Virus record (IMG/VR): IMGVR_UViG_3300029254_000143
Direction: 5' to 3' (one strand)
Length of the DNA: 4,767 nt
DNA from: a virus
Taxonomy: Duplodnaviria > Heunggongvirae > Uroviricota > Caudoviricetes
Shown here: positions 1 through 4,767 of the stretch, in pieces
Position numbering within the stretch: position 1 is the first letter of the stretch
Layout: the number at the start of each line of letters is the position of its first letter
Translations under genes and position numbers: made by a program
The notes under the pieces: generated by a model
Told to the model about the DNA's origin: nothing
Databases searched by the model: none
The model's input: only the letters and a program-made list of their open reading frames with translations

Positions 1-453
1 CCCTGTGGCACCCTGTGGACCTGTGTCCCCCTTCTCGCCCGCCGGTCCCCGGGCATTCTCTGCCCGTTTCTTCGCTTCCTCTGCACTCGCCGCCGACGCT
101 TCAGCACGCTTCAGGATTTCCGCTGCCACCGCTTCCAGCTCTGCAAGCGCTTTCGGGTAATACTGCGCCTCATCCTGTTCCATCAGAAATTTATTCAGCG
201 TTCCCGGCTCAGAATCCGCCTTCACCAGAATGTCACCCACATACGACGGGGCGTACCCTTCCGTGTTCAGCGTCACCCGGTACCACCCCGGCTCCACATC
301 AAAACTGTAACTGCCGGTTTCCCCCGGCTGCCCCTGCGCCACCGTGGTGACTATCACTGTCTCTGTGGTGCGTCGCGCTTTCAGCTCTATGGTGCATCCC
401 GGCACCGGCTTCCCGGTGCCGTCCTTCAGCACGCCCGATATTCTGACTGTCAT
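1..453 (-). CDS. stf: Side tail fibre protein (lambda Stf-like), N-terminal 151 codons; CDS continues beyond the window start
   Basis: Minus-strand translation from ATG (453-451) gives MTVRISGVLKDGTGKPVPGCTIELKARRTTETVIVTTVAQGQPGETGSYSFDVEPGWYRVTLNTEGYAPSYVGDILVKADSEPGTLNKFLMEQDEAQYYPKALAELEAVAAEILKRAEASAASAEEAKKRAENARGPAGEKGDTGPQGATG, open to position 1. The first ~90 residues resemble the N-terminus of lambda Stf as I recall it (MAVKISGVLKDGTGKPV...LKARR...). A GGGAG Shine-Dalgarno lies 6 nt upstream (464-460). An in-frame stop at 489-487 makes this ATG the first possible start. The ORF is absent from the six-frame track only because it has no stop inside the window. Confidence 0.85.
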   Translation of the reverse strand, partial: MTVRISGVLKDGTGKPVPGCTIELKARRTTETVIVTTVAQGQPGETGSYSFDVEPGWYRVTLNTEGYAPSYVGDILVKADSEPGTLNKFLMEQDEAQYYPKALAELEAVAAEILKRAEASAASAEEAKKRAENARGPAGEKGDTGPQGATG

Positions 454-466
454 AGATTTCTCCCAT

Positions 467-500
467 AAAAAAAACCGCAGTACCGGTTACCCGGTCTGCG
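467..500 (-). terminator. Rho-independent terminator between J and stf (minus-strand orientation)
   Basis: Read on the minus strand: a 10-bp GC-rich stem with a 1-nt bulge (plus 476-480/496-500 and 482-486/491-495) and a GUAA tetraloop, followed by G and U8 (plus A-run 467-474). RNA: CGCAGACCGGGUAACCGGUACUGCGGUUUUUUUU. The U-tract ends 3 nt before the stf Shine-Dalgarno. Confidence 0.75.
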
Positions 501-535
501 CTCAGAGGTATAAATTGTGACTGGCTGGTGTTAAA

Positions 536-560
536 GGGTGCCGTCAGTCAAAGGCACCCG
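536..560. other. Inverted repeat / hairpin GGGTGCC-N11-GGCACCC in the J-stf spacer
   Basis: Perfect 7-bp inverted repeat (536-542 and 554-560) with an 11-nt loop. On the minus-strand RNA it is followed only by UUUAAC, so it is at best a weak terminator. It may be an RNA stability element or a protein-binding palindrome. Confidence 0.4.
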
Positions 561-637
561 TGGATAATGTACGATGTCCGGCTTTTGTCGTTTTCCGGCA
601 ATCACGAACAGATGGATGAAACCTCACTATCCACCTG

Positions 638-3600
638 TCACGATGCGGTATCAAAATCGTCTGTATAGGATTTCAGGTAAAACAGAACCGGGTCCGGGAT
701 CCGAATTTGACTCGTATCATGAAGTATTGAACCACCCCTGTAAAAAAGCACACCTGCTTCATACCTGAATGTAATTTCAACCCGCGCATCACCCTGTCCG
801 GCAGGAATACCCCATGAGCCTGACGCACTTCCGCCAACATCAGAATATACCGGCTCATATCTGCTGGCGTTTTTGGAAATCTGGACCTCCCGCTCCCCGG
901 TTTTGACTTTGCCTGACCTGGCATGAACGACAACTTTGTCATTTATCTTCATGATGAATTCACCTCTGGAAAATGAATACGCCATAAGCATAAGCTTGCG
1001 ATCAAACGGCATGTTGTCTTTCAGCAAAATCATTTTCTGAAAAGTCAGCTGGTTCTGAGTCATTACGCCCTGCCCCATATCAACCGTGTATCCCTTGACG
1101 ATATCACCAATGATTCGGTCAGCGCTCATCGTTCCATTAATGGTGCAGTCTTCCGCAATCGTCACGTTATTCAGTACCCCGGCACTGGCCGTTATCGTCC
1201 CGCTGATATCGGCATTACGGGCCGTCAGCCTGCCGTCCGGCGTCAGGGAGAATGCCGGGGGATTGCCGCCGCTGGTAATGGTGGGGGCGGTAAGAACCTT
1301 TATCAGGGCCTCATTGATAAACGTCTGTCCCCCCTGCGTGACCAGTGCGGGTGTGGTATCACCATTCTCCGGATTAATGAATGCCACGCGGTCCGCTGCC
1401 AGCAGTATCTGGCTCTGCATCCCGTCAGGGGTGTTCTCAATACCGGCACCGATACCGGCAATATAGCGACGACCATCCTGCATCTGCTGTAGCTTCACCG
1501 CCCACATGCTGTTCAGGTCATTATTTGTGTCCGTCTGCACACGCTGGATTTGCTGTATGGTGGCGTTCTGGTCCTCCAGCGTTTTACTGACCGTCTGCGT
1601 GATTTCATTGCGGGTTTCTGTGATGGTGGTCTGCATTTCCGCCATCTCGTCCTTCAGCTGACTGTTGTCAATCTCTGCCCACAGCGCCTCTGCCAGATGC
1701 GTTTTTCCTATCTTTTCCCGGAAAAGTTCCAGATAACCCGCAGCATCATTGCTCGCCCGTCCACTGGCTTCCACAAAAGCAGATTTACCCACCAGGTTGA
1801 CGCTGCGCACATAAAACCAGAAATCCTTTCCGGGCTTAATGTGCGGACCGGAGACACTCCACTGACTGCCGGTCCCCAGATAACGGGCAGAGGTTTCCAC
1901 CTGTGCGGCGTCTGCAATTTTTGCCTCCGAAAACCAGAACTCAAACTGCACCGTCGGGTCATACACCGCAAGACGCGGGACTGCCGTTATCTGAAAATAC
2001 CCCGGCGTCAGTTCAACACCGGCAGGCGCTGCCGGTGCGTTAATCCGGAACGTGGTGGTGGCGGGTTCGCCCTGCTGGCCATAGCTGTTAATCGCCCTGA
2101 CCGTCAGGGTGTATTCCCCGGGAGGCAGGCCACTGAAACGGTGCTCCGTATCGGCAGTGATGGCGGTGGTCAGCAGGCGGCTGTTCTCACCGCTTCCACT
2201 GGTCAGGCGCAGACTGAAGCGCACGCCCTTCACCACCCTCGGCGTGTCCCATTTCGCCAGCGCCAGATACTGGCTGTCAGCTGCGCTCACCTCCACCGTC
2301 AGGTGCTGCACTGCCGGTGGGATGACGCTGTTCAGGGAGCCTGACTGCGGCTCAAAGCGGGCACCGTTATCCACGATGGCTTCTTTTTCCGGTACGTGCT
2401 GCACCGCCGTGATGGCAAAGGTGCCGTCCGTGTTTTCCCGGATGGCCACACAGCGGAACAGGCGACGGCGCAGTGACGGCAGGGAGAGTCCCCACACCCC
2501 GTATGTCTCCACACCATCAGGCAGGGTACTGACCTGTATCCGGTCCGGCGCGGGGTGTGCGGTGATGTCCACACTCACCGGCTTACCGCTGCCGTTAATC
2601 AGGTTCACCGTCGATGCACCTGTCCCCGGAAGTGTCACTTCACGGTCCAGCGTCAGGGTGCGGGTGGCAGCATCAATGGACAGGACACGTCCGCCGGTCA
2701 GGGTTCCGGCATAGTCGTTATCACAGATTTCAATGATGTCGCCGGGTGTGTGACGCAGCCCCTGTGACCCGAGTGTGAAATCCACCGTCTGCGTTTCCAG
2801 CAGTTCTGTCTTTATCACCCACAGTCCGGCACGGTGGGCCTGACCGCGGCTGGTACAGCCGAACGCGTCCATCTTCAGCAGGTTGCGTCCGTAGCGCAGT
2901 ATGGCTTCCGGGTCTTCCACCAGTTCCGTGGAGGTCTGCCAGCCGTTCTGCGGGTCGGTGTAATTCACCTCCACCGCCGTGTGCCGGTCCTTCAGGGCAC
3001 TGAAGCTGTAGCGGAACCCCACGCCGTTATCATCCACCACCACATCGCTGTTGGTGTACGGCCACACCACATCCGACGGGCGGTCCTGAACGAACGTCAG
3101 CGTCTGGCCGTTCCATACCGGCATACAGCGCATCGCCGAGCAGAAATCACTGAGAACGTCCCACGCCTTACGCTGTTGTGCCAGGTACGCATTAAAGGTC
3201 ATCCGCGGCTCTGTGCCCCCGAAACCATCCGGGACCGTCTGGTCGCAGTACTGCCCGATGGCATACAGCGCCCACTTGTCCACATCCGCCGCCCCCAGGC
3301 GTTTTCCCATGCCGTAGCGCGGGTGAGTCAGCATGTCCCACAGGCACCAGGCCGGGTTATTGCTGTATGCCGGTTTCAGACTGCCGTCCCAGATACCACT
3401 GTACGTGCGTTTTTCCGGGTCATAGTTTGACGGCACCTGGATGATGCGACCGCGGATATGGTAGTTCACCGTCATCTGCTGGCCACCGAACTGCTCCGCA
3501 TCCACCTGCAGCCCCACAATGGCCGTGTTCGGGTAGCACTGTTTCACATCGATGATTTCGGTGTATGACGACCAGAGCGTCTTATTCTGCAGCTGGTCCG

Positions 3601-4168
3601 TGGTGCTGTCCGCCGTCTCCCTGACCATCCGGATGTTAAAGGGCCGGGGCGGCAGATTATCCAGAATCACCGACGCCAGGAACTGCGAGGTGGTCTTGCC
3701 GTTAATGGTGACATCCTTTTCCGTCATCCATTTACCACCACGCTCAAGCTGAATCAGCAGGCGGACAGACGTCGGGTTACGGTCACCCTTTGAGGTGGTC
3801 TCCACCAGTGACTGCACCCCGAAGGTAACCCGCAGGCGGTCAATGTTCGCGGACGTAATGGTGCGCGTCACCGGCTTTGCCTTCGTCACTTCCACACCCA
3901 GTACAGTTTCAGCTCCGGAGGACTCAAAGCCTTCCGGTGGTGTCTGCTCCTGCTCCCCGGCACGCCAGACCGCTGTCACACCGTGTATCACGGGATTACC
4001 GTCCGTGTCCGTCAGCGGGGTTTTGTTCACCAGAATACTCTGCAGGCCTTTCACCGGACCTTCAATGGGTCCCTCACCAATCGCATCAATCACGCTCATC
4101 ATCTGCGTGGATTTGAGATTATCCTTCGCCTCACGAGGCGTGTGTGCCTTGCCGCCACCTTTACCCAC
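638..4168 (-). CDS. J: Host specificity / central tail fibre (tail tip) protein J, lambda gpJ family, 1176 aa
   Basis: Single long minus-strand ORF (track 638..4213). The translation is collinear with lambda gpJ as I recall it: N-terminus (V/M)GKGGGKAHTPREAKDNLKSTQ versus lambda MGKGSSKGHTPREAKDNLKST, and conserved blocks such as NKTLWSSYTEIIDVKQCYPNTA, WCLWDMLTHPRYGMGKRLGAADVDKWALY, RLFRCVAIRENTDGTFAITAVQHVPEKEAIVDNGA and APTITSGGNPPAFSLTPDGRLTARNADISG. Start placed at GTG 4168-4166, which aligns with lambda Met1 and is preceded by CAGGAGAGGGGGACAGA (GGAG and AGGGGG, 5-11 nt upstream). Stop TGA at 640-638. Confidence 0.95.
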   Translation of the reverse strand: MGKGGGKAHTPREAKDNLKSTQMMSVIDAIGEGPIEGPVKGLQSILVNKTPLTDTDGNPVIHGVTAVWRAGEQEQTPPEGFESSGAETVLGVEVTKAKPVTRTITSANIDRLRVTFGVQSLVETTSKGDRNPTSVRLLIQLERGGKWMTEKDVTINGKTTSQFLASVILDNLPPRPFNIRMVRETADSTTDQLQNKTLWSSYTEIIDVKQCYPNTAIVGLQVDAEQFGGQQMTVNYHIRGRIIQVPSNYDPEKRTYSGIWDGSLKPAYSNNPAWCLWDMLTHPRYGMGKRLGAADVDKWALYAIGQYCDQTVPDGFGGTEPRMTFNAYLAQQRKAWDVLSDFCSAMRCMPVWNGQTLTFVQDRPSDVVWPYTNSDVVVDDNGVGFRYSFSALKDRHTAVEVNYTDPQNGWQTSTELVEDPEAILRYGRNLLKMDAFGCTSRGQAHRAGLWVIKTELLETQTVDFTLGSQGLRHTPGDIIEICDNDYAGTLTGGRVLSIDAATRTLTLDREVTLPGTGASTVNLINGSGKPVSVDITAHPAPDRIQVSTLPDGVETYGVWGLSLPSLRRRLFRCVAIRENTDGTFAITAVQHVPEKEAIVDNGARFEPQSGSLNSVIPPAVQHLTVEVSAADSQYLALAKWDTPRVVKGVRFSLRLTSGSGENSRLLTTAITADTEHRFSGLPPGEYTLTVRAINSYGQQGEPATTTFRINAPAAPAGVELTPGYFQITAVPRLAVYDPTVQFEFWFSEAKIADAAQVETSARYLGTGSQWSVSGPHIKPGKDFWFYVRSVNLVGKSAFVEASGRASNDAAGYLELFREKIGKTHLAEALWAEIDNSQLKDEMAEMQTTITETRNEITQTVSKTLEDQNATIQQIQRVQTDTNNDLNSMWAVKLQQMQDGRRYIAGIGAGIENTPDGMQSQILLAADRVAFINPENGDTTPALVTQGGQTFINEALIKVLTAPTITSGGNPPAFSLTPDGRLTARNADISGTITASAGVLNNVTIAEDCTINGTMSADRIIGDIVKGYTVDMGQGVMTQNQLTFQKMILLKDNMPFDRKLMLMAYSFSRGEFIMKINDKVVVHARSGKVKTGEREVQISKNASRYEPVYSDVGGSASGSWGIPAGQGDARVEITFRYEAGVLFYRGGSILHDTSQIRIPDPVLFYLKSYTDDFDTAS

Positions 4169-4185
4169 TCTGTCCCCCTCTCCTG
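4169..4185 (-). promoter_or_regulatory. Ribosome-binding region of J
   Basis: Minus-strand sequence CAGGAGAGGGGGACAGA immediately 5' of the GTG start. The purine-rich GGAG / AGGGGG is at appropriate spacing. Confidence 0.6.
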
Positions 4186-4211
4186 TCTGATGTCTGAATC
4201 TGTTTATGCCC

Positions 4212-4243
4212 AAAAAACAACAGGCACCCCGGAGAATGCCTGT
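4212..4243 (-). terminator. Putative weak intrinsic terminator on the minus strand, just downstream of the small ORF and upstream of the J RBS
   Basis: 7-bp stem (plus 4220-4226 / 4237-4243; ACAGGCA / TGCCTGT) with a 10-nt loop. On the minus-strand RNA it is followed by UGUUUUUUGGG (plus A-run 4212-4217). The stem is shorter and less GC-rich than the other two terminators, so the call is tentative. Confidence 0.45.
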
Positions 4244-4244
4244 A

Positions 4245-4340
4245 TCATGACTGAATAAAAATTCTGAATATCTTCACATTTTCACAAACTGACTGTGGCG
4301 CGTATAATTTCGCTGCGTTAGTGTTTTTTTGCCGTGACAT
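4245..4340 (-). CDS. Candidate small ORF, 31 aa (MSRQKNTNAAKLYAPQSVCENVKIFRIFIQS), hypothetical protein
   Basis: Minus-strand ATG at 4340-4338 preceded by a canonical AAGGAG Shine-Dalgarno (4356-4351) with a 10-nt spacer. 31 sense codons, then TGA (4247-4245), followed directly by the hairpin and U-run at 4243-4212. It lies in AT-rich DNA, where open frames of this length are less likely by chance. I recognise no family and the peptide is not hydrophobic. It is too short for the supplied ORF track. It could be an artefact of the antisense RNA gene on the opposite strand. Confidence 0.3.
   Translation of the reverse strand: MSRQKNTNAAKLYAPQSVCENVKIFRIFIQS
4273..4308 (+). promoter_or_regulatory. 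Sigma70-type promoter on the plus strand (antisense to the tail genes): -35 TTCACA (4281-4286), 16-bp spacer, -10 TATAAT (4303-4308)
   Basis: Perfect consensus -10 hexamer TATAAT. The -35 matches TTGACA at 5 of 6 positions with a 16-bp spacer. A tandem TTCACA copy sits at 4273-4278 and an A/T-rich UP-like tract at 4254-4272. Predicted start is around 4315. A strong plus-strand terminator lies ~100 nt downstream. Confidence 0.5.
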
Positions 4341-4413
4341 AAAAAAACAACTCCTTAACACTAATCTTCATTTGTCTGTCCCCGCAGCTCCGCGATCACT
4401 GCGGGATTTTTTT
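4315..4413 (+). ncRNA. Candidate ~100-nt small RNA (antisense to the RBS and start of the 31-codon ORF), from the promoter to the intrinsic terminator
   Basis: Bounded by the TATAAT promoter and the terminator at 4381-4413. No plausible plus-strand ORF or RBS. Predicted structure: a 5' stem (4318-4325 UUAGUGUU pairing with 4357-4364 AACACUAA, extended by U7 4324-4330 pairing with A7 4341-4347), a single-stranded U/AU-rich linker AUCUUCAUUUGUCUGUC (4364-4380), and a terminator hairpin with U7. Contains a CUCCUU anti-Shine-Dalgarno-like motif (4351-4356). Confidence 0.45.
4381..4413 (+). terminator. Rho-independent terminator, plus-strand orientation
   Basis: Perfect 7-bp stem CCCGCAG (4381-4387) / CTGCGGG (4399-4405) with 6 of 7 GC pairs and an 11-nt loop, then A and T7 (4407-4413). 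On the minus strand the hairpin is preceded by the A-run and not followed by U, so it is unidirectional for plus-strand transcripts. It ends 5 nt before the stop codon of gene I. Confidence 0.8.
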
Positions 4414-4418
4414 ATGTT

Positions 4419-4767
4419 TTATCCCTGTCGACCAATAACCACCACCTTTCCGCCCCCGCCTTCATCACGGGTGCTGATGTCCTGAGAGATACGTCGTGAA
4501 CCAACCAGCATTTCCCCGTAAGACACCGGCATCGGGTTACCCTGGGCAATCATGTTGTCCAGCGAGGAAAAGTACGTGTTCTGTTTACCGTTATCCGTTG
4601 CCCGGTAATCCGGTGTCTTTGCCTTCGGGGCAAGCATCTGCGCCACACCACCCAGAATCATGCTGGCACCCAGTGAAAACAGCATCGTGGTGGCAGAAAA
4701 ACCACCGGCTGCCAGGGCTGAACCCCATAACGCCATTGATGCCCCGGCCGTGAAGAAAGACCCCACA
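4419..4767 (-). CDS. I: Tail assembly protein I (lambda gpI-like), C-terminal ~115 codons; 5' end lies beyond the window
   Basis: Minus-strand translation ...GSFFTAGASMALWGSALAAGGFSATTMLFSLGASMILGGVAQMLAPKAKTPDYRATDNGKQNTYFSSLDNMIAQGNPMPVSYGEMLVGSRRISQDISTRDEGGGGKVVVIGRQG, stop TAA at 4421-4419. This closely resembles the C-terminal part of lambda gpI as I recall it (...GSFFTAGA...LFSLGASMVLGGVAQMLAPKA...TDNGKQNTYFSSLDNMVAQGN...YGEM.VGSR..SQ.IST.DEG.GG.VVVIGR). The Met at 4766 is internal and the frame is open to the window edge. Confidence 0.85.
   Translation of the reverse strand, partial: VGSFFTAGASMALWGSALAAGGFSATTMLFSLGASMILGGVAQMLAPKAKTPDYRATDNGKQNTYFSSLDNMIAQGNPMPVSYGEMLVGSRRISQDISTRDEGGGGKVVVIGRQG

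What the first reader, a model, noticed from the sequence alone, without database searches (positions are those of the whole stretch)
454..637. J is followed directly by stf with no lom/ail-type gene; a strong terminator ends 3 nt before the stf RBS
In lambda, lom lies between J and stf. Here only a 184-bp non-coding spacer separates them. It contains a GGGTGCC/GGCACCC hairpin and a strong hairpin with U8 whose U-tract finishes 3 nt upstream of the stf SD. Without read-through or antitermination, transcription from J would stop before stf, so side-fibre expression may be conditionally regulated or may depend on late antitermination.
Basis: partly seen in the sequence, partly recalled or inferred. 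Interest (0 to 1): 0.4.

Follow-up and report, generated by a model that had tools for sequence, protein, structure and literature searches.

The report
Decayed hok/sok toxin module before stf
The gap between the tail-tip gene J and the side-fibre gene stf is the deleted remnant of a small toxin-antitoxin (hok/sok) cassette that replaces lom in this phage lineage, and its terminator next to the stf start is an ordinary feature shared by lambda and all sampled relatives.

Summary
All genes lie on the minus strand. J ends at 638 and stf starts at 453. The 184-nt spacer has no lom, a GGGTGCC/GGCACCC hairpin (559-536), and a strong hairpin plus U8 (500-467) ending 2 nt before the stf Shine-Dalgarno.

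The interpretation misses two points.

First, a hairpin plus T-run 11-16 nt before the stf ATG is present in 127 of 128 stf loci examined, including lambda, where it follows lom. Three unrelated stem families each travel with the upstream cargo.

Second, the window's stem family belongs to a hok/sok-like type I toxin-antitoxin cassette. This cassette fills the J-stf slot in lom-less relatives (Pfam HOK_GEF 43.5 bits; Rfam sok E 1.9e-10; PGAP "Hok/Gef").

The window keeps only the two ends of that cassette. About 332 nt, holding the toxin ORF and the sok region, were lost between GATGGC repeats. The terminator is the hok mRNA terminator.

stf is most likely transcribed by Q-modified, terminator-resistant polymerase, as in lambda. 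The closest complete phage encodes Q.

Ordinary; low interest.

The parts
1..453 (-). 5' part of stf (side tail fibre, N-terminal domain). The ORF runs off the window.
   Evidence: Translation. Pfam PF08400 phage_tail_N 149 bits. [quoted passage not shown]
460..464 (-). stf Shine-Dalgarno GGGAG, 6 nt before the ATG.
   Evidence: Sequence. The block TTTTTTTATGGGAGAAATCTATG is shared with lom-bearing relatives.
467..474 (-). U8 tract of the intrinsic terminator.
   Evidence: The T-run is 7 or 8 nt in relatives.
475..500 (-). Terminator stem-loop CGCAGACCGG-GTAA-CCGGTACTGCGG. It is the 3' terminator of the ancestral hok-like mRNA (stem family A).
   Evidence: dG -19 kcal/mol, z -5.1. Detected in the scan. 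The same stem family ends every intact hok cassette in the J-stf slot, with A-U / G-C / G-U variation at one stem position.
501..535 (-). Remnant of the 3' tail of the hok-like mRNA, lying between the fbi element and the terminator. It has a 7-nt insertion relative to intact copies.
   Evidence: The right-hand segment aligns to the last 74 nt of intact cassettes, 64/73 identical. blastn E 3.7e-10 at a 5-Mb search space.
536..542 (-). It corresponds to the fold-back (fbi-like) element near the 3' end of hok mRNA.
   Evidence: In intact relatives the MFE pairs 5' GGGUGCCUUUGGCUGAU with 3' AUCAGCCGGAUGGCACC. The same 5'-3' closure is predicted in P2-prophage hok paralogues.
540..545 (-). Deletion junction GACGGC, the single surviving copy of a GATGGC direct repeat. 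About 332 nt are missing here: the hok ORF and the leader matched by the Rfam sok model.
   Evidence: The two blastn HSPs overlap on query bases 93-98 and lie 326 nt apart in intact copies. Alignments.
553..559 (-). It corresponds to the first bases of the ancestral hok mRNA (tac-like element).
   Evidence: Position 1 of the Rfam sok/hok-leader model RF01794 aligns exactly to GGGUGC in the intact relative L062.
566..601 (-). Remnant of the presumed hok promoter: TTGCCG (601-596), 24 nt, TACATT (571-566). Intact copies have TTGCCG-17-TACAGT. A 7-nt insertion spoils the spacing here.
   Evidence: Alignment; coordinates. The promoter assignment is an inference. It matches 8 of 12 consensus positions and falls below the scan threshold in both the window and L062.
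610..636 (-). 8-bp hairpin AGGTGGAT/ATCCATCT directly after the J stop, with no T-run. It is specific to this J allele's flank.
   Evidence: Centroid structure; coordinates.
638..4168 (-). J (tail tip / host specificity protein). The probable GTG start is at 4168 and the ORF is open back to 4213.
   Evidence: ORF. Annotated as J/gpJ in relatives. The C-terminal 250 aa form a distinct allele that is always linked to the 187-nt gap.

Best explanation
The J-stf spacer is the relic of a hok/sok-like type I toxin-antitoxin cassette, a 'moron'. In this lineage of E. coli lambdoid prophages the cassette occupies the slot that lom occupies in lambda.

Intact relatives carry, between J and stf and in the same orientation:
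- a presumed promoter;
- a roughly 155-nt leader matched by the Rfam sok/hok-leader model;
- a 46-aa Hok-family ORF;
- a 3' element complementary to the 5' end of the mRNA;
- a hairpin plus U7-8 terminator that touches the stf RBS.

In the window, about 332 nt between two GATGGC repeats were deleted. The deletion removed the toxin ORF and the sok region and brought the 5' (tac-like) and 3' (fbi-like) elements together. That produced the GGGTGCC/GGCACCC hairpin. A 7-nt insertion also separates the promoter hexamers to 24 nt. What remains functional is, at most, the terminator.

Shown here: the homology, the deletion junction, the family assignments in relatives, and the universality of a terminator abutting the stf RBS.

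Inferred: the terminator stops non-antiterminated polymerase (from the cassette's own promoter in lysogens, or from spurious starts) from entering stf-tfa. During lytic growth, Q-modified polymerase from the late promoter reads through it, as it must read through the equivalent lom terminators in lambda.
For: 1. All 128 stf-homologue loci were surveyed. 127 have a hairpin (dG -9.9 to -22.6 kcal/mol) plus a T-run of at least 4 that ends 11-16 nt before the ATG. There are three main unrelated stem families (plus two single-locus variants), each linked to the upstream cargo. Family A is always lom-less, with J directly upstream wherever enough flank is held. Families B and C follow two Lom types in 80 of 84 loci; the other four have no detectable upstream gene or too little flank.
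2. Family-A relatives with a 461-489-nt gap encode MSQKPLKTTVICITVVLIIWITHSSLCEFRFRIAGAEIAAFLQCKR. This matches Pfam HOK_GEF at 43.5 bits (cutoff 22) and PHROG 251 'MokW-like host killing' at 76 bits. The leader matches Rfam RF01794 sok at E 1.9e-10. PGAP annotates 'Hok/Gef family protein' between gpJ and the tail fibre gene.
3. The window spacer aligns to both ends of that unit. The left segment is 51/60 identical and the right segment 64/73. E values are about 1e-6 and 3.7e-10. The two HSPs overlap on the 6-nt repeat.
4. MFE folds of intact mRNAs close the 5' end on the 3' element. The same closure appears in paralogues with different sequence.
5. Other relatives show independent decay of the cassette: L054 deletions, L064 frameshift, L089 leader deletion.
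6. The closest complete phage, PhiR12_5 (98.1% identity), has antiterminator Q and a lambda-like late operon, and was deposited as a phage genome with E. coli C as host.
7. Literature. Q is required for the roughly 27-kb lambda late transcript (PMC10695390). Morons carry their own promoter and terminator (PMC3594210). A phage-borne hok/sok locus, hokW-sokW, is functional (PMC8621323).
Against: - There are no expression data. Termination efficiency and Q read-through are not measured.
- The Rfam sok hit in relatives (51.1 bits) is below the family's gathering score of 59.
- The promoter assignment is weak (8 of 12 consensus positions) and was not called by the scan.
- The left-hand homology is short and needs a 7-nt gap.
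- The tac/fbi pairing rests on energy predictions and on analogy with plasmid R1 (own knowledge). There is little covariation within the close relatives.
- The relic is 98-100% identical across its carriers, so selection on it cannot be judged.
Confidence: 0.8

Rival explanations
1. The terminator is a dedicated regulatory attenuator that makes side-fibre expression conditional, setting the stf:J ratio or switching fibres on only under some conditions. The absence of lom would be part of that design.
For: The terminator is strong and sits directly before the stf RBS. The geometry is conserved across non-homologous stems. In P22, the moron upstream of the tailspike gene is thought to affect read-through of late transcription into that gene (PMC2629481).
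Against: The same geometry occurs with lom in lambda and in the PhiR5_1 type, so it is not tied to lom loss. Each stem travels with the upstream cargo as that cargo's own 3' end, not with stf. Lom-bearing phages have two terminators in the interval. Another late-strand terminator sits before J. So terminators inside this late operon are generic and are handled by Q.
Confidence: 0.12
2. The relic is still an active gene for a small RNA of about 93 nt (559 to 467). It would have a 5' hairpin and a terminator/Hfq-type 3' end and would have been co-opted as a prophage sRNA.
For: The predicted RNA has a 5' stem-loop, a single-stranded middle and a 3' hairpin plus U8. The relic persists in 39 complete genomes. 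Prophage intergenic sRNAs are common in E. coli (bioRxiv 10.64898/2026.05.13.724894).
Against: The promoter hexamers are 24 nt apart and no promoter is called there. There is no Rfam match. The carriers are too similar to show selection.
Confidence: 0.06
3. The spacer is what is left of a deleted lom gene, or lom lies elsewhere in the prophage.
For: Lom is the usual occupant of this slot. The lambda-type lom-stf junction is found in 4351 of 5426 genomes and type B in 1640.
Against: No Lom similarity is found in the window or in the whole PhiR12_5 genome. The spacer does not resemble either lom flank. It aligns instead to the hok cassette ends.
Confidence: 0.02

Closest known systems
Lambda J-lom-stf region: the lom moron and its terminator inside the Q-dependent late operon
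   Same: The slot is the same (between J and stf) and so is the orientation. In both, an intrinsic terminator has a T-run ending about 11-13 nt before the stf ATG. Both lie in a late operon served by a Q antiterminator (PMC10695390).
   Different: The cargo is unrelated: a Hok-family relic instead of the Lom beta-barrel. The stem sequence is unrelated. Lambda has a second hairpin between J and lom. The window's cargo is deleted.
hok/sok of plasmid R1 and hokW-sokW of Stx2 prophage Sp5 (type I toxin-antitoxin; Pfam PF01848, Rfam RF01794, PHROG 251)
   Same: Intact relatives have the Hok-family ORF, a leader matching the sok model, predicted 5'-3' fold-back of the mRNA, and a terminal hairpin. 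Phage-borne hok/sok is known and functional (PMC8621323).
   Different: The window has lost the toxin ORF and the entire sok region, so it cannot act as a toxin-antitoxin system. Its location between J and stf in long-tailed lambdoid prophages is annotated by PGAP, but I did not find it described in the papers searched.
Morons of HK97/HK022 and the 'ant moron' upstream of the P22 tailspike gene
   Same: Variable, dispensable cargo with its own transcription signals is inserted between late structural genes. Decayed versions occur in relatives. Read-through into the downstream fibre or spike gene is possible (PMC3594210, PMC2629481).
   Different: The phages and cargo differ. No repressor proteins are involved here.

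Membership tests
Intrinsic (Rho-independent) terminator | G+C-rich stem-loop on the transcribed strand | tested here: met
   A stem of 10 pairs with one bulge and a GUAA loop, dG -19 kcal/mol, z -5.1. It lies on the J/stf strand.
Intrinsic (Rho-independent) terminator | Uninterrupted U-tract directly 3' of the stem | tested here: met
   T8 at 474-467.
Intrinsic (Rho-independent) terminator | Releases transcripts in vivo or in vitro, and is overridden by Q-modified polymerase | not testable with these tools
   This needs Term-seq or reporter assays.
hok/sok type I toxin-antitoxin locus | Hok/Gef-family toxin ORF (PF01848) | tested here: not met
   The ORF is absent from the window because the deletion removes it. 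It is present in relatives at 43.5 bits and matches PHROG 251 at 76 bits.
hok/sok type I toxin-antitoxin locus | Leader with the Sok-complementary region / sok gene (RF01794) | tested here: not met
   There is no Rfam hit in the window. The relative L062 matches at 51.1 bits, E 1.9e-10, below the gathering score of 59.
hok/sok type I toxin-antitoxin locus | Complementary 5' (tac) and 3' (fbi) elements, with a terminal hairpin downstream of fbi | tested here: met
   Both elements are retained and now adjacent (559-553 and 542-536), followed by the terminal hairpin. Long-range closure is predicted in intact copies and in paralogues. The window is therefore a relic, not a functional member.
lom/ail moron | Ail/Lom outer-membrane beta-barrel ORF between J and stf | tested here: not met
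   tblastn with two Lom types found nothing better than E 0.14 in the window and in the full PhiR12_5 genome.
Moron (independent transcription unit inserted in a phage operon) | Present in some and absent from other, otherwise syntenic, relatives, with alternative cargo in the same slot | tested here: met
   Lom type L, Lom type R, a hok cassette or hok relics all occur between J and stf.
Moron (independent transcription unit inserted in a phage operon) | Own promoter and own terminator | tested here: inconclusive
   The terminator criterion is met. The promoter is only an 8 of 12 match in intact copies, and its spacing is 24 nt in the window.
Q-antiterminated lambdoid late operon | Q gene upstream of a single rightward lysis/head/tail operon that includes J and stf | tested here: met
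   This holds in the 98.1%-identical complete phage PhiR12_5. It is not visible inside the window itself. The qut site and the late promoter were not examined.

The most novel reading that the evidence does not exclude
The conserved placement of a cargo terminator flush against the stf RBS, seen with three non-homologous stem families, may not be a mere consequence of where morons insert. It could be a functional device. The hairpin plus U-tract might tune how much late transcription (or translation, through the U-rich leader) reaches the side-fibre genes. The shared T-run might serve as the crossover point for swapping cargo (lom, hok) between phages. Under this reading, the window keeps the terminator after losing the toxin because stf needs it.
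Probability: 0.1. Interest if true: 0.45.

Novelty: new member of a known kind. Interest (0 to 1): 0.2.

Why it matters
The result corrects the annotation of an apparently empty spacer. The J-stf slot of lambdoid prophages is a cargo site that can hold lom or a hok/sok toxin-antitoxin cassette, and this window shows the end-point of that cassette's decay.

It also shows that a terminator pressed against the stf RBS is a general property of these phages, lambda included. It should therefore not be read as a special regulatory switch.

Practical value is modest. It helps prophage annotation (Hok relics, internal terminators) and the design of engineered lambda-type phages in which cargo is placed between J and stf.

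Tried and rejected
- An Rfam scan of the whole window at E<=1 gave only two chance snoRNA-like matches inside J and nothing in the spacer.
- A promoter scan found no convincing promoter for a spacer RNA. The only candidate (654-626, 9 of 12) overlaps the J stop, and the number of sites is within chance expectation.
- I considered an sRNA between lom and stf in PhiR5_1-type phages. There was no Rfam hit and no promoter call, so I dropped it.
- I tried to identify the I-J intergenic unit with the published Pas sRNAs. No sequence match was found in the text or supplements.
- A search for literature on the lambda t'J terminators (Luk and Szybalski, recalled from memory) found nothing in the held library, so that work is not cited as evidence.
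- MAFFT misplaced the left half of the window spacer next to the deletion. Pairwise local alignment and blastn resolved it.
- Bidirectional terminator function was rejected, because there is no T-run after the stem on the + strand.
- Hairpin 1 as a terminator was rejected, because it is followed only by TTTAAC.

Full report
**Observation**

The window's genes run on the minus strand. They are the 3' end of I (4419-4766), J (ORF 638-4213, probable GTG start at 4168), and the first 151 codons of stf (1-453). The stf product matches Pfam PF08400 'Prophage tail fibre N-terminal' at 149 bits.

The J-stf spacer is 454-637, 184 nt. On the gene strand it contains two structures.
- GGGTGCC (559-553) ... 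GGCACCC (542-536), dG -13.9 kcal/mol, z -4.2.
- CGCAGACCGG-GTAA-CCGGTACTGCGG (500-475) followed by U8 (474-467), dG -19 kcal/mol, z -5.1, with no shuffle as stable.

The U-tract ends 2 nt before GGGAG and 13 nt before the ATG.

**Source and relatives**

The window is an E. coli lambdoid prophage. It is 98.1% identical over its full length to the isolated phage PhiR12_5. The junction is found in 39 of 5426 complete E. coli genomes.

Lom is absent, not misplaced. tblastn with two Lom types finds nothing in the window or in the whole PhiR12_5 genome.

**The terminator before stf is general**

In lambda, lom is followed by GCCCGCCGGAACCGGTGGGC-TTTTTT-GTGGGGTGAAT-ATG(stf). In PhiR5_1, a different lom is followed by GAAGCCCG...CGGGC-TTTTTTT-ATGGGAGAAATCT-ATG, and identity to the window begins at the T-run.

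I collected 128 loci encoding stf N-terminal homologues (40-100% identity) from viral and genome collections.
- 127 have a hairpin (dG -9.9 to -22.6 kcal/mol) plus a T-run of at least 4 that ends 11-16 nt before the start codon. The one exception is a degraded Shigella copy.
- The stems fall into three main unrelated families (plus two single-locus variants) that go with the upstream cargo. Family C follows lambda-type Lom (gap 67 nt). Family B follows a second Lom type (gap about 153 nt). Four of the 84 family B/C loci have no detectable upstream gene or too little flank.
- Family A, the window's family, is always lom-less, with J directly upstream wherever enough flank is held, and gaps of 187, 381 or 461-489 nt.

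Lom-bearing phages have a second late-strand terminator between J and lom. The window has another one just before J (4243-4220). Terminators inside this late operon are thus routine.

**What family A belongs to**

In relatives with the roughly 485-nt gap, the interval holds a 46-aa ORF, MSQKPLKTTVICITVVLIIWITHSSLCEFRFRIAGAEIAAFLQCKR.
- It matches Pfam HOK_GEF at 43.5 bits against a cutoff of 22.
- It matches PHROG 251 'MokW-like host killing' at 76 bits.
- The preceding roughly 155 nt match Rfam RF01794 (sok / hok leader) over the full model, E 1.9e-10, 51.1 bits. This is below the 59-bit gathering score. Model position 1 falls on GGGUGC.
- PGAP annotates 'Hok/Gef family protein' between gpJ and the tail-fibre gene. 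209 genomes match the cassette and 119 hold at least 80% of it.
- Phage 1720a-02 has the same 141-nt CDS, annotated as hypothetical.

MFE folds of three intact mRNAs, taken from GGGUGCC to the U-tract, pair the 5' end GGGUGCCUUUGGCUGAU with AUCAGCCGGAUGGCACC, which lies about 60 nt from the 3' end. The same 5'-3' closure is predicted for related hok copies in P2-like prophages whose pairing sequences differ. This is the fold-back (tac/fbi) architecture described for hok mRNA of plasmid R1 (my own knowledge of the Gerdes-laboratory work, not retrieved here). Phage-borne hok/sok is known to be functional, as shown for hokW-sokW of Sp5 (PMC8621323).

**The window is a deletion relic of that cassette**

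The left 67 nt of the spacer align to the presumed promoter and the first 20 nt of the mRNA (51/60 identical, with one 7-nt insertion). The right 81 nt align to the fbi element, the 3' tail and the terminator (64/73 identical).

With a 5-Mb search space the two blastn HSPs have E values of about 1e-6 and 3.7e-10. They are contiguous in the window, overlapping on GACGGC (545-540), but are 326 nt apart in intact copies. This indicates loss of about 332 nt between two GATGGC repeats. The deletion removed the Hok ORF and the whole sok-matching leader.

The presumed promoter is TTGCCG-17-TACAGT in intact copies and TTGCCG-24-TACATT in the window. Neither version passes the promoter scan, so this point is an inference.

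Other relatives show independent decay: L054 has two deletions, L064 a frameshift, and L089 a 20-nt leader deletion. The cassette is evidently dispensable.

**How it most likely works**

The hairpin plus U8 was the 3' end of the hok transcription unit. Like the lom terminators, it keeps transcription that starts in the cargo, or anywhere else without Q, out of stf-tfa.

stf is transcribed as the distal part of the late operon by Q-modified polymerase. PhiR12_5 encodes N and Q and has the lambda gene order S-R-Rz-Nu1...J-stf. In lambda, Q is required for the whole roughly 27-kb late transcript (PMC10695390). Lambdoid late operons are switched on by Q antitermination (PMC2629481). Morons characteristically bring their own promoter and terminator (PMC3594210).

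None of this was measured for this element. Termination and read-through remain inferences.

**Rival explanations**

- A dedicated attenuator for stf. This is possible, given the conserved geometry and the P22 ant-moron precedent (PMC2629481). It is not favoured, because each stem is the cargo's own 3' end and the feature is not linked to lom loss.
- A live roughly 93-nt sRNA. It has a plausible shape but no promoter and no Rfam match.
- A lom remnant. This is refuted.

**Verdict**

The spacer is a decayed member of a known toxin-antitoxin family in a known moron slot. Its terminator is an ordinary feature of lambdoid late operons. Interest is low. The only mildly novel possibility is that the flush terminator-RBS geometry is itself selected.

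Noticed in passing
window 4169-4418 (I-J intergenic region): The gap between I and J is about 250 nt, against about 60 nt in lambda. On the late strand there is a terminator, ACAGGCATTCTCCGGGGTGCCTGT plus a T-run (4243-4220, dG -15.9 kcal/mol), ahead of the J RBS. On the opposite strand there is a near-consensus promoter, TTCACA-16-TATAAT (4281-4308, 11 of 12), followed about 70 nt later by a hairpin plus T7 (4381-4412). This looks like a small antisense transcription unit. A 31-aa ORF with a good SD (4340-4245, -) is not conserved in relatives, so the region is probably non-coding. It is present in 1674 of 5426 E. coli genomes. There is no Rfam hit and no match in the Pas sRNA papers.
   Followed up: partly
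loci L022-L036, L038, L040, L047, L048 (genome-contig scan): About 20 stf hits lie in assemblies of non-enteric organisms such as Pseudomonas, Shewanella, Neobacillus and Kitasatospora. Most are on contigs labelled with low coverage, and some contigs are 48.4-48.5 kb long. Their upstream sequence is identical to lambda. This is almost certainly lambda DNA contamination of those assemblies.
   Followed up: partly
L001 5534-9063 (phage PhiR12_5): J is annotated as two CDS. tblastn shows a frame change near L001 6151. This is either a frameshifted J or a sequencing error in a phage deposited as a complete genome with E. coli C as host.
   Followed up: no
L054, L064, L089 (J-stf slot of relatives): The hok cassette has decayed independently in several relatives. 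L054 has a deletion of about 108 nt between CCGGATAGC/CCGGATGGC repeats plus a 10-nt deletion in the ORF. L064 has a +1 frameshift in the ORF. L089 has a 20-nt deletion in the leader.
   Followed up: partly
L131 1179-1791; L130 1683-1823: Related Hok/Gef genes sit next to ogr/Delta in P2-like prophages, with two tandem copies in L131. Each has its own predicted 5'-3' fold-back and terminator.
   Followed up: partly
window 610-636: An 8-bp hairpin (AGGTGGAT/ATCCATCT) lies directly after the J stop codon and has no T-run. It appears in the centroid fold. It is specific to the flank of this J allele, and its role is unknown.
   Followed up: no
window 1-1200 versus 1200-4767: There is a mosaic boundary inside J. 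Stx-converting and PPompW phages match only 1200-4766 (87-90% identity). The J C-terminal receptor-binding part, the spacer and the stf start form a separate module, shared only with PhiR12-type phages and a few genomes.
   Followed up: partly

What the first reader, a model, noticed from the sequence alone, without database searches (positions are those of the whole stretch)
641..1093. J C-terminal ~150 residues diverge from the lambda receptor-binding domain
The J homologue tracks lambda gpJ closely through ...NVTIAE(D/N)CTINGT...(I/V)GDIVK and then diverges completely (GYTVDMGQGVMTQNQLTFQKMILLKDNMPFDRKLMLMAYSFSRGEFIMKINDKVVVHARSGKVKTGEREVQISKNASRYEPVYSDVGGSASGSWGIPAGQGDARVEITFRYEAGVLFYRGGSILHDTSQIRIPDPVLFYLKSYTDDFDTAS). 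In lambda the C-terminal domain of gpJ binds the LamB receptor. A swapped C-terminal module implies a different outer-membrane receptor and host range, and is a modular-exchange hotspot.
Basis: partly seen in the sequence, partly recalled or inferred. Interest (0 to 1): 0.45.

Follow-up and report, generated by a model that had tools for sequence, protein, structure and literature searches.

The report
Rare receptor-binding tip on lambda-like J
The last 151 residues of this lambda-like tail-tip protein J are a rare, strongly diverged version of the same receptor-binding domain that lambda uses to bind LamB, swapped in as a recombination cassette; it probably changes which bacterial surface protein the phage binds, but the receptor is unknown and this kind of swapping is already well documented.

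The parts
638..4168 (-). Complete J (tip attachment / central tail fibre) gene, GTG start, 1176 aa plus stop
   Evidence: ORF. The GTG preceded by GGAGAGGGGG aligns with the lambda J start MGKG. NCBIfam NF049904 lambda_TipJ scores 2122 bits against a cut-off of 1950. Pfam finds FNIII-A_GpJ, Phage-tail_3, Ig_J, Ig_J_second and Phage_Tail_Tip.
641..1093 (-). Diverged receptor-binding domain (here 'X1 type'), 151 aa, GYTVDM...DFDTAS
1094..1303 (-). Last 70 residues of the conserved central straight fibre, ending in GDIVK (codons 1094-1108); upstream homology arm for cassette exchange
   Evidence: 53 of 70 residues identical to lambda. Matches PDB 8iyk/8xcj residues 932-999. Nucleotide similarity to lambda, 1720a-02 and PhiR5_1 ends at 1093, 1095 and 1157.
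896..964 (-). RBD residues about 44-66: insertion of about 13 aa relative to lambda, predicted as an extra beta-hairpin
   Evidence: Alignments A1 and A5. Model strands E54-60 and E63-69. Coincides with the lambda 1048/1049 indel hotspot of PMC6646904.
689..757 (-). RBD residues about 113-135: enlarged irregular loop aligned to lambda about 1100-1115 (the 1107 host-range hotspot)
   Evidence: hhalign alignment. pLDDT about 65 here. Five of the seven allele differences fall in it.
695..811 (-). Polymorphic stretch (RBD residues 95-133) separating allele A (this window) from allele B
   Evidence: G95S, A103V, G114D, R119M, T127K, Q129K, P133H. Eight nucleotide changes, all in amino-acid-changing codons, none synonymous. 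Clustering P about 0.001.
454..637 (-). 184-base J-stf spacer with a terminator-like hairpin (488-473 plus T run); no lom gene; holds the downstream recombination boundary
   Evidence: Sequence; terminator scan. Similarity to 1720a-02 resumes at 606/545 and to PhiR5_1 at 480.
1..453 (-). 5' part of a side-tail-fibre (stf-like) gene, running off the window
   Evidence: PF08400 phage_tail_N, E 9e-44. RefSeq annotates relatives as 'prophage tail fiber N-terminal domain-containing protein'.
4419..4766 (-). 3' part of tail assembly gene I (partial)
   Evidence: ORF. Annotated 'tail tip assembly protein I' in the PhiR12 phages and the E. coli prophages.

Best explanation
Window 1093..641 (minus strand) encodes the distal receptor-binding domain of a lambda-type central tail fibre J. 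Shown: the J body, including the beta-prism that ends in GDIVK, is an ordinary lambda-family J. The 151 residues after GDIVK are a remote homologue of the Ig-like gpJ RBD. They keep the scaffold anchors (D-x3-FDR, a core Phe, KN, PAGxG, a Lys near the end). The intervening loops are replaced, with two insertions of about 13 and about 9 aa at the indel hotspots known from lambda. The domain belongs to a small clade (X1 here; X2 at 66% and X3 at 29% identity) seen only in E. coli prophages and in the PhiR12 phages. It is a discrete low-GC cassette bounded by conserved J-prism sequence upstream and by the spacer and stf start downstream. This is what homologous recombination between lambdoid prophages would produce. 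Inferred, by analogy with the solved lambda-LamB and A8-OmpC complexes: three copies form the fibre tip, their distal loops dock on an outer-membrane protein, and docking spreads the RBD trimer and sends the opening signal up the fibre. Because all distal loops differ from lambda's, the domain most likely binds something other than LamB in the lambda manner. I consider a trimeric porin the most likely class. The receptor itself is not identified. It must be present on both E. coli K-12 and E. coli C, on which the PhiR12 phages are recorded as grown.
Confidence: 0.75

Rival explanations
1. The X1 domain binds OmpC, like the A8, 1A2 and phage 434 J tips, perhaps with a different preference among OmpC alleles.
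For: X1 replaces a 1A2-type (OmpC-binding) RBD on otherwise near-identical J and prophage backbones. At least 11 X1 prophages carry an OmpC-like porin gene in the tail operon. From memory, not checked here: this recalls OmpC-using phage PA-2 with its lc porin, and phage 434 is said to use OmpC (PMC11101478); both records carry a porin gene. OmpC is present in K-12 and C. OmpC is polymorphic, which would fit clustered non-synonymous allele differences.
Against: X1 has no significant pairwise similarity to A8 or 1A2 (z 2.3 and 1.5). The porin gene also accompanies X3 and 1720a-type RBDs, so it is not specific. The PhiR12 phages were not among the 40 porin matches listed of 42.
Confidence: 0.3
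2. The X1 domain still binds LamB: a different sequence solution for the same receptor.
For: Unrelated GpJ tip domains of Drexlerviridae are LamB-specific. The fold, and presumably the trimer geometry, are shared with lambda's RBD.
Against: The loop regions that correspond to lambda's distal loops, including the stretches around residues 1012 and 1107 that matter for receptor choice (PMC6646904), have different sequence and length. Prophages with X1 and with other RBD types coexist in one genome. That fits niche separation but does not prove it.
Confidence: 0.12
3. The X1 domain binds a non-porin outer-membrane protein (for example FhuA, BtuB, TolC, OmpA, Tsx, LptD) or an LPS core sugar.
For: The domain is far from all characterised gpJ RBDs, so specificity is unconstrained. 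Two large loop insertions could build a new binding surface.
Against: The FhuA-using lambdoids checked (HK022, N15) use a different tip architecture and carry cor, which is absent here. All characterised members of the prism-plus-Ig-RBD architecture bind trimeric porins (PMC11101478, PMC11338833, PDB 9wcb). The only carbohydrate-related family hit, HepII_C, is below threshold (E 0.016).
Confidence: 0.3
4. The divergent tail is a decayed or non-functional C-terminus of a defective prophage.
For: Many lambdoid prophages are defective. In PhiR12_5 the J gene is annotated as two CDS. In strain SW070917 an IS4 lies under the J match.
Against: The 1176-codon ORF is intact here. The domain is 98-100% conserved in 52 places. 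It is present in five sequenced phages with recorded laboratory hosts. The model folds with confidence. Scaffold motifs are conserved across X1, X2 and X3.
Confidence: 0.03

Closest known systems
Lambda gpJ C-terminal receptor-binding domain (Pfam PF12421 Ig_GpJ_C; PDB 8XCK closed, 8XCJ with LamB)
   Same: Same position directly after GDIVK at the end of the central straight fibre. Same Ig-like beta-sandwich by model comparison. Shared FDR and PAGxG anchors.
   Different: 27% identity over 113 alignable columns, z=1.9. No PF12421 hit. 18 residues longer, with insertions at the lambda 1048/49 and 1107 hotspots. No cysteine. C-terminus DFDTAS instead of GISVV. Receptor unknown, whereas lambda's is LamB.
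A8 and 1A2 gpJ chimeras of Brodel et al. 2024 (PMC11338833; PDB 9WCA/9WCB, A8 with OmpC)
   Different: 23% and 21% identity, not significant pairwise. A8 and 1A2 match PF12421, X1 does not. Their receptor, OmpC, is proven by experiment.
J 'specificity region' as an independently recombining module (Maddamsetti et al. 2018, PMC6646904)
   Same: The paper describes the same pattern: residues 960-1132 evolve and recombine apart from the rest of J, and indels at 1012, 1048/49, 1077/78 and 1107 mark lineages. X1's length differences fall at those sites.
   Different: That study required homologues to align to nearly all of lambda J. Whether any X-type sequence was in its alignment was not checked.
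RBD type P0128 (E. coli prophage J, 98 cluster members)
   Same: Intermediate form. It shares GGGD-x-R, a long loop insertion and an ..SGF..S end with the X clade. z=4.4 against X1.
   Different: Has a precomputed PF12421 hit. 26% identical to X1.
FhuA-dependent lambdoid tail tips (HK022 gp24-like J, N15 gene 21) with cor
   Same: Homologous J body and Phage_Tail_Tip domain.
   Different: These proteins end with PF09327. They lack the GDIVK prism end and any Ig-like RBD, and a cor exclusion gene lies downstream. The window has the lambda-type architecture and no cor.

Membership tests
Lambda-type tip attachment protein J (NCBIfam NF049904 lambda_TipJ) | Full-length match above the curated cut-off | tested here: met
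   2122 bits against a cut-off of 1950, residues 1-1131 of 1176.
Lambda-type tip attachment protein J (NCBIfam NF049904 lambda_TipJ) | Domain order FNIII-A, hub (Phage-tail_3), two Ig/FNIII domains, helical shaft and tail-tip domain, beta-prism ending in GDIVK | tested here: met
   Pfam hits in that order. Collinear BLASTP to lambda J. PDB sequence matches to 8iyk residues 932-1042.
Lambda-type tip attachment protein J (NCBIfam NF049904 lambda_TipJ) | Gene context I - J - (lom) - stf | tested here: met
   gpI upstream and stf N-terminal domain downstream. lom is absent, as it is in 1720a-02 and the X2 contig.
Pfam PF12421 Ig_GpJ_C (gpJ C-terminal receptor-binding domain) | HMM match above the gathering score (26.2 bits) | tested here: not met
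   No hit at E<=10 for the 151 aa or for the 220-aa C-terminus. Lambda control 253 bits. X3 gives 16 bits over 28 residues only.
Pfam PF12421 Ig_GpJ_C (gpJ C-terminal receptor-binding domain) | Homology detectable by profile-profile comparison | tested here: met
   hhalign 92.5%, E 4.7e-7, 111 columns, 15% identity. The query profile has only 3 sequences.
Pfam PF12421 Ig_GpJ_C (gpJ C-terminal receptor-binding domain) | Ig-like beta-sandwich fold as in 8XCK/9WCA | tested here: met
Pfam PF12421 Ig_GpJ_C (gpJ C-terminal receptor-binding domain) | Forms the trimeric fibre tip and binds an outer-membrane receptor | not testable with these tools
   Needs multimer modelling, adsorption assays or cryo-EM.
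OmpC-binding gpJ RBDs (A8 / 1A2 / 434 type) | Sequence membership in the A8 or 1A2 RBD types | tested here: not met
   23% and 21% identity, z 2.3 and 1.5. The 1A2 and A8 DNA sequences were read from the supplement of PMC11338833 and do not contain X1 strings.
OmpC-binding gpJ RBDs (A8 / 1A2 / 434 type) | Dependence on OmpC for delivery or infection | not testable with these tools
   Only indirect hints: the shared backbone with 1A2-type prophages and the porin gene in the tail operon.
FhuA-dependent lambdoid tail tip with Cor exclusion (HK022, N15) | J ends with the Phage_Tail_Tip domain, without prism or Ig RBD, and cor lies downstream | tested here: not met
   HK022 and N15 J C-termini match only PF09327 and carry cor. 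The window has prism plus RBD and no ORF between J and stf.

The most novel reading that the evidence does not exclude
The X clade (X1, X2, X3) is a separate branch of gpJ receptor-binding domains. It would direct lambda-type phages of Shiga-toxin-producing and related E. coli to an outer-membrane receptor not yet known for lambda-type J tips, that is neither LamB, OmpC nor OmpF. One speculative candidate is a prophage-encoded porin. The seven clustered amino-acid differences between its two alleles would then mark an ongoing arms race at the contact loops.
Probability: 0.25. Interest if true: 0.5.

Novelty: new member of a known kind. Interest (0 to 1): 0.3.

Why it matters
The C-terminal domain of J decides which cells a lambda-type phage, or an engineered lambda-derived delivery particle, can inject. 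Only a few natural J tips have known receptors: lambda (LamB), and 434, A8 and 1A2 (OmpC). This window holds a rare type that Pfam's model of the domain does not detect. It still appears to fit the same fibre, because the junction at GDIVK is conserved. That makes it a ready candidate for chimeric J engineering in the style of PMC11338833, and for extending receptor-prediction sets. It also gives a clean natural example of cassette exchange with mapped boundaries, and of two alleles that differ only by clustered amino-acid changes. The general principle, a modular and recombining J specificity region, is already established. The value is therefore that of a new uncharacterised specificity type, not of a new mechanism.

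Tried and rejected
- Single-sequence AlphaFold of the 220-aa C-terminus failed (pLDDT 38). It was replaced by a 40-row alignment.
- The first word-indexed protein search with the 151 aa returned only three fragments. Full HMMER over 1.84 billion representatives found only fragments of the same domain plus one spurious repeat protein, P0006. Longer and profile queries were needed to find X2, X3 and P0128.
- A pattern scan of GTDB species-representative genomes found no relative.
- BFVD fold search gave nothing useful.
- Literature searches for PhiR12, for the PV3405xx accessions and for ECOR13 temperate phages found no paper on these phages or their receptor. Searches for characterised gpJ tips turned up only LamB- and OmpC-binding ones.
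- I asked whether the OmpC-like porin gene in the tail operon of X1 prophages points to the receptor. It is enriched: at least 11 of the 52 X1 places, against about 109 of about 15,700 J-like places. But it also accompanies X3, 1A2-type and 1720a-type RBDs. I therefore rejected it as RBD-specific evidence.
- Rejected as chance or below threshold: the Pfam HepII_C hit (E 0.016), the Bactofilin hit and the antisense plus-strand ORFs across the region.
- I considered comparing chromosomal ompC and lamB alleles of the 29 host genomes. The tools list only the best rows, so it could not be done.

Full report
**1. What is at the coordinates**

The window carries the 3' part of tail assembly gene I, a complete J gene, a 184-base spacer and the start of a side-tail-fibre gene. 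All are on the minus strand.
- The mechanical ORF for J starts at a TTG at 4213. The real start is almost certainly the GTG at 4168, which follows GGAGAGGGGG and gives MGKGGGKAHTPREAKDNLKST, aligned with the lambda J N-terminus.
- J is therefore 4168..638 and 1176 aa long.
- It scores 2122 bits on NCBIfam lambda_TipJ against a cut-off of 1950.
- It has the Pfam series FNIII-A_GpJ, Phage-tail_3, Ig_J, Ig_J_second and Phage_Tail_Tip.

**2. The observation**

- BLASTP to lambda J (fetched as L001) gives 66% identity over 1048 residues. The alignment is collinear and ends shortly after GDIVK.
- 53 of the 70 residues before the break are identical. After it the two proteins have 151 and 133 residues.
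Similarity to phage 1720a-02 stops at 1095.
- A global alignment of the two C-terminal domains scores z=1.9 against shuffles.
- Pfam PF12421 (Ig_GpJ_C) scores 253 bits on lambda's domain and gives no hit on this one, even at E<=10.

**3. The domain is a remote homologue, not an unrelated module**

- Alignments with other J C-termini show conserved anchors along the whole domain: D-x3-FDR, a core Phe, KN, PAGxG, a Lys near the end and the final Ser.
- A profile of the three X-type sequences against a profile of 11 lambda-family RBDs, using only residues after GDIVK, gives hhalign probability 92.5% and E 4.7e-7 over 111 columns at 15% identity.
- One natural type, P0128, has a precomputed PF12421 hit, shares X-like features and scores z=4.4 against X1. 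It acts as an intermediate.
- An AlphaFold2 model built on a 40-row alignment has pLDDT 83.4 and pTM 0.74 and is a beta-sandwich.
- Its four best Foldseek matches among solved structures are the gpJ tips 9wcb_F, 8xck_F, 8xcj_F and 9wca_F (E about 3e-6, TM 0.53-0.57).

Caveat: 34 of the 39 helper rows in the model's alignment are lambda-family sequences, so the model is not independent of that family. The hhalign result does not depend on the model.

**4. Where it differs from lambda**

- X1 is 18 residues longer than lambda's domain.
- An insertion of about 13 aa (residues about 44-66) is predicted as an extra hairpin.
- A second insertion of about 9 aa lies in residues about 113-135.
- The N-terminal loop is different and shorter.
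- These positions correspond to lambda residues about 1012, 1048/49 and 1107. Maddamsetti et al. (PMC6646904) identified those sites as indel hotspots that mark J lineages, and they include the two residues (1012 and 1107) needed for the laboratory shift to OmpF.
- In the lambda-LamB structure, four loops at the bottom of the RBD insert into the receptor (PMC11101478).
- I could not inspect model coordinates. The assignment of X1's insertions to distal loops is therefore an inference from alignment.

**5. A recombination cassette**

- Against 1720a-02, similarity is lost between bases 1095 and 606. Against PhiR5_1 it is lost between 1157 and 480, where PhiR5_1 has a 1A2-type RBD plus lom.
- GC is 46.6% in the RBD (GC3 49%) against 59% (GC3 71%) in the rest of J. 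Other RBD types are also lower in GC than the J body, but less so: lambda 56%, 1A2-type 52%, X3 48.5%.
- One prophage backbone can be recognised by an OmpC-like porin gene between tail genes M and L. It carries X1 (L014), X3 (L020), 1A2-type (L015, L016, L021, L023) or 1720a-type (L019, L022) RBDs.

This is direct evidence that the C-terminal module is exchanged between otherwise similar tails. It agrees with the published conclusion that the J specificity region is an independent evolutionary module.

**6. Distribution**

- X1 occurs in 29 of 5426 complete E. coli genomes, in 52 places, all on chromosomes. All copies are 98-100% identical at DNA level and nothing lies between 65% and 98%.
- Among 50,697 phage records it occurs only in five PhiR12 phages (PV340549-54), whose recorded hosts are K-12 MG1655 or E. 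coli C.
- It occurs in nine IMG/VR contigs.
- A pattern scan of GTDB species-representative genomes found none.
- HMMER over 1.84 billion representative proteins found only fragments of the same domain.
- Sister types exist. X2 (P0007) is 66% identical, has 11 cluster members and is also followed directly by stf. X3 (P0008) is 29% identical and occurs in 10 genomes, six of which also carry X1.
- PHROG 5269 (function unknown) matches the domain at E 2e-17.
- RefSeq annotates the whole protein as gpJ. The sequence itself is therefore on record and named, but I found no study of its receptor.

**7. Two alleles**

Allele B is found in L008-L011, in P0001, and apparently in the genome copies at 98.0-98.2% DNA identity (the same figure as L008-L011). 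It differs from the window's allele by eight nucleotide changes in seven codons: G95S, A103V, G114D, R119M, T127K, Q129K and P133H.
- None of the changes is synonymous.
- All fall within residues 95-133.
- The chance that seven random positions span 39 residues or fewer is about 0.001.
- Zero synonymous changes out of eight is not significant by itself (P about 0.13).
- By the hhalign alignment these residues correspond to lambda residues about 1085-1114, the stretch that includes residue 1107.

This pattern fits selection on receptor contact, but it is suggestive only.

**8. The receptor**

Nothing here identifies it. The facts that bear on it are these.
- The characterised J tips of the prism-plus-Ig architecture noted here bind trimeric porins: lambda binds LamB; A8, 1A2 and 434 bind OmpC; evolved lambda binds OmpF.
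- The FhuA-using lambdoids HK022 and N15 have J proteins that end with the Phage_Tail_Tip domain. They have no prism end or Ig RBD, and they carry cor downstream. The window has neither feature.
- The receptor must exist on both K-12 and E. coli C.
- The porin gene association is real but not specific to one RBD type.

My ranking is: a trimeric porin other than LamB in the lambda binding mode is most likely, with OmpC the single best candidate at about 0.3. A non-porin receptor is about 0.3. LamB is about 0.12.

**9. Verdict**

Modular exchange is shown. 'Diverges completely' needs the qualification that fold and scaffold are retained. A different receptor is plausible but untested. In kind this is a known phenomenon with a new, uncharacterised specificity type. 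Its interest is modest and mostly practical, for phage and delivery-vector engineering and for receptor-prediction sets.

Noticed in passing
L014 16958-18121 (E. coli 2012EL-2448, NZ_CP027586.1 308573-309736); not in the window: A 387-aa OmpC-like porin gene (WP_000738902.1) sits inside the tail operon between genes M and L of prophages related to this one. About 100 of 5426 genomes have such a porin there, at 82-100% identity. It is about 68% identical to the lc/nmpC porins of PA-2, 434 and many lambdoid phages, which lie at a different locus. At least 11 X1-carrying prophages have it, but so do prophages with X3, 1A2-type and 1720a-type J tips.
   Followed up: partly
window 454-637: There is no lom gene between J and stf, only a 184-base spacer with a terminator-like hairpin. 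Prophages with the 1A2-type RBD have lom here (L012, L015, L016, L021). X3 and 1720a-type prophages have a hok/gef-family gene instead (L020 9068-9208, L022 9486-9626). The X2 contig L024 is like the window.
   Followed up: partly
window about 1571-1651 (J residues about 840-866): J has about 28 extra residues relative to lambda in the alpha-helical shaft region (gaps of 21 and 7 residues in the BLASTP alignment). Many Stx-phage and prophage J proteins share the longer form (alignment A5).
   Followed up: no
L002 6604-9528 and 9606-10133 (phage PhiR12_5, PV340554.1): In PhiR12_5 the J gene is annotated as two CDS, with the X1 domain in the second ('hypothetical protein; tail fiber protein'). 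This implies a frameshift, a stop or a sequencing error in a phage that was nevertheless propagated. The window's J is intact.
   Followed up: no
E. coli SW070917 (NZ_CM129862.1): One genome holds six places matching the X1 domain, and an IS4 element lies under one J match. Several genomes carry X1 together with X3 or 1A2-type J prophages. Co-resident lambdoid prophages therefore often differ in their J tips.
   Followed up: no
L002 2967-4979 and L016 11664-13676: Between tail genes L and K, PhiR12_5 and some prophages carry an inserted block. RefSeq annotates it in L016 as ClpP-like protease, Arc-family repressor, YlcI/YnfO protein and P22AR antirepressor. It is a second insertion site in the tail operon besides the M-L porin site.
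   Followed up: no
window 528-768, plus strand: Two plus-strand ORFs (46 and 64 aa) overlap the J stop region antisense to J. They have no support and were treated as chance ORFs.
   Followed up: no

What the first reader, a model, noticed from the sequence alone, without database searches (positions are those of the whole stretch)
4212..4418. AT-rich moron-like insert between tail genes I and J carrying convergent sense and antisense expression signals
In phage lambda, I and J are directly adjacent. Here ~250 bp of visibly AT-rich DNA separates them, flanked by GC-rich tail genes. The insert contains, on the minus strand, an AAGGAG SD, a 31-codon ORF and a hairpin with U-run; and on the plus strand, a near-consensus promoter, a ~100-nt structured RNA and a strong terminator. 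This promoter/gene/terminator layout between conserved structural genes is typical of phage morons, which often carry lysogenic-conversion or regulatory functions. An RNA-based or sense/antisense moron in the tail operon would be unusual. Prophage-encoded regulatory sRNAs (including anti-sRNAs) have been reported in pathogenic E. coli, and I cannot rule out that this is one of them.
Basis: partly seen in the sequence, partly recalled or inferred. Interest (0 to 1): 0.75.

Follow-up and report, generated by a model that had tools for sequence, protein, structure and literature searches.

The report
Known prophage small RNA PasB
The AT-rich DNA between phage tail genes I and J carries PasB, a small regulatory RNA already found and validated in pathogenic E. 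coli, so the finding is real but not new.

Summary
Tail genes I (4419-4766) and J (638-4168) lie on the minus strand, separated by 250 bp of AT-rich DNA (GC 0.42 against 0.57). The published PasB Northern probe matches window 4386-4408 exactly. The published E2348/69 coordinates map to window 4330-4413, in the same I-J gap and antisense to the tail genes. In EPEC, PasB is Hfq-dependent, Northern-validated and has about 37 RIL-seq partners (PMC8550237); its distribution was surveyed in 2026. The module 4255-4414 occurs in 1649 of 5426 complete E. coli genomes and is annotated in none of the records listed. Lambda lacks it (60-bp gap).

The minus-strand reading mostly fails. The 31-codon ORF is kept in 2 of the other 42 spacer variants. 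Its 'AAGGAG' is the complement of PasB's CUCCUU seed. The minus-strand hairpin with U-run is a tail-sense element before J. Lambda has a hairpin at the same place, and it recombines independently of the PasB module.

New here: six of 11 RIL-seq partners carry 9-11 nt perfect complements to PasB nt 37-59, mostly over start sites. The window allele changes three bases of that seed. Verdict: already known, low interest.

The parts
4419..4766 (-). 3' part of tail assembly gene I (115 codons, runs off the window end); stop codon at 4421-4419
   Evidence: 71% identical to the lambda I C-terminus, E 1e-51. RefSeq relatives are annotated 'tail assembly protein'.
4255..4418 (+). PasB module (moron): upstream block, promoter, sRNA and terminator, inserted between the I stop codon and the leader of J
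   Evidence: Similarity to all allele types starts at about 4255. BLAST breakpoints fall at 4167/4255 in L124 and L123. GC is 0.384. Found in 1649 of 5426 E. coli genomes.
4263..4278 (+). Conserved block just upstream of the -35 with a CRP-like half-site pair TCTGA-N6-TCACA (speculative regulator site)
   Evidence: One mismatch to TGTGA-N6-TCACA, but 46 of 200 shuffles of the window also give such a match. Identical in all but one of the 43 terminator-anchored spacer variants. The spacing to the -10 is not canonical.
4281..4308 (+). Sigma-70 promoter of PasB: TTCACA, 16 nt, TATAAT
   Evidence: 11 of 12 matches. In 148 promoter-anchored copies the -10 has a mean majority fraction of 0.95.
4315..4413 (+). 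PasB, predicted primary transcript (about 99 nt). The published 83-nt species maps to 4330-4413.
   Evidence: Exact match to the published Northern probe at 4386-4408. Coordinates mapped through alignment A1. 90.6% identical to E2348/69 PasB over 85 aligned columns.
4352..4374 (+). Seed region UCCUUAACACUAAUCUUCAUUUG. Seed 1 (4352-4364) differs at 3 bases from E2348/69; seed 2 (4365-4374) is identical.
   Evidence: Six of 11 RIL-seq partners have 9-11 nt perfect complements to the homologous nt 37-59 of E2348/69 PasB. The window allele keeps only the 10-nt tolC match.
4381..4413 (+). Intrinsic terminator: CCCGCAG / CUGCGGG stem, 11-nt loop, U7
   Evidence: In the promoter-anchored sample both arms are invariant or nearly so (0.99 and 1.00) while the loop varies from 4 to 16 nt.
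4211..4243 (-). Tail-sense hairpin (10 pairs) plus U-run, about 45 nt upstream of the J start. It belongs to the J leader, not to the PasB module.
   Evidence: Folds at -15.9 kcal/mol on the minus strand against -9.5 on the plus strand. 98% of cells are paired over 6 variants, with G-U pairs only in the tail sense. Lambda has a tail-sense hairpin with U-run at the same position.
638..4168 (-). Tail tip gene J, GTG start at 4168-4166
   Evidence: Pfam FNIII-A_GpJ, E 1.4e-36. Aligned to the lambda J start and to the RefSeq J start of E2348/69.
4245..4340 (-). 31-codon ORF with AAGGAG: judged not a gene
   Evidence: Intact only in the window and in L067/L075, out of 43 unique spacers. The others lack the ATG or change frame through T-run length variation.

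Best explanation
The I-J gap holds the gene for PasB, a prophage-borne, Hfq-dependent, trans-acting small RNA.

How it is made (inferred from sequence): in the lysogen, host RNA polymerase starts at a near-consensus sigma-70 promoter (4281-4308). It transcribes antisense to the silent tail operon and stops at the CCCGCAG/CUGCGGG hairpin plus U-run, just short of the I stop codon. This gives an RNA of about 99 nt. It may be trimmed in the U-rich leader to the published 83-nt species.

How it acts: Hfq binds and stabilises the RNA (shown for E2348/69, from the literature). The unstructured stretch upstream of the terminator (4352-4374) pairs with mRNAs, mostly across the ribosome-binding site or start codon, which should block translation. 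The pairing is computed here; repression is inferred.

The window carries a rare allele. Its promoter, terminator and seed 2 match E2348/69, but three bases of seed 1 differ, so part of the EPEC target set is probably not shared.

The tail-sense hairpin with U-run before J is a separate element of the late operon, found at the same position in lambda. It is inferred to stop stray transcription in lysogens and to be read through by Q-modified polymerase during lytic growth.
For: Identity as PasB:
- The published probe matches window 4386-4408 exactly.
- E2348/69 PasB (NC_011601 1466343..1466261, minus strand) lies between I (ends 1466255) and J (starts 1466496). It maps to window 4330-4413 at 90.6% identity.

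Expression and Hfq dependence, from PMC8550237:
- The Northern blot confirmed size and Hfq-dependent stability.
- pasB baseMean is 482 and 1082, against 5 for I and 15 for J. The log2 change in the hfq mutant is -6.8 and -2.4.
- PasB has 37 interactions and is almost always the second RNA in the chimeras.

Signals:
- The promoter matches 11 of 12 positions.
- Promoter and terminator arms are nearly invariant in 148 copies, while the body varies.

Mechanism:
- Partners with 9-11 nt perfect complements to PasB nt 37-59 are yijD (ribosome-binding site), napF (start codon), tolC (start codon), caiF (codons 2-4), ydbJ (just 5' of the SD) and ler (with gene positions).
- Shuffled targets reach these lengths in 0-11 of 200 trials.

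Module status:
- Lambda lacks the module.
- 1649 of 5426 E. coli genomes carry it.
- Recombination breakpoints fall at 4167 and 4255.
Against: - No expression data exist for this window's own allele or host.
- The promoter-predicted start (about 4315) and the published 5' end (equivalent to 4330) differ by 15 nt. The published end was set from read coverage and band size.
- Five of the 11 partners show no long perfect match.
- The ler site lies near the 3' end of the coding sequence, not at a start site.
- No target has been validated with reporters, and the source papers say PasB's function is not elucidated.
- The 5' stem predicted for the 99-nt form has no significant covariation: 98 of 500 shuffles reach its score.
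- Rfam 15 gave no match at gathering threshold, so no curated model could confirm the assignment.
Confidence: 0.88

Rival explanations
1. PasB acts mainly in cis. It is fully complementary to the I-J intercistronic part of the late tail mRNA. During lytic growth it would form a duplex of about 99 bp, cut by RNase III, or its transcription would collide with late transcription. Either effect would tune J expression relative to I.
For: The gene sits exactly between I and J, antisense to them, in every copy seen. The sRNA ends 5 nt from the I stop codon. On the tail-sense strand the PasB terminator hairpin has no U-run after it, so late transcription is not blocked there.
Against: PasB is abundant when I and J are essentially silent. 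It was recovered on Hfq ligated to many unlinked mRNAs. It does not overlap either coding region or the J ribosome-binding site. Lambda builds tails without it. In the sodC variant the promoter is replaced, yet the tail genes are intact.
Confidence: 0.12
2. The minus strand encodes a small protein of 31 codons, translated from AAGGAG, with the hairpin and U-run as its terminator. PasB would be its antisense regulator, as in a type I toxin-antitoxin pair.
For: AAGGAG lies 10 nt before an ATG. A 31-codon ORF and a downstream terminator-like hairpin lie on the same strand.
Against: Only 3 of 43 unique spacers, the window among them, keep the ORF. The E2348/69 and L015 types have no ATG there. T-run length variation shifts the frame. 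The scan found no minus-strand promoter. AAGGAG is explained as the complement of the PasB seed, which is used by RIL-seq partners.
Confidence: 0.03
3. A second, tail-sense sRNA (4292..4211, STnc100-like) ends at the hairpin before J.
For: Weak cmscan match to STnc100, 20.7 bits, E 0.014 in a 331-nt search. The segment folds better than shuffles, z -2.8.
Against: The score is far below the gathering score of 47, and 127 of the 206 model positions are skipped. There is no promoter-like site on that strand. No term search for the two flanking locus tags found a tail-sense intergenic RNA between E2348C_1436 and 1437 in the held RIL-seq tables, some of which were truncated on storage. The 5' half of the match is simply the complement of the PasB promoter. 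Lambda has a hairpin at the same place without that upstream part.
Confidence: 0.05

Closest known systems
PasB of EPEC O127:H6 E2348/69 (E2348CN_0006; Pearl Mizrahi et al. 2021, PMC8550237; survey by Zhu, Shabalina and Storz 2026, doi 10.64898/2026.05.13.724894)
   Same: Same locus (the I-J gap, antisense to the tail genes). The promoter block matches at 57 of 60 positions. The terminator and seed 2 are identical. The Northern probe matches exactly. Overall identity is 90.6% over the published RNA.
   Different: The 5' body differs (GUGACAUAA against CGAGUAACA). Three substitutions fall in seed 1, among them the published position 27 (C to A). These remove the 9-11 nt matches to yijD, caiF, ler and napF. 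The allele is rare: only one complete E. coli genome (99RCEF) carries an identical copy.
Type-2 PasB alleles in Stx phages and O157-type prophages (VT1-Sakai, Stx2a_WGPS6 NC_049945, L015 type)
   Same: Same promoter block, same terminator arms, same position next to the I stop codon.
   Different: The seed stretch differs (CUUCGUAACUCUC) and the terminator loop is longer. The module is usually paired with a different 175-nt J leader that carries a bidirectional terminator, giving spacers of 340-344 bp.
Anti-sRNAs AgvB and AsxR of EHEC prophages (Tree et al. 2014, PMC4104026)
   Same: Short, Hfq-bound, prophage-encoded RNAs with a conserved terminator end and a variable pairing end, carried in moron sites.
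   Different: They lie downstream of PR' and Q, not in the tail operon. They are 51-60 nt long and act by sponging the core sRNAs GcvB and FnrS. The window has no Rfam match to them.
Prophage sodC-F morons of E. coli O157 (PMC2569942)
   Same: They occupy the same I-J junction on the same antisense strand in 9 of 76 related loci, which shows this junction is a moron slot.
   Different: The cargo is a protein (Cu,Zn superoxide dismutase). It replaces the PasB promoter and leaves a promoterless PasB body downstream.

Membership tests
PasB sRNA | Sequence homology to the E2348/69 PasB gene | tested here: met
   Exact 23-nt probe match. 77 of 85 aligned columns are identical. The whole spacer aligns.
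PasB sRNA | Location between tail genes I and J, antisense to them | tested here: met
   The same arrangement holds in all 76 related loci that have both genes.
PasB sRNA | 3' stem-loop followed by a U-tract (intrinsic terminator and likely Hfq site) | tested here: met
   The arms are invariant or nearly so in a sample chosen without regard to the terminator.
PasB sRNA | Own promoter active in lysogens | tested here: inconclusive
   An 11-of-12 sigma-70 match that is conserved. Activity is known only for the E2348/69 copy. The exact start site is unresolved.
PasB sRNA | Hfq-dependent abundance and Hfq-mediated pairing with mRNAs | not testable with these tools
   Literature only, for the E2348/69 allele: log2 change -6.8 and -2.4 in the hfq mutant and 37 RIL-seq interactions.
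PasB sRNA | Seed sequence shared with the reference allele | tested here: inconclusive
   Seed 2 (UCUUCAUUUG) is identical. Seed 1 differs at 3 bases and loses four of the six long target matches.
Phage moron (Juhala et al. 2000 sense, as cited in PMC4104026) | Extra DNA between conserved phage genes, with its own promoter and terminator, deviant base composition, and present in some relatives only | tested here: met
   GC 0.38 against 0.57. Promoter and terminator found. Absent from lambda. Present in 30% of E. coli genomes. sodC occupies the same slot elsewhere.
Anti-sRNA family (AgvB RF02702, AsxR RF02703) | Match to the family models; position 3' of PR' | tested here: not met
   No Rfam hit at gathering threshold, nor at E up to 10 in the spacer. 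The locus is in the tail operon.
STnc100 / PasD (RF02076) | Score at or above the gathering score of 47 bits | tested here: not met
   20.7 bits on the minus strand, with 127 model positions skipped.

The most novel reading that the evidence does not exclude
PasB may be a 'seed cassette'. The promoter block and terminator arms stay fixed while the pairing stretch between them is swapped or mutated among prophages. Different lysogens would then rewire different host genes. The EPEC allele matches ler, napF, yijD, caiF, ydbJ and tolC; this window's allele keeps only the tolC-type seed. Because the gene is the exact complement of the I-J intercistronic RNA, the late transcript could also soak up PasB on induction, linking release of host targets to the lytic switch. 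Neither idea has been tested, and my evidence excludes neither.
Probability: 0.25. Interest if true: 0.45.

Novelty: already known. Interest (0 to 1): 0.15.

Why it matters
It matters little as a discovery. The sRNA was described in 2021 and its distribution was mapped in 2026.

It has modest practical value:
- PasB is present in about 30% of complete E. coli genomes, and none of the matching RefSeq records I saw listed annotates it. Genome scans will therefore keep re-finding it as an odd AT-rich gap in the tail operon.
- The analysis gives a precise anatomy. The PasB module (4255-4418) is separate from the J leader and its tail-sense hairpin.
- It shows that the tempting antisense ORF is spurious.
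- It offers a testable seed (nt 37-59) with named targets, tolC, napF, yijD, caiF and ler among them. Common allele differences, such as published position 27, fall inside that seed.

Tried and rejected
- **Rfam.** No family reached the gathering threshold anywhere in the window. In the permissive search only weak hits appeared: STnc100 at 20.7 bits, Hrs1, Trp leader and GcvB. All were rejected as matches driven by the terminator or by composition.
- **Anti-sRNA idea (AgvB, AsxR).** Rejected on locus and on the absence of any model match.
- **Minus-strand small protein.** Rejected on conservation.
- **Conserved 5' stem in PasB.** RNAalifold keeps only the terminator. The stem I proposed is 91% paired but does not exceed shuffles.
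- **RNAduplex on RIL-seq partners.** It gave long, loop-ridden duplexes that told me nothing. I replaced it with a search for the longest perfect complement, with shuffles as control.
- **First genome-contig scan, using the promoter and leader sequence.** It found nothing. The second scan found only E. albertii and a contaminant contig.
- **CRP site.** One mismatch to the core consensus, but 46 of 200 shuffles of the window do as well, and the spacing to the -10 is off. I kept it only as a speculation.
- **Extra gene in the longer (343-bp) L015 spacer.** None found.
- **Not done.** I did not check whether the EcOnc list of Tree et al. (Sakai coordinates) includes the I-J locus.

Full report
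**1. What is in the sequence**

The window is a lambdoid prophage tail region read against the direction of the genes. It is 97.9% identical over its whole length to prophages in complete E. coli genomes.
- J occupies 638-4168 on the minus strand. It has a Pfam GpJ domain. Its GTG start at 4168 aligns with the lambda J ATG and with the RefSeq J start of E2348/69.
- The 3' part of I occupies 4419-4766 on the minus strand and is 71% identical to lambda I.
- The gap 4169-4418 is 250 bp with GC 0.42, against 0.57 for J and 0.56 for I. It holds the lowest-GC stretch of the window.
- Lambda's I-J gap is 60 bp.

Its left edge (4212) came from taking TTG 4213 as the J start.

**2. The plus-strand unit is PasB**

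The scan finds TTCACA-16-TATAAT at 4281-4308 (11 of 12 matches) and a hairpin with T7 at about 4381-4413. Rfam 15 has no family for it. A literature search led to PasB. This is one of five 'pathogenicity-associated' sRNAs found by RIL-seq in EPEC E2348/69 and confirmed by Northern blot (PMC8550237).

Three results tie the window to PasB:
- Table S6 of that paper gives the PasB probe AATCCCGCAGTGATCGCGGAGCT and the coordinates NC_011601 1466343..1466261, minus strand.
- The reverse complement of the probe matches window 4386-4408 exactly, with none expected by chance.
- In E2348/69 those coordinates lie between I (ends 1466255) and J (starts 1466496), antisense to both. The two spacers align throughout, and the published RNA maps to window 4330-4413. 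Identity is 77 of 85 aligned columns.

The same paper's data show how PasB behaves in E2348/69:
- PasB is abundant while the tail genes are silent: baseMean 482 and 1082, against 5 for I and 15 for J.
- It depends strongly on Hfq: log2 change -6.8 and -2.4 in the hfq mutant.
- It has 37 interactions and is nearly always the second RNA of the chimera.

A 2026 preprint surveyed PasB across 147,705 genomes. [quoted passage not shown] The finding is therefore already known.

**3. Anatomy and evolution**

I collected two samples from viral contigs: 116 copies anchored on the terminator and 148 anchored on the promoter.

In the promoter-anchored sample, conservation (mean majority fraction) differs sharply by region:

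| Region | Conservation |
|---|---|
| Terminator arms | 0.99 and 1.00 |
| Promoter and leader | 0.92-0.95 |
| Seed stretch | 0.82 |
| Terminator loop (4 to 16 nt long) | 0.80 |
| 5' body | 0.76 |

- RNAalifold keeps only the terminator as consensus structure. A 5' stem predicted for the 99-nt form is 91% paired but has no significant covariation.
- Similarity among all alleles begins at about 4255.
- Two unrelated contigs show BLAST breakpoints at 4167 and 4255. The spacer therefore consists of two modules that assort independently: the PasB module (4255-4418) and the J leader (4169-4254).
- The module occurs in 1649 of 5426 complete E. coli genomes, at 2381 places. None of the records listed annotates it, and only strain 99RCEF has an identical allele.
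- Among one genome per species, it appears only in E. albertii and in a contaminant contig.

**4. The minus-strand features**

- The 31-codon ORF survives in the window and in two other spacer variants out of 43. The E2348/69 and L015 types lack the ATG, and T-run length variation shifts the frame. I conclude it is not a gene.
- Its 'AAGGAG' is the complement of CUCCUU in the PasB seed.
- The hairpin 4243..4220 with its U-run is real and strand-specific. It folds at -15.9 kcal/mol on the minus strand against -9.5 on the plus strand.
- Over six variants, 98% of cells are paired, one pair changes on both sides, and the G-U pairs exist only in the tail sense. Six sequences are too few for significance.
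- Lambda's 60-bp gap carries a tail-sense hairpin with U-run at the same position. The L015-type leader carries a different one.
- A similar hairpin with U8 precedes the tail-fibre gene at 488..473.

I read these hairpins as terminators inside the late operon that predate the PasB insertion. The scan found no minus-strand promoter in the spacer. The weak STnc100 match (20.7 bits against a gathering score of 47) is not credible.

**5. Mechanism**

I took 11 RIL-seq partners with tight coordinates and fetched their sequences. For each I looked for the longest perfect complement to E2348/69 PasB. Six have 9-11 nt runs, and all six fall within PasB nt 37-59, UCCUUCACAUUGAUCUUCAUUUG:

| Partner | Run length | Site on the mRNA |
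|---|---|---|
| yijD | 11 nt | ribosome-binding site |
| napF | 11 nt | across the GTG start |
| tolC | 10 nt | across the ATG |
| caiF | 9 nt | codons 2-4 |
| ydbJ | 9 nt | just 5' of the SD |
| ler | 9 nt | 3' part of the coding sequence |

- Shuffled targets reach these lengths in 0-11 of 200 trials.
- This supports the canonical Hfq-sRNA mechanism of blocking translation start. It also places the seed partly upstream of where the preprint guessed.
- The window allele has three substitutions in the first half of that stretch. One of them is at the published position 27. These remove four of the six matches and leave the 10-nt tolC match.
- Pairing is computed here. Repression is inferred, and no reporter data exist.

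**6. Open points**

- The predicted start (about 4315) and the published 5' end (equivalent to 4330) differ by 15 nt. The published end was set from read coverage and band size. Processing in the U-rich leader is another possibility.
- A CRP-like site (4263-4278) sits just upstream of the -35 and is highly conserved. PasB is higher in the condition where Spf is low. However, the match is not significant on its own and the spacing is unusual.

**7. Verdict**

The 'moron carrying a regulatory RNA' reading is right for the plus strand. The minus-strand gene is not real, and the element is the already described PasB. Novelty: already known. Interest: low.

Noticed in passing
L197 349-1201 (also L219, L220, L226, L228, L230, L235, L241, L244): In 9 of 76 closely related loci the I-J gap is 851 bp. 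It carries a Cu,Zn superoxide dismutase gene (sodC, Pfam Sod_Cu, E 4e-32) on the PasB strand in place of the PasB promoter. The sodC terminator follows, then a promoterless type-2 PasB body with its terminator. The I-J junction therefore acts as a slot for antisense morons, and PasB might there be made from sodC read-through.
   Followed up: partly
L142 (viral contig IMGVR_UViG_2534681940_000025), about 640-670: In one copy, sequence unrelated to the other alleles begins after TTCACAAACTGA, just 3' of the -35. I recognise its first bases (TGAACCGCCCCGGGAATCCTGGAGACTAAACTCCC) from memory as an IS629/IS3-family end; this was not checked with a tool. The insertion would silence the sRNA.
   Followed up: no
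L124 (NZ_JBHTEB010000006.1, labelled Streptomyces flavalbus): This 3.4-kb contig is 96.8% identical to the window's J and 91.9% identical to PasB plus I. It is almost certainly E. coli prophage contamination of that assembly.
   Followed up: partly
window 455-637: J is followed by a 170-bp gap and then directly by a tail-fibre gene, with no lom-like ORF between. On the tail-sense strand a strong hairpin with U8 (488..473; -21.7 kcal/mol, z -3.2) sits just before the fibre gene's SD. It resembles the hairpin before J and lambda's I-J hairpin.
   Followed up: partly
window 4263-4278: TCTGA-N6-TCACA lies immediately upstream of the PasB -35, inside a block that is nearly invariant across alleles. 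It has one mismatch to the CRP core consensus. PasB is higher in the growth condition where the CRP-repressed sRNA Spf is low. The match alone is not significant (46 of 200 shuffles) and the spacing is not canonical.
   Followed up: partly
L015 7758-8100 and the many similar loci: The commonest spacer type (340-344 bp) pairs a type-2 PasB with a different 175-nt J leader. That leader holds a bidirectional terminator (CCCCGGTATC..GATACCGGGG flanked by T runs on both strands). No extra gene is present.
   Followed up: partly
window 4255-4414 against RefSeq E. coli genomes: 1654 records hold the PasB module. All 12 best records listed show 'none' under annotated features, and in the search with the wider query the only feature listed was the flanking tail assembly gene. 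So this validated sRNA is not annotated in any record I saw.
   Followed up: no
window 4315-4330: The stretch between the predicted start and the published 5' end (GCGUUAGUGUUUUUUU) is highly conserved (0.92), more so than the RNA body. Either it belongs to the primary transcript and is trimmed, or it is needed for promoter function.
   Followed up: no

What the first reader, a model, noticed from the sequence alone, without database searches (positions are those of the whole stretch)
4273..4413. Candidate ~100-nt antisense small RNA with near-consensus promoter and strong terminator
A perfect TATAAT -10 with a 5/6 -35 at 16-bp spacing and an upstream A/T tract points away from the phage late genes. 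About 100 nt downstream is a textbook intrinsic terminator that is functional only on the plus strand. The intervening RNA has no coding potential and folds into a 5' stem, a U-rich single-stranded linker and a terminator hairpin with poly-U 3' end, which is a typical Hfq-dependent sRNA architecture. Its 5' domain is perfectly complementary to the SD and first 8 codons of the opposite-strand small ORF (cis-antisense). Its CUCCUU motif could also pair with SD sequences in trans.
Basis: partly seen in the sequence, partly recalled or inferred. Interest (0 to 1): 0.7.

Follow-up and report, generated by a model that had tools for sequence, protein, structure and literature searches.

The report
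Known prophage small RNA PasB, variant copy

Summary
A TTCACA-16-TATAAT promoter (4281-4308) and an intrinsic terminator (stem 4381-4405, U7 4407-4413) sit on the + strand. They lie in the 250-nt gap between tail genes I and J, which are on the - strand.

The RNA is a known one. The published Northern probe for PasB of EPEC E2348/69 matches window 4386-4408 exactly. The last 50 nt are identical to PasB, overall identity is 92%, and the I-J position is the same. PasB was validated by Northern blot, loss in an hfq mutant and RIL-seq. The EHEC RNAs EcOnc22/23/24 (2014) lie in the same gap and align with it. Rfam has no family for it and RefSeq does not annotate it.

Across relatives, the -10 box, an upstream TCTGA-N6-TCACA box and the terminator are conserved.

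Using published PasB partners, I place the seed at CUCCUUCACAUUGAUCUUCA. The window carries three substitutions there (4351-4370), so its targets probably differ.

Verdict: already known, low interest. By-products are the PasB/EcOnc22-24 link, tandem arrays of up to four cassettes, and a sodC fusion.

The parts
4254..4281 (+). Conserved upstream promoter module: an A/T tract plus the palindromic box TCTGA-N6-TCACA (4263-4278). The box resembles a CRP/FNR-type site and is centred 32.5 bp upstream of the -10 box.
   Evidence: This is the most conserved block across 44 unique promoter segments. The invariant TTCACA (4273-4278) always lies 24 nt upstream of the -10 box (25 nt in one unit). It matches the CRP core at 9 of 10 positions. 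Its function is inferred only.
4281..4286 (+).
   Evidence: It is conserved only in the window/E2348 sub-family; other sub-families have TTCTGT, TCCGGC or TCTGCA at this position.
4303..4308 (+). The -10 hexamer TATAAT.
   Evidence: Among 53 family units the hexamer is TATAAT in 17, AATAAT in 16, CATAAT in 7, TATCAT in 5 and GATAAT in 2.
4315..4413 (+). PasB-family small RNA. The primary transcript predicted from the -10 box is 99 nt. The published PasB 5' end corresponds to window 4330, which would give 84 nt.
   Evidence: The Northern probe AATCCCGCAGTGATCGCGGAGCT is the exact reverse complement of 4386-4408. Alignment to NC_011601 1466261-1466343 confirms the match. Identity is 92%, and the 3' 50 nt are identical.
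4351..4370 (+). Inferred seed region, CUCCUUAACACUAAUCUUCA. It differs at three positions from the PasB seed CUCCUUCACAUUGAUCUUCA.
   Evidence: Sliding-window duplex scans of E2348/69 PasB against 6 and then 10 published RIL-seq partners. The region is predicted mostly unpaired.
4381..4413 (+). Intrinsic terminator and likely Hfq-binding 3' module: a 7-bp stem, an 11-nt loop, then A and U7.
   Evidence: The stem is invariant in 26 of 26 family members.
4210..4243 (-). Late-strand intrinsic terminator hairpin plus U run, just upstream of the J ribosome-binding site. It is part of the conserved spacer but not of the small RNA.
   Evidence: It folds at -16.0 kcal/mol on the - strand and -9.5 on the + strand. 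G-U wobble pairs work only on the - strand RNA, and one sub-family shows a compensatory C-G to T-A change.
4419..4766 (-). 3' part of the tail assembly protein I gene, which forms the upstream boundary of the slot in late-operon direction.
638..4168 (-). Tail tip / host specificity protein J gene, with a GTG start at 4168. It forms the downstream boundary of the slot.

Best explanation
The locus is a PasB-family small RNA gene. It is a self-contained 'moron' cassette, meaning extra DNA with its own promoter and terminator, inserted in the opposite orientation between tail genes I and J of a lambda-like E. coli prophage.

In a lysogen the late operon is silent. Host RNA polymerase starts at the TATAAT promoter (start predicted near 4315) and stops at the U7 terminator (4413). 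The resulting RNA of about 84-99 nt is bound and stabilised by Hfq through its U-rich stretch, terminator hairpin and poly-U tail. It then acts in trans, base-pairing through a single-stranded seed (window 4351-4370) with host and virulence mRNAs.

What is shown, but only in the E2348/69 homologue: expression, size, Hfq dependence and the list of RNA partners. What I infer here: the promoter and start site, and the seed position. The seed gives a 16-bp perfect duplex over the napF ribosome-binding site. I also infer that the three seed substitutions in this window's copy give it a different target set from published PasB.
For: Identity with PasB:
- The Northern probe matches exactly, the I-J position is the same, identity is 92% and the 3' 50 nt are identical.
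- PasB was confirmed by Northern blot, is Hfq-dependent, and has 37 RIL-seq interactions in which it is almost always RNA2.
- Its partners include bfpB, bfpI, ler, perB, ftsZ, galE, napF, map, fabR, hflX, yhhX and caiF.

Same family in EHEC:
- EcOnc22/23/24 are Hfq-CRAC peaks in the I-J gaps of Sakai prophages Sp15, Sp14 and Sp11. Their Northern size is about 85 nt and they are destabilised without Hfq.

Conservation:
- The -10 box, the upstream box and the terminator are conserved across diverged cassettes.

Seed:
- 14-nt windows at nt 31-46 (6 partners) and nt 36-51 (10 independent partners) give mean z of about -2.4 to -2.6, while the 5' 30 nt give about 0.
- The 20-nt seed beats every one of roughly 40 local control windows in 7 of 10 partners.
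- The signal falls to z -0.8 with the window's seed and to 0.15 with the Sakai seed.
Against: - No expression data exist for this particular copy or its host.
- The published 5' end (equivalent to 4330) lies 15 nt downstream of the start predicted from the promoter. Either the RNA is processed or one of the two estimates is off.
- The seed inference rests on thermodynamic prediction over 16 partners. Three of the ten independent partners (hflX, tolC, yrdD-smg) show no good site.
- Zhu et al. (bioRxiv 10.64898/2026.05.13.724894) propose a seed slightly further 3', just upstream of the terminator. It overlaps mine only at AUCUUCA.
- No covariation supports any structure, because the terminator stem is invariant.
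Confidence: 0.88

Rival explanations
1. It is a cis-antisense regulator. The RNA would act mainly on the opposite strand, either on the small ORF 4245-4361 or on the I-J segment of the late polycistronic mRNA. It could work by pairing, RNase III cleavage or transcriptional interference.
For: The RNA is fully complementary to the late transcript between I and J by construction. Its promoter fires head-on against the late operon. Some relatives have a 39-41 aa late-strand ORF, MKINVKELF...NVKIFRNFIPS, preceded by a GGGGA motif.
Against: - The late-strand ORF is intact in only 9 of 43 unique single-cassette spacers. It is frameshifted in the window, stopped in E2348/69, and lacks its ATG in about half of the variants.
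- The ORF product is not hydrophobic, unlike type I toxins.
- Changes in its 'C-terminal' part are non-synonymous and fall in the spacer of the promoter palindrome, which fits a DNA-site constraint.
- The RNA lies about 150 nt from the J start, so it cannot mask it.
- The homologue has dozens of trans partners on Hfq.
- A secondary cis effect during lytic growth is not excluded.
Confidence: 0.07
2. This particular copy is an inactive remnant or merely a spacer with terminators. The hairpins would only insulate the tail genes, and the promoter-like hexamers would not drive a stable RNA here.
For: Prophage regions decay, and the exact sequence variant occurs in only 1 of 5426 genomes. Terminator-like hairpins are frequent in the window: 11 found against 4 expected.
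Against: All functional modules are intact. The -10 box is a perfect TATAAT, the upstream box is identical to the family consensus, and the 3' 50 nt match the expressed PasB exactly. Substitutions are concentrated in the seed and 5' part, not in the promoter or terminator.
Confidence: 0.04
3. The conservation reflects a small late-strand protein gene rather than an RNA gene.
For: A recurrent ORF runs from ATGAAGATTAA (the reverse complement of the conserved TTAATCTTCAT) to a fixed TGA in two diverged sub-families.
Against: The frame is broken in most copies by length changes in the poly-T run, by nonsense codons or by start loss. The conserved blocks coincide with promoter and terminator elements on the + strand. 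The RNA on the + strand has been detected experimentally in two pathotypes.
Confidence: 0.01

Closest known systems
PasB (E2348CN_0006), a pathogenicity-associated sRNA of EPEC E2348/69 prophage PP6. Sources: Pearl Mizrahi et al. 2021, PMC8550237; Zhu, Shabalina and Storz 2026 preprint, 10.64898/2026.05.13.724894.
   Same: - Same slot between tail genes I and J, and same orientation.
- Same upstream box, -10 box and terminator.
- The Northern probe matches 23 of 23 nt.
- The 3' 50 nt are identical and overall identity is 92%.
   Different: - There are 8 differences in the 5' half, including three inside the seed I infer: C to A at PasB position 27, U to C at 31, and G to A at 33.
- Predicted pairing to published PasB partners is weakened by 2 to 6.5 kcal/mol.
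- This copy also keeps a good -35 box and a possible 5' stem.
EcOnc22, EcOnc23 and EcOnc24, orphan Hfq-bound sRNAs of EHEC O157:H7 Sakai prophages Sp15 (Stx1 phage), Sp14 and Sp11. Source: Tree et al. 2014, PMC4104026, Table S2.
   Same: - They lie in the I-J gap on the strand opposite the late genes.
- Northern size is about 85 nt and they are destabilised in an hfq mutant.
- They share the upstream box, xATAAT -10 box, GC(G/A)TTA start region (GCATTA in the Sakai copies), AACTCC, TTAATCTTCA and the CCCGCAG...CTGCGGGA-U7 terminator.
   Different: - The middle part and seed have diverged: ACUCCAUAACGUUAAUCUUC.
- There is no recognisable -35 box.
- Their targets are unknown.
- Table S6 of the 2021 PasB paper lists no EHEC homologue for PasB, and I found no EcOnc22-24 link in the parts of the 2026 preprint I read.
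AgvB / AsxR anti-sRNA family (Rfam RF02702 and RF02703).
   Same: They are prophage-encoded, Hfq-binding, short RNAs in a moron slot, forming a family with a conserved 3' module and a variable target-recognition part.
   Different: - They sit in a different slot, downstream of PR' and Q.
- Their sequence is unrelated: there is no Rfam hit in the window or in 9 related loci, while AgvB itself is found in the control loci.
- They act as sponges of core sRNAs, whereas PasB partners are mostly coding sequences and 5' UTRs.

Membership tests
PasB / EcOnc22-24 small RNA family (I-J spacer cassette) | Sequence homology to the experimentally defined PasB RNA | tested here: met
   The probe matches exactly at 4386-4408. 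Identity is 92% over 99/98 nt, and 4364-4413 is identical.
PasB / EcOnc22-24 small RNA family (I-J spacer cassette) | Position between tail assembly gene I and tail tip gene J, on the strand opposite the late operon | tested here: met
   All 78 surveyed I-J junctions hold at least the 3' half of such a cassette.
PasB / EcOnc22-24 small RNA family (I-J spacer cassette) | Own promoter, with a -10 box at a fixed distance from the conserved upstream box, and an own intrinsic terminator with a U tract | tested here: met
PasB / EcOnc22-24 small RNA family (I-J spacer cassette) | A stable transcript of about 83-85 nt whose abundance depends on Hfq | not testable with these tools
   This is shown only for the homologues (PMC8550237 Fig. 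3A and Table S2; PMC4104026 Table S2).
Hfq-dependent trans-acting sRNA (class) | 3' Hfq module: a U-rich stretch, a terminator hairpin and at least 6 U | tested here: met
   UCUUCAUUUGUCUGU, then the hairpin, then U7.
Hfq-dependent trans-acting sRNA (class) | An accessible seed complementary to partner mRNAs | tested here: inconclusive
   This is met by prediction for E2348/69 PasB: 7 of 10 independent partners, with specificity controls. For the window's altered seed no partner set exists. The seed is predicted mostly unpaired.
Cis-antisense RNA / type I toxin-antitoxin pair | A conserved small ORF, usually hydrophobic, on the opposite strand whose ribosome-binding site is covered by the RNA | tested here: not met
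   The ORF is intact in 9 of 43 unique spacers and broken in the window and in E2348/69. Its product is not hydrophobic.
AgvB/AsxR anti-sRNAs (RF02702/RF02703) | Match to the Rfam covariance model, and location downstream of PR' | tested here: not met
   There is no hit at E<=1 in the window or at E<=0.1 in 9 related loci. The models do find AgvB in the Sakai control loci.
CRP class II-dependent promoter | A TGTGA-N6-TCACA site centred at -41.5 from the transcription start | tested here: inconclusive
   The core matches 9 of 10 positions (4263-4278) and is strongly conserved. However, the centre is at about -44.5 from the predicted start, off the canonical helical face. One such match per window is not rare (0.24 expected).

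The most novel reading that the evidence does not exclude
The I-J gap of lambda-like prophages may be a dedicated, recombining small-RNA slot. PasB, EcOnc22-24 and many unnamed variants would form one family with three shared properties:
- a fixed regulatory module: a CRP/FNR-like palindrome exactly 24 nt upstream of the -10 box, which may tie expression to carbon or oxygen status;
- a fixed Hfq-binding terminator;
- a rapidly diversifying seed, so that each prophage brings a different target set.

The family would also expand into tandem arrays of 2 to 4 different cassettes, and would be captured as the 3' UTR of a prophage sodC gene.

The family relationship, the arrays and the sodC fusion are observed here. 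Control by a transcription factor and the functional divergence of seeds are inferred.
Probability: 0.4. Interest if true: 0.45.

Novelty: already known. Interest (0 to 1): 0.22.

Why it matters
For the scan, this is a true positive that rediscovers a published RNA. PasB was described in 2021 and surveyed in 2026, and its EHEC relatives were seen in 2014. It adds no new kind of element.

It still has practical value, because neither Rfam nor RefSeq annotates the family. The element therefore looks 'novel' in about 1000 to 1700 complete E. coli genomes.

Three by-products could help people who work on these RNAs:
- PasB and EcOnc22-24 are the same family.
- The published partners of PasB point to a seed at CUCCUUCACAUUGAUCUUCA, including a 16-bp duplex over the napF ribosome-binding site.
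- Natural variants such as this window differ precisely in that seed, so copies should not be assumed to be functionally equivalent.

Tried and rejected
- Rfam (4227 families) was run on the window at E<=1 and on nine related loci at E<=0.1. Nothing relevant was found. AgvB/AsxR membership was rejected.
- RNAalifold on 26 family members found only the invariant terminator stem. There was no consensus 5' structure and no covariation. Per-sequence folds confirm that the 5' stem is specific to this sub-family.
- A degenerate pattern scan of 185,579 species genomes gave mostly chance hits. The real ones were E. albertii plus small contigs that look like E. coli contamination in Streptomyces, Parendozoicomonas and Clostridiales assemblies. 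This agrees with the published restriction to Escherichia and Shigella.
- Whole-length RNAduplex of PasB against its partners gave meaningless 60-nt duplexes. I replaced it with 14-nt windows against 30-nt tiles, using shuffled and local genomic controls.
- A sigma-54 reading of the conserved GTGGC upstream of the -10 box was rejected because there is no TTGC element.
- A LexA-box reading of CTG...CAC was rejected because the spacing is wrong.
- An alternative -10 box for a start at 4330 was looked for and none was found.
- The late-strand ORF as a gene or type I toxin was rejected.
- CRP class II activation was kept only as a hypothesis, because the site is 3 bp too far from the -10 box.

Full report
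**What the window is.** The 4767 bases are the tail region of a lambda-like E. coli prophage, read against the direction of the late genes. On the - strand lie the 3' part of tail assembly gene I (stop at 4419), the tail tip/host specificity gene J (GTG start at 4168, stop at 638) and the start of a tail fibre gene (ATG at 452). The best matches are E. coli chromosomes at 97.9% identity, annotated in exactly this way. Between I and J there is a 250-nt non-coding gap (4169-4418). By my recollection of the lambda genome, not checked here, lambda itself has no such gap.

**Checking the observation.**
- The promoter scan finds TTCACA (4281-4286), 16 nt, then TATAAT (4303-4308) on the + strand, scoring 11 of 12. 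A match this good at this spacing is expected 0.01 times per window.
- The terminator is CCCGCAG/CUGCGGG (4381-4387 with 4399-4405), followed by A and seven U (4407-4413). It folds at -12.6 kcal/mol with z -2.3. Only the + strand has the U run.
- The minimum-energy fold of 4315-4413 has the 5' stem, an unpaired linker and the terminator. The overall z-score is only -1.76.

**Identification.** A literature search led to the Pas small RNAs of enteropathogenic E. coli.
- Table S6 of Pearl Mizrahi et al. 2021 (PMC8550237) gives PasB as NC_011601.1, minus strand, 1466343-1466261, 83 nt, prophage PP6, with Northern probe AATCCCGCAGTGATCGCGGAGCT. The reverse complement of that probe is window 4386-4408 exactly.
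- I fetched the E2348/69 locus. PasB lies between the tail assembly gene and gpJ, opposite to both. The spacers align throughout.
- From the predicted start the two RNAs are 92% identical, and the last 50 nt (4364-4413) are identical.
- The published 3' end is the last U of the run, equivalent to 4413. The published 5' end corresponds to 4330, which is 15 nt downstream of the start predicted from the TATAAT box. That 5' end was set 'according to RNA coverage' and an approximate Northern size.

**What is known about PasB.**
- Its Northern band has the expected size.
- Its abundance falls in an hfq mutant, with log2 change -6.8 in DMEM and -2.4 in static overnight LB.
- It is higher in the overnight LB condition.
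- It has 37 RIL-seq interactions and is RNA2 in 99-100% of chimeras.
- A 2026 preprint (10.64898/2026.05.13.724894) found 1158 PasB hits, restricted to Escherichia and Shigella and embedded in a structural-gene operon. It proposed a seed just upstream of the terminator.
- Rfam has no model for it, and RefSeq annotates nothing under the match.

**An older sighting.** Tree et al. 2014 (PMC4104026, Table S2) list EcOnc22, EcOnc23 and EcOnc24 in Sakai prophages Sp15, Sp14 and Sp11. They are on the + strand, with a Northern size of about 85 nt, and are 'destabilised' in an hfq mutant.
- All three peaks fall in the I-J gaps of those prophages, opposite to the late genes.
- The paper's coordinates are offset by about +137 to +146 from NC_002695.2. 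I calibrated this on AgvB1 using the Rfam model. With the offset, the EcOnc22 peak lies inside the predicted 91-nt RNA.
- The three Sakai cassettes align with the window and with PasB across the upstream box, -10 box, start region, AACTCC, TTAATCTTCA and terminator.
- Table S6 of the 2021 PasB paper lists no EHEC homologue, and a 2021 review lists the EcOnc22-24 targets as unknown.

**Comparative survey.** I fetched 80 viral contigs through the N-terminus of J, which does not depend on what the spacer contains. In the 78 contigs with both genes, the gap is never empty.
- Most hold one cassette, and there are 43 unique single-cassette spacers.
- Four loci hold two cassettes, one holds three, and four hold four different cassettes in tandem.
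- The four-cassette array occurs in 67 complete E. coli genomes, mostly non-O157 Shiga-toxin strains.
- In eleven loci a Cu/Zn superoxide dismutase gene (sodC) on the PasB strand replaces the promoter. The 3' two-thirds of a PasB-like unit then form its 3' end.

**What is conserved across the family.**
- The best conserved block is upstream of the promoter: ATAAAA, then TTCTGA, four variable bases plus T, then TTCACATTT (window 4255-4281).
It lies a constant 24 nt upstream of the -10 box.
- The -10 box is kept as TATAAT (17 units), AATAAT (16), CATAAT (7), TATCAT (5) or GATAAT (2) among 53 units.

**The upstream box.** It reads TCTGA-N6-TCACA, a 9-of-10 match to the CRP core. Its centre is about -44.5 from the predicted start rather than -41.5, and one such match per window is not rare. 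I keep CRP/FNR-type control as a hypothesis only. It would fit the higher PasB level in glucose-free, oxygen-limited overnight culture.

**Structure.** RNAalifold on 26 members finds only the terminator stem, which is invariant and so carries no covariation. The 5' stem of the window is not shared; E2348/69 PasB folds differently. The stretch AAUCUUCAUUU is predicted unpaired in almost all members.

**The opposite-strand ORF.**
- That frame is intact in only 9 of 43 unique spacers.
- It is frameshifted in the window, stopped by a nonsense codon in E2348/69, and lacks its ATG wherever TTCAT is TTCGT or TTTGT.
- Its conserved 'C-terminus' is the promoter box. Changes there fall in the palindrome spacer and are non-synonymous.
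- I therefore reject a coding gene and a type I toxin-antitoxin reading.

**How it works: the seed.** I took the partner fragments from Table S3 of the 2021 paper.
- Set 1 was six partners from the activating condition (bfpB, bfpI, perB, ftsZ, galE, ler). Sliding 14-nt windows of PasB gave the strongest and most specific predicted duplexes at nt 31-46, with mean z -2.4 against shuffled targets. They were also about 5 kcal/mol better than 150 control windows from the bfp operon.
- Set 2 was an independent test with ten partners from the non-activating condition (E2348C_2648, napF 5'UTR, hflX, map, fabR, yhhX, caiF, rplX, tolC 5'UTR, yrdD-smg). Controls were same-strand neighbouring windows. The signal again peaks at nt 36-51 (mean z -2.5 to -2.6; 6-7 of 10 partners in the top 5%), and the first 30 nt give z of about 0.
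- The 20-nt seed CUCCUUCACAUUGAUCUUCA beats all of roughly 40 local controls in 7 of 10 partners. For napF it forms a 16-bp perfect duplex covering the Shine-Dalgarno sequence and start codon (-25.7 kcal/mol).
- As a specificity control, the window's version of the seed (CUCCUUAACACUAAUCUUCA, 4351-4370) drops to mean z -0.8 (2 of 10). The Sakai version drops to 0.15 (0 of 10).
The window's copy differs at three seed positions, including the PasB/PasB-2 polymorphism at position 27 noted in the preprint. It probably regulates other targets.
- These are predictions, not measurements.

**A neighbouring element.** On the late (-) strand, just upstream of the J ribosome-binding site, there is a conserved terminator: ACAGGCAUUCUCCGGGGUGCCUGU followed by UGUUUUUU (4243-4210).
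- It folds at -16.0 kcal/mol on the - strand against -9.5 on the + strand.
- In the window and in L003 the stem is kept by G-U pairs that exist only in the - strand RNA. One sub-family has a compensatory C-G to T-A change.
- It is therefore selected as a late-strand RNA hairpin. It presumably stops stray transcription into J in the lysogen and is read through by Q-modified polymerase during lytic growth. That role is my inference.

**Verdict.** The element is an already described small RNA (PasB; EcOnc22-24 family). Novelty is 'already known' and interest is low. The points that go beyond the papers are secondary: the family link, the seed position and its variation, the fixed upstream box, the arrays and the sodC fusion.

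Noticed in passing
window 4210-4243 (- strand): A conserved late-strand intrinsic terminator lies immediately upstream of the J ribosome-binding site. Its stem is maintained by G-U pairs that work only in the - strand RNA (-16.0 against -9.5 kcal/mol), and one sub-family has a compensatory C-G to T-A change.
   Followed up: partly
L025, L031, L039, L043 (four cassettes); L024 (three); L020, L022, L034, L049 (two). All lie in the spacer upstream of J, about locus positions 560-1500.: Tandem arrays of 2 to 4 different PasB-like cassettes sit between I and J. Each cassette has its own upstream box, -10 box and terminator. Two terminator types occur: CCCGCAG..CTGCGGGA and CTCCCGT..ACGGGAG. The four-cassette array is present in 67 complete E. 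coli genomes, mostly non-O157 STEC.
   Followed up: partly
L006, L008, L014, L019, L026, L045, L048, L053, L062, L068, L072 (spacer of about 860-915 nt upstream of J): A prophage Cu/Zn superoxide dismutase gene (sodC) on the PasB strand replaces the PasB promoter. Homology resumes just after the -10 box, so a PasB-like body and terminator form the sodC 3' end. This could yield a small RNA derived from a 3' UTR.
   Followed up: no
L108 1137-1227, L109 and L110 (Sakai Sp15, Sp14, Sp11): EcOnc22/23/24 of Tree et al. 2014 are PasB-family cassettes in the I-J gap. The paper's coordinates are shifted by about +137 to +146 relative to NC_002695.2.
   Followed up: yes
window 4185-4200, and the aligned region in L015, L031 and L059: A 7-nt unit, TGTCTGA, is repeated in tandem in the J leader between the late-strand terminator and the J Shine-Dalgarno sequence. 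Copy number varies from 2 in the window to 3-5 in relatives.
   Followed up: no
window 453-637: The J-to-tail-fibre gap holds two further late-strand terminator-like hairpins: 560-537, and 488-473 followed by eight T directly before the tail fibre ribosome-binding site. No PasB-like cassette is present there.
   Followed up: no
window 4263-4278 and all related cassettes: The palindromic box TCTGA-N6-TCACA (CRP/FNR-like) lies at an invariant 24 nt from the -10 box. It is better conserved than the RNA body.
   Followed up: partly
L091, L097, L103 (genome-contig hits): Short contigs filed under Parendozoicomonas haliclonae, Streptomyces flavalbus and a Clostridiales MAG carry PasB-like E. coli prophage sequence (74-91% identity). 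They are most likely assembly or binning contamination.
   Followed up: no
L118 about 1662-1678 (E2348/69 napF ribosome-binding site): E2348/69 PasB nt 38-55 forms a 16-bp perfect duplex with the napF Shine-Dalgarno and start codon region (GAAGGUCAAUGUGAAGA). This makes napF the clearest candidate direct target.
   Followed up: partly
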